64,000 nucleotides of DNA from Desulfatiglandales bacterium (GTDB taxonomy: Bacteria > Desulfobacterota > DSM-4660 > Desulfatiglandales > Desulfatiglandaceae): assembly GCA_963662465.1 (NCBI GenBank), contig OY759599.1, forward strand, positions 7,328,001 to 7,392,000, read 5' to 3'. The notes under the pieces were generated by a model. It made no database searches, was not told the DNA's origin, and was given only the letters and a program-made list of their open reading frames with translations. The position numbers and the translations under genes were made by a program. This document shows positions 1 to 64,000 of this stretch, piece after piece (position 1 is the stretch's first letter; each line of letters starts with the position of its first letter).

Positions 1-805
1 CTGTGAAGCCCTGGGCATGGAGTTCCTGGAGATAGAAGACTGGAACTGCTGCGGGGCCAGCGTATCTTATGCGGGGGCCGGTGATCTGGCCATCAAAGTG
101 TTGAATGCGCGGAACCTGGCCCTTGCTGAAGCCGAGGGCGGTTACGATGTGGTGGCGCCTTGCAGCTCGTGCTATATTCAAATGATCAAGGTGAACCACG
201 AGATCAAGGAAAACCCCAAACTGTTGGACGAGGTGAATGCCTGCCTCTCGGAAGGGGGGCTCCGGTACAACGGAAACCTGAATGTACGTCATATTCAAGA
301 TGTGCTGTTTAATGACATCGGCGTCGACAAGATTAAGGAAAGGGTGGTTAAACCTTTGAACGGACTCAAAGTGGCCGGATATGTGGGTTGCCAGTCCGTC
401 CGTCCCTATGGGGAATACGACAGCATGAATAAACCGGTGGTCCAGGATCGTCTTCTCGAGGCCCTGGGCGCGGAAGCGGTGCCGTTTCCCAGCAAAATAA
501 AGTGCTGCGGATCAGGAATTTTCCTGCCTGAAATGGATTACTGCATGGAACTGGTGAAGAATATCCTGGAAGACGCGCTTAATCACGGCGCCGATCTCAT
601 TTCCACGGTCTGTCCCATGTGCGCCATGAACCTGGAGCTTTATCAGGGTCGCATCAACGACAAATATGGAACGAATTTTGATGTTCCCATCGTCTATTTA
701 ACCCAGCTGATGGCCGTTGCCTTCGGTATGGATATGAAAAAGGACGCTGCCCTGAATTATAATGTGATTCCACCGGAAGGCGTGATACGGGCGGCCATCG
801 GTTGA
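1..805 (+). CDS. hdrB: Heterodisulfide reductase subunit B (CCG-domain protein), 5'-truncated by the window
   Basis: Two CCG domains (WNCCG...APCSSC; YVGCQ...KCCG...VCPMC). The frame is open upstream of ATG 17 (tgt gaa gcc ctg ggc atg). Confidence 0.9.
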   Translation, partial: CEALGMEFLEIEDWNCCGASVSYAGAGDLAIKVLNARNLALAEAEGGYDVVAPCSSCYIQMIKVNHEIKENPKLLDEVNACLSEGGLRYNGNLNVRHIQDVLFNDIGVDKIKERVVKPLNGLKVAGYVGCQSVRPYGEYDSMNKPVVQDRLLEALGAEAVPFPSKIKCCGSGIFLPEMDYCMELVKNILEDALNHGADLISTVCPMCAMNLELYQGRINDKYGTNFDVPIVYLTQLMAVAFGMDMKKDAALNYNVIPPEGVIRAAIG

Positions 806-832
806 CTGCCGGAAACACCTTAATATCATACG

Positions 833-882
833 AAACCAAATCCTCGGCGGGATGTTGCATTCGAGGGTTTGGTTTTTCTTTT
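833..882 (+). terminator. Probable intrinsic terminator after hdrB
   Basis: Stem AAACCAAATCCTCG/CGAGGGTTTGGTTT followed by a T-rich tail. Confidence 0.6.
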
Positions 883-900
883 ATATAATGGAGACAAAAC

Positions 901-1170
901 ATGACAGATCAGGAAACGCCTAAATGCCATTATTGTGGCAGCGAAATGAAAAAATGGGGTGTGCCCCCCGATTCCACATGGGGATGCGAGTTCCTGTGGG
1001 TATGCTTTAATGATGACTGCGCTTACTTTCAACGGGGCTGGGATCACATGATGAAAACCCAGGAGGTCAAAGCCTCTTACCGAAACTGCGTGAGCCCTGA
1101 AACCGGAAACCGAAGTCCGCTTCCCTGCTGGTCGTACGATGCGTTGAAAGATAGAATTATTGAGGATTAG
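901..1170 (+). CDS. Small Cys-rich zinc-ribbon-like hypothetical protein
   Basis: CHYC...CFNDDC motifs; GGAG SD upstream. Confidence 0.75.
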
Positions 1171-1178
1171 GCAACACC

Positions 1179-1946
1179 ATGAAAAAAATTGGACGAAACG
1201 ACCCCTGTCCCTGCGGCAGCGGTAAAAAATTTAAAAATTGCCATCTGGGCAAGGAAGATCAATTGACCCATGAAAGCGCCGCCGGTGAGTTTTCTCCCGA
1301 GGATAGCGCACGCATAACGGGTTTGCCGCGGGTCTCATACGGTCGATCCCGGGAGCTGCTTGACGGGTTGGACATTCAGAAACTCACGGGTTCTTCGGCG
1401 GGCGTAAAATTTATTGATTTGGCCGCCTATAAGGAACTCGACCTGGCGGATGCGCGGCGCTCTGAAAAGGATGGGACAGGCGAGGGCGGGGTTCTGATAA
1501 ACGTATTGAAAACCAAAATTACCGACCCGACCCATCTCTATCTGGCCATTTCTCCTGAAATCGGCGACAGCGCCCTCATCCACCAATTGGCCCATGTGCT
1601 GGACTATCTGGGCGGGTCAAAGCTTATGCCAGGCCTGGCAAAACCCCTCAGCTTTGATGTGGGCATTCCCGGGGAACACCTGGAGCATCCCTATGAGTAT
1701 GGTTACTGGCTGACCTACCTGCAAAAAGAATTTGATGTGCAACTGGACGCCGATGACGCCATTGTCGCCTTTTTATTCGAAAACGACATGCTGATTAAGG
1801 GCCGGGACATTGAACAACAGGATCAGGTTCTCTTGAGAGCCAAATCAGAGCGCATGATGCGGTTTATGAGCCAGAAAAGTGGGGAAATTGATGCGCTGAT
1901 TTGCGAACGTCCGGGATATATTGGGAGCCGGGTACATAAGGACTGA
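1179..1946 (+). CDS. SEC-C metal-binding domain protein
   Basis: N-terminal [18 protein letters not shown]; internal HQLAH. Confidence 0.85.
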
Positions 1947-2028
1947 ATCAGGTGGCAAGTATTTTTGCGTATAGCTCGGTAACATTTATCCAACAGAAGA
2001 CAACGAAATTTGTGTCGGCGAGAAATAT

Positions 2029-3270
2029 ATGGACAAAAACCAATCAGAGATTCAGCACGAGCAACGGGATACATACGATGATGAAATTGAGCTTATGGAT
2101 CTCCTTCAGGTTCTATGGAAGTGGAAGTATCTTATTGTGCTGGGAACATTTGCCTGTGTATTGATTGCTGGGATTGTTAGCTTTAGCATGACGAAGGTCT
2201 ACAGCATCAATACGGTTTTGATCCCCGGTATTGCCAGAGTCGATGCCAGTGGAAAAATCACCTATATCGGTTCTCCTCAGGAAATTAAGACATTGATCGA
2301 AACCGGAGCTTTTGAAAGCACTATTTTCAGTCGTCTGGGTGATTTTAAGAAAGAGGATTTGCCTGAGGATTTTCAATTTAAAGTGAAAGTCCCCAAGGGT
2401 TCAAATGTGTTGGAGGTTGCCTACGAAACGTCTCAAGTGGAGCTCGGTGTCCAGGTTTTGATCTACCTTAATCAGGCCCTACTGGAAAAATTTGATGGTA
2501 TTGTGAAATATTTCAAAGAAGAATACGCCGTGCAGATCGGCTTAAAGACCAGTGAGGCGTCCAAGACGATTGAGAAGATCGATACGGCAAGAAATGAGAT
2601 TTTAACCTCCGATGCGAAAACAAGGGCCGAGATAGAGGAAAAAAGGAATGGAATGCTTACCATCAAGTCTCAAATTGCGGCTAAACAGGCCCAGATAGGG
2701 AATTTGAAAAAAAGAATTGAGGAACTCCAATTAGAAATCAGCCGCATCAGCAGAAATACCGATTTGTTGATTGAGGAGAGAACCAAATTTCTGGGCAGGA
2801 AGACGACGGACGACAATGTTTTGTCAGCTGTCGTGTACAGCAATACGATTCAACAGAGCATCAGCTACTTGAATGAACTGCGTGGGGAAACCAGCCTCAT
2901 ACAGGATGAAATCTATAATTCCGAGGCCGATGTAGATGCCATGGGAAATAAAGTCAAAGATCTCCAAGCCCAAGTTGTTACTCTGAAAGAACTTACAACA
3001 TATAAAAAGGAAACGTTAAAAGCAGAGATTGCGGCTTTGGAAAGCGGAAAAACATTTATTATTGAAGAAATGAAAAATCTGGAATTCAAAAAGAACCATG
3101 TGCAGAATATCCAGGTCCTTCAGCCTCCCAAAAGCAGCTTTTATCCCGTTAAGCCCAAAAAGTTGCTTAATGTATTGCTGGCTGGCGTGGTGGGTCTGTT
3201 TTTGACTGTTTTCCTCGCTTTTTTCATTGAATATATTTCCAGGCACAAAAGTGATGAGTTCAATGGTTGA
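2029..3270 (+). CDS. wzz: Polysaccharide chain-length determinant (Wzz/FepE family)
   Basis: DDEIELMDLLQVLW start, N-terminal TM, long coiled coil, Pro-rich PVKPK before the C-terminal TM. Confidence 0.88.
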   Translation: MDKNQSEIQHEQRDTYDDEIELMDLLQVLWKWKYLIVLGTFACVLIAGIVSFSMTKVYSINTVLIPGIARVDASGKITYIGSPQEIKTLIETGAFESTIFSRLGDFKKEDLPEDFQFKVKVPKGSNVLEVAYETSQVELGVQVLIYLNQALLEKFDGIVKYFKEEYAVQIGLKTSEASKTIEKIDTARNEILTSDAKTRAEIEEKRNGMLTIKSQIAAKQAQIGNLKKRIEELQLEISRISRNTDLLIEERTKFLGRKTTDDNVLSAVVYSNTIQQSISYLNELRGETSLIQDEIYNSEADVDAMGNKVKDLQAQVVTLKELTTYKKETLKAEIAALESGKTFIIEEMKNLEFKKNHVQNIQVLQPPKSSFYPVKPKKLLNVLLAGVVGLFLTVFLAFFIEYISRHKSDEFNG

Positions 3271-3302
3271 ATTTTGAAAAACGGTTTTCGCTTAGAAAGG
3301 AC

Positions 3303-3457
3303 GGCTCATCGTGGATTCGCGTGAGATTTGGCTTCTGAGCCGATTGTAGGTGCGACTTCAGTCGCACATTAAGCCGACCCTGTGCGACTGAAGTCGCACC
3401 TACAGCCCGAACCGAAACAATCTCAAAGCGCGATTTCACGTTAATCCGCGATGAACC
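3303..3457. mobile_element. 83-bp miniature inverted-repeat element carrying a 72-bp REP-doublet insertion
   Basis: Ends GGCTCATCG...CGATGAACC. Matches the reverse complement of 31372-31454 except for the insert at 3344-3415, which is flanked by CCGA. Confidence 0.75.
3345..3404. repeat. REP doublet (REPIN-like), GTAG-type
   Basis: Perfect 24-bp inverted pair TGTAGGTGCGACTTCAGTCGCACA (3345-3368) and TGTGCGACTGAAGTCGCACCTACA (3381-3404). Each unit is itself a hairpin preceded by GTAG. Confidence 0.85.
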
Positions 3458-3471
3458 GAAAGGACAATAGA

Positions 3472-4617
3472 ATGAAAGTTCCACTGCTTGATCTAAAGGC
3501 GCAATTGAATTCAATTGAAAATGAAGTAAAGGATGCCGTTAATGAAGTCATCGATTCCACCCGTTATATTATGGGACCCAAGGTGGAAGCCTTGGAGAGT
3601 CAAATTGCCGCCTATACGGGTGTGAAATATGGCATAGGCGTTTCATCCGGTACAGATGCGCTGCTGGTTTCCCTCATGGCTTTGGATGTTAAACCTGGCG
3701 ATCTGGTGGTTACCACTCCCTTTTCGTTTTTCGCTACGGCAGGCGTTATCGCCAGGTTGAACGCCGTGCCGGTGTTTGTGGACATTGACCCAGACACCTA
3801 CAATATGAGTCCCCTTGCATTGCGACGATGGTTTGAAAAGCACCCGGAAGAAGCCCACCGTGTCAAAGCCATTATTCCCGTTCATCTTTACGGCCAGTGC
3901 GCCCAAATGGATCCCATCTGTGAACTGGCGAATACCCATGGCATCCCCATTGTTGAAGACGCAGCGCAAGCCATTGGAGCAGAATACCCCTCTAAATCGG
4001 GACCCAAAAAAGCGGGTAGCATGGGGACTCTCGGTTGTTTTTCCTTTTTCCCCAGTAAGAACCTGGGTGGCATGGGAGACGGAGGTATGGTGGTCACTGA
4101 TGACCCCGGGTTGCATGAAAAATTGAAAATGCTGCGAAACCATGGCGCCAATCCAAAATATTATCATGCCATGATCGGCGGCAATTTTCGTCTGGACCCC
4201 ATACAGGCGGCGGTTCTTTTAGTGAAACTGCCCTACCTGGACCAATGGCACGCCATGAGACAGCAGAATGCCGCCTATTATGATGAAAAACAAAAGGATC
4301 TTGTCGTCAAGACGCCGGTCATCGCCTATCAGCGGCAGAGCCACATCTACAACCAGTATGTGATTTCAGTTCCCGAAAAGCGGGATGAGCTGAGACAATT
4401 CCTGGCCGACAACGATGTCAACACCGAAATTTACTACCCGGTCTCCTTTCACATGCAGGCCTGTTTCAGTGAATTGGGTTACCGGGAAGGTGATTTTCCC
4501 GAAAGTGAATATGCAGCCCAGCATACCATCGCCCTGCCGGTTTACCCTGAATTGACGGATGAGATGCAGGATTACGTGGTGGACAGAATAGAAGCTGGCT
4601 TTGACTACCGCCCTTAG
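3472..4617 (+). CDS. DegT/DnrJ/EryC1/StrS PLP-dependent sugar aminotransferase
   Basis: VSSGTDAL, PVHLYGQ, EDAAQAIGA and FSFFPSKNLG (PLP Lys). Start MKVPLLDL is preferred over 3451. Confidence 0.95.
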   Translation: MKVPLLDLKAQLNSIENEVKDAVNEVIDSTRYIMGPKVEALESQIAAYTGVKYGIGVSSGTDALLVSLMALDVKPGDLVVTTPFSFFATAGVIARLNAVPVFVDIDPDTYNMSPLALRRWFEKHPEEAHRVKAIIPVHLYGQCAQMDPICELANTHGIPIVEDAAQAIGAEYPSKSGPKKAGSMGTLGCFSFFPSKNLGGMGDGGMVVTDDPGLHEKLKMLRNHGANPKYYHAMIGGNFRLDPIQAAVLLVKLPYLDQWHAMRQQNAAYYDEKQKDLVVKTPVIAYQRQSHIYNQYVISVPEKRDELRQFLADNDVNTEIYYPVSFHMQACFSELGYREGDFPESEYAAQHTIALPVYPELTDEMQDYVVDRIEAGFDYRP

Positions 4618-4715
4618 CCCATTTTGATGCCTCGGAAGTGTCTATCGGCAAATGCTTTGATGTTGTTTCACCGGAAGTATTGCCTGCTTTAAACATAAAA
4701 TAAATGAGGTAGACC

Positions 4716-5150
4716 ATGGAAGAGTTGTTTGAACTGAAATCTTATATACAACAGGGAAATTATGCTGCGGCTTTGAATTTGCTGGGAGAGATGGAAGAGA
4801 TGAGCCGTGACGACAAGATCAATAAAATATTCAGTTATGCCGAGGTCCTGCTTATCCACCTGATCAAACAAAATGCCGAAAAAAGATCAACCCGGTCCTG
4901 GGAGGCTTCCATAAGAAATTCGGTTTATCGTATCGGTTACACAAATAAACGCAGAAAATCCGGAGGATGCTACCTCAGCCGGGAAGATCTGGAAGAAGTC
5001 ATCCAGGATGCCTGGCCCACTGCCTTGATTTCCGCATCTCTGGAAACCTTGGAAGGGCGATATGATGATGAATCGCTTGCCCTTGTGATAGATGAAAAAG
5101 AAATTAAAAAAAATGCGTTAAAATTCGTATTGGATACAACCGGCAGATGA
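4716..5150 (+). CDS. DUF29-family protein
   Basis: EMEEMSR...LLIHLIK...RSW..SI pattern; GAGG SD. Confidence 0.7.
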   Translation: MEELFELKSYIQQGNYAAALNLLGEMEEMSRDDKINKIFSYAEVLLIHLIKQNAEKRSTRSWEASIRNSVYRIGYTNKRRKSGGCYLSREDLEEVIQDAWPTALISASLETLEGRYDDESLALVIDEKEIKKNALKFVLDTTGR

Positions 5151-5380
5151 TTGGGTTTAGATCTTATCGTTCGCGTTTTAAATTTGCACTTCGATGAATT
5201 TCAAAATTTGGTAGAATGTACACTCGACACAGGGGATGATGTTCCGAAAACTGTGGATATGGAACCCCGTGTCGTCGTACTTGTCGAATAGTAATTCATG
5301 AATCTATCCCAAAAATCCATTTTGCAATATTATTAGGCTTTACCATCAAAAACGTTAGAAAAATTTACGTTTTTTAACTT

Positions 5381-6430
5381 TCATGAAATCATTGCAAGCT
5401 CCTGAGTTAACAGCCCTAATCCTTTATTGAGGAGTGAGTAAGCAGCTTCAATTTGAGATGGTTGCTCGGCGCCCTTGATAGGTTGCTTTTTGATAACCCC
5501 TGAAATCATTGGGTTTTTGAAATGGAGTTCAGAGCAAATTGAGAGCCATAGCCATTTCCAGCCTGTGTCCGTAACCCTATAGAATGACATGTTATTCTTC
5601 TTTTCGACAATTCCCCGGACCCTCAATTTGTTCATTTCATACCGGATTTGTGCAGGATTTCGAAAAGATTGGGGGAGGCTGTTGAGAAGATCCACTGTCC
5701 TGAAGCCATATGCATGGTATTTTGGCTTTAGAAGCTCTTGGGCCAGGGCGGTCTGACGATCTTTTCTGAAGTCCGGTGGGGTCACGTTGCGGCCAAGATG
5801 ATCTGAGACAGGCTTTTTGTAACGCTCCTCTTCTCCTTCTGAAATAGAGGCGATATCCACATCGGCACAGCATTCTAAAAATCGATCATTACATTCCACG
5901 CCTTCCCAAAGATAGGCCTGTAGATAGAGGACAGGTTTTTTAAGCCCCAGCGATTTGGGGTTATTGATGGTGGTCTCGGTGCGGATGTAATACCCGGTTT
6001 TGTTGTATTGCTTGATGGAGTTGCCTCGGAACCAGTGTTTGATGCACGCATTATTGTCATATAGCCGCCAGAAGGTCTTGGATGTTGATCGGCGATGGAG
6101 CCGACGATTGAAAATCTGAGCAATGGTCTCGGGCAATCCGAGACTGTGGAACTTATCCAAGAGCCTTTCAAAGAGGCTGGTGCAAAAACGCGCGGAACGA
6201 AACACAATATTAGAAGAAACTTCGACCTGGCTTGAATACCAGTCGTGATAAAGGAATTTGGATCGCCCAAGTCGGGTTGACATTTCCTTTGTCGAATTTG
6301 AAGAAAATATTCATCCAGTAGTTGATCCTGTTAAGTACAGCTCTGCCAGTGAGAGACGCAGCGGCTTTTTGAAGGGCCTCTGGATTTTCAACGTCAACAA
6401 ATGCGTTTTCGCTGAGCCTATATTTGATGC
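5381..6430 (-). pseudogene. C-terminal part of an unclassified putative transposase (split by IS; extra frameshift near 6284)
   Basis: Removing 6431-12956 plus one TSD joins LDKQGIK to YRLSENAFVDV. The downstream frame has QVEVSSNIVF, IKQYNK, RTETTINNP and a C-terminal wHTH-like segment. Confidence 0.75.
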
Positions 6431-6619
6431 CAGCAATTCCCGCTCACCCTTGAAAGGCCTGAAAACAGTACATTTTGGTATTTCCTTTTCGTAAAGGTTT
6501 ACATTGAATGAATAACCCAGAAAGGCTTTTTTCTCAAATTTTCAAAAGAAATAAAAAAAAATTGGCATCTTTCAGGAAAAACTGGACTTTGGGAGCAACT
6601 TGAACGATGATTACTCCCT

Positions 6620-7102
6620 ATGGGAATCACACGCCAAGAAAGAAAAAAACAAAAGGGCAAGATTGGAATTCGCAAGCATCTAAATGCAGACGCAATGCTC
6701 AAACGTTTGCATAAAGATTTTTCGGAGGTGTCTGACTATCGTGAGGATCCCGAAATCCCAATGGCGGATGCACTGATGTCCGGGTTTTCAATGTTTTCGC
6801 TCAAGGATCCCTCATTGCTTGCTTTTGATGGAAGAAGAAAAACCGATAGTAATCTGGCTGGAATATACCATATAGGAAAAGTTCCTTGCGACAGTCAGAT
6901 GCGCACTATTCTTGATGAAGTACTCGCAGAAGAACTTCGGAAACCGTTTAGGAATATCTTCTGGGAACTGCAAAGAGGAAAAGTGCTTGAACGTATGACT
7001 TTTTTCGAAGGATGTTATCTTCTATCTTTGGATGGAACGGGCTTTTTCTCTTCGAAAAAGCTCTACTCTGATAATTGTTTGGTAAAAGTATCGAAAAAAA
7101 CC
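6620..7102 (+). pseudogene. Transposase N-terminal part (ISNCY-like), interrupted
   Basis: Contains LSLDGTGFFSS; ends VKVSKKT at the IS21 junction. Confidence 0.85.
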
Positions 7103-7352
7103 CTTCAACGCTAATCAAAACTGAACCAAGTTTGCTAATGGAAATTGAACCATTGGCTGTCACCGCCAGTGAGTACGGCCCTCAGGTATAGCGGACGATG
7201 AGGGATCCATAAGTGGCGGCAAAGGAGTCGTTGATGTAGATTTACTTTTCAATAAATTTTTATAAAATCTATTTTCTTTGGATTTGGTTTTCTTCTTCCA
7301 AGACAGAGGCTTGGTTAAGTGGAAATGCGATTTACTTTGTAGAATGGATGGT

Positions 7353-7388
7353 GAAGGCCCGAAGTAGCCGCTTCGGGCCTTCTTTTTT
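7353..7388 (+). terminator. Terminator-like hairpin in the IS21 leader
   Basis: Perfect 12-bp stem GAAGGCCCGAAG/CTTCGGGCCTTC followed by T6. Confidence 0.7.
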
Positions 7389-7464
7389 GACCACCGGATA
7401 GAGCCGGAAGCCACACACACGCCAATTTTATATAAGTGTGTTTCCGGCCAATTGCAAGGCCGGA

Positions 7465-7881
7465 ATGATGGGAGATGTCCTTTTAAGAGTGGTTCAATGC
7501 CGATGTTGTGGTTGCTTTTTTCACGTCTGTCGGTCGTGTTGGCGTGGCCAGGCCTATTGTGGGGAACGATGTCGCAGGATACGCCAAAGACAGCTGCACC
7601 GGAAAGCTCAGGGGAAATACCGCAATTCGAAAAAAGGGAAAGAGCGCCGTCGTTTGTACGAAAAAACAAAAAAATCCAAAAAAAATGGACTGAACCCTGG
7701 TGATGATAGTTCAACACCTCAAAAAGACTGTGATATTGAACCCAAAAAGCGGTCGGGGAACCGACCCAGCTGTCTTTTTTGCGGGTCGATCGGGGTTGTT
7801 GTGGACCATTTTCCTCGCCGTGCTTATGCAGGGAGGGTTTTTTCAGATGTAACAGGCTTTGAGAAAACCCCATATCCATGA
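7465..7881 (+). CDS. Cys-rich basic hypothetical protein (putative Zn finger), IS21 passenger
   Basis: CRCC, CRSC, YCGERC and CLFCG motifs; Lys/Arg-rich; first gene of a tightly packed operon. Confidence 0.6.
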   Translation: MMGDVLLRVVQCRCCGCFFHVCRSCWRGQAYCGERCRRIRQRQLHRKAQGKYRNSKKGKERRRLYEKTKKSKKNGLNPGDDSSTPQKDCDIEPKKRSGNRPSCLFCGSIGVVVDHFPRRAYAGRVFSDVTGFEKTPYP

Positions 7882-7893
7882 CAGGAGAAAAAA

Positions 7894-8313
7894 ATGATCA
7901 AAAAAAGAGTCCTTTTTCCCGAAAGAGTGCGTGTCATCAATGGAAGCTTCGGCTTTCTGGAGCATCGTTTTTTGAGAAACGGCTTTTGGGAGAGCCTGAA
8001 TCATCATGAGCTGCTGCTCTACATTTTTCTGGTGTTGGTATCTGACAAAAACGGGCTCTCTTATTATGGTTACGACAGAATCTGCCGGATTTTAAAGGTG
8101 CATTTGGATCAATATATCGATGCCCGCGATGGCTTGTTGGACAAGGATCTGATTGGGTTTGATGGCCGTCTGTTTCAGGTTCTTTCGCTTCCCAGACGTC
8201 CTGTGATTGTGAAACAGGTAAAGGAGATCCGGCAAGGAAATTGGGTCAGTCTTGGAGAAACCATAGAGGAAATCTTTCGGGAGACTGGGTATGGAATCCA
8301 TCCGAACCGTTGA
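7894..8313 (+). CDS. Putative winged-helix DNA-binding protein, IS21 passenger
   Basis: AGGAG SD; LLYIFLVLVSD.NGLSYY...ICRIL resembles replication-initiator-type wHTH domains; overlaps the next gene. Confidence 0.65.
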   Translation: MIKKRVLFPERVRVINGSFGFLEHRFLRNGFWESLNHHELLLYIFLVLVSDKNGLSYYGYDRICRILKVHLDQYIDARDGLLDKDLIGFDGRLFQVLSLPRRPVIVKQVKEIRQGNWVSLGETIEEIFRETGYGIHPNR

Positions 8314-9175
8314 TATTCATTTGCTGGAGTTGCGTTACGCTCATTGCCGGATAATGAATCACCAGGCTTTAAAGCGATTGAGGGATTCCATCGAAACTTA
8401 CGGGCAGATCGTTCCGGCCCTGGCTATTGAAGAAAAAGACAAACTGATTCTGATTGATGGCTACCTGCGTGTTCGAGCGCTTTGTGCTTGTGGAAAGGAC
8501 CGGATATGTGTCCAATTCTCAAAAGAAAACGAACAAAATGCCATGTTTTCGCTTTTAACCAAGGCCAATGAACGGCAATGGGAAGTCATTGAGCAGTCTG
8601 TTTTACTTCAGGAATTACATCGGCGTTTTGGGTGCAGCCTCTCCCATATTGCAACCCGAATAGGGCGCGACAAGAGTTTTGTAAAACGGCGGCTGGACCT
8701 GGTTGAAGCCCTGCCGGAAAATATTTTGAGAACCGTGATTGCAGGCTCACTTTCAACCTGGGCTGCCAGCCGTGTCATGGCGCCGTTGGCGCGCGCCAAC
8801 GGTGAAGACGCACAAAAACTGTTGGCCCACCTGGAAAAAGAACCTCTATCCACAAGGGAACTGGCCCGTTTCTACGCACATTACCAGAAAAGCAACCGGT
8901 CTGTTCGAGACCACATGCTGGAAAATCCATCCCTTTTCATAAAAGTTCTCGAACAAAGAACCCAGTCTAAACAAGCCAAAGAAGTTCATGATGGACCGGA
9001 AGGCAAATGGTTCAAGGATATTGAAATGGTATATGCGGTTCTCAAACGTCTGGTGAAAACCGTTTCGCATGTCCATTACCCAAAAAGCGATCAGTTGAAG
9101 AAACAAACGCTCAAAACCTGGGTGAAAAAGATAGAAAAACAAGCACTGGAACTCAAGAAAGCGACCCAATTATGA
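8291..9175 (+). CDS. ParB/Srx N-terminal domain plus HTH protein, IS21 passenger
   Basis: L.DSIETYGQIVP...LIDGYLRVRA (ParB box) and SLSHIATRIGRDKSFVKRRL (HTH). ATGA overlap with istA. Confidence 0.85.
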   Translation: MESIRTVDIHLLELRYAHCRIMNHQALKRLRDSIETYGQIVPALAIEEKDKLILIDGYLRVRALCACGKDRICVQFSKENEQNAMFSLLTKANERQWEVIEQSVLLQELHRRFGCSLSHIATRIGRDKSFVKRRLDLVEALPENILRTVIAGSLSTWAASRVMAPLARANGEDAQKLLAHLEKEPLSTRELARFYAHYQKSNRSVRDHMLENPSLFIKVLEQRTQSKQAKEVHDGPEGKWFKDIEMVYAVLKRLVKTVSHVHYPKSDQLKKQTLKTWVKKIEKQALELKKATQL

Positions 9176-10554
9176 TCCGACAATCCAAAAAAGATGCCAT
9201 TGTGGAATTGAAAAAAACCGGCATGAGTTTGCGCGACATCGCCAAAACCCTGAAGGCCGGTCGCAATACCGTCACGAAGGTTTTAGATGATCATGACGAA
9301 GAGGCGGTACCCCAAAGGAACTCCCGGTATGAAGAACATGTCCCGTTGATCCGCGAGCTTTTCAAGGAATGTAAAGGAAATGCCGTGCGAGTAGCCGAGG
9401 AACTGGAAAGCCGCCAACAGATCAAAATCCCTTATCAGAGTCTGACCTGGATTATGAGAAAGTACGAGATCCGGGAACGTAAAAAAAGACGGGCGGGCCA
9501 ATACCATTTTAAACCCGGTCAGGAGATGCAGCATGATACGTCACCCCATCTGGTTGTCATTAATGGGAAAAAAATGTCGACCCAGTGCGCGTCCCTGACC
9601 CTGGCCTTTTGCCGAAGGATTTTTATTCAGTATTACCCCTGTTTTACCCGGTTTGAGTGCAAGGTTTTCCTAAAAAAAGCATTCGAGTTTATGGACGGGG
9701 TGTGTTCCCGGTGCATGGTTGACAACACCAATGTTATTGTGGCCGGCGGCACCGGGCCTGATGCATTGATTGCGCCTGAAATGAAATACTTCGGCGATAT
9801 GTATGGAACCCGGTTTGAGGCCCATGCTGTAGGAGACGCCAATCGAAGTGCCCGTGTGGAAAGGCCTTTTCATTTTGTGGAAAACAATTTTCTTCCCGGT
9901 AGAACATTTGTTAGCTGGCAGGATTTGAACCGGCAGGCAATCGACTGGTGCCGGAATACAAGCGATAAAAAGTTTAAACGGGCTTTAGGGATGACGCCGG
10001 ATGAGGCCTATGTCATTGAAAAGCCATATCTCATTGATTTACCGGCATACCAGCCGCCAGTCTATGTGGCAGAACACAGGGTAGCCGATGTTCAGGGATA
10101 TGTGCACTTGGACACCAACCGCTATTCAGTCCCTGAAGCGCTGATTGGGAACTCCCTGGAAGTACAGAAACATTGGCTCAAGGTCATCGTTTACGACAAA
10201 AACACAAAAGTGGCGGAACATGACCGCATACTGGATAAACGCAACACCCGAACAACCCTGCCCGGTCACCATGTTCCCATTCGAAGAAAAAAAGATCCCC
10301 GAATCCCTTCAAAAGAAGAACAGCTGTTGACGGGAGAGGATGCCATCCTGGATGAGTATGTGGCTGAACTGAAGAAAAGAAGTCACGGTCGCGGTGTGGT
10401 CAAGTTACGTCGGTTGCTTCATCTGAAACGCACTTATCCCGGGGAACCTTTTTTGAAAGCCATAACACAGGCGCTTAAATATGGACTTTTTGATTTGTCG
10501 CGTCTGGAAAACATTATTCTCGATTATATCGCGGGAGACTTTTTTGATCTATGA
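9172..10554 (+). CDS. istA: IS21 transposase IstA
   Basis: N-terminal HTH; PGQEMQHD, MVDN and ARVERPF (DDE); NRYSVP. Confidence 0.93.
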   Translation: MIRQSKKDAIVELKKTGMSLRDIAKTLKAGRNTVTKVLDDHDEEAVPQRNSRYEEHVPLIRELFKECKGNAVRVAEELESRQQIKIPYQSLTWIMRKYEIRERKKRRAGQYHFKPGQEMQHDTSPHLVVINGKKMSTQCASLTLAFCRRIFIQYYPCFTRFECKVFLKKAFEFMDGVCSRCMVDNTNVIVAGGTGPDALIAPEMKYFGDMYGTRFEAHAVGDANRSARVERPFHFVENNFLPGRTFVSWQDLNRQAIDWCRNTSDKKFKRALGMTPDEAYVIEKPYLIDLPAYQPPVYVAEHRVADVQGYVHLDTNRYSVPEALIGNSLEVQKHWLKVIVYDKNTKVAEHDRILDKRNTRTTLPGHHVPIRRKKDPRIPSKEEQLLTGEDAILDEYVAELKKRSHGRGVVKLRRLLHLKRTYPGEPFLKAITQALKYGLFDLSRLENIILDYIAGDFFDL

Positions 10555-11270
10555 AAAAGAAAATTGAACAGTTACTCATTGATTTGAAGTTTAAAGGCAT
10601 GCTGAAGGCTCTCGAAGAACAGTTGGCTTCGGCTGAAAAGAACGGTTTTTCCATTCACGAGGTCATCTACAATCTCCTGGCTGAGGAATTACGTTTCCGG
10701 CAGGAGCGCAGCATGATCTATCGGGTCCAGATTGCAAAGCTTCCATGGGAATGGACCCTCAACTCCTTTCCGTTTGATCTTCAGCCGGGAATACAGAAGA
10801 GCCGGATCATGACGTTGTCCGGCCTTGACTTTATCAGCCGAAGAGAAAACATCGTGTTCCATGGAAAAACCGGCGTCGGCAAAACGGGATTGGCCGTGGG
10901 GATCCTTCGTCAAGCCATTATTGCCGGGTACCGGGGGCGTTTTTATAATGTTCAGGATTTGCTGGATCAGCTCTATGCGTCTTTGGCAGATCGGTCCACC
11001 CCGAAACTCCTCAATGCCCTTTGCAGATATGACCTGCTTCTGCTCGATGAACTGGGATACCTGACCCTCAAAAAAGAGCAGATGAACGCCTTTTTTAAAC
11101 TCATGAAAGATCGCTATGAAGCCGGTCGGTCCACAATTATTACGACCAATCTTCAACCTGAACAATGGTATTCGCTGCTTGAACCAAAGGACATGGTCGA
11201 TGCCTTGCTGGATCGTCTCAACCATCGCTGCATCAACATTCATATTGATGGTCCTTCCCTCAGAAAATGA
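10551..11270 (+). CDS. istB: IS21 helper AAA+ ATPase IstB
   Basis: Walker A GKTGVGKT, Walker B LLLLDELGY, IITTN, ALLDRL, GPSLR. Confidence 0.95.
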   Translation: MKKKIEQLLIDLKFKGMLKALEEQLASAEKNGFSIHEVIYNLLAEELRFRQERSMIYRVQIAKLPWEWTLNSFPFDLQPGIQKSRIMTLSGLDFISRRENIVFHGKTGVGKTGLAVGILRQAIIAGYRGRFYNVQDLLDQLYASLADRSTPKLLNALCRYDLLLLDELGYLTLKKEQMNAFFKLMKDRYEAGRSTIITTNLQPEQWYSLLEPKDMVDALLDRLNHRCINIHIDGPSLRK

Positions 11271-11368
11271 GATGTTCGCCAAAGGGCCGGTTTTGAGGTC
11301 TGAATATCACCGGTCTGTTTGAATCTCGTTACACGAATATCAGAAATTACCTTGTCTTGGAGCTTGAA

Positions 11369-11566
11369 ATGAGAGGTGGAAAACGGGTAGGCGCCGGCCG
11401 AAGAAAGAAACCGGAACATTTGAGACGTGAACTGCTCACCATTCGTCTCCCCAAATGGATGATTCTACAGCTGAAAAAAAACGGGGAAATTGGATATTTG
11501 ATTGAGGATCAATTGGCGAAGGGAGGCCTCCTGAATTTACCGGACGACTATGACATAGACAAATAG
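11369..11566 (+). CDS. Small basic hypothetical protein (possible DNA binder) inside IS21
   Basis: MRGGKRVGAGRRKKP followed by LTIRLP (RHH-like strand); GGAG SD. Confidence 0.55.
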   Translation: MRGGKRVGAGRRKKPEHLRRELLTIRLPKWMILQLKKNGEIGYLIEDQLAKGGLLNLPDDYDIDK

Positions 11567-11835
11567 TTCCTCAATAAGCATTGCCCTTAACCGAAAAATC
11601 TAATCCCCTCTTCTCTGCCATCACCATATTGATGGTATCCTCATCACTGATTCTTCAACCAGAACGCTACGTGTCTCACCAGCATTTTTAAAATACCATC
11701 TGATATACTCTTTCATGCAACCTCTAACAAATTTACAAGAAAACCCTTCTAAAAGGAAAAGACCAGTGCGCAATATCTGGTTCCGTTTGGAGTAGCAAAA
11801 CTGGTTCCATTTTGGTTAGCGCCCAAGAAAAAACC

Positions 11836-12708
11836 GGCGAAAAGACCTATTACCAGCAGATGCTGGGGGCAGCGATTGTGCATCCCGATTTCAAAGAGGT
11901 CATTCCGCTTGCTCCGGAATTCATAGTAAAGCAGGACGGCCAAAGCAAAAACGACTGTGAGCGTAATGCAGCGAAACGTTTCTTGAGTAAGCTGAAAAGG
12001 GATCATCCGCATCTGTCTCTCATCATTACAGAAGACGCGTTAAGTTCGAATGCACCCCATATAGAGGAAATACAAAAGCAAAACTTTCATTATATTCTGG
12101 GAGTTAAACGAGGCGATCATCCTTTCTTATTTAATCATGTCGAACAAGCGCGGGTAAATGGTGGCGTTACTGAATTCGAATTGGTCGACAAAGAGGATCC
12201 GGAAAAAACGCATCGCTTCCGATTCCTTAACCATGTACCTCTCAACGCCTCTAACAAGGATGTACTGGTTAACTTTCTGGAATATTGGGAAATTACACCG
12301 GAAAAAACACAGCATTTCAGTTGGGTGACTGATTTTATCATAGAAAAGGACAATGCATACGAGCTGATGCGAGGCGGTCGTGCGAGATGGAAGATCGAAA
12401 ATGAAACCTTCAATACTCTTAAAAACCAAGGTTATCATTTTGAACATAACTTCGGCCTTGGCAAGAAGAATCTGAGTGTTGTTTTCGCGATGCTCATGAT
12501 GATTGCATTTCTGGTTGATCAAACGCAGCAGCTTTGTTGTCCCTTATTTCGAGCTGCATGGCAGAAACTCGGTTCCAAAAGAGAATTATGGGAACGTATG
12601 AGAGCTCTGTTTAAAGATTTTGAATTCAAATCCATGAGGATGCTCTATGAAGCTCTCTATTATGGTGTGAAATTCCAAGCGCCAGTCATTTTGTATGACA
12701 CTGGGTGA
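11836..12708 (+). pseudogene. Transposase C-terminal part (ISNCY-like), interrupted
   Basis: KNDCERNAAKR, TEDAL and GRARWKIENETFNTLKNQGY. Rejoins 6620-7102 in frame to give 451 aa. Confidence 0.88.
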
Positions 12709-12956
12709 ATTTGCGATGTCCAATTTGCATACAAGAGTGCTCTCAATAAAAAATCTGGAGTTTCCGGAAATGGATATCTCTGTCCTGACTCAGATCTTTT
12801 TACGTTCTTTCTCTTCTGGAAAGCCTCAATCTGTGAAAAATCGAAGGAGCCAACAGTGAATTTGGAGTAATCTTCTGAAAAGTTTTTGATCTCACCGTTT
12901 ATTTTTCAAATTTGTGTTACAAACTCGGTGAGTAAATTCCTGAGCGGGAATTGCTG

Positions 12957-13539
12957 ATTTGATGCCTTGTTTGTCGAGCTGGAGTTGAATGGCATTGTGG
13001 CCGTTGAAATAGAATTCTGCACGAAAAGGAAGGTAGGAAGAGATTTTGAGGTAGCAGAGGCCACCGAGAAGGGCATCGTGCAAGTAGATGTAATACTGCT
13101 TCACCGGCTTTCTGCAGTCATAGATTCGTTCATAGGGCTTTCCGGCTTTTGAAGTGAGTTGCCTGCAGGCAAATGTTCTAACCGGTTCTTTGTCCGTAAG
13201 GATGCAAAACACATGGTTTCCTTTTCCTGTAAAGGCCTTGGCGTATTTTTGTTCCACGAATTTTGATTTTGCGCCGTCAGTGCCACCCCCTTCAGAGGGC
13301 CACCAGTGAATGGGGATATTGTTGTTCCGGGCTACCTTTTGAATATGACCATTGAGTTGGTCGGTTAGAATCCTCATTACACCGTTTGACAATCCTTTGA
13401 ATCCGAGAGTCCTGAGGAGCCTGACAATGCCTGCTGGAGAAAAGAGGGAGAGAATGTAGCCTCGAATAATAACCCGATCGAAGCAGAAATATTTGAACTT
13501 GATATTTTCTGAGAATTGATTCAAAAATGAATTCTTCAT
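12957..13539 (-). pseudogene. N-terminal part of the unclassified putative transposase
   Basis: GGAGGA SD before MKNSF; CFDRVIIRGY, KQYYIYLHD, ISSYLPF...YFNGH. Cut at the 9-bp TSD. Confidence 0.8.
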
Positions 13540-13767
13540 GGGTGTATCCTCCGGTGAGGGAATGTTAGCTAAACAATCCATACCGGATCACCCATGAAAT
13601 TTCAAATCAAAGAATGGGATTTTAGGCAGGGGGTTAAGAGACTTCAGGATGGTCAGATGACGCCAAAAGCTTCATCAACTTTAATATCCGGGATTTGCCC
13701 CGGCCAAAAATATAACCATCATGTCATTAGCCCCCTGCCTACAGCCCTTTTCGGAACTTTAGTTTGG

Positions 13768-14153
13768 TAAATATATGAGGCTTTTCCAGAATTGTCCGAT
13801 TCCTGATGGAGCTTTTTGACCCCCGGCATTTTCTCGGCTTCCTTGCTGATTTTGATGCCATCGCCAGCCAATAGCAATCGGCCATCAATCTTAACCAGTG
13901 GGCAACTGGAGAGAACAATTTTCCACCAGCGGTGCATGATGGTTTTCAATTCCCAGGACGATGCTCTGAAAAACCCGAGAAGAGACGTGTAAAACCGAGG
14001 TTCAATGCCCAACCATCGGATAAAAGAGCTGACGCCATATTGGTCCAGCCTGACGGTAAAGCCAAAAATTACAATCACGAACCAGTCAAAAGTTGCCCTG
14101 CGGCTGAAACAGGATCTGAATTGTTCGAGTATCCAACTGATCTCGCTTATCAT
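13768..14153 (-). pseudogene. Truncated IS701/IS4-like DDE transposase (N-terminal ~128 aa)
   Basis: FRSCFSRRATFDWF and LAGDGIKISKEAEKMPGVKKLHQES. Similarity ends abruptly at GKASYIY. Confidence 0.75.
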
Positions 14154-14486
14154 AACGCCCTCCTTTGTCGCTCAGTGTATGACCGTAAAGCGAATGTATT
14201 CGGGGCTGTCCTGGTAAACGTCTGGCTGGCTTTAGCCTTTTTTAAAATGGCCGAAACAATAGAGTCACGGTCCAGATCTACATCGTAAACCTCTTTGGCC
14301 AATCGGACGATGTCGGTCACATGCAAGGGCTTTCCGGCATCATAAAGTACGTTGTGGGCGATCTCAATCTTTGACGTACGTTTTTTTAGGCCTTGTCCTA
14401 TCTCCTTTTTGGAATTGTTCGATAACTTTGAGCTCTGATTCTACAACTTCTTTTTTAAACTGAAGATATTGCTTAAATTGATCCAT
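14150..14486 (-). pseudogene. Small wHTH (HARE-HTH-like) gene coupled to the IS701-like transposase, frameshifted in an A7 run
   Basis: Not in the ORF track. MDQFKQYL...RPKK joins RTSKIEIAHNVLYDAGKPLHVTDIV...FTRTAPNTFAL if one T is removed from 14381-14387. GGAGG SD; ATGA overlap with the transposase. Confidence 0.65.
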
Positions 14487-15106
14487 AGTGATACCCTCCT
14501 TTTATCGTGAACTAGAAGAAGGATACAGGGAAACATAATGTATGTCAATAATTTTTTAATGTACGTTGATATATTTTTTAGAAACATAAAATTTAAAGGT
14601 TATTATACGGTTTTCATGTTCGCAGTCAACGTACATAATAGAGAAAGTTACGTAGTGCTATTGGGATCAGCAGCCTGCGAAGAACACTAGACTCTCAAGA
14701 TATAATACATCGATTTTGAAAAGGAAGTTAACCGAAAATTATTTTTCGGATAAATTCAGGAAAGTATTTTTAAGGACCTGAGTGATCTGGCATCGGCTAC
14801 TAACTAAAAAAGGGAAACCCTTCATTATTTTCTTGCAATTCTTGAGAGAAGTTGATAATCAAAAATTCAATAATGAAGAAAATAAACCAGAAACTCATCT
14901 TAAAAACCCAGATTGATGGAGCCGAAAAACAAAGGTCGGAATGGAGTTCGGGTAACGAGAACCAGGAACGCCTGAAGGTTTTCGAGTGGGAGGCTTTTCA
15001 GGGAAACCGTAAATTCTTAAACTGTTAGGAATTAAGAGGTTCTGGTAGGTATTTTTGGCATTATTTAAACCCCATTAATTTTTATTTTTATAAGGAGGAA
15101 TTGACC

Positions 15107-16363
15107 ATGTATAAGAAGCTATTTCCTGTCATCGTGATTGGCCTTTTGATGTTTCTTGTTCCACTCTCAGCCCAATCGGAGGGGATTCCTCTCCAGAAAG
15201 ATGTGTTCCTCGGTTCTCCAATTCTGGCGCCTGAGGACCTCCCAGGGGAGATTACATTTACTCTCTATGATTCAAAAACGGGGATTGAGTCTCTCGGATC
15301 TCAATCTTTTGTTCGCGGTCAGTACACCGTCGAGTTTGAATTCAGTAAATCAGATGGGATCTCAAGCGGCAACATTGCAAGGATAAACGCCAATTTTACC
15401 AATACACTGAATCTTAAGGATGCTGAAGGAAATGTTCTTCGGCCCAAAGAAATCTGGGCGGCGCTCGAAGTGGCCGGTGCTGAAGTTGGCGAGCGAAGCA
15501 AAGTTTCAGATGATACTTTGGTGCAGCTTCTTTTGGCCAGCGATGCCTCAATTGCGACGTATCTGACTTTGGCCTATGAGGGGGATGATAACCCAATCAC
15601 GACGATTTATAAAAGTTTGCCTATTTCTTCTGTGGCCGGTGATAATGCTACTTCGCTGAGTGATTATTTTAGTGTTATTGCGGCTGGTGGTCAGGTGATT
15701 GCTAGCGCGGATGCGAGGGAAAATGCTTATTGGACGCTTGGCGCCAGTAGTTCTGCATACTACAATAGCGGCAATGTTGGCATTGGGACATCAAGCCCCA
15801 GTGCCAAGCTTGATGTAGATCGTGGGAATATCGAATTGACTCCAGGCCAGGGACTTGTCTCTACCAGCAGCTCTACCGCTTATTTGTTCCGATATGGATT
15901 AGATTACTTCACGTTGTATACTGTTCCAGGGGATGGGAGCGGTGGGTTTAAAATTTTTGACAGGTTTCGCTCTACGGATATGGCTGTCTTCAAAGAAGGC
16001 GGTTTCGTCGGGATTGGTACCACTAATCCGGAGTATATGCTTACGGTAAACGGTTCTATCGGATGTAAGGAGTTGACGGTTAGTTCAGATTTGACTAGAT
16101 GGGCTGATTTTGTTTTCCAGGAAAGCTATCGATTACTTCCTTTGGAGGAGGTTGAAACCTTTATCGGTGAGAATAAGCATCTACCGGGGATTCCATCAGA
16201 AGTCGAAGTGAAAAAAATGGGAATCAATCTCGGGGAGATAAGCTCGAAATTGTTGCAGAAAATTGAAGAACTGACATTGTATATGATTGAATTGAAAAAG
16301 GAGAACGAGGCACTGAAAAGTCAAATGGGGAGAATTGAGGGACAGTTGTTGGATAGTAAGTAG
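15107..16363 (+). CDS. Secreted fibre-like protein with GNVGIGT repeats and a C-terminal chaperone/coiled-coil domain
   Basis: TAAGGAGG SD, signal peptide, GNVGIGTSSP and GFVGIGTTNP, WADFVF...HLPGIPS...LLQKIEELTLYMIE. Confidence 0.75.
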   Translation: MYKKLFPVIVIGLLMFLVPLSAQSEGIPLQKDVFLGSPILAPEDLPGEITFTLYDSKTGIESLGSQSFVRGQYTVEFEFSKSDGISSGNIARINANFTNTLNLKDAEGNVLRPKEIWAALEVAGAEVGERSKVSDDTLVQLLLASDASIATYLTLAYEGDDNPITTIYKSLPISSVAGDNATSLSDYFSVIAAGGQVIASADARENAYWTLGASSSAYYNSGNVGIGTSSPSAKLDVDRGNIELTPGQGLVSTSSSTAYLFRYGLDYFTLYTVPGDGSGGFKIFDRFRSTDMAVFKEGGFVGIGTTNPEYMLTVNGSIGCKELTVSSDLTRWADFVFQESYRLLPLEEVETFIGENKHLPGIPSEVEVKKMGINLGEISSKLLQKIEELTLYMIELKKENEALKSQMGRIEGQLLDSK

Positions 16364-16418
16364 TAAGGAGGTGTTGCTTTCCATCGGGAAAGTGGGAGTC
16401 TCTGTTTGAAGAGGGATC

Positions 16419-16467
16419 GGCAAGCGCCCATGAGTTTGGATGAGTTGGGTGCTTGCCTTTTTTTTTT
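16419..16467 (+). terminator. Intrinsic terminator
   Basis: Stem GGCAAGCGCCCA/TGGGTGCTTGCC followed by T10. Confidence 0.75.
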
Positions 16468-16677
16468 GTTGGCTTAGTTTGATGAGTTTGAAAGAGCTTC
16501 GGGATAAGATTTTCACCTTCTTGTGTTTTAAGAACTCCAGAATATTCGGTATCCTTCAAAGAGGTGTAAAAGTATTTTACACTTTCTGTAGGTGCAGCTA
16601 AAGCTCCCCCAGCAGATAGTACAAATGTTTGGAAATCCCCCAAGTGAAGGCGTTTCATTGGAATAATATACGGAGCC

Positions 16678-17892
16678 ATGATTATGAGGGAAATTTTAGT
16701 GTTTAGCCCCAACGTTTTTCAGAGTTACGGCCATAATTCTGATTATGTGAGTGGATTGGTTGGCGGCTTTGAAAAAATGGGATTTTCGATTCGGATCGTT
16801 GCGTACGAAGGTGATCATTGTTTATCGACAAAAAATAGTGCAAAAATTCAAACTTTAAAGCGAGACCATTTTCAGAATTCAAGAACCCATCTAGGGATGC
16901 TAGGAAATGTTATTTGGGGGCTAAACAGGTTTAAACATGAGAAAAAACTTTATGAAATGCTTCATGGTATTTTAGCTGATAACGATGATATTGTCATAAT
17001 TTTCGAAAGTTTTGAGTATATTTGTTTGTATGCATTTTTAAAAAAAAATAGATTTAATAATCAATATTGCTGTATATTTCATGATACGAATTTCAGCTTT
17101 TCCCAAACATCATTGATTGCTTCAGTGTATAAAACTTTCGTAAAACATATGGTAAGAGCAATCATCAGAAATTCCAGATGTGTTTTTGTCCATGGTTCAT
17201 ATATGCAAAAGAATTTGGTGGCTTTGCTAAAACTCAAAGAATTTAATTGCGAGAAAAAGGTTTCTGTAATTCCCTACGGCAGCCAGCTTCCTGATTACCG
17301 GAAAATTGCAGATTATAATGATTCAAAAGCAAAGTTGGGTTTACCTGCAGATAAGAGAATCTTGTTGGCTTTTGGAACAATTAGAAGCGATAAGCAGTAT
17401 GATTTGCTTCTTGACCAATTTTCTCAAACGGAAGGATGGGTTTTGCACATCGCCGGGCCTGAAGGAGATTTGACATATGGTTACCTGCAAAATATTATTC
17501 GCGGACGCAGTTTGGATGGTAAGGTTTTTCTCTCCAATAAATTTGTTGATGCACTGGAACAGCAAACGTATTTCGGCGCTTCGGATCTTGTCGTTAATAT
17601 TTATGCGGATGAGATCAGGCATGAAAGCGGTACCGCACAGCTAGCAAGAGCCTTTCTAAAGCCGATTATTGTGGCAGGTCCACCCGATCTGGTAGAATAT
17701 GTTCATCGGAATAGGATCGGTTGGTCCCTTGATGGTTCGGTAGGAAATTCTCTTAAAAGCATATTGAATGAATTTTCGTGTATGGATGAAAAGAAACGAA
17801 GGCGTTTGTATAAAAGCATTGAAACGTGTTCGATTGAAAGATCCTGGAACAAGGTGACAGAGAAAATTTTGAGTGAAATTTCGGGTCGCTAA
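16678..17892 (+). CDS. Glycosyltransferase, GT-B fold (GT4-like)
   Basis: LLAFGTIRSDKQ, LHIAG, ASDLVV...ESG...KPII. Confidence 0.8.
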   Translation: MIMREILVFSPNVFQSYGHNSDYVSGLVGGFEKMGFSIRIVAYEGDHCLSTKNSAKIQTLKRDHFQNSRTHLGMLGNVIWGLNRFKHEKKLYEMLHGILADNDDIVIIFESFEYICLYAFLKKNRFNNQYCCIFHDTNFSFSQTSLIASVYKTFVKHMVRAIIRNSRCVFVHGSYMQKNLVALLKLKEFNCEKKVSVIPYGSQLPDYRKIADYNDSKAKLGLPADKRILLAFGTIRSDKQYDLLLDQFSQTEGWVLHIAGPEGDLTYGYLQNIIRGRSLDGKVFLSNKFVDALEQQTYFGASDLVVNIYADEIRHESGTAQLARAFLKPIIVAGPPDLVEYVHRNRIGWSLDGSVGNSLKSILNEFSCMDEKKRRRLYKSIETCSIERSWNKVTEKILSEISGR

Positions 17893-17952
17893 ATTGTTGA
17901 GGGTCAAGGATGTGGTTCCAAAATTTCGTATAGAAATACTTATTTCAAACTG

Positions 17953-19452
17953 ATGATTAATCTTCGCCATAAAAACCATCACCCGTCTTTTGCCAAAGAC
18001 CTTATTTACTATTTGCCATCGAAAATTATTCCCGCACTTTTTGGTTTTTTACTGATCATTGTATTGACCCATAGTTTAGCGCCAAGCGGATATGGGCGAT
18101 ATGCATTTTTTTTGGCGTTGGTTAGACTGATGGATACATTGCTATTTTCATGGCTTCGACAGTCCATTCTTCGATATTTGCAAGAATACAATGCCAAAGG
18201 TCTGGGTGCTGAGTTCGAAAGGGATGTTTCCAGCCTTTTTTTGGTGGTCCTAGGAATTGAGGCCGTTGTTAGTTTAGCGATGATACCCGTGATGCGTATT
18301 TCTTTTGATGACGCTTTATTGATTATTGGGCTGTTTTTTCCTATTACAACTTTTGGATATTTATCGACTTTTTGCCAGGCGAAGCGGTTATCCGCTTTTT
18401 ACTCCGTGTCGAGTGTGATTCAGAGTGGGGTCCAAATGCTGTGGGTAATATGTTTTGTTTATATTGCTCGCAAAGGATACCAGTTTGCCCTTTTGGCCAT
18501 CGGGGTAGGATATCTTTCGGGGGTAATTTATTTGATTGTAAAGGGAGTTCGCCCGGGGAAATTTGCATTGCATTTTTTTTTCTCCAAGGTGAAAAGAGGC
18601 CTATACAAAGCACTTTTTGCCTATGGTCTTCCCATGGCGGGATGGCTTTTAGCATTTCAGCTCATTTTTCAGAGCAATCGAATCTTTTTAGAAAAATTTC
18701 GCTCTGCAACCGAGGTCGGTCTTTTTGCTTCTGCCTACGATCTGATAAATGGGTCGCTCAGCTTATTGATGACGCCATTTTTGTTGGCTACCCACCCAGT
18801 AGTGATGCAGCTATGGGCAAAAGACCGAGATAAAATTGGCATAGAGAGACTGCTTGAAAGAGTGTCGAGGTATCTTCTGCTTTTCTTTGTACCGGTTTTT
18901 TTCTTTATTTTGGTTTTCCAGGAGAAGACATTCGCAGTATTGGGCAAAGGGTATGGGGTTGTGGGGTGGGTTGTTCCCATTATGGTCTTAAGTTCCTTTA
19001 TTGCTCAGTTCTCAATGTATACTCACAAAGGTCTTGAAGTCATGGGGAGAACCAAAACGATGTTAACCGTAGGGGTTATGACCGTATTTTTTCATATTGT
19101 TTTGAGCTTTATTTTTGTGAAGGATTATGGCTATCCGGCGTGTGCAGTTATTTCCCTTGCTTCTTATTTATTCTATATTGTGATTATTTACGGGTTTTCA
19201 AAACGCTACATAAGGCTTCGAATTTCCTGCTCGTCATTATGTAAAATGTGTTTTACAGCGGGTATTTTATCGATTATGATGAAATATGGCGGCATATCCG
19301 GTTGGGCTTGCAAAGGAATATTGGAAACCTGCCTTGTGAGTGTGGTGTATGTGCTGATTTACGGGATGATTTTGCTTGTCATTGGCGAACTCTATGAAGA
19401 GAAGCGGAGTGTTGTAGCTTATTTTAAACGTTCGATTGTCAGAAAGGTTTAA
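17953..19452 (+). CDS. wzx: Polysaccharide flippase (Wzx/MOP family)
   Basis: About 14 TM segments; LTHSLAPSGYGRY, LFAYGLP, EVGLFASAY. Confidence 0.85.
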   Translation: MINLRHKNHHPSFAKDLIYYLPSKIIPALFGFLLIIVLTHSLAPSGYGRYAFFLALVRLMDTLLFSWLRQSILRYLQEYNAKGLGAEFERDVSSLFLVVLGIEAVVSLAMIPVMRISFDDALLIIGLFFPITTFGYLSTFCQAKRLSAFYSVSSVIQSGVQMLWVICFVYIARKGYQFALLAIGVGYLSGVIYLIVKGVRPGKFALHFFFSKVKRGLYKALFAYGLPMAGWLLAFQLIFQSNRIFLEKFRSATEVGLFASAYDLINGSLSLLMTPFLLATHPVVMQLWAKDRDKIGIERLLERVSRYLLLFFVPVFFFILVFQEKTFAVLGKGYGVVGWVVPIMVLSSFIAQFSMYTHKGLEVMGRTKTMLTVGVMTVFFHIVLSFIFVKDYGYPACAVISLASYLFYIVIIYGFSKRYIRLRISCSSLCKMCFTAGILSIMMKYGGISGWACKGILETCLVSVVYVLIYGMILLVIGELYEEKRSVVAYFKRSIVRKV

Positions 19453-19465
19453 AAAGTTTGCTATT

Positions 19466-20821
19466 ATGGATGTGGAATGGTTATTGAGCTTTGCGTCCTC
19501 GCTTTCTTTATTTTTTTTGGCGTGGTTTTTTCAGCGAATCTTTGGGAGTTGGCTTTCACCAAGTGCCTTTTTTGCAGGGTATTGGGCTGTTTGCTTGAGC
19601 GGCGCGTTGATTGTTGCACCTGAATTCGGTTTTTGGGTGCCGGCCGGTTGGGTTATTTTATGTTTCTGTACCGTTTTCGGCTTTGGCGAGGCATTGGTTT
19701 GTATGGTACTCAACCAAAAAAATGGGAAGTATTCAAAAATATCTACCGATGTTTATTGGATATTGCAGTGGGGAATGCCCATGTTGGTTATTTTGACGCT
19801 GGCAAGTTTTGCTTCATGTGTCATACTGATTATGGGGTCTTCCTATGCTTCAGAGGTATTTTCGCATCCCGGTAAACTCCTTGAGATCGGTCTTGAAAAC
19901 GCGAACAAACGGTATTTGTATCAGGAAACCAATCGGTTAGTTATTTTTGTTAATATGTTTATGTACTTGGGAGCGTTTACCGGGGGAGCCTGGGCTGCAA
20001 TGAAAAAGACATGGTGGGGCTTTTTTTTTGGCGGCGCTGTGTTGTTGCCCGGTTTGTTGCAGTCGCTACTGGTCAACGCGCGTACCGGAATGATGTGGCT
20101 TTTTATATTTTTTCTGGCTAGTTATTTGGCGGTCGCTGTTTTTAAAAATGAACATCGTATTTTTTTTACCCTGAAAAAGGGTTTTTTCAGTATTAGCATT
20201 GTCGTATTTTTTATCGCTTTGTTTTTTTCCCTCCAGTTAATTAGAGAAGGTGAGAACGCCTTTGAATCTGATGTTTCTCTAATAAAAACCAAAGTGTCCG
20301 TATGTTGTCCTCCGTACCTGTTTTCAAAGTGGTTACGCCAAAATTGGCATTCTGTTGAAGCTAGTTATGGGCTAAAAACATTTAATGGTTTTTTTTCACT
20401 GCTTGGCTTTCCTGATCCTCAAGCATTGGGATGGGAGGGGATAGAGATAGAAACGGCAGAAGGTGATTTTTCACCCAATGTGTATACGGCGTTTCGACAG
20501 CTCATTGAAGATTTTACGCTGCTCGGTTCATTTTTTTTCCTTTTTGCTTTGGGGGTTGCAACTGGAATTGCCTACCGAAGGGTGCTGATGGGCAAGTATT
20601 TCTGGTTTCCAATTCTTGCTTTATTTTACGCTGTAACTCTTGGAAGCTATTTATCAAACTGGCTTAATTATACATCCCTGTTGCTGGCCTGGGTGATGTT
20701 TTTTTGTGTAAATTGCTTTTTCTCCTTTTTGCCCTATTGTGTTACGCATGCCGAGGTTGAACCGAGGGTTGGTAAGGACCATAGTGTACTATGTACGAAT
20801 TGTAGTTGTGGGGGGGATTAA
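19466..20821 (+). CDS. wzy: Polysaccharide polymerase (Wzy-like)
   Basis: Multi-TM protein with NVYTAFRQLIEDF; adjacent to wzx. Confidence 0.75.
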   Translation: MDVEWLLSFASSLSLFFLAWFFQRIFGSWLSPSAFFAGYWAVCLSGALIVAPEFGFWVPAGWVILCFCTVFGFGEALVCMVLNQKNGKYSKISTDVYWILQWGMPMLVILTLASFASCVILIMGSSYASEVFSHPGKLLEIGLENANKRYLYQETNRLVIFVNMFMYLGAFTGGAWAAMKKTWWGFFFGGAVLLPGLLQSLLVNARTGMMWLFIFFLASYLAVAVFKNEHRIFFTLKKGFFSISIVVFFIALFFSLQLIREGENAFESDVSLIKTKVSVCCPPYLFSKWLRQNWHSVEASYGLKTFNGFFSLLGFPDPQALGWEGIEIETAEGDFSPNVYTAFRQLIEDFTLLGSFFFLFALGVATGIAYRRVLMGKYFWFPILALFYAVTLGSYLSNWLNYTSLLLAWVMFFCVNCFFSFLPYCVTHAEVEPRVGKDHSVLCTNCSCGGD

Positions 20822-20822
20822 A

Positions 20823-21977
20823 ATGAGACGGTTACTTTTTTCAACAGGGTTCCCTCCTTTAGTGGGGGGGGTGCCGAGTTTTATGTATGCAAGATGCTTG
20901 GCGCATCCCGAGGGCCTGGATGTTATGGCAGCGGCATGCGAAGGCAGTGCTGCTTTTGACCAACGGCAGCCGTTTAATACCTTCCGGTTTCGCTATTTTT
21001 TTCACCCTGTTTATTCTTTCCTGGGACCGCTCAAGCGTATCTCACAACTTCTTCGTGCAATGAAGGCTTTGACTGTTCGTTTTCGGGCGCAGCAATATGA
21101 TGTTGTCGAGGTCGTGACGTTTTTTCCTGGAGTGTTAGCAGCGCTTTTATTTCGAAAAAGACGGAAATTTTCATTGGTTTGTTTTGCTCATGGTGACGAT
21201 GTGCTGAGGCCGCAACGGTTTTGGTATTCAAAAAAAGTTTTTGCATGGGGTCTCAGGACGGTTGATTTGTTTGTTGCAAATAGCAGATACACAAGGAATT
21301 TATTGATCCATGCCGGTGTTTCATCCAATAGGATTGTTATCATCCACCCGCCTTTGGATTTTGCGCGTTTCAGAAGACGCGGCAATCCTCTATCCATCAA
21401 AGCTGCCTTGCCACCGCATGATTTGATGCTTTTAACCATATGCAGGTTAACGCCGAAGAAGGGGATAGACCGGATTATTCAACTTATGCCCAGCCTCAAA
21501 AAGCGTTTTCCAAATTTGTTGTACGTAGTTGGAGGAGAGGGAGAGGATCTGCCCCGCCTGAAGATGCTGGCGGATGATTATGATGTAAAGGAAAGCGTCG
21601 TTTTTGTGGGTAAGATTTCGGAAGATAAAATTGTTGATACTTATGTTTGTGCAGATGTTTTTGTTATGCTGACGCGTCCGATTCCTCGTGGGGACGCCGT
21701 AGAGGGTTTCGGTATCGTTTTTCTTGAGGCGGGTTCTCAGCGTGTTTCGGTCGTTGGCCCCAATATAGGGGGTAGTGGTGATGCAATTATCGATGGTGAG
21801 ACTGGTTACCTGGTTAATCCAAATGATTTGAATGAAATCAAAAGCCGTCTTGTGGCTTTGTTGGGTAACCCTGCGCTTCGAAAAAGTATGGGTGAGGCTG
21901 GAAGGAAACGTGCTTTTGTTGAATCCAATTGGCAACCTTTATTAAGCAACTCTTTTTTGAAAAATCGGCGTCGATGA
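20823..21977 (+). CDS. Glycosyltransferase family 4
   Basis: FPPLVGG, RLTPKKG, EGFGIVFLEAG. Confidence 0.92.
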   Translation: MRRLLFSTGFPPLVGGVPSFMYARCLAHPEGLDVMAAACEGSAAFDQRQPFNTFRFRYFFHPVYSFLGPLKRISQLLRAMKALTVRFRAQQYDVVEVVTFFPGVLAALLFRKRRKFSLVCFAHGDDVLRPQRFWYSKKVFAWGLRTVDLFVANSRYTRNLLIHAGVSSNRIVIIHPPLDFARFRRRGNPLSIKAALPPHDLMLLTICRLTPKKGIDRIIQLMPSLKKRFPNLLYVVGGEGEDLPRLKMLADDYDVKESVVFVGKISEDKIVDTYVCADVFVMLTRPIPRGDAVEGFGIVFLEAGSQRVSVVGPNIGGSGDAIIDGETGYLVNPNDLNEIKSRLVALLGNPALRKSMGEAGRKRAFVESNWQPLLSNSFLKNRRR

Positions 21978-22065
21978 TTTTTCATGATTGATTTTGACGA
22001 CAAAGGTTCCGAAACCCAACATTCACAACGATAAAAACGGGGTTATTGTACGCTATGGTTCACTT

Positions 22066-23286
22066 ATGAATATTCTATATATCCATCAGTATTTCTGTAC
22101 GCCGGCAGCGGGGGGCGGCGTTAGAAGTTATGAATTTGCTAAGCGATGGGTTAAATTAGGCCATCATGTTAGCGTCATAACGAGTATTGGTTACGATGAA
22201 TCTTTGAAACCGCATAAAACAGTAACCATTGATGGGATTCGTGTAACGACCATTGGGGGTAAGTATTCTCCGTACATGGGTTTTGTAAGGAGAATCGTGT
22301 CGTTTTGTTTCTTTGCCCTTCATTCTTGTGGAATTGCGGCAAAAGCAAGACATTATGATGTCGTTTTGGCGACGAGTACTCCCCTGACGGTAGCATTTCC
22401 GGCGATTATCGCAAGAATTTTTGCAAAAAGAACCACAGTGTTTGAGGTTCGTGATGTTTGGCCTGATGCAGCTATCGAGGCAGGCGTGTTGAAAAATCAT
22501 CTGATCATTTTATTAGCGAGGTTACTTGAAAAATTGGCTTATCGCTACTGCGATCATATTGTGCCGCTCTCAACGGGAATGTTGAATAGGATTAAGAATA
22601 AAGGGATTCCCGCAAACAAAATGACGGTTCTCTCGAATTGTTCTGATATGGATAGATTTGATCCGGAAAAATATGACAGATGTACTTTAAGAAGAAATTT
22701 TGGCGTCGCCGATCACTTTGTATTACTGTATTTGGGCGCTATTGGTCTTACAAACGATATGCCGTTTCTTGCAAAGGCAATGGAGGCTTTGAAAGGCGAC
22801 GATCGTATTGTTTGGTGGTTTGTGGGTGATGGCAATCGTCTTGATTATTTAATTGAAAAGGTGCGGTGTTTAGCGGTTCCCAATGTTCATTTTTTTGGAA
22901 AAGTAGCTAAATCAGAGGTGACAAAATATGTGAGTGCGTCAGATATTGGAATTGTTTCTTTTATAAATAAGCCGGTTTACTACGAAAATTCTCCGAACAA
23001 ATTTTTTGACTATTGTGCCGGAGGTTTGCCGTCCATTTTTACACGAACTACTTGGCTATCCCCCTATCTTTCCCATTATGGTGCTGGTTTTGTTTGTGAA
23101 AATAATGATATCGAAGAACTGTGTAAATTTATCCGCATGTTGCGGAACGACCCAGGCTTGTGTAAAAAAATGGGGAGCAATGCAAGAAAACTGGCACACA
23201 AGGAGTTTTCCCGAGATGTCATTTCAAATCGGTATCTTTCTTTGCTCAAAGGATTGAGTTCAGAAAAAAAAAGATCATCCGATTAA
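22066..23286 (+). CDS. Glycosyltransferase family 4 (WbuB-like)
   Basis: MNILYIHQYF, FEVRDVWPD, SPNKFFDY. Confidence 0.92.
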   Translation: MNILYIHQYFCTPAAGGGVRSYEFAKRWVKLGHHVSVITSIGYDESLKPHKTVTIDGIRVTTIGGKYSPYMGFVRRIVSFCFFALHSCGIAAKARHYDVVLATSTPLTVAFPAIIARIFAKRTTVFEVRDVWPDAAIEAGVLKNHLIILLARLLEKLAYRYCDHIVPLSTGMLNRIKNKGIPANKMTVLSNCSDMDRFDPEKYDRCTLRRNFGVADHFVLLYLGAIGLTNDMPFLAKAMEALKGDDRIVWWFVGDGNRLDYLIEKVRCLAVPNVHFFGKVAKSEVTKYVSASDIGIVSFINKPVYYENSPNKFFDYCAGGLPSIFTRTTWLSPYLSHYGAGFVCENNDIEELCKFIRMLRNDPGLCKKMGSNARKLAHKEFSRDVISNRYLSLLKGLSSEKKRSSD

Positions 23287-23421
23287 CCGGCGTTTTACCT
23301 GCTGAAGGGGCTTTATATTGTGTTTGAAATTTCCTAGTGGTACATGAATGCCAAAAAGAATCAAAAAGCTGATCTTTTATAGAATCTCAAAAATTTCTAC
23401 GGACGGCCTTAAATTTTTCCT

Positions 23422-24015
23422 ATGAAACGTTTCTTTGATATTCTTTTAGCATTTGCGGCTTCCGTTGTATTATTGCCTCTCATTGTTTGTACGTATCTGA
23501 CCATACTTCTTACCATGGGCCAGCCTGTTTTTTTCCGTCAGACCAGACCTGGATTGCAAGGCAAGCTCTTTTCTTTAATCAAGTTTCGAACGATGTCCAA
23601 CGCACGTGATCAGAACGGTGAAGTTCTTCTTGATGAGCAGCGCTTAAATGGATTGGGACGTGTACTCAGAGCCATATCTATAGATGAATTGCCCGAGCTT
23701 ATAAATGTGTTTAAAGGTGACATGAGCATTGTAGGCCCAAGGCCGTTGTTGACGCAATACCTGGACCGGTATACACAGGAGCAGGCCCGCCGGCATGAAG
23801 TAAAGCCTGGACTGACGGGGTGGGCGCAGGTGAACGGTAGGAACTCTCTTAGCTGGGACGATAAATTTAAGCTAGATGTTTGGTATGTGGATAACTGGTC
23901 GTTCCGATTGGATTTGAGGATTATCGGGATGACCCTTCGGATCGCACTGAGGCGGGAAGGGATCAGCGCTGAAGGGGAAGCGACGATGTCCGAGTTTATG
24001 GGCTCTCAAGGATAG
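23422..24015 (+). CDS. Undecaprenyl-phosphate sugar phosphotransferase (PglC-like, Bac_transf)
   Basis: KRFFD, KFRTM, DELPEL, GDMSIVGPRP, PGLTGWAQVNGR. Confidence 0.95.
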   Translation: MKRFFDILLAFAASVVLLPLIVCTYLTILLTMGQPVFFRQTRPGLQGKLFSLIKFRTMSNARDQNGEVLLDEQRLNGLGRVLRAISIDELPELINVFKGDMSIVGPRPLLTQYLDRYTQEQARRHEVKPGLTGWAQVNGRNSLSWDDKFKLDVWYVDNWSFRLDLRIIGMTLRIALRREGISAEGEATMSEFMGSQG

Positions 24016-24071
24016 GCACTCCTGAGTTGTGAACAGACTGTTATCTCGGCGTTTTTGTGTGAGGTTGAACA

Positions 24072-24461
24072 ATGGTTGAGAGATTTGACGGCTGGAAATT
24101 TCCTGAGATTGAAGAGGGGAAGCCAACAAAATACAATTGGGTCGTCCAACATAAAAGCAATTTGAGGCTTGGATGCAAAACAGATATCGGGGCGTTTACG
24201 TACATCAACGCAAAGTTTGGGGTGACCATCGAAGATGAGGTGCAGATCGGTTCGCACTGCTCAATCTATTCGGTCTCAACGATTGATGATAAGGTTGGGG
24301 AAGTGGTGCTGAAAAAAAAATGCAGGGTTGGAACCCATAGCACGGTTATGCCGGGTGTGACGGTGGGAGAGAATGCTGTGGTTGGGGCGCATAGTTTTGT
24401 GAATAGAGATGTACCGGATGGGGCGACGGTGGTGGGGGTACCGGCGAAACGAATTAGATGA
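24072..24461 (+). CDS. Hexapeptide-repeat acyltransferase
   Basis: Left-handed beta-helix repeats (VTVGENAVVGAHSFV) ending VGVPAK. Confidence 0.88.
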   Translation: MVERFDGWKFPEIEEGKPTKYNWVVQHKSNLRLGCKTDIGAFTYINAKFGVTIEDEVQIGSHCSIYSVSTIDDKVGEVVLKKKCRVGTHSTVMPGVTVGENAVVGAHSFVNRDVPDGATVVGVPAKRIR

Positions 24462-24801
24462 CACCTGAATACATATTTTATGATATGTACCGTTCGTAAA
24501 TCTTTAAGATTTTTAGGACGTTGAAGGTTTTCTAATACCGGAAAACTTTTGTTCAGGTACTTATGCCTCCCTTTGCCCAGGTTGTCTGCGAAAATGGCGC
24601 CCACTTTGTGGTCGAGATCAATAAATTTCAAGTTCAGGTCTCTAAACCGGCGGCGCTGGAGTAGAAAAGGGATTTGCCGGATATGACCACTGTCTACTTG
24701 CAATTGCTCCCCCATGTGACGAATCTATCCGAAAAATAATTTTCGGTTCATTTCCTTTTCAAAATCGATGTATTATATTGATCCAAAGGAGGAATTTAAC
24801 C

Positions 24802-25619
24802 ATGTGGAAAAGATTCGAAGGACTCATTCAGGCTGAGTATAAATTTTTTGAAACTTTTTTTCCGTCTCAGCAAACCGGACGGGGCAGACTGTACGCTGAA
24901 TTTATCAAAGTACTGAATACGATCATCTGGATTTTACTTAACGGAGCCAAATGGATTAATGTTCCAAAAGGCGGCGAGGAGTGGGCTCCCAAATCCACAG
25001 CTTATGACTGGCTCGGTAAATGGCAGGCTGACGGAACTTGGGAAAAGATACTATTCCACATAGTCGCTATTGCCGAATCAGCCGGGTTGATCAACTGGGA
25101 ACGTGCTTCCGTAGACGGTGCTTTTGTGGCGGGTAAGGGAGGGGAGGCGGTGAAGATGTGCAACACGGTTTCAAAGGCAAGGGACTTACCCTCCACTGTC
25201 TTATTGACGGAAATGGTATGCCGTTTGGTCTGAAATCAACCGGTGCTGCGGCAGGTGAACGGAAACAGGTCGGAATACTGCTGGATTACGCAAATGTCCG
25301 GACAGGTAAGGTCGGAAGACCCAGAAAACGGCCCGGTGAATTGCAAGCAGATAAGGGATATGATTCCCGTACTCTGAGAAACGCCATCCGCAAGCGGGGA
25401 ATCAGACCGATGATATCCCGCCGATCGTGGCTGGACAGGAAAGCTCCCAAAGGGAGACCGCCTAACGAACCGATTGACAGATGGAAAGTGGAGCGTACCT
25501 TTGCATGGTTGCAGAAGAAGTGTCGTCGCCTGGTTGTGCGTTGGGAGCGAAAAAATCAGTATTGGCTCGGCTTTGTTCTCGTCGCTTTATGTATGATGTG
25601 GATAGAAAAAATTTTGTAA
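24802..25619 (+). CDS. IS5-family transposase in two ORFs (24802-25233, 25158-25619), -1 frameshift
   Basis: ILLNGAKW...W..DGTW, SVDG, ADKGYDS, RWKVERTFAWL. Overlap lies at AAGGGAGGGGA. Confidence 0.85.
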
Positions 25620-25628
25620 TAAATTCAG

Positions 25629-25874
25629 TCATGCCTATCCGGTTGACTTAGGGAACCACTATAGGTAGTAGTCCGTCCTTGTCGCGTTTTCCTGTTTTTG
25701 AGCGCGTATCTGCGGATGATTTCCGGTGTGGACCCATGCACCTGCTTCAAATTACTGACTATGAAGTGGACCATCGGAAGATACGCGGCGGTTTTTTCTC
25801 TTCGATGTGTGGAAAACTCGGGTATCACTCTACACTACCCACAGTGCCTTCTTGAGTCAACCGGATAGGCATGA
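25629..25874. mobile_element. 246-bp MITE (IS4-like ends)
   Basis: Perfect 20-bp TIR TCATGCCTATCCGGTTGACT; 7-bp direct repeat AATTCAG at 25622-25628 and 25875-25881. Confidence 0.85.
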
Positions 25875-25906
25875 AATTCAGAATGTACGATTTTTCGGAT
25901 AGATTC

Positions 25907-27187
25907 ATGAAAAACAAAAGACTGTTTCTTTCGCCGCCTCACATGGGTGGGGAGGAACTTATATTCATCAAAGAAGCGTTTGAAAGCAATTACATTGCGC
26001 CTCTGGGGCCCATGGTCAATGCTTTTGAAAAAGAGTTTTCAGAATTTGTCGGCATCAAGCATTGTGCGGCGGTCTCCAGTGGGACCGCCGCAATGCATTT
26101 GGGGCTCAGGCATTTGGGGGTGGGGCCAGGGGATGAGGTGCTGGCTTCAACCCTGACCTTTATCGGGAGTGTGACGCCGGTGGTGTTTGAGGGGGCGACT
26201 CCGGTGTTTATTGATTGCGACCGGGAAAGCTGGAATATGAATGTGGGGTTGCTGGAGGCGGAACTGGAAAGGTGTGCGGCAAATGGGAAACTGCCTAAAG
26301 CGGTTATTCCGACGGATCTGTATGGGCAGTGTTGTGAGCTGGGGAGGATAGTGGAAATTTGCGATCGGTATGGGGTGCCGGTGGTTTGTGATTCCGCAGA
26401 GTCTCTAGGAGGACGATATCTCGCGCAAAGACGCAAAGACGCAAAGAACAGAAGACGGAAGACAGAGGACGGAGAACAGAGGACTGAAGACAGAGGACGG
26501 AGGTCCGGGGAGGTCTGGGGCCATGCTGGCGCGGGCGCACGTGCTGCGGTGTTTTCGTTTAACGGGAATAAGATTATGACCACGTCGGGTGGGGGGATGC
26601 TGGCTTCGGATGATGAGGATTTGATTTTACATGCTAAGAAGCTTGCCCAGCAGGCGAGAGAGGATTTTCCGCATTATGAGCATGTGGAGATTGGGTTTAA
26701 TTACCGGATGAGCAATGTGCTGGCGGCGATCGGGCGGGGGCAGCTTAGGGTGATTGAGGAGCGGGTTCGGAGGAAAAGGGAGATATTTGATTATTATAAG
26801 GCGGCTTTGGGGGATTTGCCGGGGATTGAATTCATGTCGGAACCGGAGTGGTCGCGAGCCAATCGGTGGTTGACGGTGGTGCTGATTACGCCGGAAGCGT
26901 TTGGGGTGGATCGGGAACAGGTGCGGTTGGCGCTGGAGGGGGAGAATATTGAGGCGAGGCCGGTGTGGAAGCCGATGCATATGCAGCCGGTGTTCGACTG
27001 CGGAGGCCAGAGATCAGAGGTCAGAGGTCAGCAGGGAAAACAGCGATATCACTCTAGGGTAGTGGGTGGGCAGGTGGCGGAGGATTTGTTTGACAGGGGA
27101 TTGTGTTTGACTTCAGGGACGTCTATGGGGAATGAGGACTTGGATAAAGTGATTGAAACGATTTTGAATTCTCGCGCAAAGGTCTAG
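25907..27187 (+). CDS. DegT-family (PglE-like) sugar aminotransferase with two repeat-derived in-frame insertions
   Basis: LFLSPPHM, SSGTAAMHL, FSFNGNKIMTTSGGG, GFNYRMSN, RPVWKPMH. Confidence 0.93.
   Translation: MKNKRLFLSPPHMGGEELIFIKEAFESNYIAPLGPMVNAFEKEFSEFVGIKHCAAVSSGTAAMHLGLRHLGVGPGDEVLASTLTFIGSVTPVVFEGATPVFIDCDRESWNMNVGLLEAELERCAANGKLPKAVIPTDLYGQCCELGRIVEICDRYGVPVVCDSAESLGGRYLAQRRKDAKNRRRKTEDGEQRTEDRGRRSGEVWGHAGAGARAAVFSFNGNKIMTTSGGGMLASDDEDLILHAKKLAQQAREDFPHYEHVEIGFNYRMSNVLAAIGRGQLRVIEERVRRKREIFDYYKAALGDLPGIEFMSEPEWSRANRWLTVVLITPEAFGVDREQVRLALEGENIEARPVWKPMHMQPVFDCGGQRSEVRGQQGKQRYHSRVVGGQVAEDLFDRGLCLTSGTSMGNEDLDKVIETILNSRAKV
26424..26503 (+). repeat. CGCAAAGA x3 followed by 8 degenerate heptamers (consensus ACRGARG) inside the CDS
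   Basis: acagaag acggaag acagagg acggaga acagagg actgaag acagagg acggagg. Confidence 0.85.
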
Positions 27188-27254
27188 GAGTGAATAAAAA
27201 TGAGACAGGGAAGATTTCGAAATTGAATATGCAACCAGGGTTTGAACAGGGAAG

Positions 27255-29201
27255 ATGCTAAACATCATAACAAGACGAACTTTCTGGATCATGTTTATCG
27301 CGGATGCGCTTCTTGTGGGCTTGTCGTTTTATTTGGCTTATTTGTTGCGTTTTGATGGCGCTATTCCATCTCTTTATTTTGATGATTTTGTGAAGACTGT
27401 TTGCTGGGTTGTCCCTGTTAAACTGGCGGGTCTGGTTTTTTTTGGATCATATAAGGGCATGTGTCGATACACAGGACTCTATGACCTCGAAAACCTGGTC
27501 AAAGCGTGTGTTGTCAGCTCGGCGATTATTGTTTCCATCTTGGTGATCAAGGTTCGCTTCGTGGGTTTTCCTCGCAGCGTTTTTGCCATTGATCTGTTGC
27601 TGACCTTTCTCTTTTTGTCAGGAGTTCGAGTTTGTATTCGCCTTTTTTTGACCCCTGGGCATGGTCAAATCAAGATCCCTTTTCTTGGCAGGGTTGATAG
27701 GGATGGGGTAAGGGTTTTGGTTGTGGGCGCCGGGTCTGCCGGTGAGAAACTCCTCCGGGAAATCAAGGAAAACCCTGAAATTGATTATCAGGTTGCAGGG
27801 TGTATTGACGATGACGCTAAAAAGCTCAAGCAGACCATCCATGGGGTCCCTGTCCTGGGGTCTGTGGATGACATTAAGGAGATTTCAAAAAGAGAAGCGG
27901 TTGACGAAATTATCATTGCTATTTCTGCCGCCTCTGCCATGGAAATGAGGCGGGTTGTGGGTGCCTGTGAGGCAACAGGGCTTCCCTGTAAGACGGTCCC
28001 CGGTGTTGGAGAATTGATAGAGGGGAAGGTGTCGGTGCGATCCATCCGAAGGGTTCGGTATGAAGATCTCCTTGGGAGGAGGCAGGTTCAATTGAATCTG
28101 AAGCAGATAGGGGGCTATCTGACCGATAAACGGGTTATGGTGACCGGAGGGGTAGGCTCCATTGGGTCTGAGTTGTGTCGGCAGATTATTCGATTTACAC
28201 CTAAAAAACTGATTATTGTGGATATCAATGAGTCGGGCCTATATGATATGGAGATGGATTTCAAGTCTAAGTTGGCTGACACGGAGATCGTCCCTGTTTT
28301 ATGTCCCATTCAGGACCGACATGTGATGAGCCGTATTTTTGAGCGGGAAAATCCTGATGTGGTCTTTCATGCTGCGGCGTACAAGCATGTGCCCATGATG
28401 GAACTTCATCCCTGGGAGGCGGTGCTGAATAATATTGTGGGGACGCAGTGTATTTTGGATCTATGCGCCAGGATGGATGTGTGGAGATGCGTGGTGGTTT
28501 CCACGGATAAAGCGGTACGCCCCACCAATGTGATGGGTACTTCCAAACGGATTGGCGAATTGTTGGCACAGGCCTATGCAAGGGAATTGGGCGCACGAAA
28601 CATGTGTGTTCGTTTTGGAAATGTGATTTACAGTGTGGGAAGCGTGGTGCCGTTATTTAGGAAGCAGATCGAACGAGGGGGTCCCGTCACCCTGACCCAT
28701 AGAGATGTGATGCGATATTTCATGACTATTCCCGAAGCTTCCAGGTTAATTTTACAGGCAGGTGCCATTGGAAACGGGGGGGAGATTTTTATTTTGAAGA
28801 TGGGAACGCCTATCCGGATTGCGGATATGGCACGGGACCTGATCCGTTTATCGGGTTTTGAGCCCGATACGGAGATTGAGATTAAAGAGATTGGACTGAG
28901 GCCCGGGGAAAAGTTGATCGAGGAGTTGATTACGGAAGGGGAGGGGATTCAGGAGACTGAGCATGAGGAGATTATGGTGCTTAGGGCGGATGACAGCGGG
29001 CGGATGACAGAGGATGGAGGTCAGAGGACTGAAGAGAGCGTCAGGCGTAATGACGCTACGGGGCAGGGTGGGAGTGTGTTGACCTTGAAGGTGTTGCGGA
29101 AGCATATTAAGCGACTGGTGAATTTTGCGGAAGCGGGGGATGGGGATAAGATTCGAGAGGAGTTGAAACGGATTGTGCCGGAGTATGATCCGAAGGGATA
29201 G
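27255..29201 (+). CDS. Membrane-anchored nucleotide-sugar 4,6-dehydratase (PglF/CapD/WbpM family)
   Basis: 4 N-terminal TMs; VVGAGSAG, TGGVGSIGSELCRQ, FHAAAYKHVPMME, STDKAVRPTNVMG, GLRPGEKL. Confidence 0.95.
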   Translation: MLNIITRRTFWIMFIADALLVGLSFYLAYLLRFDGAIPSLYFDDFVKTVCWVVPVKLAGLVFFGSYKGMCRYTGLYDLENLVKACVVSSAIIVSILVIKVRFVGFPRSVFAIDLLLTFLFLSGVRVCIRLFLTPGHGQIKIPFLGRVDRDGVRVLVVGAGSAGEKLLREIKENPEIDYQVAGCIDDDAKKLKQTIHGVPVLGSVDDIKEISKREAVDEIIIAISAASAMEMRRVVGACEATGLPCKTVPGVGELIEGKVSVRSIRRVRYEDLLGRRQVQLNLKQIGGYLTDKRVMVTGGVGSIGSELCRQIIRFTPKKLIIVDINESGLYDMEMDFKSKLADTEIVPVLCPIQDRHVMSRIFERENPDVVFHAAAYKHVPMMELHPWEAVLNNIVGTQCILDLCARMDVWRCVVVSTDKAVRPTNVMGTSKRIGELLAQAYARELGARNMCVRFGNVIYSVGSVVPLFRKQIERGGPVTLTHRDVMRYFMTIPEASRLILQAGAIGNGGEIFILKMGTPIRIADMARDLIRLSGFEPDTEIEIKEIGLRPGEKLIEELITEGEGIQETEHEEIMVLRADDSGRMTEDGGQRTEESVRRNDATGQGGSVLTLKVLRKHIKRLVNFAEAGDGDKIREELKRIVPEYDPKG

Positions 29202-29325
29202 ATCACCACCGAGACACAGAGGACACGGAGAAAAATTTTTTTGACTGAAACAGAGATCACAGGTTTGCACTGCAGACCCACACGGATTGACACAGACTAA
29301 CGGCCACCCCGGTTGAACATATTCA

Positions 29326-29437
29326 CAGGAAACCGAACATGAAGAAATTATGGTTTTGCGTGGTGAGGATAGCCTTTCCATGAAAGGGAATCCGAAAAGA
29401 ATTATAAAGGATTGTACTAGCGTATAATCTGGAAGGC
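29326..29437 (+). pseudogene. Decayed duplicate of the 3' end of the preceding dehydratase gene
   Basis: Encodes QETEHEEIMVLR, identical to 28950-28985, then IRKEL*RIVLAYNLEG versus IREELKRIVPEYDPKG in the gene. Confidence 0.8.
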
Positions 29438-29482
29438 GGGAAAAACACTTTGGTTGCCTATTATGAGCATTGGACTTAGAAT

Positions 29483-31162
29483 CAATACCCGTGAATGAAT
29501 TGGCTTCACTTTTTCTGAGGCCAATCCTCAGTAAAGATAATCGTCAAAATAAAAAGAAATTCTATATAAAAGCGAGAAAAAACGATCTAATAAGGCCATA
29601 CGGCTGATTTTAGCGAATAATGCCGCAATACGGAGCGGGACATTCGCTTCATACTCGTTTAAACTCTGATGGGTTCATGTAAAGACCAACTAATCAGAAA
29701 ACTTAGACGAGGATAGAGTCATGATCAAAAGGGTTTCAGAAATTTTTTCCAAAATTGAAAGTGATTTTGAGTTTGCTCCTTTTGAAAAAATTATTCAACC
29801 GATCATTGAGGATGCTCTCAAAGAACATCAGAAAGACAAATACAGGAAAGGCACGATTCTGACGCCGGTTGTTTTGGTTTGGCTATGCTTTGCATTAGCT
29901 TTGCGTCGAAACTTGAATTACGACAAAACTTTGAACTGGCTGGTCGCCGGTATGCGCTGGAAGGATTTGGATTTCCATGGAAAATTTGTAAAAGCAGGCA
30001 CGATTAGCCATGCTCGATCCAAAATGGGAATTGACGTCTTTCGTACCATTTTTTACAGATTTGCTTCGACTTTCAAAGACATTGAACCTCCTGATTTTCA
30101 TGGAATGAGAACCGCTATGTTTGATGGTACCTCCTTGACAATGCCGGACACTGAAAGCAATTGGCAAAAGTTTGGAAAACACAACTCGGGAAGAGGCTAC
30201 GGCGCATTCCCGCAAATGAGATTGGTTGCATTAATGGGTCTGACTGCCCGTCGAATTATAGATATTGCTTATGCTCCCTACAAAGGAAAAAAGACCGGCG
30301 AAAGAACCTTGATGTTTCAAATCCTGAAAAGATGTTCAATAGAAAGCGCATTATTGCTTTTTGATGCTGGATTTTACTCATTTGATTTGGCCAATTATAT
30401 GTTCGAGAATGGGATTCAACACATTATGAAAATAGCAAAATCGGGAAAATTAAAACCAATTCCTGGTTCCCAAATGCTTGACGGCAGTTATCTGAGCAAA
30501 ATTGACGGGAAAATCGTTGAATCGGAAGACCCGAAAACCGGCCGGAAAAAATGGAAAAAGGTTGAAATAATCGTTCGTGTAATTCATTTCCAAATTCCAG
30601 GTTTTCGACCTGTACGTTTAATTACAAGCCTCTTGGATTCAGATATCAGCGCAAAAGAGATTGTCACCCATTATCATAAGCGCTGGGATATAGAAATTGC
30701 TTTTGATGAAATTAAAACTCATCAGTGCGCTACTCTTAAAGGGCAAATGCCGACCATAATTCGTAGTAAACGCAGTGATTTGGTTGAACAGGAATTGTAT
30801 TCAATAATGATCGTATACAATCTGATTCGCTCTTTGATCCAAGAAGCAACAAACATGGAAGGCGGTGATCCTTTGTTGATCAGTTTCGTAGATACTGTCG
30901 ATCTTATCATACAAAGTGCCCCACTCATGAGTATGATAACGGGAAAGAGAAAAGAAAAGCGGTCTTTTCTGCTTAAAATGATCGCAGAATCAAAAATTGA
31001 TAGACCACGCAGACCCAGACGTAATCCACGGGTCATAAAAGTAAAAATGTCTAATTTCAAACGAAAGCGTAGCAAGGATAAATCGCAAACCGTCCATTTC
31101 AATCAAGATGTGGAAGTCCTGTACAAAAAGGCAGCATGAACATCATTCATTCACGGGTATTG
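29483..31162 (+). mobile_element. Intact IS4-family element (1680 bp)
   Basis: Perfect 18-bp IR CAATACCCGTGAATGAAT; 10-bp TSD GACTTAGAAT at 29473-29482 and 31163-31172. Confidence 0.93.
29721..31139 (+). CDS. IS4-family transposase
   Basis: FDGTSL.MPDT, FPQMRLV, FDAGF, YHKRWDIEIAFDEIK (YREK motif). Confidence 0.93.
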   Translation: MIKRVSEIFSKIESDFEFAPFEKIIQPIIEDALKEHQKDKYRKGTILTPVVLVWLCFALALRRNLNYDKTLNWLVAGMRWKDLDFHGKFVKAGTISHARSKMGIDVFRTIFYRFASTFKDIEPPDFHGMRTAMFDGTSLTMPDTESNWQKFGKHNSGRGYGAFPQMRLVALMGLTARRIIDIAYAPYKGKKTGERTLMFQILKRCSIESALLLFDAGFYSFDLANYMFENGIQHIMKIAKSGKLKPIPGSQMLDGSYLSKIDGKIVESEDPKTGRKKWKKVEIIVRVIHFQIPGFRPVRLITSLLDSDISAKEIVTHYHKRWDIEIAFDEIKTHQCATLKGQMPTIIRSKRSDLVEQELYSIMIVYNLIRSLIQEATNMEGGDPLLISFVDTVDLIIQSAPLMSMITGKRKEKRSFLLKMIAESKIDRPRRPRRNPRVIKVKMSNFKRKRSKDKSQTVHFNQDVEVLYKKAA

Positions 31163-31371
31163 GACTTAGAATGGTTTTGGAGTTTGATTGAAAGGGCTTT
31201 GCAGCCATCAGTAGGTGCAGATGAAATGACGGATTCGTACAGAACAGCAATGAAAGCTTTAGAGAATTTTATCGAAGCGGCATATGAAGCCATATGTCGC
31301 TTTTTGGGTTTGTAGATATGTCCAAGCAGGCGAAAGCGCTCAACAGGAATCCTGCGCAATTTATAAATTTT

Positions 31372-31454
31372 GGTTCATCGCGGATTAACGTGAAATCGTG
31401 CTTTGAGATTGTTTCGGCTCAGAAGCCAAATCTCACATGAACCCACGATGAGCC
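31372..31454. mobile_element. Empty 83-bp miniature inverted-repeat element
   Basis: GGTTCATCGCGG...CCACGATGAGCC; inverted near-copy of 3303-3457 lacking the REP insert. Confidence 0.72.
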
Positions 31455-34006
31455 TAAATTCTAAAGGGATTCGAATTGTGTTTACCGGGATGGTGTGTTT
31501 TTTTTTGGGGGCCAATCTGCTATACCGTTTTTGTACAATATTTGGTTATAGTCATTTTGTGGGCGGCCTTTTCATATTCTTGGGAATGTGTTCTTTGTTT
31601 GTTATTTTGTTCCCAAAGTATTTGAGAACGTTTCTATTCTTTTTCGGAGGTTCTTTTTTTCTTTTTGGTTTTCGGTCGTACGATATACAGAGCCAGGTAT
31701 TTGAAACGAGTGTCGTGTTTGTGGCCATAGCCGCATTCATTGTCGGCCTGCGAAGTAGATCGAAAAGATCTGTAATTTCACCTCTGTTTGCATTCATTAT
31801 CTGCTATGCTGCCCTTTCCATGCTTTCAGTGCTGTTATTGCCCTTAGGGCATGTTATTCGAGATTTTTGGCTGTTTGGGTGGAAGACTTCACTTTTTCAA
31901 GTGGCGAACGCCTTTCCCGAAGTGCCGTGCTATTCTTTGGGTGGGATCAATCGCTTAATCCTTTTTTGCGTGCTGGCCCGGACGCTTTCAAGAATACCGA
32001 AAACAGAGCAGATCTATAAAACCCTTTTTGCGGGAGTTTTTGTGGGGGCGGTTTTCTCCTCATTTATCGGGATACTAGATTTTTACGGCGTGTTTTCCCT
32101 GGCTTGGTACCGAAAATCAGGATCACTCTACGTGCTAAATTCTACTTTCATGAATAGGGGATGGTTTGCGGAATTTGTGTTGGTGGCGACCCCATTTATT
32201 CTGATCGGTTCTATGAGCAAGATAAGTGAGTTGTGGTGTAAAATCCTTTTGTTGATATGTTTGGTGGTGTGTGAACTCGCCCTGATTTTAGCGGGCGCCA
32301 GGGCCGGATGGGTTACGTATCCTCTTATCCTGTTTTTTTGCTGGCTCTTTTTCTATTTTTCGAAAGAAGGAAAGTTTGAATCTCTCAATTTGGGATGGAA
32401 AGATTTGGCTAAGATCGCGATTTCCGTCCCCGTTACAATCGTTATAAGTCTTTTTTTGACGTTTCAAGTCTTGATGCCGCTTTCGGATTGTCTAAGAGAT
32501 GACTCTGACAAAAAAAAGATTGCCGGGTACTCGAAATCTTCGGCTGAACTTTTAAAAGGCAGAGCTTTTCGGTTGATTCAGGCAGACCCAAGGGGCCGGC
32601 CCTACACATGGCGAGAAGGATTCCATGTGGGACGGGAGAGTCCTGTTTTTGGGATGGGGTATGAGTCTTTCAGTTGGCATGCGAATATGTTGTCTGGTAT
32701 CCCAAGCTCTCATTTTGCTAAGTTCCATGCCGGATCTGCATTCAAGAAAATACATGATACGCCTCACAGCATTTATTTTCAGTTGTTCGTCAGCGGGGGA
32801 ATCGTCGGACTCTGCTTATGGTTTCTGATAATCGGATACGCCGTAACAATTTTAATCGTGGACCTGATCCGGAATAAACGATTGCTTAATATTCCCGTGA
32901 TTATCTCCATCATCAGCTTCCATATTTACGGCATATTCCAGAGCATGCAGTACATCCCTATGATATGGCTTTTGATTTTTTTGAATCTCAGCTATACCAT
33001 GACCATCGATGCAACGGTGTTCAAGGAAAAAACAAGGCGGGCTTTTAGCGTTCTTGTCAAGATTTGCGCTGTTGTTGTGATGATCTGCGCTTTTGTTTAT
33101 TTGTTTGATTCAGGCTCCAGAAGCCTGGCTGCCAAGTACGGTTTGAAGGTCTATGCAAGAGATCAGGGTGCTGCAGATTATTTCGGTTTTTATTCCCCTG
33201 AAAAATGGAAAAAGGGGACCTATCGATGGATCGGGAGGAGAGCCCTGGTGGAGTTTCGCAAAGGTGGCCTGGTTAAATTTGACTTGGACTGTAGAACGCC
33301 CGATGTAGAAACATGTCCTGTTCTGCTGACAATAACTGAAGACGGGAAATTGGTGGATAGGATTATCTTTACGAAGAAAAAAGCTGTTATAAAGTACTAT
33401 TATCTAGTAGACAAAAACGGGGGGGGAGCGCATAAATTTTTTTTCCAGGTTTCAAGGACTTGGAATCCCCAAAGGATGGGTGTCAGTGAAGACGTGCGCC
33501 ATTTGGGGCTGGCTGTGGGTGGACCTGAATTCCCTACTCATTTTCCTGTGGAGGGTATCGGCTTTTATGACTGGGAAAAATGGCAAGGAGGTCTTATTCC
33601 CGGGTGGACAGGGGATGAGATAAAGTATAGGTGGATGGGCGCACAGGCCTTTATACCAATTGATCTTTCATCGAAAATAGCATACATCCGGAAGTATCAG
33701 TTTTCAGATGAAGAAGCTCATGAAAAAGATGGATTGGAGGTCTTTTTAAGAAGTCTTCATCCCGATGTTGGCGTCGATCCGGTTGTTGTAGAAATTTACA
33801 GGGACAAAATGTTATGGAAAAAGATTGTGTTTAAGAGTAAGCAATGGGAGAAAATATTCTTTGACCAAAATGAAATAAAGGATGCAAAAGTGTTGGGATT
33901 TAAAGTGAGCAGGACTTGGAACCCCAGTCTTTCAGGGATTTCCGAAGACGGGAGGGATCTGGGATTGATGGTTGTATATAGGTATGGGGTGGTGGATAAA
34001 AACTAA
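31448..34006 (+). CDS. O-antigen ligase/oligosaccharyltransferase-like (Wzy_C) membrane protein with duplicated C-terminal periplasmic domains
   Basis: STFMNRGWFA, LAGARAGW, GMGYESF, HDTPHSIYFQL; SRTWNP...D.R.LG occurs twice. Start is uncertain. Confidence 0.82.
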   Translation: MSLNSKGIRIVFTGMVCFFLGANLLYRFCTIFGYSHFVGGLFIFLGMCSLFVILFPKYLRTFLFFFGGSFFLFGFRSYDIQSQVFETSVVFVAIAAFIVGLRSRSKRSVISPLFAFIICYAALSMLSVLLLPLGHVIRDFWLFGWKTSLFQVANAFPEVPCYSLGGINRLILFCVLARTLSRIPKTEQIYKTLFAGVFVGAVFSSFIGILDFYGVFSLAWYRKSGSLYVLNSTFMNRGWFAEFVLVATPFILIGSMSKISELWCKILLLICLVVCELALILAGARAGWVTYPLILFFCWLFFYFSKEGKFESLNLGWKDLAKIAISVPVTIVISLFLTFQVLMPLSDCLRDDSDKKKIAGYSKSSAELLKGRAFRLIQADPRGRPYTWREGFHVGRESPVFGMGYESFSWHANMLSGIPSSHFAKFHAGSAFKKIHDTPHSIYFQLFVSGGIVGLCLWFLIIGYAVTILIVDLIRNKRLLNIPVIISIISFHIYGIFQSMQYIPMIWLLIFLNLSYTMTIDATVFKEKTRRAFSVLVKICAVVVMICAFVYLFDSGSRSLAAKYGLKVYARDQGAADYFGFYSPEKWKKGTYRWIGRRALVEFRKGGLVKFDLDCRTPDVETCPVLLTITEDGKLVDRIIFTKKKAVIKYYYLVDKNGGGAHKFFFQVSRTWNPQRMGVSEDVRHLGLAVGGPEFPTHFPVEGIGFYDWEKWQGGLIPGWTGDEIKYRWMGAQAFIPIDLSSKIAYIRKYQFSDEEAHEKDGLEVFLRSLHPDVGVDPVVVEIYRDKMLWKKIVFKSKQWEKIFFDQNEIKDAKVLGFKVSRTWNPSLSGISEDGRDLGLMVVYRYGVVDKN

Positions 34007-34782
34007 TGGCTGATCTCAATATTCCGCTTATCTGGGAACTGACAAAAAGGGATTTTTCCGAACGCTTTGCCGGATCTGTCCTGGGATCTGTCTGGGCCTT
34101 TATCTGGCCGCTGGTAAATCTGTTTATCTATATCGTTATTTTCGGTAAATTTATGGGGGGGAGGTTGCCCGGTAGTTCCGATGTTTATGCTTACAGCATC
34201 TACCTATCCGTGGGTTTGATTCCCTGGACGTGCTTCGCCAATTCTCTTACGCGGTCTTGTTCCGTCTTTCTGGATCGGAAAAATGTTATCTCCAAAATAA
34301 ACATTTCCCTTCCTTCCCTGCTGGTTTTCATAAATTTGTCGGAAACCATTACCTTTATCATCACAAGCGCTTTTCTTTGTGTTTTTCTGATTGCATCCGG
34401 GTATGAATTTAATGGCCATTTTTTGTTGCTGCCGTTTATTTTCTACCTTCAGCAGCTTCTCGCTTTTAGTTTGGGGATGTTGTCGGCTACACTAACCGTG
34501 TTTATTCGTGATCTTAAGGAAGTGGTTGGGATTATAGTGCAATTGTGGTTTTGGTTTACGCCGATTGTTTATGTCAGTAGTATCCTGCCGGATTTTGTGA
34601 AAAAGATATTGGTATTTAACCCCGCTTTTATCATTATTGAATCTTACCATCGAATGTTCATCTTCAATGATTACCCCGCCATGCGTTCGCTGGTCATCCT
34701 GTGTTTGATCACTCATTTTTTCCTTTTCCTTTCTTATGTTATTTTTCGTGCTTTAGAAAAGGACGTGAGGGATTTCTTATGA
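34006..34782 (+). CDS. wzm: Polysaccharide ABC transporter permease
   Basis: RDFSERFAGSVLGSVW, FIRDL, WFWFTPIVY, NP. Confidence 0.92.
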   Translation: MADLNIPLIWELTKRDFSERFAGSVLGSVWAFIWPLVNLFIYIVIFGKFMGGRLPGSSDVYAYSIYLSVGLIPWTCFANSLTRSCSVFLDRKNVISKINISLPSLLVFINLSETITFIITSAFLCVFLIASGYEFNGHFLLLPFIFYLQQLLAFSLGMLSATLTVFIRDLKEVVGIIVQLWFWFTPIVYVSSILPDFVKKILVFNPAFIIIESYHRMFIFNDYPAMRSLVILCLITHFFLFLSYVIFRALEKDVRDFL

Positions 34783-34937
34783 TGCAACTGCTTTTTATTT
34801 TGATTTGGACAGCCCTGTTTGGGGTTGTAACGTATGTTTCATGGGTAAAGATTCAACACCATTTCAAAGTCTATTTGATTATGGTTTATAACTGCGTGTT
34901 TTTGACGGTTATTTTTGCTTTGTATACCAAGGGTTAA
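34779..34937 (+). CDS. 52-aa two-TM membrane peptide
   Basis: ATGA overlap with the wzm stop; fills the gap to the next gene; two hydrophobic stretches. Confidence 0.55.
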   Translation: MMQLLFILIWTALFGVVTYVSWVKIQHHFKVYLIMVYNCVFLTVIFALYTKG

Positions 34938-34957
34938 AATCCAAAAAGGACTTGGGA

Positions 34958-36100
34958 ATGAATATTTTGCTTGATGCAATTCCACTTGATAATCTGGGGA
35001 CGGGGATTTCCAGATACGTACGCAATCTTTACCTGCAACTGGAAAAAATCCCCGATGTAACCGTTTATTATTATAACGGCAAGCGTTGCACAAAAAAGAT
35101 GCCCGATCGGGCCGATGTCGAGCCCTGGATAAAAAAGACCTCCTTAATCTGGAAGTTCCCGGATCCTCTGGTTGTAGGGTTTCGAGCGGCTACTTGGCTG
35201 GCATATGAGTATCGAGTCAGACGGCTTCTAACCCATGGTGCGTTCCATGTGTATCACGAAACGGCTTTTACACCATCTGCAATCAGAGGTACACCACAGG
35301 TATTTACGATTCATGATCTCTCCCTGATGAAATTTCGGGATATGCACCCTCGGGAGCGAGTATGGTTTTCAGACCTGTTCTTTGATCGCAGAATGCCCTA
35401 TGCGACGCATATTATTACGGTATCTGATTTTATTCGTTCCGAAATATGTAGCGAATTTCCCATTGATCCCGATCGAGTTACCGCCATAAGAGAGGCACCT
35501 GATCCCTCATTTTTTCCAAGAAAAAAAGAAAAAGTAGAGGAAGTGATTAGAGCCTTGAAACTTCCCAGCGAATATTTGCTATTTGTTGGAACGCTTGAAC
35601 CCCGGAAGAATCTCTCGCTCGTAATCAGGGCATTGGCCAAAGTGAAAGACCGTATCCCCATCGTTCTCGTTGGCTGGAAAGGATGGGGGGATGACCTGTG
35701 GTGGCGGAAAGCGAAACAAGAGGGTATCGGAGATAGAATCTTGACGACGGGGTATGTGGATGAGGAGTCACTTGCCTGCCTTTATTCTGGTGCATTAGCT
35801 TTTATTTTTCCAAGCCTCTATGAAGGATTCGGTTTACCCTTGCTTGAGGCCATGGCCTGTGGATGTCCGGTTATCTGCTCCAATGTGGCCAGTTTGCCGG
35901 AAGTCGCGGGGGATGCTGCCATGTTTATTGATCCCCATGATGACGAAGATTTGGCGGATGCCATCCATAAGATGGTTTTTGACACTCAAGTACGTAATGA
36001 ATTCATCCGGAAAGGACTTCAAAGGGCAAGGCAATTTAGCTGGCAACGTGCGGCGGAACAGACCTTGGAGGTATTTAGAAAGGTAGCTGTCAGCTTTTGA
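34958..36100 (+). CDS. Glycosyltransferase family 4 (mannosyltransferase-like)
   Basis: [33 protein letters not shown]. Confidence 0.93.
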
Positions 36101-36124
36101 GTACCCGTCCTGAAGATTTTAAGC

Positions 36125-37333
36125 ATGATTACGGTCAGAAACATTAGTAAGACTTTCAAACTTTATAAAAGACCGGTTGATCGGCTCAAGGAGATTGTTT
36201 TGAGACGCCAATTGCACCGGCGGTTGGAGGCGCTGAAAAATATCAGCTTCCAGGTGGCGCGGGGTGAAACCTTAGGCATTGTTGGACAGAATGGGGCCGG
36301 AAAGTCAACGTTATTGAAAATATTGACCGGTGTTTTTCTGCCGGACTCAGGCGTTGTTTGCATTGACGGGAAGATTACCGGATTGTTGGAATTGGGGACG
36401 GGATTCAATTCTGAATTTACAGGCCTTCAGAATATTTATTTGAACAGTTCCTTGCTGGGCATTTCCAAGGAAGAAGTCGATGATATCATTGAAGCTATCG
36501 TTGCTTTCAGTGAATTGGGAGACTTTATTCATGAACCTCTTAAAACATATTCCAGTGGGATGGTTATGCGATTGGCTTTTTCAACGGCCATACATGCCGA
36601 CCCCGGTGCTTTCGTGGTAGACGAGGCATTATCCGTGGGTGATGCCTATTTTCAGCAGAAATGCATGCGAAAGATTAAAGAGTTTAAGGAAAATGGTGGC
36701 TCCATCGTTTTTGTTTCCCATGAGATGAATGCCGTGAAGGTCCTTTGCGATAGAGCGCTGCTTCTGGAACATGGTGTTGTAATTAAAGAGGGAAAACCTG
36801 ATCATGTTATCAACGCTTATAATTTTCTTTTGGCAAAAAAATCAAAAGGTGAAGAGATTTGTTTCGCTGATTCGGAAAGCTCAGGGAAAGCTTACGGGAA
36901 TTTTAAAGTGGAGATTGTCCATGTGAAGATGTTGAATGATCATGGGGAGTCGTCGGAATTTTTTGTGGCTGGAGATCGGTGTACGGTGGAGATCGGCCTT
37001 AAATGCAATGAAGATGCAGAAGCTGTAACTGTAGGTATTTTGATAAGGGATCGGTTCGGCCAAGATATTTTTGGGACGAATACCTGCCATATGAACGTAC
37101 CCATTGCGCTCAAGGCAGGTGAAGAATGTACTGTTAGATATTGTATGGAAGAATTGAATATCGGACCTGGGAAATATACCCTCAGTCCCGCGGTTCATCG
37201 GGGTGAGACTCACGTTGATGAGTGTTATCAATGGGTTGATTCGTTCCTCTCATTCGAAGTGGTTGCCGGTAAAGACTTTCTTTTTATTGGTTTTTCTAAA
37301 CTTAAACCTAATGTTCAGGTAGATAGGATATGA
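36125..37333 (+). CDS. wzt: Polysaccharide ABC transporter ATPase with Wzt C-terminal carbohydrate-binding domain
   Basis: GQNGAGKST, YSSGM, VVDEALSVGD, VSH; about 160-aa C-terminal extension. Confidence 0.93.
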   Translation: MITVRNISKTFKLYKRPVDRLKEIVLRRQLHRRLEALKNISFQVARGETLGIVGQNGAGKSTLLKILTGVFLPDSGVVCIDGKITGLLELGTGFNSEFTGLQNIYLNSSLLGISKEEVDDIIEAIVAFSELGDFIHEPLKTYSSGMVMRLAFSTAIHADPGAFVVDEALSVGDAYFQQKCMRKIKEFKENGGSIVFVSHEMNAVKVLCDRALLLEHGVVIKEGKPDHVINAYNFLLAKKSKGEEICFADSESSGKAYGNFKVEIVHVKMLNDHGESSEFFVAGDRCTVEIGLKCNEDAEAVTVGILIRDRFGQDIFGTNTCHMNVPIALKAGEECTVRYCMEELNIGPGKYTLSPAVHRGETHVDECYQWVDSFLSFEVVAGKDFLFIGFSKLKPNVQVDRI

Positions 37334-38976
37334 TTGAGACAGGCATAGAAGAGATTAATGTTGACGATTTGATGAAAAAAATTAAAACTGAGGTAAGGAA
37401 AAGGAAATTACGGACCGAAATGCCTGAACAAACTCATCCCGGTCCTTTTCCGAGGATGGAATTGGGAAATCAGATTAAGCCCGGGCATTCTAATGTAGGC
37501 CTTTCAGATCACTCAGAACCATTTCAGGATAAACCGGATGGTTATCAAATGGATGACTTTCTGAAATATCATCATAGGGATTTTGTTATTAACGCCTATC
37601 GTGGTATCCTCAAAAGGTCCCCTGACTCAGAAGGATTCGATCATTTTTTAAGGGATTTCCAATCTGCAAAAATGACGAAAGCCGAGCTTTTGGGCCGGCT
37701 GCGTTTTTCCCCGGAAGGACGTTCAAAGAAGGTGAAGGTGAAGGGGCTGGCGGTTCAGTTTGGCATTCAGCTGTTGTTCCGAATTCCGGTCTTAGGGTAT
37801 CTCTTTCGATTGGTAGTGGGGATACTTAATCTCCCTACGTTTTTCTGCAACTTTCAGAAACTGGAAGCGAGTATGGCTGTCCAACTAAACGATCAGCGGA
37901 ATCAAGGCAATGATATCCTCAATAGGATGCAGGATATGACACATGCGCAACGGGAGTTTGGGCAAGAGTTGGCAGAAAAGGCAGGTATTGGAGATTTGGA
38001 AGACCTGGTGGAACTTAAGGTCGATATGGCGCATGCACAACAGCAGTTTGGGCAAGAGTTGGCAGAAAAGGCAGGTATTAAAGACTTGGCAGAAAAGGCA
38101 GGTATTAAAGACTTGGAAGACCTGGCGGAGTTGAAGGCAGACCGAACAGAAATTGCCGAATTGCTTGACAGTCAGGTCCTTTGTCAACTGAGAGACCTTA
38201 AATTAATGATTATTGATCAGGAAAGGCGGTTGAAACTCCTTTTGGAAGAAGCGCGTAAAAGATTTCCTGCGCCGATTGAGGGGGATCAGGTTGGGATCAT
38301 GCTGAATGAAGAAGACCATATTTATGATGCCATGTACGTATCCTTTGAAGATCAAATGCGAGGGACCCGGAAAGACATAAAGGATCGGCAGAAGGTCTAT
38401 TTGCCTTTTGTCGAAGCCGCAAATGCGGGAACTGAGTTATATCCCGTAATTGATCTGGGTTGTGGTCGTGGTGAGTGGCTGGAGCTTCTCGGCGAAAACG
38501 GTTTTTTTGCCAAGGGTGTGGAAATGAATCATGTGATGGGGCAAACGTGCCGTGATTTAGGTCTTGATATTGTAAATGAAGATGCCATCAGGTTTCTGAA
38601 AAGACAGAAGAGCAATGCTTTCGGCGCTATTACGGGATTTCATATTGTAGAACATCTGGGTCTAAACAGGATGATTGCGCTTTTTGATGAGACGTTTCGA
38701 GTGTTGAAGTCGGGGGGAGTGGCTATTTTTGAAACACCCAATCCGGAAAATATAATTGTAGGAAGTTGTGATTTCTATGTCGACCCAACCCACAAGAACC
38801 CCATTCCACCAAAGACTTTACAATATGTCCTTGAGTATAGAGGATTTGTTGATCCTCAGATCTTACGCTCCACCCCTATGAATTTTATCAAAGGGAAAAC
38901 GGATGGTGCTATCGAAGATTTGATCTATCGGTTTAATATGGGGCAGGATTATGCCGTTATTGCTAGAAAGGTCTGA
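37330..38976 (+). CDS. SAM methyltransferase with DUF4214-like N-terminal domain and coiled coil (putative glycan terminator)
   Basis: AYRGILKRSPD, DLGCGRGEWLE, FHIVEHL, ETPNP, DPTH. Confidence 0.88.
   Translation: MIETGIEEINVDDLMKKIKTEVRKRKLRTEMPEQTHPGPFPRMELGNQIKPGHSNVGLSDHSEPFQDKPDGYQMDDFLKYHHRDFVINAYRGILKRSPDSEGFDHFLRDFQSAKMTKAELLGRLRFSPEGRSKKVKVKGLAVQFGIQLLFRIPVLGYLFRLVVGILNLPTFFCNFQKLEASMAVQLNDQRNQGNDILNRMQDMTHAQREFGQELAEKAGIGDLEDLVELKVDMAHAQQQFGQELAEKAGIKDLAEKAGIKDLEDLAELKADRTEIAELLDSQVLCQLRDLKLMIIDQERRLKLLLEEARKRFPAPIEGDQVGIMLNEEDHIYDAMYVSFEDQMRGTRKDIKDRQKVYLPFVEAANAGTELYPVIDLGCGRGEWLELLGENGFFAKGVEMNHVMGQTCRDLGLDIVNEDAIRFLKRQKSNAFGAITGFHIVEHLGLNRMIALFDETFRVLKSGGVAIFETPNPENIIVGSCDFYVDPTHKNPIPPKTLQYVLEYRGFVDPQILRSTPMNFIKGKTDGAIEDLIYRFNMGQDYAVIARKV
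37933..38142 (+). repeat. In-frame 90-nt duplication plus an exact 27-nt tandem duplication
   Basis: TTGGCAGAAAAGGCAGGTATTAAAGAC at 38059-38085 and 38086-38112; DMxHAQxxFGQELAEKAGI occurs twice. Confidence 0.9.
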
Positions 38977-39039
38977 TATTTCATTAAAACACTGATTTTT
39001 CTTATGCTAGCATATCTATTTGTTAAAAATTAGGTTTGT

Positions 39040-40140
39040 TTGTATTCCTATTCTGGAGAGAATTTGCGAAGCATACATCAACTATTACCCGATCTTGTTT
39101 ATGGTGATGCCATTTCGCACTATGCCATCACCATAAAAAAATATCTAAGAGGGCTGGGCTACAAATCCGAAATCCTGGCTAGTCGATGTTACGATGAAGG
39201 CGTTATTAAGGAAGGGAAACTGTTCCGGAAAAATCTTCTAAAAAAAGACGACGGCATTCTTTATCATCATTCCATCGGTTCAGAACTCACGCCTATTGCA
39301 GCCAAACATTCCGGTCCAAAATGTTTGCTTTATCATAATATAACGCCAGCTGAATTCTTTGAGCCTTTCAGACCTGATTTTGCCAACGTCCTGAGACAGG
39401 GTCGATCCCAATTAAGAGAGATTGCGCCGAATTTTCTTTTGTCTTCGGGTGATTCAGTATATAATGCTTCCGAACTCAGGACGATGGGCTTCAGGGATCC
39501 CTTTGTTTTATCAATTCCGGTTTTTACGGATAAATGGACCCGTCCACCCGATTCATACATGATGCATCTCCTGCAAGATGGGAGAGCTAACCTGATTTTT
39601 GTTGGAAGGATAGTGCCCAATAAATGTCAGCATGATCTTGTTCACGCCTTTGCAGAATATCTATCAATGGACCCAAACGCACGTTTGATTATGGTAGGGG
39701 ACAATTTGCCTGATGATCCTTACTATGGATATTTGATGGATACCATTCAAAGATATGGTTTATCGCAATACATTGCTTTAACGGGGAAAATAACCGATGC
39801 GGAACTTCACGCTTGCTATAAAACGGCCAGTCTCTTTTGGTCAATGAGCGAACACGAAGGGTTCTGTGTTCCCTTAGTCGAAGCCATGTATTTTGATGTC
39901 CCTGTTTTGGCTTATAAGAGTTCCGCTATACCGGAGACGCTTGAGAAAGCGGGAGTCATGTTTACGAGTAAGAAAGACCTCGTTTCTGTTGCCGCGCTTG
40001 CAAAACTTTTGGTGAGAGATGAAGACCTTAGAAAACGTGTATTGCGGGCACAGCGAAAAAGAAGAGGGGTTTTTTCCCCTGAGGAAGTTTTGCCCAAGTT
40101 GAATTGGCTTGTTCAAAGAATGGAAAATGAATTTACATAG
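39040..40140 (+). CDS. Glycosyltransferase family 4
   Basis: GDAIS, YHNITP, FVGRIVPNK, SEHEGFCVPLVEAM. Confidence 0.9.
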   Translation: MYSYSGENLRSIHQLLPDLVYGDAISHYAITIKKYLRGLGYKSEILASRCYDEGVIKEGKLFRKNLLKKDDGILYHHSIGSELTPIAAKHSGPKCLLYHNITPAEFFEPFRPDFANVLRQGRSQLREIAPNFLLSSGDSVYNASELRTMGFRDPFVLSIPVFTDKWTRPPDSYMMHLLQDGRANLIFVGRIVPNKCQHDLVHAFAEYLSMDPNARLIMVGDNLPDDPYYGYLMDTIQRYGLSQYIALTGKITDAELHACYKTASLFWSMSEHEGFCVPLVEAMYFDVPVLAYKSSAIPETLEKAGVMFTSKKDLVSVAALAKLLVRDEDLRKRVLRAQRKRRGVFSPEEVLPKLNWLVQRMENEFT

Positions 40141-40187
40141 GAACCGACTATTGCGGTTGGGCCATTATTGCTAAATCTGAAATTTTT

Positions 40188-41375
40188 ATGAAAAGAGTTG
40201 CTTTTATAGTCCAGAGGTGTGGTCGTGAAGTGAACGGAGGATCCGAGGCCCTTTGCCTTCAGATTGCCCAACATATGGCAAAGTATTGGGATACGGAGGT
40301 TCTAACTACTTGCGCTTTAGACAATTACATGACATGGGAGAATCAATACCCACCTGGAATTGAGCGCGTTGGTGGAATTGGGATTAATCGGTTTTCCGTG
40401 GATCAGCCAAGGGATGTGGATGAATTTAACCGGATATCGGATAAGATCCGCAGTCGCTTACCACATGTCAGTTTAACTGATCAGGAAAATTGGATGCGTG
40501 CACAAGGACCTGTCTCCTCGGATTTGATCCATTTCATCAAAGATCATACGAATGATTATGATGCTCTTGTTTTTTTCACCTATCTCTATGCCACAACCTA
40601 TTTTGGGCTGCCCCTTGTCCGGGAAAAAGCGTTTCTGGTGCCTGCCGGCCATGACGAATGGCCCATTTATCTGAGCATGTGGGATGACTTTTTTTTAAAG
40701 CCAAAGGGCTTTATGTTCCTTACGCTTGAAGAAAAATCATTCCTCCAGTCACGCTTCCCGAACGCTGCTCTGGAGGGCCCCATAAGCGGTATCGGCGTGG
40801 ATGTGCCCATGTTTTGTGATCCGGATCGTTTTATTAGGAATTATAGCATTGGTGAGCCGTTCTTGCTCTATATGGGAAGGATTGATCCTTCAAAAGGATG
40901 CGAGGAGCTGTTTGGCTTTTTTAAAAACCTAAAGAAAAGATTTGATTCCAATATCAAACTCGTGCTGCTTGGAAAACCGGCCATGGCTATTCCAGAACAC
41001 CCGGATATCATATCTTTGGGGTATGTGGATGAACAAACCAAGTTCGATGCTTTGGCTGCCTGCGATTGGCTTGTGAATCCTTCACACTATGAAAGCCTTT
41101 CCATCGTTTTGTTGGAAGCGTGGAGTGTTGGAACCCCTGTTCTGGTGACAGACAAGGCCAAGGTTCTTGTGGGGCAATGCAAACGGTCAAATGGGGGATT
41201 ATGGTATCATGGGTTGGAAGATTTCACTTACATTATTTTAAACACGGGAAAGGAAACAAGGAATATCCTTGGGAAACAGGGAAGAACTTTTGTGGCGAAT
41301 AATTATAGTTGGCATAGCATAGAACAGAAGTATCTTATGCTGTTAGAGGACACACTGAGCGATGCTCAGTCATAA
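40188..41375 (+). CDS. Glycosyltransferase family 4
   Basis: VQRCG.EVNGGSE, GRIDPSKG, ESLSIVLLEAW. Confidence 0.9.
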   Translation: MKRVAFIVQRCGREVNGGSEALCLQIAQHMAKYWDTEVLTTCALDNYMTWENQYPPGIERVGGIGINRFSVDQPRDVDEFNRISDKIRSRLPHVSLTDQENWMRAQGPVSSDLIHFIKDHTNDYDALVFFTYLYATTYFGLPLVREKAFLVPAGHDEWPIYLSMWDDFFLKPKGFMFLTLEEKSFLQSRFPNAALEGPISGIGVDVPMFCDPDRFIRNYSIGEPFLLYMGRIDPSKGCEELFGFFKNLKKRFDSNIKLVLLGKPAMAIPEHPDIISLGYVDEQTKFDALAACDWLVNPSHYESLSIVLLEAWSVGTPVLVTDKAKVLVGQCKRSNGGLWYHGLEDFTYIILNTGKETRNILGKQGRTFVANNYSWHSIEQKYLMLLEDTLSDAQS

Positions 41376-41382
41376 TTTTCAG

Positions 41383-41410
41383 TTGACAAGTACGTTCGGT
41401 GGGATAATAT
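41383..41410 (+). promoter_or_regulatory. Possible sigma70 promoter for the secreted-protein gene
   Basis: TTGACA-16 nt-TAATAT. Confidence 0.4.
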
Positions 41411-41474
41411 CCTTCCGTTTAACCTTGAACGAAGGTCCTTAAAATCAGTTCCCATTGGGAACAGGGGGGTACAG

Positions 41475-42638
41475 ATGGTGCATATTCAATCCATGTTTTT
41501 TTTGTTTGTTGCAATGGTTACATTTTTATTCGGTGGGGCGGCCGCGCAAGCCGACGATTTCTATTTTATGGAATCCGATGGTATTGTTTCTATGGAGGCG
41601 GAAAACTATTCAAGAAATCAAGGCTATGTTTTTAGTGACAGCAGCACCATCAATACAGGCGTCCGTGTTATGCCTGCCGAAGGGTTTTCCGGTCAAGGGT
41701 ATATGGCATCAAACAATGCCGGAGTGAAAATATCTTACGACATCGAATTTACAAAAACCGGTGCTTATTATGTGAATTTGCGATCGTGGTCGGATCTTGA
41801 GGATTACAGTGGGAGTCATCAAAACGGTTACTGTGCGCAGTTTGATGGCTCGGCTTTAGTTGGCGCTTGTCCGGATTATGGATTATATGTGCTGAAAAGA
41901 GCCAGATGGGAATGGGTTACAAAGGAACAATATGTGTGGTCCCCACCGGTGGGGGGAGCGGTCACGCTGAATGTCAATGCTCCGGGGAAACATACGTTTT
42001 CCCTCTCGCCCAAAAAGGAAAAGACGGTTTGGTTTGATAAGATTGTTTTAATCCACACAAGCCTTTGCAATAATGTCAATTTTGATGGATGTTCCACCGG
42101 CACGGGACCAGCGGAAAGTGAGCGGACAGACGGCCCAAAGGGGGCGGCGCCGACGGCAACGACCGGGCCTGCAAGCCTTATAGCTTCAACCCGTGCCACT
42201 TTGAACGGTACTGTGAACGCCAATGACGCGTTATCAACGGTAGATTTTGAATATGGAACTACCACGAATTATGGCAATACGGTTTCTGCGGCTCAGAGTC
42301 CGGTATCCGGAACAAGTGATGTGGATGTAAGCGGCGAAATTACCGGTGTCAGTCCCGCGACAACCTACCACTATCGGGTTAAAGCCGTAAATGATTATGG
42401 TACGGGTATTGGAGATGATCAGACTTTTTTGACCACATGTTCGGGGGATGCTGTTGTTATTCAGAATGTTACATTCGTAGCGGGAACCACAACCGAATGT
42501 GTGGGCTCCGCCTCCATTACCATTGGTCCGGGAGTGACCATTGAAGACAATGCCAATGTCACTTTTAAGGCACCCATTGTAACCGGTACGGATACTGTGA
42601 ATATTGTGGAAGGTGCCGAGGTCAGGATAATCCAATAA
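41475..42638 (+). CDS. Secreted protein: CBM-like beta-sandwich, FN3-like domain and beta-rich C-terminal domain
   Basis: Signal peptide (AAAQA); MEAENY; ATLNGTVN...FEYGTTTNYG...TTYHYRVKAVN. Confidence 0.75.
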   Translation: MVHIQSMFFLFVAMVTFLFGGAAAQADDFYFMESDGIVSMEAENYSRNQGYVFSDSSTINTGVRVMPAEGFSGQGYMASNNAGVKISYDIEFTKTGAYYVNLRSWSDLEDYSGSHQNGYCAQFDGSALVGACPDYGLYVLKRARWEWVTKEQYVWSPPVGGAVTLNVNAPGKHTFSLSPKKEKTVWFDKIVLIHTSLCNNVNFDGCSTGTGPAESERTDGPKGAAPTATTGPASLIASTRATLNGTVNANDALSTVDFEYGTTTNYGNTVSAAQSPVSGTSDVDVSGEITGVSPATTYHYRVKAVNDYGTGIGDDQTFLTTCSGDAVVIQNVTFVAGTTTECVGSASITIGPGVTIEDNANVTFKAPIVTGTDTVNIVEGAEVRIIQ

Positions 42639-42693
42639 ACCAGCGTTGCTGGAGATTTTACACGCTTTTTTTAGAAGCTTTTTAACGAAAGAG

Positions 42694-42726
42694 GCGCATT
42701 CCTTGATCTGAAAATGCGCTTTTTTT
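42694..42726 (+). terminator. Intrinsic terminator
   Basis: GCGCATT/AATGCGC stem followed by T7. Confidence 0.6.
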
Positions 42727-42762
42727 GCTCAATGTGCTTTTGGCAAGTAATGGAAGTATTCG

Positions 42763-43902
42763 ATGAACACAATGGACAAAATGTCAGGCTCTGAAAAAGG
42801 AATTGAGAATCTTGGCGTCGAGATTACAAACCCTTGTACATTTTTTTCATTGGATCGGAAGATAAGAATCATTGTTCTTAAGTTGGATCAACTGGGGGAT
42901 TTTATCCTTGCCATTCCCGCGCTTGCCCGATTGAGTGAAAAATTTAAAGGCGCGGCAATCGACATTATCGTTGGAGACTGGAACATTCAACTGGCGGAAG
43001 AGCTGAAAATATTCAGAAATATATATGCTTATGATCTGCCGGAAAAAGAGTGGACTGGAACTCCAGATGAACAAAAATCCCTTGAAGATGATCTTTTAAA
43101 ACATTTGGATCAATATGATATTGCAATAGATTTAAGGCGGCACGGAAATACTCGATTCATTCTTTCAAAGATTTCCTCCCGGCTCAAGGTGGGATACCGA
43201 AGTTTTAAAGAATTTGATGGAGATTTGGATATTTGCCTTCACGCTGAATTGGACGAGATGGATATCATTAAGCGTCCGGATAGAGGCTCGATGGCCGTTC
43301 AGTTGCTTGATCTTGTTGAGGCCATACCGGGGCAATCGATTCTGTTGCCTGAGTTGGGAGCTTTGGCTGTATCCGGGAACAAGATCGCTTTTTTTCCAAA
43401 GGCCGGAAATGAGGTCAAAGAATGGCCACTGAAATATTATCTGACGTTGGCAAAAAGGATTAATGAAGAGAATATTGCAGAGGGCATAAATTTTTATTTG
43501 GGATCCTCCGATGGTGAGATCGCCGACCTCTTGGAAGGTGTAGGGAATTCAAGTATTCACGTTGGCCTTGGCATTAAGGAATTGGTGAAATCGTTGTCTG
43601 AAAATTCGCTCACCGTTACCAATGATTCTTTCGGCGCCCATTTGTCCTCTTATTTAGGTCTCCCCACGGTGGTTGTGTTTAGCGGACGCGATGATGTCAG
43701 GGAATGGCATCCCCCTTTTGGAAATACCACCATGATTTATTCCCGTGTAAGCTGTTCCCCGTGCCATTTAACGGAAATTTCACAGTGCCCGAATCATTTG
43801 GTTTGTTTAAATCAGATTTCTGTAAAATCCGTATTTGGCACGATTTTAAAAATTCGCGGAAAGGGTTTTCAACCCAGAAGGATATCTTTCCTTCCCCGAT
43901 GA
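42763..43902 (+). CDS. Glycosyltransferase family 9 (heptosyltransferase-like)
   Basis: KLDQLGDFIL, KEWP, TNDSFGAHL, CSPC...C...C. Confidence 0.88.
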   Translation: MNTMDKMSGSEKGIENLGVEITNPCTFFSLDRKIRIIVLKLDQLGDFILAIPALARLSEKFKGAAIDIIVGDWNIQLAEELKIFRNIYAYDLPEKEWTGTPDEQKSLEDDLLKHLDQYDIAIDLRRHGNTRFILSKISSRLKVGYRSFKEFDGDLDICLHAELDEMDIIKRPDRGSMAVQLLDLVEAIPGQSILLPELGALAVSGNKIAFFPKAGNEVKEWPLKYYLTLAKRINEENIAEGINFYLGSSDGEIADLLEGVGNSSIHVGLGIKELVKSLSENSLTVTNDSFGAHLSSYLGLPTVVVFSGRDDVREWHPPFGNTTMIYSRVSCSPCHLTEISQCPNHLVCLNQISVKSVFGTILKIRGKGFQPRRISFLPR

Positions 43903-43923
43903 ATTGTGTTCATGATGGCGTAA

Positions 43924-45129
43924 ATGTTGGAAAATACCAAACCAAAAATTGCCTTTATCGTCCAACGCTATGGGTCCGATGTTGTTGGTGGTGCTGAAAC
44001 TCTGTGCCGAATTTTAGCTGAACAAATGGTTCAATATTGGGATATTGAAGTTCTGACGACTTGTGCCAGAGATTATGTAAGACGTTTTGAGAATGATTAC
44101 GAATCGGGGAAGACAGCGATTAATGGTGTTTCTGTGAGGCGGTTTGCGATAGACCACTACCGGAGCGATGATCACACTTTTTCAAGCTTGGATCGTAAAG
44201 TCCTTAGACGGGAATCATCCGCCGATGAAGAACTGCTATGGTTAAAGGAAATAGGCCCATATTCTTCTACCTTGATTTCTTATGTTTCGCGCCATGATTG
44301 CGAGTATGATCTTTTCTTTTTTTTCACTTATCTATATGCCACGACAACTTTGATCCTTCCACTGGTTTCCAGTAAATCGTTTTTGATACCGACTGTTCAT
44401 GATGAGCCTCCCCTCCATGCTCGTTTTTTCGATGATTTTTTTAACTTACCCCGTGCTGTTTTTTTCTTGACTGAGGAAGAGCGACAGGTTCTTCAAAAAC
44501 GGGCTGGAATTGATGGCCTTAAATGTGTGGTGACAGGTGTCGGGATTCATCCTCCCCAAGGTTTGTCTCCTCATGTATTCCGTAGAGAATTTAAAATGGA
44601 ATCCTCATTTTTTTTGTATGTCGGAAGGATCCAAAAACAAAAAGGTTGTGATGAGCTTTTTGAATTTTATCTGTCTCTTCCGGAGTCAATAAAAAAGGTC
44701 TATCCGCTGATCCTTGTAGGAAAAAGTGCAATGGAGATCCCGAAGAGCCGATATATTCGGCATATCGGCTTCGTGAGTGAAGGGATGAAATGTAATGCAC
44801 TGGCTGCGGCGAGTTTGCTCATCATGCCTTCCAGAATGGAGAGCCTTAACATGGTTGTGCTTGAATCATGGCTTTGTGGAACAGCTGTGCTTGTAAACGG
44901 TTCTTGTGATGTGCTTCGCGAGCATTGCAGACGAAGCAACGGCGGACTCTGGTATACGGATTTTCATGAATTTGAGCAGTGTATAAGGTTGATGGCTGGA
45001 AACCGGGTTTTGTCATCCGCTTTGGCGAATAATGGTAAAAAATATGTACTGAATAATTACAATTGGGGAGTGGTAACGGATCAATATCTAGAAGTTATCA
45101 GGGGATTTTTAAATGGCTCCCGGCAATAA
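43924..45129 (+). CDS. Glycosyltransferase family 4 (paralog of 40188-41375)
   Basis: VQRYG.DVVGGAE, FFTYLYATT, ESLNMVVLESW. Confidence 0.9.
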   Translation: MLENTKPKIAFIVQRYGSDVVGGAETLCRILAEQMVQYWDIEVLTTCARDYVRRFENDYESGKTAINGVSVRRFAIDHYRSDDHTFSSLDRKVLRRESSADEELLWLKEIGPYSSTLISYVSRHDCEYDLFFFFTYLYATTTLILPLVSSKSFLIPTVHDEPPLHARFFDDFFNLPRAVFFLTEEERQVLQKRAGIDGLKCVVTGVGIHPPQGLSPHVFRREFKMESSFFLYVGRIQKQKGCDELFEFYLSLPESIKKVYPLILVGKSAMEIPKSRYIRHIGFVSEGMKCNALAAASLLIMPSRMESLNMVVLESWLCGTAVLVNGSCDVLREHCRRSNGGLWYTDFHEFEQCIRLMAGNRVLSSALANNGKKYVLNNYNWGVVTDQYLEVIRGFLNGSRQ

Positions 45130-48031
45130 GCCCATGATTTTTAGAAGCACATGGTTTGAATCCTGGCGTCGTTCACGCGGTGGGAGAACTTTGCATGTTG
45201 AACGTCCTGCTAGCCCATTTGATCTGTTTATAATGGGCATCGTGGTTTTTAGCTTCACTTCATTGCTTTTCCTTTCTTTTAACGCTTTCAGCTCTTATTA
45301 CGTTCTGGGTGCAACAGGTTTTATTTTCGGTATTTTATCCTGGCGCTTGCGTTTCAAAATCCAATGGAATATTAAAGAATTTCCATTTGTATTGTTTTTT
45401 ATTCTTCTTGGAAGCCTCATTTTTCGCTTTCAGCCCTATCTTTATATTATCGGTGGTCAGGATCAGGGGGTATATGTAAACATGGGGGCGACGTATGAAA
45501 AAAAAGGTAGCACGTTTATTGTTGATAATGTAAGAAAAAAGGCCATCAAAGCAGGTTTGGGAAAGTATTACGATTCTGCAAATCAGATGAACATGGATGA
45601 GGTGAAATCAGGGGCGTATGAAGGGACGTATCTGCCGGGAATTTATATCAAGGATTCCAGAAAATCGGAATACGTTTACCAGTTTTATCCGTTACATCCT
45701 CTCTGGATGGCGGTGACTGGGAAGCTTTTGGGTGAAGACAATTGTGTTTATTCTCTGGTCTTTTTTTCTTTTTTGTCAATAACGGGACTTTACTTCCTTG
45801 GCTTGGAGTTTCCAGGGGGAACTCGTTTTTCTTCGGCGGTTGTTGGAATTCTGATTGCCTTGAACCCTCTGCATGCTTTTTTTTCAAAATTTCCTGTAAG
45901 CGAAATCGTGGCTTTGGGCTATTCTTCTTTAGGATTTCTTTATCTGTTTCGGTACTACAATAAGACCTCGGGGGCTGTTTCTAAAACCTTGTATCTGTAC
46001 TTGTCCGCGGGATTGTTTGGCTGTATGTTTTTCACTCGGATTACCGGTTTTATGTATATGCCGGTTTTTTACTTTCTGTTTCTTGTCACCCTCATATGGG
46101 AGAAGAGGGCAATCGTGAGGAAACAGCTCTCTTTTTTTTTCCTGACTGTTTTTGGCTTGTACGTATTGTCTGTTGCCTACGGTCTGATTTATTCCTATCC
46201 ATATTGTCATGATATATACCAAGCATCTTTCAGTAGGATATCCCACGCATCGTGGGAAACGGGCATATATTATACGGTTGGGGCAGCGGCCTGTTTATTA
46301 TTGATTGTGTGGGCTTTTAGAAAATCGATAGCTGAAATATTTGAAAAAAATCAGGTCCTAAAGAAAGCAAGAGAAAATATAAATGTAATTTTTTGTTTGG
46401 CCCTGACAGCGATTCTGTTCCTTTCGTTTTATAAGACATACCAATTTGGTTTTACGGATCACTACTCAAAGATCCGTTGGGGCTTTGGTGGACTTGGTTG
46501 GTCATCAATGAAATACTCTAATATCGTTGTTGCCATAGAGTATCTGTCGCCAATGGCGTTTGCTGTTTTTCTTTGGGGCGTGTTGGCCGTGTTCCCGGGC
46601 AAAAGAGATATTTCATGGATCTCTTTAATGTTTTTTTTATGTATGTTTTGGTATTTGGCTACAGTGATCCGATTTTTTACGCCCTATCAATACTATTATG
46701 CGCGTTACTTGCTTACAGAGGTGATTCCCTATACGCTGCTTGCTGTTTCATTGGCGCTAGGAATTTTTTTTCAAAAAGGTAGGCTGGGTAAGACCATTGC
46801 GTTGTCTTTGGCTATAACAATTGCCGGTTATTTTCTATATTTTACAGCTTTTCAATTCATGGGTGAAAGTGCGGATGGCGCCTATGCAGGCATTAAAAAA
46901 ATCGACGAGCTAGTGGATGAGGATGACGTAATATTTTTGTATAGAGTTGATTCTCAGTTACCGTGGGATTTGAGAACGCCTCTTTCCTTTTTCTTTGACA
47001 TGAATACATGTGTTTTGACCAAAATAGCTGATATGGAATCCATAAAAGGGAAATTTTTTTTGATGAAATTTAAAAATGCGTTTATTCTATCTCGAGATCT
47101 GCTAACATTCCCTTTTCTGGAGTTTGTTGATGAAATTAATTTAAAGATTGGAGATTTTGTTGAATCCACTGGTATCCCTAGAAAATATAAATATTCACAT
47201 AAAATTCTTTTCCTTTATAAATTATCTAAAGAGGATCTGACATCAAAGGTGATTTATCCCCTGGAAAAGGTCGATGACCTTGTCAATTTCTACAACGGGG
47301 TGTGGACCAATGGCAATGGGATTATTCGAAACATCGACTATCGATTGGAGCCGAAAGATCGATTTGTTCGAATTGAAACCAACGGGAATGTGCCTGGCAT
47401 GCATGAAAGTACATGGCCAAAACCCGAACTGTATCTTAACGGAATACAACAGGCATATTATTCTAAATCAAAAAATTCCTTTGTCTTTCAGATCATGGGA
47501 GGGATAGCCGTCATTCGAGATCTTCGGATTGTTTCCGAGACCTTTGTTCCCAAGGAGAAAGGGATCGGCAATGATATCAGAGTGCTGGGTATGGATGTGA
47601 GTTATGTTGTCATTGATGATAAATGCCTTACCAATGTGATTAATCCCATGAGCTTCAAGGGTGACCTTGCTCATTTTTATGATGGTGTTTGGACCGATGG
47701 TAATGGCATGATTCGCAATATACAATATGAACTGAAACCGTCGGATCGGTTTGTCTGTATTCATACAAATGGGTGGAATCCTCTTATTTATGATAACAAA
47801 TGGTCAGAACCTGAACTGTATATAAACGGGATACAACAGGCATATTATTCTAAATCAAAAAAAACTTTTGTTTTTAAGATCGTGGGGGATATTCGCGTTG
47901 TTCATCAGATTCGTATCGTTTCGGATACATTTATACCAAATGAGAATGGAATGGGAAATGATAATAGGAGGTTGGGGCTAGACGTTTCGTCTATTGAAAT
48001 TATAGGAGAGCTCCCGTCCGCAATTCCTTGA
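45113..48031 (+). CDS. Large polytopic membrane protein (GT-C-like) with tandem C-terminal domains
   Basis: GGQDQGVY, QFYPLHPLW, many TMs, YYARYL; two ~125-aa repeats. Confidence 0.7.
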   Translation: MAPGNKPMIFRSTWFESWRRSRGGRTLHVERPASPFDLFIMGIVVFSFTSLLFLSFNAFSSYYVLGATGFIFGILSWRLRFKIQWNIKEFPFVLFFILLGSLIFRFQPYLYIIGGQDQGVYVNMGATYEKKGSTFIVDNVRKKAIKAGLGKYYDSANQMNMDEVKSGAYEGTYLPGIYIKDSRKSEYVYQFYPLHPLWMAVTGKLLGEDNCVYSLVFFSFLSITGLYFLGLEFPGGTRFSSAVVGILIALNPLHAFFSKFPVSEIVALGYSSLGFLYLFRYYNKTSGAVSKTLYLYLSAGLFGCMFFTRITGFMYMPVFYFLFLVTLIWEKRAIVRKQLSFFFLTVFGLYVLSVAYGLIYSYPYCHDIYQASFSRISHASWETGIYYTVGAAACLLLIVWAFRKSIAEIFEKNQVLKKARENINVIFCLALTAILFLSFYKTYQFGFTDHYSKIRWGFGGLGWSSMKYSNIVVAIEYLSPMAFAVFLWGVLAVFPGKRDISWISLMFFLCMFWYLATVIRFFTPYQYYYARYLLTEVIPYTLLAVSLALGIFFQKGRLGKTIALSLAITIAGYFLYFTAFQFMGESADGAYAGIKKIDELVDEDDVIFLYRVDSQLPWDLRTPLSFFFDMNTCVLTKIADMESIKGKFFLMKFKNAFILSRDLLTFPFLEFVDEINLKIGDFVESTGIPRKYKYSHKILFLYKLSKEDLTSKVIYPLEKVDDLVNFYNGVWTNGNGIIRNIDYRLEPKDRFVRIETNGNVPGMHESTWPKPELYLNGIQQAYYSKSKNSFVFQIMGGIAVIRDLRIVSETFVPKEKGIGNDIRVLGMDVSYVVIDDKCLTNVINPMSFKGDLAHFYDGVWTDGNGMIRNIQYELKPSDRFVCIHTNGWNPLIYDNKWSEPELYINGIQQAYYSKSKKTFVFKIVGDIRVVHQIRIVSDTFIPNENGMGNDNRRLGLDVSSIEIIGELPSAIP

Positions 48032-48173
48032 TGGCGGTTGTTAATAAATTTTTGGCGCTATGTTAACTCTATTTTTTTCTTGGGACGGCCTTTCAAAATA
48101 AGGGATAAATTAAATCATTGCATCGGCTCAACTACGTTGGTGGAGGAGTTAAGCCAGATACTGGGTAACTAGA

Positions 48174-49124
48174 ATGAAAAAGCTCATTATTCAGATTCCG
48201 TGCTACAATGAGGAAGAGACATTGCCTATTACGCTTGCCGCACTTCCTAAAAAAGTGCCCGGTGTGGATGTAGTTGAATGGCTGATTATTGATGATGGCA
48301 GTACGGATCAGACTTTGAAGGTGGCCAGGGAACATGGTGTGGTTCACACCGTTTCCCATCCCAAAAATTTGGGTTTGGCAAAGGCGTTTATGACCGGGAT
48401 CAGTGAGAGCCTTAAGCGTGGAGCGGACATTATCGTCAACACTGATGCGGATAATCAGTACTGTGCGGACGATATCCCCAAGCTTATAAAACCCATTCTG
48501 TTGGGTGAAGCGGAAATTGTGGTGGGTGCGCGTCCCATCTCGGAAATCAAACATTTTTCGTCGGTGAAGAAAATGCTTCAGAAACTGGGAAGTTGGACTG
48601 TTCGTATTGCAAGCAAAACAGATATCCCTGATGCCACCAGTGGTTTTAGAGCTATTTCAAAAAACGCAGCTGGGCAGCTGAATGTATTTAATAACTATAC
48701 CTACACACTTGAAACAATAATACAGGCAGGACAGAAAGACATCCCCATTACATGGATTCCCATACGTGTCAATAAGGACCTTCGCCCATCGAGGTTGATA
48801 AAGAGCATCCCAACGTATATTAGAAGATCCATAATGACCATTTTGAGGATATTCGTGGTTTATAAACCCTTCAGGTTTTTTATGACCATTGGGGCCGGTC
48901 TTTTAGCGGTGGGCACGTTAATCGGGGCCCGCTTTTTATATTATTATTTTATCGAGAATGGTGATGGTCATATTCAGTCTCTCATTCTTGCCAGTATCCT
49001 GATCGGGGTAGGTTTTCAAACTATCATGGTCGCATTTGTGGCCGATCTCCTGAGCGTCAACAGGAGGTTGCTGGAGGCGTTGCAGACTGGGAAGAGAAAG
49101 GATGGTCATGAGGAATCATCCTGA
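48174..49124 (+). CDS. Glycosyltransferase family 2 (polyprenol-phosphate glycosyltransferase-like)
   Basis: IPCYNEE, IDDGSTD, DADNQY, DATSGFRA; two C-terminal TMs. Confidence 0.92.
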   Translation: MKKLIIQIPCYNEEETLPITLAALPKKVPGVDVVEWLIIDDGSTDQTLKVAREHGVVHTVSHPKNLGLAKAFMTGISESLKRGADIIVNTDADNQYCADDIPKLIKPILLGEAEIVVGARPISEIKHFSSVKKMLQKLGSWTVRIASKTDIPDATSGFRAISKNAAGQLNVFNNYTYTLETIIQAGQKDIPITWIPIRVNKDLRPSRLIKSIPTYIRRSIMTILRIFVVYKPFRFFMTIGAGLLAVGTLIGARFLYYYFIENGDGHIQSLILASILIGVGFQTIMVAFVADLLSVNRRLLEALQTGKRKDGHEESS

Positions 49125-49323
49125 TTGAGGTGTAAGATTCCAGGTTTCAGGTTTAATGCGGTACAGGAGAACTGTAGCGCCAGGGGCTGAAAAGGAGTCC
49201 AAAAGACGTCCGAAGTTGTTGAGATGCTTTTTGATTGGGCAATGGACCATATCTCATAGAATGAAAATTCATGATATAGACGAGGAACGGAATCTAGATT
49301 TTTTCTAGAAAGGCGATTGTCAA

Positions 49324-50121
49324 ATGAAAGTTGTGATCTTATGTGGAGGAGAGGGAACGCGAATTCGATCGGTATCAAATGAGGTTCCCAAGCCAATGGT
49401 CGAAATCGGGAATTTTCCGATCCTTTGGCATATCATGAAATACTACTCATGCTGGAATTATAAAAATTTTGTTTTATGCTTGGGATATAAAGGTAAGGTT
49501 ATTAAGGATTTTTTTTTGAATTATAAGGCACATGTAAGTGATTTTACAATTGATTTAGAAAAAAGTAACGATATCGACTATCATAATGAAACCCTCGGTT
49601 TGGATTGGAAAGTTACCCTTGCGGAAACGGGACTAAAGACCATGACAGGCGGGAGGATTGGTCGGATCAAAAAATACCTTCATGATGATCATGCTTTTAT
49701 GCTTACATATGGTGATGGTCTTGGTAATATAAATCTCGATGATCTGATTCGTTTTCATAAACATCATGGAAAGATCTTGACAGTGACCGGTGTAAGGCCT
49801 CCAGGGCGGTTCGGAGAACTGGTGGGGGATTCCCAAGGAACGGTTATCGAGTTTAATGAGAAACCGCAGGCCACGGGAGGAAGGATTTCGGGTGGTTTTT
49901 TTGTCTGTAGACGAGAGATTTTTGACTATTTAGATGAGAGTAAAGGTCTGGTTTTTGAAAAAGAGCCCATGAGGAATCTCGTCAGAGACAATCAGTTAAT
50001 GGTTTATGATCACGATGGCTTCTGGCAGTGTATGGATACCTATCGTGACTATCAGCTCTTGAACAATCTTTTTGACGCTGGGGAAGCCCCTTGGATGATT
50101 TGGGGGCGAAGCACCAACTAA
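49324..50121 (+). CDS. rfbF: Glucose-1-phosphate cytidylyltransferase
   Basis: LCGGEGTRI, PKPMVEIG, TMTGGRI, TYGDG, FWQCMDT. Confidence 0.93.
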   Translation: MKVVILCGGEGTRIRSVSNEVPKPMVEIGNFPILWHIMKYYSCWNYKNFVLCLGYKGKVIKDFFLNYKAHVSDFTIDLEKSNDIDYHNETLGLDWKVTLAETGLKTMTGGRIGRIKKYLHDDHAFMLTYGDGLGNINLDDLIRFHKHHGKILTVTGVRPPGRFGELVGDSQGTVIEFNEKPQATGGRISGGFFVCRREIFDYLDESKGLVFEKEPMRNLVRDNQLMVYDHDGFWQCMDTYRDYQLLNNLFDAGEAPWMIWGRSTN

Positions 50122-50167
50122 AGGTGATATCCTGTTGACGGTCGATATTCTGGAGGTACATGAGATT

Positions 50168-50617
50168 ATGGTGGAAGGTGTTAAGATAAATCAACTCAGA
50201 CAAATATTAGATGAACGTGGGAAAGTGATGCATATGTTGCGGAATGATGATGTGTGCTTTGATCGGTTTGGCGAGATCTATTTTTCCTGCATATATCCGG
50301 GAACAATCAAAGCCTGGCATTTACACAAAGAGATGACCCTCAACTATGCGGTCCCTTTTGGTAATATCAAGTTCGTGCTTTACGATGATCGGCCGGGGAG
50401 TCAAACCAGGGGTGAAAGGCAGGAAATTTTCCTGGGGCCGGATAACTATTGTCTGGTTACAGTTCCTCCCCTTGTTTGGAATGGTTTTAAAGGGCTCGGT
50501 AATGCAATGACCATCGTGGCCAATTGCGCGACACTTCCCCATGACCCTTCGGAAATTGAGCGTCGTGATCCTTTTGACCCCTACTTCTCTTATGATTGGG
50601 AAATAAAACACGGGTAA
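50168..50617 (+). CDS. RmlC-like cupin NDP-4-keto-6-deoxyhexose epimerase
   Basis: DERG, KAWHLH, YDDR..S.T, VPPLVWNGF. Confidence 0.85.
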   Translation: MVEGVKINQLRQILDERGKVMHMLRNDDVCFDRFGEIYFSCIYPGTIKAWHLHKEMTLNYAVPFGNIKFVLYDDRPGSQTRGERQEIFLGPDNYCLVTVPPLVWNGFKGLGNAMTIVANCATLPHDPSEIERRDPFDPYFSYDWEIKHG

Positions 50618-50690
50618 ACGGAAAGACTATACCTCTGATCTTGGATCCATTTTTCATGTATGTATTTATTTTAACCCGGTTAAAAATGAT

Positions 50691-51800
50691 ATGGAAAATC
50701 TCTTTTTAGGCAGTTACAAAAATAGACGGGTTCTTATTACTGGGCACACGGGATTTAAGGGTAGCTGGTTAGCTCTTTTTACCCTTCATCTGGGTGCCGA
50801 AGTAGCAGGATATTCAATGGATGTTCCTACAGAACCCAGCAACTTCGAAATATGTGCTCTTTCCCATTATTTGGACCATTTTATTGGGGATGTAAGGGAT
50901 TACGATCGGCTTCAAAGCGTGTTTTCGCGGTTTGAGCCCGAAATTGTTTTTCACCTTGCGGCGCAACCCATTGTCAGGGAATCTTACCGAAATCCAAAAT
51001 TGACCTTTGATACAAATATCGGAGGTACGGTCAATTTGCTGGAGTGTGTTCGAAGGACGGATTCCGTCAAAGCGGTGGTGGTGATTACAAGTGATAAATG
51101 CTATAAAAATTTTGAGTGGGAGTGGGGATATCGAGAATGTGATATTCTGGGTGGAAAGGACCCGTATAGTTCCTCAAAGGCATGCTCTGAATTAATTTGT
51201 CGATCCTATTATGACTCCTTTTTTTCTGGAAAAGTTTTTCCTCGTGTCGCTACAGCTAGGGCCGGAAATGTGATCGGGGGAGGCGACTGGGCATATGATC
51301 GAATTATTCCGGATTGTGTGAAAGCGTTTATCAAAAGGGAAGCAGTTGTTATGAGGAATCCGATGTCTGTGCGACCCTGGCAACATGTTCTCGAGCCTTT
51401 GAGTGGTTATTTGTGGCTCGGAGCATTACTCTTGGAAAAGGGGAGTGCTAAGTCGGGTGATGCCTATAATTTTGGGCCCTTGTATGACTTCAATCAAACT
51501 GTTCAAGAGGTAGTCCGCCAATTTTCTGAACATTGGGAAGGGAGTCGATGGTTGATTTCTGGAAATAAATCCGAAAAGAGGCAAGAATCGGGCGTTTTGA
51601 ATTTAAACTGCGATAAGGCTCGGCATTTCTTGAAATGGCATGCTTTGTTAACTTTAGAAGAAACCATAAGGATGACAGCGGATTGGTATAAGTCCCACTA
51701 TTTGGAAAATTGCAACATGTATCAATTTTCGATAAAACAGATTAATGATTATATCGAAAAGGCTGCACGTCTGAAGTTGAAATGGACTGAGGTCGTTTAG
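50691..51800 (+). CDS. rfbG: CDP-glucose 4,6-dehydratase
   Basis: ITGHTGFKGSWL, TSDKCY, DPYSSSK, RAGNVIGGGDW, RPWQHVLEPL. Confidence 0.95.
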   Translation: MENLFLGSYKNRRVLITGHTGFKGSWLALFTLHLGAEVAGYSMDVPTEPSNFEICALSHYLDHFIGDVRDYDRLQSVFSRFEPEIVFHLAAQPIVRESYRNPKLTFDTNIGGTVNLLECVRRTDSVKAVVVITSDKCYKNFEWEWGYRECDILGGKDPYSSSKACSELICRSYYDSFFSGKVFPRVATARAGNVIGGGDWAYDRIIPDCVKAFIKREAVVMRNPMSVRPWQHVLEPLSGYLWLGALLLEKGSAKSGDAYNFGPLYDFNQTVQEVVRQFSEHWEGSRWLISGNKSEKRQESGVLNLNCDKARHFLKWHALLTLEETIRMTADWYKSHYLENCNMYQFSIKQINDYIEKAARLKLKWTEVV

Positions 51801-51801
51801 T

Positions 51802-52773
51802 ATGGTACCCAAAACAGTTCTTATTACCGGTGGTTTAGGATATCTCGGTGGGCGAATGGCCGCCTATCTAAAAAGGAAGCATCCTCATGTCAATATTGTT
51901 TTGAGTACAAGAAAGCAGAGAATTCCAAAATGGGCTCATGGGTTCAAAATTGTACAAATGGACTTGGCGCAACTGGATGGCGAAATGGATTGGTTGAGCA
52001 ACGTGGATGTAATCATTCATTTGGCAGCGATGCATCAAACGGATTGTGAGAAAAACCCTAGAAAAGCCTTTGAGGTCAACACATTAGGGACATACGATCT
52101 TTTAAGGGCTGCTTTTGAAAAAAATGTAAGGTATGTGGTTTATTTTTCAACATTTCATGTTTATGGTCCCCCTGGGAAAGATGTTTTAATTGAAGATTCT
52201 CCAACCCGCTGTGTTCACCCATATGCATATACGCATCGGGCCGCTGAAGATGTGGTCAATTATTTTAGCCACTACAAACAGGTTTGTTCCATAATCTTCC
52301 GAGGTTCAAATGGTTATGGTTATCCAATGAATATCGACGTGGACCAATGGATGTTGGTTTTCAATGACTTCTGTAAACAGGCTGTAACGACCAGGAGGAT
52401 CGTCATTAATTCTTCCGGTAAGCAGCATAGGAATTTTATTTGTTTGGAAGATATGGCCCGAGCTGTTGAACACTTTCTTTTTGATCCGGGGTGTGTCTGG
52501 GGGAATGAAGTTTATAATTTGGCTGGAGATCGTTCCATATCCATATATAAGGTTGCTGAAAGAGTTGCAGAGATATATGAGTGGAAATATAAGAAAAGCG
52601 TAAAGGAAATTGCGGTCAAGACGGAACGGGGTTCAGATGGGGAAGGATTGCCGGTTCATATTAGTATGGAGAAATTAAAAAGGACCGGTTTCAGGCTGAA
52701 AGGAGATATGGACCTTGAAATCGATAAAACCCTGGGGATATGTGAGGGATTTGTGAACGCGGGTCGGTTTTGA
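51802..52773 (+). CDS. NAD-dependent sugar epimerase/reductase (extended SDR)
   Basis: TGGLGYLG, IHLAA, STFHVYG; YAYTH in place of YxxxK. Confidence 0.85.
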   Translation: MVPKTVLITGGLGYLGGRMAAYLKRKHPHVNIVLSTRKQRIPKWAHGFKIVQMDLAQLDGEMDWLSNVDVIIHLAAMHQTDCEKNPRKAFEVNTLGTYDLLRAAFEKNVRYVVYFSTFHVYGPPGKDVLIEDSPTRCVHPYAYTHRAAEDVVNYFSHYKQVCSIIFRGSNGYGYPMNIDVDQWMLVFNDFCKQAVTTRRIVINSSGKQHRNFICLEDMARAVEHFLFDPGCVWGNEVYNLAGDRSISIYKVAERVAEIYEWKYKKSVKEIAVKTERGSDGEGLPVHISMEKLKRTGFRLKGDMDLEIDKTLGICEGFVNAGRF

Positions 52774-52833
52774 TGGGATTTTAAGGTTAGTGTAACCTCA
52801 TTTTTTAACCCTAAATAATAGTGAAGATTGGCC

Positions 52834-54693
52834 ATGGAAAAATTGTTAAAATTAGGGTGTTTAATAAGGCTAACATGTGGAGTTTTATGGGTCGTCATTG
52901 GTGTATTGCCTGCAGAGGGGAGTTCTTTGGTAAATCGTGTCATGCCAATTGAGAAGATCATCTGGCATCCTCTGGTCATCGATTTCTTGGGGCCAGAGCT
53001 TGATGCGTCCGATTTCGACCCAAACCCATTTCTTGATTTTAAGCTGGACGTTTTTTTTAGAGGTCCAAACGGCGCCGGATATCTAGTCCCCGGGTTTTTT
53101 GATGGGGACGGGCGCGGCGGGAGCTTCGGGAATATATGGCGGGTTAAATTTACGCCGGATCGGCCCGGATATTGGACGTATGAAGTTTTTTTTCGGCAAG
53201 GTCAAAACATTGCTGTTCAACCAAATTATAGTGAAAGCCATCCAACAGCATTTAATGGAGCGGAAGGATTCTTTTTTGTTAAGGAACAAAAAAAACCGGC
53301 AGAAGGATTTCTGAGCAAAGGAAGGGCAGTCTATCATAAAGATACCTATTATCTTAAAACATTGGGAGATGGAAAGTTTTGGATAAAGGGGGGGACGAAT
53401 AGCCCGGAGAACTTTTTGGGGTATGCAGGTTTTGATAACACAAGTCCGGATCCAAATCATCCGGAGCGGTTTCATCGTTTTGAGAGTCATGCCCGACATT
53501 GGACGATTGAAGATGCGAACTGGGTTGGTGAAATGGCTGATGGCAAAAATATTATTGGGGCGCTGAATTATCTATCTTCAAAGCATGTTAACTCAATTTA
53601 TGTAAATCTCAATAACATTGGGGGTGATGGACGGGACACTTGGCCTTACAGGGGTGAAATAGACCGCGAAGGTAGTGAGGATAATGATAATAAACATTTG
53701 GACATCGGAAAATTGATGCAGTGGGAAATAGTATTTTCACACGCTCAAAAAAAAGGGATCTTTCTGCATTTTGTTCTAAATGAAGGAGAACTCAAGAATA
53801 AGATGGAGCTGGATGATGCGACCCTTGGTGTTGAAAGAAAACTGTATTATCGGGAAATGATCGCAAGGTTCGCTCATCACAACGGGATTCAATGGAATTT
53901 GTGTGAAGAATATGATGGGACGGGACTTCCATTGAGTCCTGATAACATAAAAATTTGGGCTGGCTTTATCAAAGGTATGGACCCGTATGGTCACCCAGTG
54001 ACGGTTCACAATTGGGATCCGTCCGCATGGTATCCGTTTTACGGTGATGAGCGATTTGGCCTTATATCGTATCAGTATCGGGGAGATATGAGTTATGGCG
54101 TGAAGGTTGAGCATATGCGGAAACAAGCCTTTGAAGCGGGGAAAGTTATCCCTGTCTGTATCGATGAGAGCCACCATACTTCCCGGGAAAACAGCTACGG
54201 GTGTTCTGTTTTGGGCTGGCTTTATAAATGCGGTCAGCAGAGCATTCGGAAAAGGATCATCTATCCTGTCTATTTTTCCGGTGGTTCTGTTGAACTCATT
54301 CTTGAAGATCTTCTCGAAACGGAAGATTTTGAGATATATGAAAGGGTATGGGATTATATGTTTTATGCACGGTCATTTCTTCAGGCTCTTCCGTTTTGGG
54401 ATATGTCGCCCAATGACCATCTTTTGATCGGGGAAGAAGGTGATGGGGAAGTTTTTTCAAGCAAAACAGTCTTTGCTATTTTTCTCCCTGAGGGGGGGGG
54501 AAGTTTTTTTGATTTGCGTGAAACTCCCGGGTTTTTCATAAAACGATGGTATAATCCTCGCAAAGGGGTTTTTGAAGGCGATTGTTCTATACTAAGGGGG
54601 GGCCGTATTGTTTCTCTCGGGTTGCCGCCAAGTGTCATATCCGATGATTGGGTGCTGATGGTTGAACCCCTGGCTTTTTTTAGAAGTTTATAA
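52834..54693 (+). CDS. Exported DUF5060/glycoside-hydrolase-like protein
   Basis: Signal-like N-terminus; PGFFDGDG...WRVKFTPD..G.W.Y, WNLCEE, HPVTVH, WYNPRKG. Confidence 0.7.
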   Translation: MEKLLKLGCLIRLTCGVLWVVIGVLPAEGSSLVNRVMPIEKIIWHPLVIDFLGPELDASDFDPNPFLDFKLDVFFRGPNGAGYLVPGFFDGDGRGGSFGNIWRVKFTPDRPGYWTYEVFFRQGQNIAVQPNYSESHPTAFNGAEGFFFVKEQKKPAEGFLSKGRAVYHKDTYYLKTLGDGKFWIKGGTNSPENFLGYAGFDNTSPDPNHPERFHRFESHARHWTIEDANWVGEMADGKNIIGALNYLSSKHVNSIYVNLNNIGGDGRDTWPYRGEIDREGSEDNDNKHLDIGKLMQWEIVFSHAQKKGIFLHFVLNEGELKNKMELDDATLGVERKLYYREMIARFAHHNGIQWNLCEEYDGTGLPLSPDNIKIWAGFIKGMDPYGHPVTVHNWDPSAWYPFYGDERFGLISYQYRGDMSYGVKVEHMRKQAFEAGKVIPVCIDESHHTSRENSYGCSVLGWLYKCGQQSIRKRIIYPVYFSGGSVELILEDLLETEDFEIYERVWDYMFYARSFLQALPFWDMSPNDHLLIGEEGDGEVFSSKTVFAIFLPEGGGSFFDLRETPGFFIKRWYNPRKGVFEGDCSILRGGRIVSLGLPPSVISDDWVLMVEPLAFFRSL

Positions 54694-54695
54694 AG

Positions 54696-55763
54696 ATGAA
54701 AAGAAATATCAGAGTTTGCTATGTGGCTGGAAGAGAGGCTGGTTATTCGCGGAGCCGTACCGTGATTGCGGCACTCAGGCTTGCAGGCTTTGAGGTGGCG
54801 ACGTGTCTACCCAAGAATAAGCGATTTTCAAATTACCCACAAATCATCCTGGATTTTCTGAGAAAAAAAAAGGGTTGTGATCTTGTGATGGTGGGTTTTT
54901 ATGGGCAGCTGCTTCTACCTCCTGTTTGGATTTTTTCAAGAAAGCCCATCCTTTTTGATCTTTATATTACCACGTTCGGTACGATGATAGATGATCGCCA
55001 AAAAGCAAGGGCGGGGAGCTTGCTGGGAAAGCTTTTTTGGCTGCTGGATAAAATATCAATGACCTTTGCCAAAACCATTTTGATTGAGACGCGAGATCAT
55101 ATAAAGGTATATGCCAAAGGTTTTCGCATACCGGAAAATAAATTCAGACAAGTTTTTTTGGCGTTGGATCCGGTGATTGTAAGGCCTAAACCGCCTGACC
55201 GCGACTCTGGAAAATTCCTGGTTCATTTCCACGGCGAATATGCTCCTTTTCACGGTGTGAAATTTATTTTAAAGGCCGCGGATCTTCTTCGAGATGAAAA
55301 TGTGGAATTTCAGATTATTGGAAAGGGAATCACCTGGGACCAGGATATGCGACTGGCTCGAGAGCTCAATTTAAAAAATTGTAGATTTATCGATTGGGTG
55401 CCTTATGAAGAACTCGCTGATTATATGTCAAAGGCCCAAGTCTGTCTGGGTATCTTCGGGGAGAACCCCAGAACATCGCGGGTTTTGACCAATAAGGTAA
55501 TTGAATGTCTTGCCGTGGCAAAGCCCCTCATTACGGCAAAGAACAATAGTGTTCAGGAACTGGTGAAAAATGGTGAAAGTGCAATCCTTATCGATCGGGC
55601 TGACCCCGAAGCTATTGCCGCGGCTGTTCGCCGATTAATGAGGAATTCAATGTTGAGGAAGAGGATAGGGCGAGCCGGATATGAGATTTTCCTGCAAAAT
55701 TGTACGCTATCTGTTTTTTCAAATCGTTTAAAACGTATTGTACAGGAGATGATACCGCATTGA
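54696..55763 (+). CDS. Glycosyltransferase family 4
   Basis: FHGEYAPFHG, CLGIFG, NKVIECLA. Confidence 0.88.
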   Translation: MKRNIRVCYVAGREAGYSRSRTVIAALRLAGFEVATCLPKNKRFSNYPQIILDFLRKKKGCDLVMVGFYGQLLLPPVWIFSRKPILFDLYITTFGTMIDDRQKARAGSLLGKLFWLLDKISMTFAKTILIETRDHIKVYAKGFRIPENKFRQVFLALDPVIVRPKPPDRDSGKFLVHFHGEYAPFHGVKFILKAADLLRDENVEFQIIGKGITWDQDMRLARELNLKNCRFIDWVPYEELADYMSKAQVCLGIFGENPRTSRVLTNKVIECLAVAKPLITAKNNSVQELVKNGESAILIDRADPEAIAAAVRRLMRNSMLRKRIGRAGYEIFLQNCTLSVFSNRLKRIVQEMIPH

Positions 55764-56785
55764 ATCGATCCGACTTCAATTACAACGCCCTTGGCGGGAA
55801 AAATGTACTTATCACAGGTGGGCTTGGATTTATCGGAAGCAGTATTGCACGTCGTTGTGTTCAATTGGGTGCAAGGGTTACGTTATTGGATGCCTGCCTT
55901 GAACCTTATGGGTGGAATTATGCCAATGTCGAGGGAATTAGGGAAAGCGTTGAAATCGTGGAAGGCGATGTGAGAGATTTTCATCTGATGGAAGATCTGG
56001 TATCCGGTAAAGAGATCGTGTTTCACATGGCTGGTCAGGTCGGCAGAGAGATTTCTATGGAAAAACCTGTTTTGGATATGGAGATAAATTGTGCTGGGAC
56101 AATCAATTTGCTCGAGGCGTGTCGCAAGGGAGTTCATCACCCGAAAGTTGTTTTTGCCGGATCCCGTGGCCAAATTGGGGAACCGCTCTATATGCCTGTA
56201 GATGAAAAACATCCTGAAAACCCAACCGATGTTTATGGTATCAACAAAATGGCGGCTGAGAGGTATCTGTTTTTGTACGGGTCGTTATATGGATTTCCCG
56301 TGGCATCGTTGCGCCTAAATAATATTTATGGGCCCCGCTGTCAGATGCATGCCGGTTTTTATGGTATTCTAAATTGGTTCATGTCCAATGCTATGACGGG
56401 GAAACCGATAACGATATATGGAGAAGGTCGCCAGACCAGGGATTACCTTTACATATCCGACGTGGTGGATGCTTTTATCCGCGCAGCGGTTCTGGAGGAG
56501 GCCGATCAAGAGGTCTTCATGGTGGGGTCAGGTGTAGAGACGGTGTTTGTTGAAATGGTGAATGAGGTGGTGCAAGCCACAGGGGAGGGGAGGGTGATTC
56601 ATGTCAAGTTCCCTGAAAATCGGCAAAAGATTGATATTCAGAGATTTGTTGCGGATGTGGGTAAAGCTGAAATTATACTTGGCTGGAAACCTCTGGTGGA
56701 TTTGAAGACCGGCATTCGGGAAACCTATGCTTTTTATAAAAAAAATGGGGTTCTGGAAAAATATCTTCACCACCGTTCAGAATGA
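55760..56785 (+). CDS. NAD-dependent epimerase/dehydratase
   Basis: TGGLGFIGS, YGINK, RDYLYISD. A TTG start after AGGAG is assumed. Confidence 0.9.
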   Translation: MNRSDFNYNALGGKNVLITGGLGFIGSSIARRCVQLGARVTLLDACLEPYGWNYANVEGIRESVEIVEGDVRDFHLMEDLVSGKEIVFHMAGQVGREISMEKPVLDMEINCAGTINLLEACRKGVHHPKVVFAGSRGQIGEPLYMPVDEKHPENPTDVYGINKMAAERYLFLYGSLYGFPVASLRLNNIYGPRCQMHAGFYGILNWFMSNAMTGKPITIYGEGRQTRDYLYISDVVDAFIRAAVLEEADQEVFMVGSGVETVFVEMVNEVVQATGEGRVIHVKFPENRQKIDIQRFVADVGKAEIILGWKPLVDLKTGIRETYAFYKKNGVLEKYLHHRSE

Positions 56786-57828
56786 ATCAGGGAAAAGATT
56801 ATAATCGTTTCTTTATAATGACGATTAAAAACCTAAACAGGGGGGGAGGGGTTCATTTGACCATAGCGGGTGCTCATGCAAAAGAACTGGCAGGCAGCCC
56901 ATATGCAAGCGTTGTCATGCCTTGTTATAATGCGCGAAAAACAATTGCTGCTTCGCTGGATGCCATATTCAATCAGCAAGTTGATTTTAAATATGAGGTC
57001 GTTATTGTTGACAGCAGCGATGACGGAACCGACGATATTATTCGCAGCCGTTTTCCGCAAGTTCGCCTTATTCACCTCAATCGATTAGAAATGCCGGGTT
57101 CCAAGAGAAATCTCGGCGTGCGTTATGCGAGAGGGGAGATTGTTGTTTTTACTGATTCGGATTGCATTCCGGTCCCTGACTGGTTAACTCAAATAGCCGC
57201 GTATCACCAAAAAATCGATACGGAGGGCATTGGGGGATGCGTGATTAATGGATACCCCGCCAGCCTGGCTACATGGGTCAGTCATTTGATAGAATTCAGT
57301 GAATGGACGGAAAAAACACCCAAAGGATATGTTAGAAATAATCCGTCATGCAATATTTCCTTCAAAAGGGAAATGTTCCGGAAACTCGGTGTTTTTTTTA
57401 CGGATACTTTTCCTACGGAGGACACGCTTTTCAATTGGACCGTGCATGAAAAAGGGGGAAGAATATATTTTACACCGAGGATCCGCGTGGTTCATATGAA
57501 GCAAGTGAAAATGCGTGATCTGCTTTCTTATCAGGTTGAAATGGGCAAGGGTGCCGCTGAGGCCAGGCGAATTTCTACTCTTCCAGGTAAAATATTTACA
57601 AAATACAGTATCTTGTGCTTAGGACTTCCGTTTATTAGGTGGGCAAGAGCAACTGTGAGGTTTGCCAAAAATGATTTGAAAACTTTGTTGTTGTTTTGGC
57701 TTTTGACTCCTTTCTATTTGGCGGCTACCGAGGCCTGGAGTGTGGGTTTTATGACCCCTAAGCGGTTTAGAAAGACAACCTATGAGGTAGAGGGTCCTCT
57801 GTTGGATTCGACTAGCCTATCAAAATAG
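56782..57828 (+). CDS. Glycosyltransferase family 2
   Basis: SVVMPCYN, VDSSDDGT, FTDSDC, ED. Confidence 0.88.
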   Translation: MNQGKDYNRFFIMTIKNLNRGGGVHLTIAGAHAKELAGSPYASVVMPCYNARKTIAASLDAIFNQQVDFKYEVVIVDSSDDGTDDIIRSRFPQVRLIHLNRLEMPGSKRNLGVRYARGEIVVFTDSDCIPVPDWLTQIAAYHQKIDTEGIGGCVINGYPASLATWVSHLIEFSEWTEKTPKGYVRNNPSCNISFKREMFRKLGVFFTDTFPTEDTLFNWTVHEKGGRIYFTPRIRVVHMKQVKMRDLLSYQVEMGKGAAEARRISTLPGKIFTKYSILCLGLPFIRWARATVRFAKNDLKTLLLFWLLTPFYLAATEAWSVGFMTPKRFRKTTYEVEGPLLDSTSLSK

Positions 57829-57941
57829 ATATGAAATCAAAATATCCTTCCGAGATGCATATCGGAAGCAGCCCTTATAGAAGGGGCTGATCAATTAATT
57901 TGGCAGCCCATAAGATCAGCTGCTCTTTTCATGCTTTTTAA

Positions 57942-59171
57942 ATGAATAAAGCCGTTTCCGGTTCATTCTATCTTTCATTGGCCCAATGCATATTTGCCAT
58001 TTCTGGATATTTGGTTAATATTGGCTTGGCGCGTGTTCTAGGGCCTGAAGTATACGGGCAATATGGTGTTACGATTTCGGTTCTCGTGTGGTTGGAGATT
58101 CTTCTTTCTACGGGTCTCTCAACGGCTACCACTAAAATGGTTGCTGAGAAATCCGAGTCGGCTGGAAGCATCGCCTGGTTGTTTTTGCGGTATATGGGCA
58201 TATGTTCTCTGATATTATTTATCGTGGTCATGGGACTGGGGGGATTTATGGCAAAATGGCTTTCCGATGAGCAATTAGAGATTTATATTCGGATAGCCGC
58301 AATCGACCTGCTTTTTTACGGTTATCTCAAGATTTTAATGGCGGTACATAACGGGGTCAGAAAATATGCCGGAACCTCGGTTATCATCATTGTATATGCC
58401 ATATCGAAGGCGGTATTTATCTTGGGGTTAGCGGGTTTCGGATTTTCTATTGAGGGGGCGCTTGTCGGCAATTTCATTGCGACCCTTATGGGGTTAATTG
58501 CTGGCTTTTTTTTAGTAATTCGACTGGATGATGCTCCCTTGGAAACAAAGGAGGTTATGCCCGCATTAAAACTCACTTTCCCTTCAACCATTTGGGCAGT
58601 GTGCATTATTTTGTTGATGTCAACGGATCTTTGGGTGGCCAAAGCGATCATTGGGGGGCAGCAGATTGGATATTATGTGGCTGCTGCTGCTCTCGCAAGG
58701 ATCGTATACCTTCTTTCAACCGGTATCAGAATTATCGTACTCCCGGAAATTTCAAAATTGATTGCCTGTGGTAATTATGGAAAGGCCAAAGAGTCTTTGA
58801 TAAGAATGACAATAGGTTTTTTGCCGGTGCTTCTGGGCTTGACGGTTTTTTTGAATGTTTTTTCAGAAAGGATAATTTCAATTGTATATTCAGTTTCTTA
58901 TAAACCGGCTGCCCCCTTATTGAGTATTATGGTTGTGGGATACTTTGCCCTGACTTATTGTGAGTTTTTTTCACGTGCTCTTACGGCTATAGGAAAGGTT
59001 TGGCATAGTGCGGGTATCTTTTTATTTATCAGCCTTTGCTCAATACCTATAAATATTTTTCTTATTAAAAAATTTGGTATTTTGGGGGCCGCTTATGGCC
59101 TGGTTATACTTAGCTGTATCGGCGCTTTGACAAGCGGTATCTTTGTTTTTCATGCTTTAAGATCACGATAA
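57942..59171 (+). CDS. Second oligosaccharide flippase (Wzx/MOP family)
   Basis: LARVLGPEVYGQY, about 12 TMs, FGILGAA. Confidence 0.85.
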   Translation: MNKAVSGSFYLSLAQCIFAISGYLVNIGLARVLGPEVYGQYGVTISVLVWLEILLSTGLSTATTKMVAEKSESAGSIAWLFLRYMGICSLILFIVVMGLGGFMAKWLSDEQLEIYIRIAAIDLLFYGYLKILMAVHNGVRKYAGTSVIIIVYAISKAVFILGLAGFGFSIEGALVGNFIATLMGLIAGFFLVIRLDDAPLETKEVMPALKLTFPSTIWAVCIILLMSTDLWVAKAIIGGQQIGYYVAAAALARIVYLLSTGIRIIVLPEISKLIACGNYGKAKESLIRMTIGFLPVLLGLTVFLNVFSERIISIVYSVSYKPAAPLLSIMVVGYFALTYCEFFSRALTAIGKVWHSAGIFLFISLCSIPINIFLIKKFGILGAAYGLVILSCIGALTSGIFVFHALRSR

Positions 59172-59243
59172 CTGACTTTGAGGCATGCGTAGGTTGAGGT
59201 CGTTCGTCTTGTGCAAAAATGAACCCAAAATTTTCCAGAAAAG

Positions 59244-60146
59244 ATGATGAGGACCCCATTTGTGAAGCAAAATTCAAATTATGCTATTGACTTTATTGGC
59301 GTAGGAGCGCGAAAGGCCGGTACGACATGGATTGCCGATTGTCTTTGGGGACACCCTGAAATTTGTATAAGTCAACCAAAAGAAATAAACTATTTCAATG
59401 AAATTCTGACTACCCTTCTCAATACTCGCAATAGGAACTTTAATAAATCCATGAAATGGTATATGCAGCATTATGCCCATTGCAGGGAAGGGCGGAAAAA
59501 AGGTGAATTTTGCGTCAATTACTTGAAGGACCCAAAGGCCGCTTATCGTATAAAGGACCTGTTTCCCGATGTGAAGATTATTATATGTTTAAGAGACCCA
59601 GTTGACAGAGCCTATTCTGATTATAACATGTTTCATCATTATGTATCCCGAGAAAAAACTGCAACATTTGAAGCGGCTATAGCAAAAAACCCAAATTATT
59701 TAAAATCAAGCTTGTATTTTGACGATGTGAAGAAGTTTATTCAACTATTTGGCAGGGAAAAAGTTCACTGTATCTTGATGGATGATATTAAAGTTGATCC
59801 AAAATCCGTTATATTTAATCTTTATGGTTTTTTGGGTGTGGCTCAGGATTTTAGTCCATACGCAATTAAAGGAGCTTCAAATGAGTCCAAATATGTAAAA
59901 TTTAAATATTTTGGAAGATTTGTTTTTCATGTCAAAAGAATTATGGTCAGGCTTAAACTCAATTCATTGCTAGAACTGATGAAGATAACAGGGATGGATC
60001 AGAAGTTGATGCAAATTGGTTCAAAAGAATATAAATTTGGAAAGGTCAATCTCTCTACGAGATCGGCCCAGATTGGATACTTTCTAAAGGATATCGAAAA
60101 GCTTGAGTCATTGATGGATAGGGATCTTTCGGTATGGAAAAAGTAG
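59244..60146 (+). CDS. PAPS-dependent sulfotransferase
   Basis: GARKAGTTW (5'-PSB), KEINYF, LRDPVDRAYS (3'-PB). Confidence 0.9.
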   Translation: MMRTPFVKQNSNYAIDFIGVGARKAGTTWIADCLWGHPEICISQPKEINYFNEILTTLLNTRNRNFNKSMKWYMQHYAHCREGRKKGEFCVNYLKDPKAAYRIKDLFPDVKIIICLRDPVDRAYSDYNMFHHYVSREKTATFEAAIAKNPNYLKSSLYFDDVKKFIQLFGREKVHCILMDDIKVDPKSVIFNLYGFLGVAQDFSPYAIKGASNESKYVKFKYFGRFVFHVKRIMVRLKLNSLLELMKITGMDQKLMQIGSKEYKFGKVNLSTRSAQIGYFLKDIEKLESLMDRDLSVWKK

Positions 60147-60190
60147 GATGAGGGTGGATCGATAAAAGGGTGACTGAGCATTTGTGAAAG

Positions 60191-60964
60191 GTGACGCGTG
60201 AATCTATTATCGTTTTTTCAGTGAAGGTTGAGGGTTTATTGGTGGCCAACTATTCTCTTAGAGATATTAAAGTCCTATATGCAGTGTATTTAGGGTATAC
60301 TCCCCCATCTTTTTGGGCGTATGTCAAAGAATCTGTTGTTAAAGGGGCTCTTGGGTGGATACCGGGAATTGTGGGGGTTTTCGCAAGGAACTTTGGATAT
60401 CGTTTTCTCTTCAAAAAAATCGAGGGATTGGCGGTGATTCTTCAAGGCGTTGATTTCAGGGGGTGTCCTTCCATTTTTCTCGAGGATAGGGTCAAGCTCC
60501 GAAAGGGCGTCAGCATAAGGTCTTTTTACTGTCATAACACCATCCATTTAGGGCGAAACAGTTCAGTTCATGAATACACCATCATTAAGTCAAAGGGGGG
60601 CGATATTTTTATTGGGGAAAACACCTTTATTTCCTCGTTCGTGAATATCTCTGCGGTTGGGAATGTCTATATCGGGAAAAATGTAATGTTGGCTAACGGC
60701 TGTCGAATCGAAACAGGAACACATGGTTTTGGGAATTTGAATCATCCCATAAAGGAACAGAAGGTCGAGTCGCACGGCATCAATATTGGAGACGATTGCT
60801 GGTTGGGAGCAGGGGTAAAGGTTATGGATAATGTAACAGTGGGCCAGGGATCGGTTCTTGGCGCTGGTTCTGTTGTCACAAGAGATGTCCCTCCCTATTC
60901 GATTGCAGTTGGGGTGCCTGCTCGGCTGATAAAAAAAAGGGACGGGGAATTTTTGGAGAAATAA
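60191..60964 (+). CDS. Hexapeptide-repeat O-acyltransferase
   Basis: IGDDCWLGAGV...GAGSVVTRDVP...GVPAR. Start is uncertain. Confidence 0.88.
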   Translation: MTRESIIVFSVKVEGLLVANYSLRDIKVLYAVYLGYTPPSFWAYVKESVVKGALGWIPGIVGVFARNFGYRFLFKKIEGLAVILQGVDFRGCPSIFLEDRVKLRKGVSIRSFYCHNTIHLGRNSSVHEYTIIKSKGGDIFIGENTFISSFVNISAVGNVYIGKNVMLANGCRIETGTHGFGNLNHPIKEQKVESHGINIGDDCWLGAGVKVMDNVTVGQGSVLGAGSVVTRDVPPYSIAVGVPARLIKKRDGEFLEK

Positions 60965-61009
60965 AGTCGTTTATGGCTTTATTTTTTTTGGTTTCTGTTA
61001 GGAGGAACA

Positions 61010-62044
61010 ATGGAAAAGGCTCAATTAAGAACCCTTGTTAAAACGGGGCTGAGGCTCGCTAGATCTTTTATGTATTATTCAAATTTTTCACCCTTGCCGT
61101 TCAGGATTCAAGTGGATCTTACGGATCGGTGTAATTTTCTATGCCCTACCTGTTCAAAATGGAAAGTCAAGCCTGGGATAGAGATGAGTTCTTCGGAATG
61201 GCGAGAAATATTCATGAAGTTGAGAAACAAAACGTTGACGGGGCGTATTTCCTTTGGGGGTGGAGAGGTTACGCTTAGAGAGGATCTTTGCGATTTAATC
61301 CGATATGCAAAAGATGCCAAGTTAAGTGTCTCAATGGTTACAAATGGGTTCCTATTGACTGATGAGATGCTTCATGAATTTGAAAAGGCCGGACTTGATA
61401 GCCTGGTCATATCCCTCAATGGCGTTAATAGAGATACTCATGACCCAAGCCGGGGAATCGACGGTAGTTTTGACAGAATTATGTCCATATTATCCAGAGT
61501 CGACCGTTTTAATCTGAAAATCAATATCGAAACCATCATTCTGGGAACAAATATTGAAGAAATTATACCCCTTGCCAGGATGGTAAAAGAGAAAAAATTG
61601 TATGGTATCCATTATCAGTGCTTTGTAGATGTTGGCGCCCATTATGCCCTGATCAAAGATAAAATGTCGGATGTGCCCGATGATTGGTATGAGAAAAATG
61701 AATTTTGGATAAAGGATCCAGCAAGGACTGCCGCAGTGATTCGGCAATTGATAGATATGCAGAGTAATGGCTATCCGATATTGAACCCAACGGATCAGCT
61801 TAAAAAGATGATACAATATTATACGTCTCCACAAAGTGTAAAGGAGTTGAAGTGCCTAGGGGGAATTTCGACATTTTATGTAGATCCTTATGGAGAAGTG
61901 AGACTGTGTTACGGTTTTGAGTCCATTGGGAATATAAAAGACAGCAAGCCGTTGACATTGTGGAATTCATCTAAAGCGAGGGAGATCAGGAGAAAGACCA
62001 AAAAATGTGACAAAATGTGTCGATTATTGAACAATAATTACTGA
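61010..62044 (+). CDS. Radical SAM protein with a SPASM/twitch-like C-terminus
   Basis: CNFLCPTC, GGGE, TNG, C.GG...G.V..C...C...C; AGGAGG SD. Confidence 0.9.
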   Translation: MEKAQLRTLVKTGLRLARSFMYYSNFSPLPFRIQVDLTDRCNFLCPTCSKWKVKPGIEMSSSEWREIFMKLRNKTLTGRISFGGGEVTLREDLCDLIRYAKDAKLSVSMVTNGFLLTDEMLHEFEKAGLDSLVISLNGVNRDTHDPSRGIDGSFDRIMSILSRVDRFNLKINIETIILGTNIEEIIPLARMVKEKKLYGIHYQCFVDVGAHYALIKDKMSDVPDDWYEKNEFWIKDPARTAAVIRQLIDMQSNGYPILNPTDQLKKMIQYYTSPQSVKELKCLGGISTFYVDPYGEVRLCYGFESIGNIKDSKPLTLWNSSKAREIRRKTKKCDKMCRLLNNNY

Positions 62045-62111
62045 AAGTTCGCAGAACGAGAAAAACTATTCCGGGTTCTTTTGTATCGAAGAACAGGAAC
62101 GGTGTAAGGAG

Positions 62112-63023
62112 ATGGATATGATAAGCGTAATTGTTACAACTCAAAACCAGGTCCATCAGGTGGAATCATCGATCCGCTCAATTGTTAATCAGGCTTTTGA
62201 GGAGGACTACGAAATTATCGTCGTTGACGATGGATCAACCGATAGCACCGCTGGTGAAATAAGAGATGTATTCGGACAAGATATCAGGATCATTGAAAAA
62301 GAGATAGCCGATGGCTGGCTGAAATCTCTTTCAATTGGTTGCAGGGAAGCTTCCGGAGAATTGCTGGTTGTATGTGATCCCCATTGTATTGTAACACCGA
62401 ATTGGCTTGAAATTATCTCTCGGAGTTTTCGCTTGGATCCAGCGCTTTCAATTATGACGGGGCCTGCGATTCACGGGGATCGGTTCATGCAAAAATTGTC
62501 GGCATTGACCTTCCATTCCCAATTTACATCACAAAAAAAGGAAAATGTACCTTATATTTTTGATGATAATTTTGCCATAAGAAAAAATGTGCTGGCGCGA
62601 TTGCTGTCGAATCTGTCTACGATACAGACTGTGAATGATGGAGTCGGTTGCGCACTTTTATCCTCTCAGGCAAAACAACAGGGAATCCCTGTTCTCTATG
62701 AACCTCGAATGGCCGCGTTTCACGTATCTCCCGACTTTAAGGGGTATCTATATGAATGGAAGGCCGTTACCGCTGAGAATACCATTGATATCCGATTGCT
62801 CGATCCGACGGTTCGAGGTGCAGGCTTATTGAAGCATCTGTCTCTGGCCCCTGTTATATACCCAACGGTTCGGGTCCTCTTGGACGTCAGGAACGCCGTG
62901 CGGTATAAAAAGGTATTGGGGTTGCGTTACAGGGAATTACCATTTCTTTTTATGGCCGATATCATCGGGAAGATCTGGTATTGTCGAGGCCTGATCAGTG
63001 TCATTCAAATGCGAAGGAAATGA
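62112..63023 (+). CDS. Glycosyltransferase family 2
   Basis: ISVIV, VVDDGSTD; DPHC in place of DxD. Confidence 0.8.
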   Translation: MDMISVIVTTQNQVHQVESSIRSIVNQAFEEDYEIIVVDDGSTDSTAGEIRDVFGQDIRIIEKEIADGWLKSLSIGCREASGELLVVCDPHCIVTPNWLEIISRSFRLDPALSIMTGPAIHGDRFMQKLSALTFHSQFTSQKKENVPYIFDDNFAIRKNVLARLLSNLSTIQTVNDGVGCALLSSQAKQQGIPVLYEPRMAAFHVSPDFKGYLYEWKAVTAENTIDIRLLDPTVRGAGLLKHLSLAPVIYPTVRVLLDVRNAVRYKKVLGLRYRELPFLFMADIIGKIWYCRGLISVIQMRRK

Positions 63024-63138
63024 TGTTCAAAATGTCTATGATCCAATTAATTGAAATCCATTAAATTTAATCTGACTATTAAAAAGAAGATATTGGATAA
63101 TTTTTTACAAAAAAGGAAATCGTTCACAGTAAGTCATC

Positions 63139-64000
63139 ATGGGAAAAACATTCATCATTAATCGTCTTGTTTCAGTTAAGAAAAAAATCTGTTTGGCGGC
63201 CTTTTTGCTTATTGTGCTTGGTCCTCATGTAAACTTGGCGGCAAAAGCTGAATCTGATATCTTGAGTAAGCAGGCGGAGATCGTATGGTCGCAGTTTGAT
63301 GGGCAGAACCGTGAGATTTATTACAGCTGGTTAACTGATTCCGGTTGGTCAGATGGCTTAAAGTTGTCCGACTCTTCGGAGACCAACATGATGCCCTGTG
63401 TATGTTCAGGAAATGATGGGCTTAGCTGGGCCGTTTGGACTACCGATCGTGGGTTGGAAAGTGATCTTTTTTATGCTTATTCAAACGCAGGAAAATGGGT
63501 TGAACCCATTAAAATCTCAACTGGTTTAAGGAATAATGTGGCGCCCTCAATGGTTTTAGATCAAGAGAACAGGCCTTGGATTGCCTGGTCCGGCAGTAAG
63601 GCAGACGGCAAGGGCAGTGATATCTTTTGCTCTTGGTGGAATGGGAGCGCTTGGGAGGAACCGTTGAGGGTGAACAAGCCGGACGCTACACCCGATATTA
63701 TGCCGCTTATGGGTATAGAGGGAAATGTTCCCTGGGTTTGTTGGTTTGGTTTTGATGGGTCTAGGTATCGGGTTTATTGCAGTCGTTGGTCTTCCAAAGG
63801 GTGGAGCGAGGAAATTCAGTCGGAAAATGGTGCTCTTTATGATCTTTTGATGAAGATGGGGGAACAGCGCATGATCCCACCGCTTCCAGGAGGCATAACA
63901 GATCCGGAAAAGGCTTGTGTCTATGTTCGGAATGAGGGCGCTTTAAAATCCATTCCAATGCGGTATTTTACGCTCAAGGATCTGCTCGGCATGGCAGCGC
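63139..64000 (+). CDS. Exported hypothetical protein with Trp-rich beta repeats, 3'-truncated
   Basis: Not in the ORF track (no stop in the window). MGKTFIINRL...signal-like stretch; repeated W(I/V)xWS...(D/E)I(Y/F)..W...W motifs, propeller-like. Confidence 0.7.
   Translation, partial: MGKTFIINRLVSVKKKICLAAFLLIVLGPHVNLAAKAESDILSKQAEIVWSQFDGQNREIYYSWLTDSGWSDGLKLSDSSETNMMPCVCSGNDGLSWAVWTTDRGLESDLFYAYSNAGKWVEPIKISTGLRNNVAPSMVLDQENRPWIAWSGSKADGKGSDIFCSWWNGSAWEEPLRVNKPDATPDIMPLMGIEGNVPWVCWFGFDGSRYRVYCSRWSSKGWSEEIQSENGALYDLLMKMGEQRMIPPLPGGITDPEKACVYVRNEGALKSIPMRYFTLKDLLGMAA

Follow-up and report, generated by a model that had tools for sequence, protein, structure and literature searches.

In the IS21 family, cutting, joining and target capture are carried out by the transposase IstA together with IstB. 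Internal cis sites that lie apart from the ends and help the ends to pair are known from phage Mu (the enhancer and the strong gyrase site), and Bacillus subtilis has a parS site within its parB gene. For canonical IS21, the portions of PMC10122671 and PMC11208146 on which we draw state that IstA and IstB suffice in vitro. Large conjugative elements encode orphan ParB-like clamps that have a palindrome of their own in coding sequence and act as transcriptional regulators; examples are BisD/bisS on ICEclc and KorB/OB on RK2 (excerpts of PMC12409273). The element analysed here appears to be an IS21-family member of a large clade that has its own ParB/parS-like pair and no ParA; the literature searched yielded no description of a ParB-linked IS21 element with an internal parS-like site.

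The element extends exactly from 7103 to 11827 (4,725 bp) of the window, that is, the whole stretch of 64,000 nucleotides analysed, and is flanked by an 8-bp target duplication, AAAAAACC, whose left copy lies at 7095..7102 and whose right copy lies at 11828..11835. In public runs, contigs end at 7103 and at 11827, and the empty site is present in two runs. The target is a DDE_Tnp_1 transposase gene on the + strand, the 5' half (6620..7102) and 3' half (11828..12708) of which lie outside the element, and an intact 454-residue frame of this gene is found elsewhere in the same genome. This genome carries 25 both-ended, near-identical copies, 21 uninterrupted and four split by other insertions; a target duplication is present at 19 of the 25, and of 18 duplications whose length was measured, 16 are 7-8 bp long. 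The identity of the uninterrupted copies (99.5-100%) bears out the sequence-only reading that the unit moves as a whole, and this IS21-family element is an active one.

As in IS21 and IS5376, there is a DDE-type IstA, an IstB scoring above the family cut-off, an overlap between istA and istB, ends with two internal repeats and a short, variable target duplication; unlike them, the element has two extra conserved genes upstream of istA, a palindrome in its interior and a size of ~3.8-5 kb. IstA (9172..10554, + strand) has the invariant residues D122, D184 and E230, which align with D124/D187/E233 of IS5376 (alignment E 3e-27), and scores 129 bits against NCBIfam NF033546, below the cut-off of 160 for that family. 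IstB, an AAA+ helper ATPase (10551..11270, + strand), matches PF01695 and NF038214, both above cut-off, and its gene directly follows istA.

The terminal inverted repeats are imperfect and span ~48 bp. The left end (7103..7150, + strand) starts with CTT and holds two IstA-type repeats, and the right end (11767..11827, - strand) starts with CTT on its own strand and holds two repeats and, at positions 56-61, a conserved TGCGCA. The termini, on which the sequence-only reading did not remark, read 5'-CTT...AAG-3' and not TG...CA, so that the element begins with C and lacks the terminal CA-3' dinucleotide, in contrast to the IS21/IS5376 signature given in the consulted part of PMC10122671. Among relatives, all 42 left ends start with C, as do 53 of 57 right ends; three near-identical right ends have TG. 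Such C-ended termini are not tied to ParB, since an IS21 without ParB in this genome starts with C too. The right-end TGCGCA was also considered as a ParB site and rejected, a third half-repeat (spacing 24-25 bp) being the simpler explanation.

Six co-oriented genes had been read within one pair of inverted repeats, and indeed there are six + strand ORFs, every one open. The proposed overlaps are likewise present: wHTH and parB share 23 nt, and parB/istA and istA/istB are joined through ATGA. From these overlaps alone we infer translational coupling, which had been claimed for the whole Zn finger/wHTH/ParB set; it fits wHTH and parB, whereas the Zn finger and wHTH genes are separated by a 12-nt gap. 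A terminator-like hairpin with a T run (7353..7390, + strand) precedes the Zn finger gene and probably insulates from read-through; four other loci have a similar hairpin.

To define which genes belong to the core, we surveyed loci picked by IstA alone (45-70% identity). A parB gene lies directly upstream of istA in all 74 scorable loci, the Zn finger is present in 57 of 59, the wHTH in five of 59 and orf6 in one of 41. The suggestion that the extra proteins are core components is thus partly supported: it gains support for ParB and the Zn finger and none for wHTH and orf6, close IstA homologs keeping the first two and mostly lacking the others. The small Zn finger protein (7465..7881, alternative start 7438, + strand) consists of a motif with four invariant Cys followed by a basic helix; it gave no match in Pfam, NCBIfam or PHROG and belongs to no atlas family, and a fold search returned a best Z of 4.3, for the helix only. 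Its gene is near-core and fast-evolving and occurs also in ParB-less IS21 relatives. The wHTH protein (7894..8313, + strand; HTH_36, below cut-off) occurs also in tyrosine-recombinase elements of the same genome, and orf6 (11357..11566, + strand; 65-69 residues, with only a ribbon-helix-helix-like lead), starting 86 nt behind istB, is shared with three further mobile elements in the genome. Because wHTH and orf6 are rare in the survey and shared with unrelated mobile elements, and because ParB is missing from a distant Zn finger-wHTH-IstA-IstB element, they are left out of the core and are variable passengers, though conserved proteins. The core therefore consists of Zn finger, ParB, IstA and IstB, and there is no fixed Zn finger/wHTH/ParB module. 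ParB matches the phylogeny of IstA no less closely than IstB does, bearing in mind that linked genes share one tree whatever their function, and the dN/dS of ParB is ~0.2. For this clade, conservation argues against istA and istB sufficing for transposition.

The ParB-family protein (8291..9175, + strand) is composed of a nucleotide-binding domain of the ParB/Srx N-terminal fold, an HTH DNA-binding domain and a three-helix tail. It matches the Spo0J profile over residues 19-200 (E 5e-15), and Foldseek aligns its model with Myxococcus ParB (E 1e-10). It shares its fold, domain order and the GxxRxxA motif with the ParB/parS systems (Spo0J, Noc/NBS, the Bsr parS of Burkholderiales); in 49 relatives G57 and R60 of this Box II are invariant and A63 is kept in at least 90%. 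Unlike those systems, the pair is carried on an insertion sequence of 4-5 kb, there is no ParA, ParA-binding peptide, catalytic Glu or Box III, the helical tail bears a GPEG motif, and the palindrome described below differs from chromosomal parS. The position of the catalytic Glu is taken by Y58 here and by Tyr or Phe in relatives, which show neither a conserved Box I Gln nor the Box III EN; the roles of the Gln, the Glu and the EN in ParB CTPases are treated in the portion of 10.1101/2021.05.05.442810 used here. The nucleotide chosen by this fold is not predictable, and the clamp may be long-lived because the catalytic Glu is replaced. The fold begins at residue 4, the LG(R/K)GL stretch that binds ParA is absent from the N-termini of 70 aligned proteins, and no parA was found among the six ORFs, so that a ParABS system with a ParA partner is not present. 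Complex prediction of ParB with IstA and IstB gave a score of 0.16 against a mark of 0.32, which speaks neither for nor against an interaction. No ParB relative was found in plasmids at a threshold of 1e-8.

Within parB, at 8785..8800 (codons P165-N170), lies a perfect 16-bp palindrome, GTTGGCGCGCGCCAAC, which is a candidate parS-like loading site; as far as the excerpted part of PMC5450999 goes, 16-bp palindromes with a central CG are of the parS type, and this one is built in the same way. In 50 relatives, a mean of 7.66 of the eight pairs is kept, against 5.08 under synonymous recoding, and at least seven of eight are kept in 47 of the 50, against 3.9 expected under the same null. The palindrome is frozen at synonymous positions, its three codons being the three most frozen among 614 codon columns of parB, istA and istB, and two-sided changes occur in relatives, some of them even though they alter amino acids. 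In a second clade (E 3.8e-17 to the first) all six parB genes have a palindrome of 7-8 of eight pairs over the same codons and in the same register; its sequence has changed symmetrically, and HTH residues of ParB have changed alongside; two of these six were found through the end motif, blind to the palindrome. Four ParB-less IS21 loci, including a Zn finger-bearing one, lack it. What is new is this palindrome inside parB, the decisive feature, which the sequence-only reading had passed over. Its conservation and covariation make it a strong candidate for the cognate site of ParB, and it is very probable that a ParB dimer binds it.

Solitary matches to the palindrome were also encountered. 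A viral scan detected no IstA relative, and 21 of 22 matches to the clade-1 palindrome and all 19 to that of clade 2 had neither an end nor a ParB-profile match, so that in a collection as large as this a lone 16-mer is no proof. In one locus with a palindrome array, none of the ORFs of at least 100 residues was a par gene.

The palindrome might instead function as an RNA hairpin or be recognized by IstA, by the Zn finger or by a protein of the host, with ParB as long-kept cargo. As RNA, the palindrome of the window folds into a stable hairpin of -25 kcal/mol, and the conserved stretch codes for a conserved helix. Against this, the freezing is synonymous, pairs beyond the 16 bp are lost (kept in only 12 of 50 and 14 of 50), and the central four bases are self-complementary and vary jointly (GCGC/ACGT) in what would be the loop, which speaks for a DNA palindrome because an RNA loop cannot pair these bases. 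Its covariation with the ParB HTH, its absence from the Zn finger-bearing element without ParB and the invariable presence of ParB in the survey make this explanation highly improbable. Rfam gave no match. The abstract of PMC13371061 deals with a structure that the parB mRNA of Caulobacter forms at its 5' end, which has no bearing on this palindrome.

Gene-less mini-elements supply the evidence on what the palindrome does. All 14 short end pairs found (209-386 bp) carry it, one with one mismatch, although they represent two independent lineages and not 14. One lineage, located by its end motif in G316, a draft genome with 8% contamination, comprises a 210-bp family of 11 full copies, without a duplication at any of them, and a 216-bp sister with two copies; between these families the palindrome is identical at 16 of 16 bases, against 58 of 88 in the remaining interior. 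The other is a 386-bp mini-element with a 5-bp duplication, for which no plasmid match was found. Two further gene-less copies of the palindrome are located inward of a right end, at 216 and 256 bp. No IstA of the clade was found in G316, and a 17-kb end pair there has no palindrome, duplication or transposase match. Many single ends, including those of eight loci, have no palindrome within the 1.5 kb covered, most being cut by contig ends or other insertions. The retention of palindrome and ends suggests that a clamp may be needed on the DNA for jumping; it says that the palindrome helps the element to spread, without indicating the step. Because gene-less mini-elements retain it, we consider it likely that the palindrome is required in cis for movement.

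Retention also bears on the idea that ParB is a transcription regulator of the KorB/BisD type: having loaded within its own gene, it would spread and, partnered by the Zn finger, switch the operon off or on. The palindrome lies within the operon, ~370 bp ahead of istA, BisD of ICEclc has sites inside genes (PMC12409273) and KorB is a further precedent on other mobile DNA. Those systems differ in that here the palindrome persists on gene-less mini-elements of a DDE transposon, where a perfect site has nothing to regulate; regulation could be a second role and is quite unlikely as the sole one.

The reading we prefer, at about even chances, is that ParB loads on the candidate parS-like site and thereby licenses that DNA for transposition in cis. 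ParB would load at the palindrome as a nucleotide-gated clamp and then reach the ends, where it would help IstA to load, the ends to pair or strand transfer to begin, this being the least certain step of the reading; IstA and IstB perform cutting, joining and target capture. The palindrome would enhance or license transposition irrespective of how far it lies from the ends, a distance of 64 bp to 3 kb. Like the phage Mu sites, it is internal, apart from the ends and proposed to aid their pairing; the Mu sites are read by the transposase or host gyrase, whereas this one would be read by an element-encoded ParB.

The mini-elements are equally well explained if ParB binds the palindrome and acts after excision, in circle protection, nucleoid retention, recruitment of SMC or host ParA, or target delivery. 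IS21 has been described to employ a minicircle (PMC3299598) and ParB recruits SMC (PMC7333895). Nevertheless, the element has no ParA and its ParB no N-terminal ParA-binding peptide, a 210-bp circle leaves little room for spreading, and target and strand bias are both absent: 18 duplications yielded no target consensus and 15 of 25 copies are co-oriented with the leading strand, so that the targeting role once suggested for the extra proteins left no sign. No end-to-end circle joint was found in the contigs of four runs, from which rare forms get lost. Copies adjoin repeated DNA on either flank more often than random points do (14 of 25 vs 71 of 400, p 4e-5), which selection and rearrangement account for as well as targeting; for both flanks the difference is not clear (7 of 25 vs 55 of 400, p 0.07). 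We regard a post-excision role as unlikely.

The distribution of copies also touches on target immunity, in which ParB spreading would bar IstB from the element and its surroundings and so prevent self-insertion. None of the 25 copies lies inside another or less than 20 kb from another, and according to PMC11208146 it is an open question how IS21 immunity works. The shortest gaps (20, 21 and 28 kb), however, are what chance would give for 25 copies in 8.2 Mb, and a 210-bp element that retains the palindrome would profit little. Immunity therefore seems rather improbable compared with licensing in cis.

If licensing by ParB is true, ParB clamps would gain a role in transposition beside segregation and transcription, and a family structurally solved as a two-protein machine would have a third protein and a third cis site. 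Among DDE transposons there may, with chances evenly balanced, be a widespread class whose movement is licensed when a ParB clamp encoded by the element itself loads at a centromere-like site, the minimal unit being two ends and the parS-like palindrome, with ParB as a third transposition protein and self-recognition code and with orthogonal protein-site pairs between clades. The natural 210-bp mini-element is a ready substrate for testing the need for the palindrome, and the pairs on offer here would be new ParB-site combinations distinct from chromosomal parS. The parB gene itself would be a case of coding sequence bent to keep the candidate DNA site of its own protein.

The ParB-bearing IS21 transposon at 7103-11827 (4,725 bp) is flanked on both sides by AAAAAACC and contains six open frames, all on the + strand: Zn finger, wHTH, parB, istA, istB and orf6. 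As the sequence-only reading had described, the frames are intact and co-oriented within one pair of ends, the target duplication is perfect, wHTH overlaps parB (by 23 nt), and parB/istA and istA/istB overlap (each by ATGA); the Zn finger gene lies 12 nt upstream of wHTH. The element's insertion has interrupted a DDE_Tnp_1 transposase gene, of which an unbroken 454-residue frame exists at another place in the genome; contigs from public runs end precisely at 7103 and 11827, and the empty site is seen in two of four runs. Within the 8.16-Mb genome there are 21 uninterrupted copies (99.5-100% identity), four that other insertions interrupt, and fragments; target duplications flank 19 of the 25 both-ended copies, and two of the remaining six are crosswise matches of each other. 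The element is thus active and moves as a whole unit, as had been claimed. In the 18 of 23 copies measured, the duplication was 7 bp (nine), 8 bp (seven), 6 bp (one) or 5 bp (one), with no target consensus among them, and no evidence was found for the targeting role suggested for the extra proteins. Insertion sequences crowd the target region: transposase-like pieces, one of them IS701-like, lie on either side of the target (5381-6283, 12892-13581, 13719-14153; - strand).

Metagenome contigs were scanned with an alignment of 62 out of at least 120 IstA relatives, and gene content was surveyed in the best 80 of 591 confirmed IstA loci (45-70% identity). Setting aside six of these 80 with less than 300 bp upstream, ParB lies directly ahead of IstA in all 74 scored loci. 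Where more than 550 bp precede ParB in the same best 80, a Zn finger is found in 57 of 59 loci, one of the two misses being cut by the contig start, and wHTH in 5 of 59, by a profile that may miss distant forms; orf6 appears in 1 of 41 loci with enough downstream DNA, by a single-sequence search with the same limit. The proposal that the extra genes are core components is therefore supported for ParB and the Zn finger, but not for wHTH and orf6. Comparison with three to four relatives at 70-90% gives a dN/dS of 0.18-0.26 (ParB), 0.16-0.51 (Zn finger) and at most 0.29 (wHTH). In the host genome (G000), wHTH also heads tyrosine-recombinase elements, and those at G000:C1:285500-288300 and 3489900-3493000 carry two tyrosine recombinase genes along with one that is Cys/His-rich. 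orf6 occurs there in two other IS21 types and one serine-recombinase element, and apparently moves between mobile elements of four kinds. Its homologues lie immediately 5' of large serine recombinase genes at G000:C1:3320600-3325600 and 6823900-6825500, and another belongs to a ParB-less IS21 with a 901-residue IstA and CCCGG ends (G000:C1:5957224-5961575, also near 6.82 and 7.84 Mb).

Trees were built from 52 representatives below 90% IstA identity, out of 73 loci with IstA, ParB and IstB all intact. Across 50 core members the tree-distance correlation is 0.87 for IstA-ParB and 0.70 for IstA-IstB; 23 of 29 strong IstA splits recur in ParB and 20 of 29 in IstB, with three and one strong conflicts, respectively. 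This agreement shows co-inheritance of ParB and IstA, which linkage alone would also give.

The ParB model (pLDDT 87.6) and profile match Spo0J/ParB/Noc across the nucleotide-binding domain and the HTH domain; behind these lie three long helices that carry a conserved GPEG motif. G57, R60 and A63 of GxxRxxA are kept and the catalytic Glu position is Tyr or Phe; among aligned relatives and the distant clade 2, Box I has no conserved Gln and Box III is variable, and the ParA-binding peptide is absent from this ParB and from the aligned relatives. The catalytic residues of Myxococcus ParB are given as Q52 and E93, whose loss yields long-lived clamps (10.1101/2021.05.05.442810), and a ParB-fold survey states that nucleotide choice is not predictable from sequence (10.1101/2025.10.10.680097).

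A blind inverted-repeat count over 25 complete elements placed GCGCGCGC first by far, inside parB in 24 of the 25; in the window it is a perfect 16-mer palindrome, GTTGGCGCGCGCCAAC, at 8785-8800. Over 50 representatives, on average 7.66 of 8 positions pair, versus 5.08 (sd 0.13, maximum 5.56 in 2,000) when genes are recoded with the same amino acids and the codon usage of each element; at least seven pairs form in 47 of 50 against 3.9 under recoding; the relatives are not independent of one another, yet elsewhere their third positions are saturated. Among 614 codon columns the three most frozen are TTG (34/35 Leu), GCG (49/49) and CGC (50/50), in genes whose third-position GC spans 0.41-0.94. 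Several lineages show matched changes in the two arms (TATGG..CCATA, TATTG..CAATA, CATTG..CAATG, TGTGG..CCACA, GCTGG..CCAGC), unpaired intermediates are also present among relatives, and symmetry ends at 16 bp, the outer pairs being kept in 14/50 and 12/50. As RNA, this stretch of the window can fold into a hairpin. Within the palindrome, however, the middle four positions are self-complementary and vary in concert, as expected of a symmetric double-stranded site and not of an RNA loop; that the palindrome has nothing to do with ParB is very improbable. A 16-bp palindrome centred on CG is the parS type (PMC5450999); the host's own parS-like match, near the chromosomal parB, differs in sequence from the element site.

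A second clade, with IstA about 31% and ParB about 22% identical to those of the window element, has the order Zn finger-ParB-IstA-IstB, with an additional gene of CHC2 or primase-like type. Two such elements lie in the host genome (G000:C1:6813482-6822866 and 8094473-8099500; Zn finger, ParB, IstA, IstB, CHC2 zinc finger, orf6), which have CTA ends and a palindrome of their own, one copy also harbouring a third-type IS21 nested inside; another is on a Desulforapulum autotrophicum plasmid, where its genes are annotated singly. Two further complete elements (L311 and L312, from the phylum of genome G596) have a primase-like gene after istB. ParB of this clade aligns collinearly with that of the first, and in the same codon register all six parB genes, two of them (L311, L312) found from the end motif alone, hold a 7-8 of 8 palindrome, GTTYATACGTATRAAC or GTTYATGCGCATGAAC; a perfect 16-mer occurred anywhere in 86 of 3,000 random 900-bp windows. 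HTH residues changed alongside the palindrome. Neither clade's site is present in four of four ParB-less IS21 loci; a distant Zn finger-wHTH-IstA-IstB element (L247, G264:C1:577788-581780) lacks ParB and both sites. On these sequence patterns, ParB very probably binds the candidate 16-bp site. A 16-bp palindrome similar to the clade-2 site occurs six times in a small viral contig (L286) whose longer ORFs include no par gene. The ParB profile matched 631 clusters (50% level) at E 1e-30, counted on protein match alone; named carriers include Desulfobacterota and one bin each from Planctomycetota and Thermoplasmatales (short contigs, binning as deposited). IstA matched at 1e-30 in 6 of 401 host-phylum genomes.

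The site also occurs without genes. Of its 26 exact occurrences in the host genome, 25 are in parB and one is non-coding, a perfect site 256 bp inside the lone right end of a related element (G000:C1:3732981-3733252), with no left end within 43 kb upstream; an adjoining fragment resembles what we take to be the end of comM. Six other genomes among 209 of the class hold the exact 16-mer, and nine of ten loci examined are in parB, the tenth being 216 bp inside a right end. One of 22 site matches in viral contigs is a 386-bp element, left end-site-right end, with a 5-bp duplication. In genome G316, searched by end motif only and blind to the site, we found 11 full copies of a 210-bp element and two of a sister of 216 bp, one of these two with a 6-bp duplication; both elements consist of two ends around TATTGCGCGCGCAATA, a variant present in some parB genes. 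Between the two families the site is identical at 16/16 positions and the remaining interior at 58/88. The site is in all 14 short end pairs found, once with one mismatch, in two independent lineages. The 11 copies of the 210-bp family in this draft genome (8% contamination) show no duplication, and no IstA of the clade was found in it; in one decayed copy both an end repeat and the site are gone, and a pair of ends spanning 17 kb encloses no site and shows neither duplication nor transposase match.

A gene-less element offers nothing to regulate and hardly anything to protect, so the site probably helps the DNA carrying it to move. Control of transcription by ParB, for which BisD is a precedent (PMC12409273), is unlikely given an element without genes to control, and handling of circles by ParB is unlikely as well. 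Target immunity is also unlikely.

The element ends, surveyed with the first six positions unscored, begin with C in 42/42 left and 53/57 right ends (CT or CC in 93/99); target duplications confirm this start at 6 of 35 loci with two ends, the flanks in most metagenome contigs coming from different copies. The termini of IS5376 are instead described with the signature CA (PMC10122671). A ParB-less IS21 of the host likewise starts with C, so this trait is wider than the ParB clade.

We found no published IS21, transposon or MITE with ParB or a parS-like site in full-text searches of mostly open-access literature, and the main text of the ParB-fold survey never mentions transposons, although its supplements may list such neighbours (10.1101/2025.10.10.680097). 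New here are the site, its co-variation and the mini-elements. In IS21, IstA is reported to pair and cut the ends and IstB to prepare the target (PMC10122671, PMC11208146); the conserved GDFFxL tail of IstA (10530-10554; G455 and F458 invariant) is likely a docking peptide. ParB proteins are described as loading at palindromes and then spreading (PMC7333895). ParB of these elements would load at the site inside parB, reach the ends over distances of 64 bp to 3 kb and there promote donor activation, a step at which we give it an even chance of acting.
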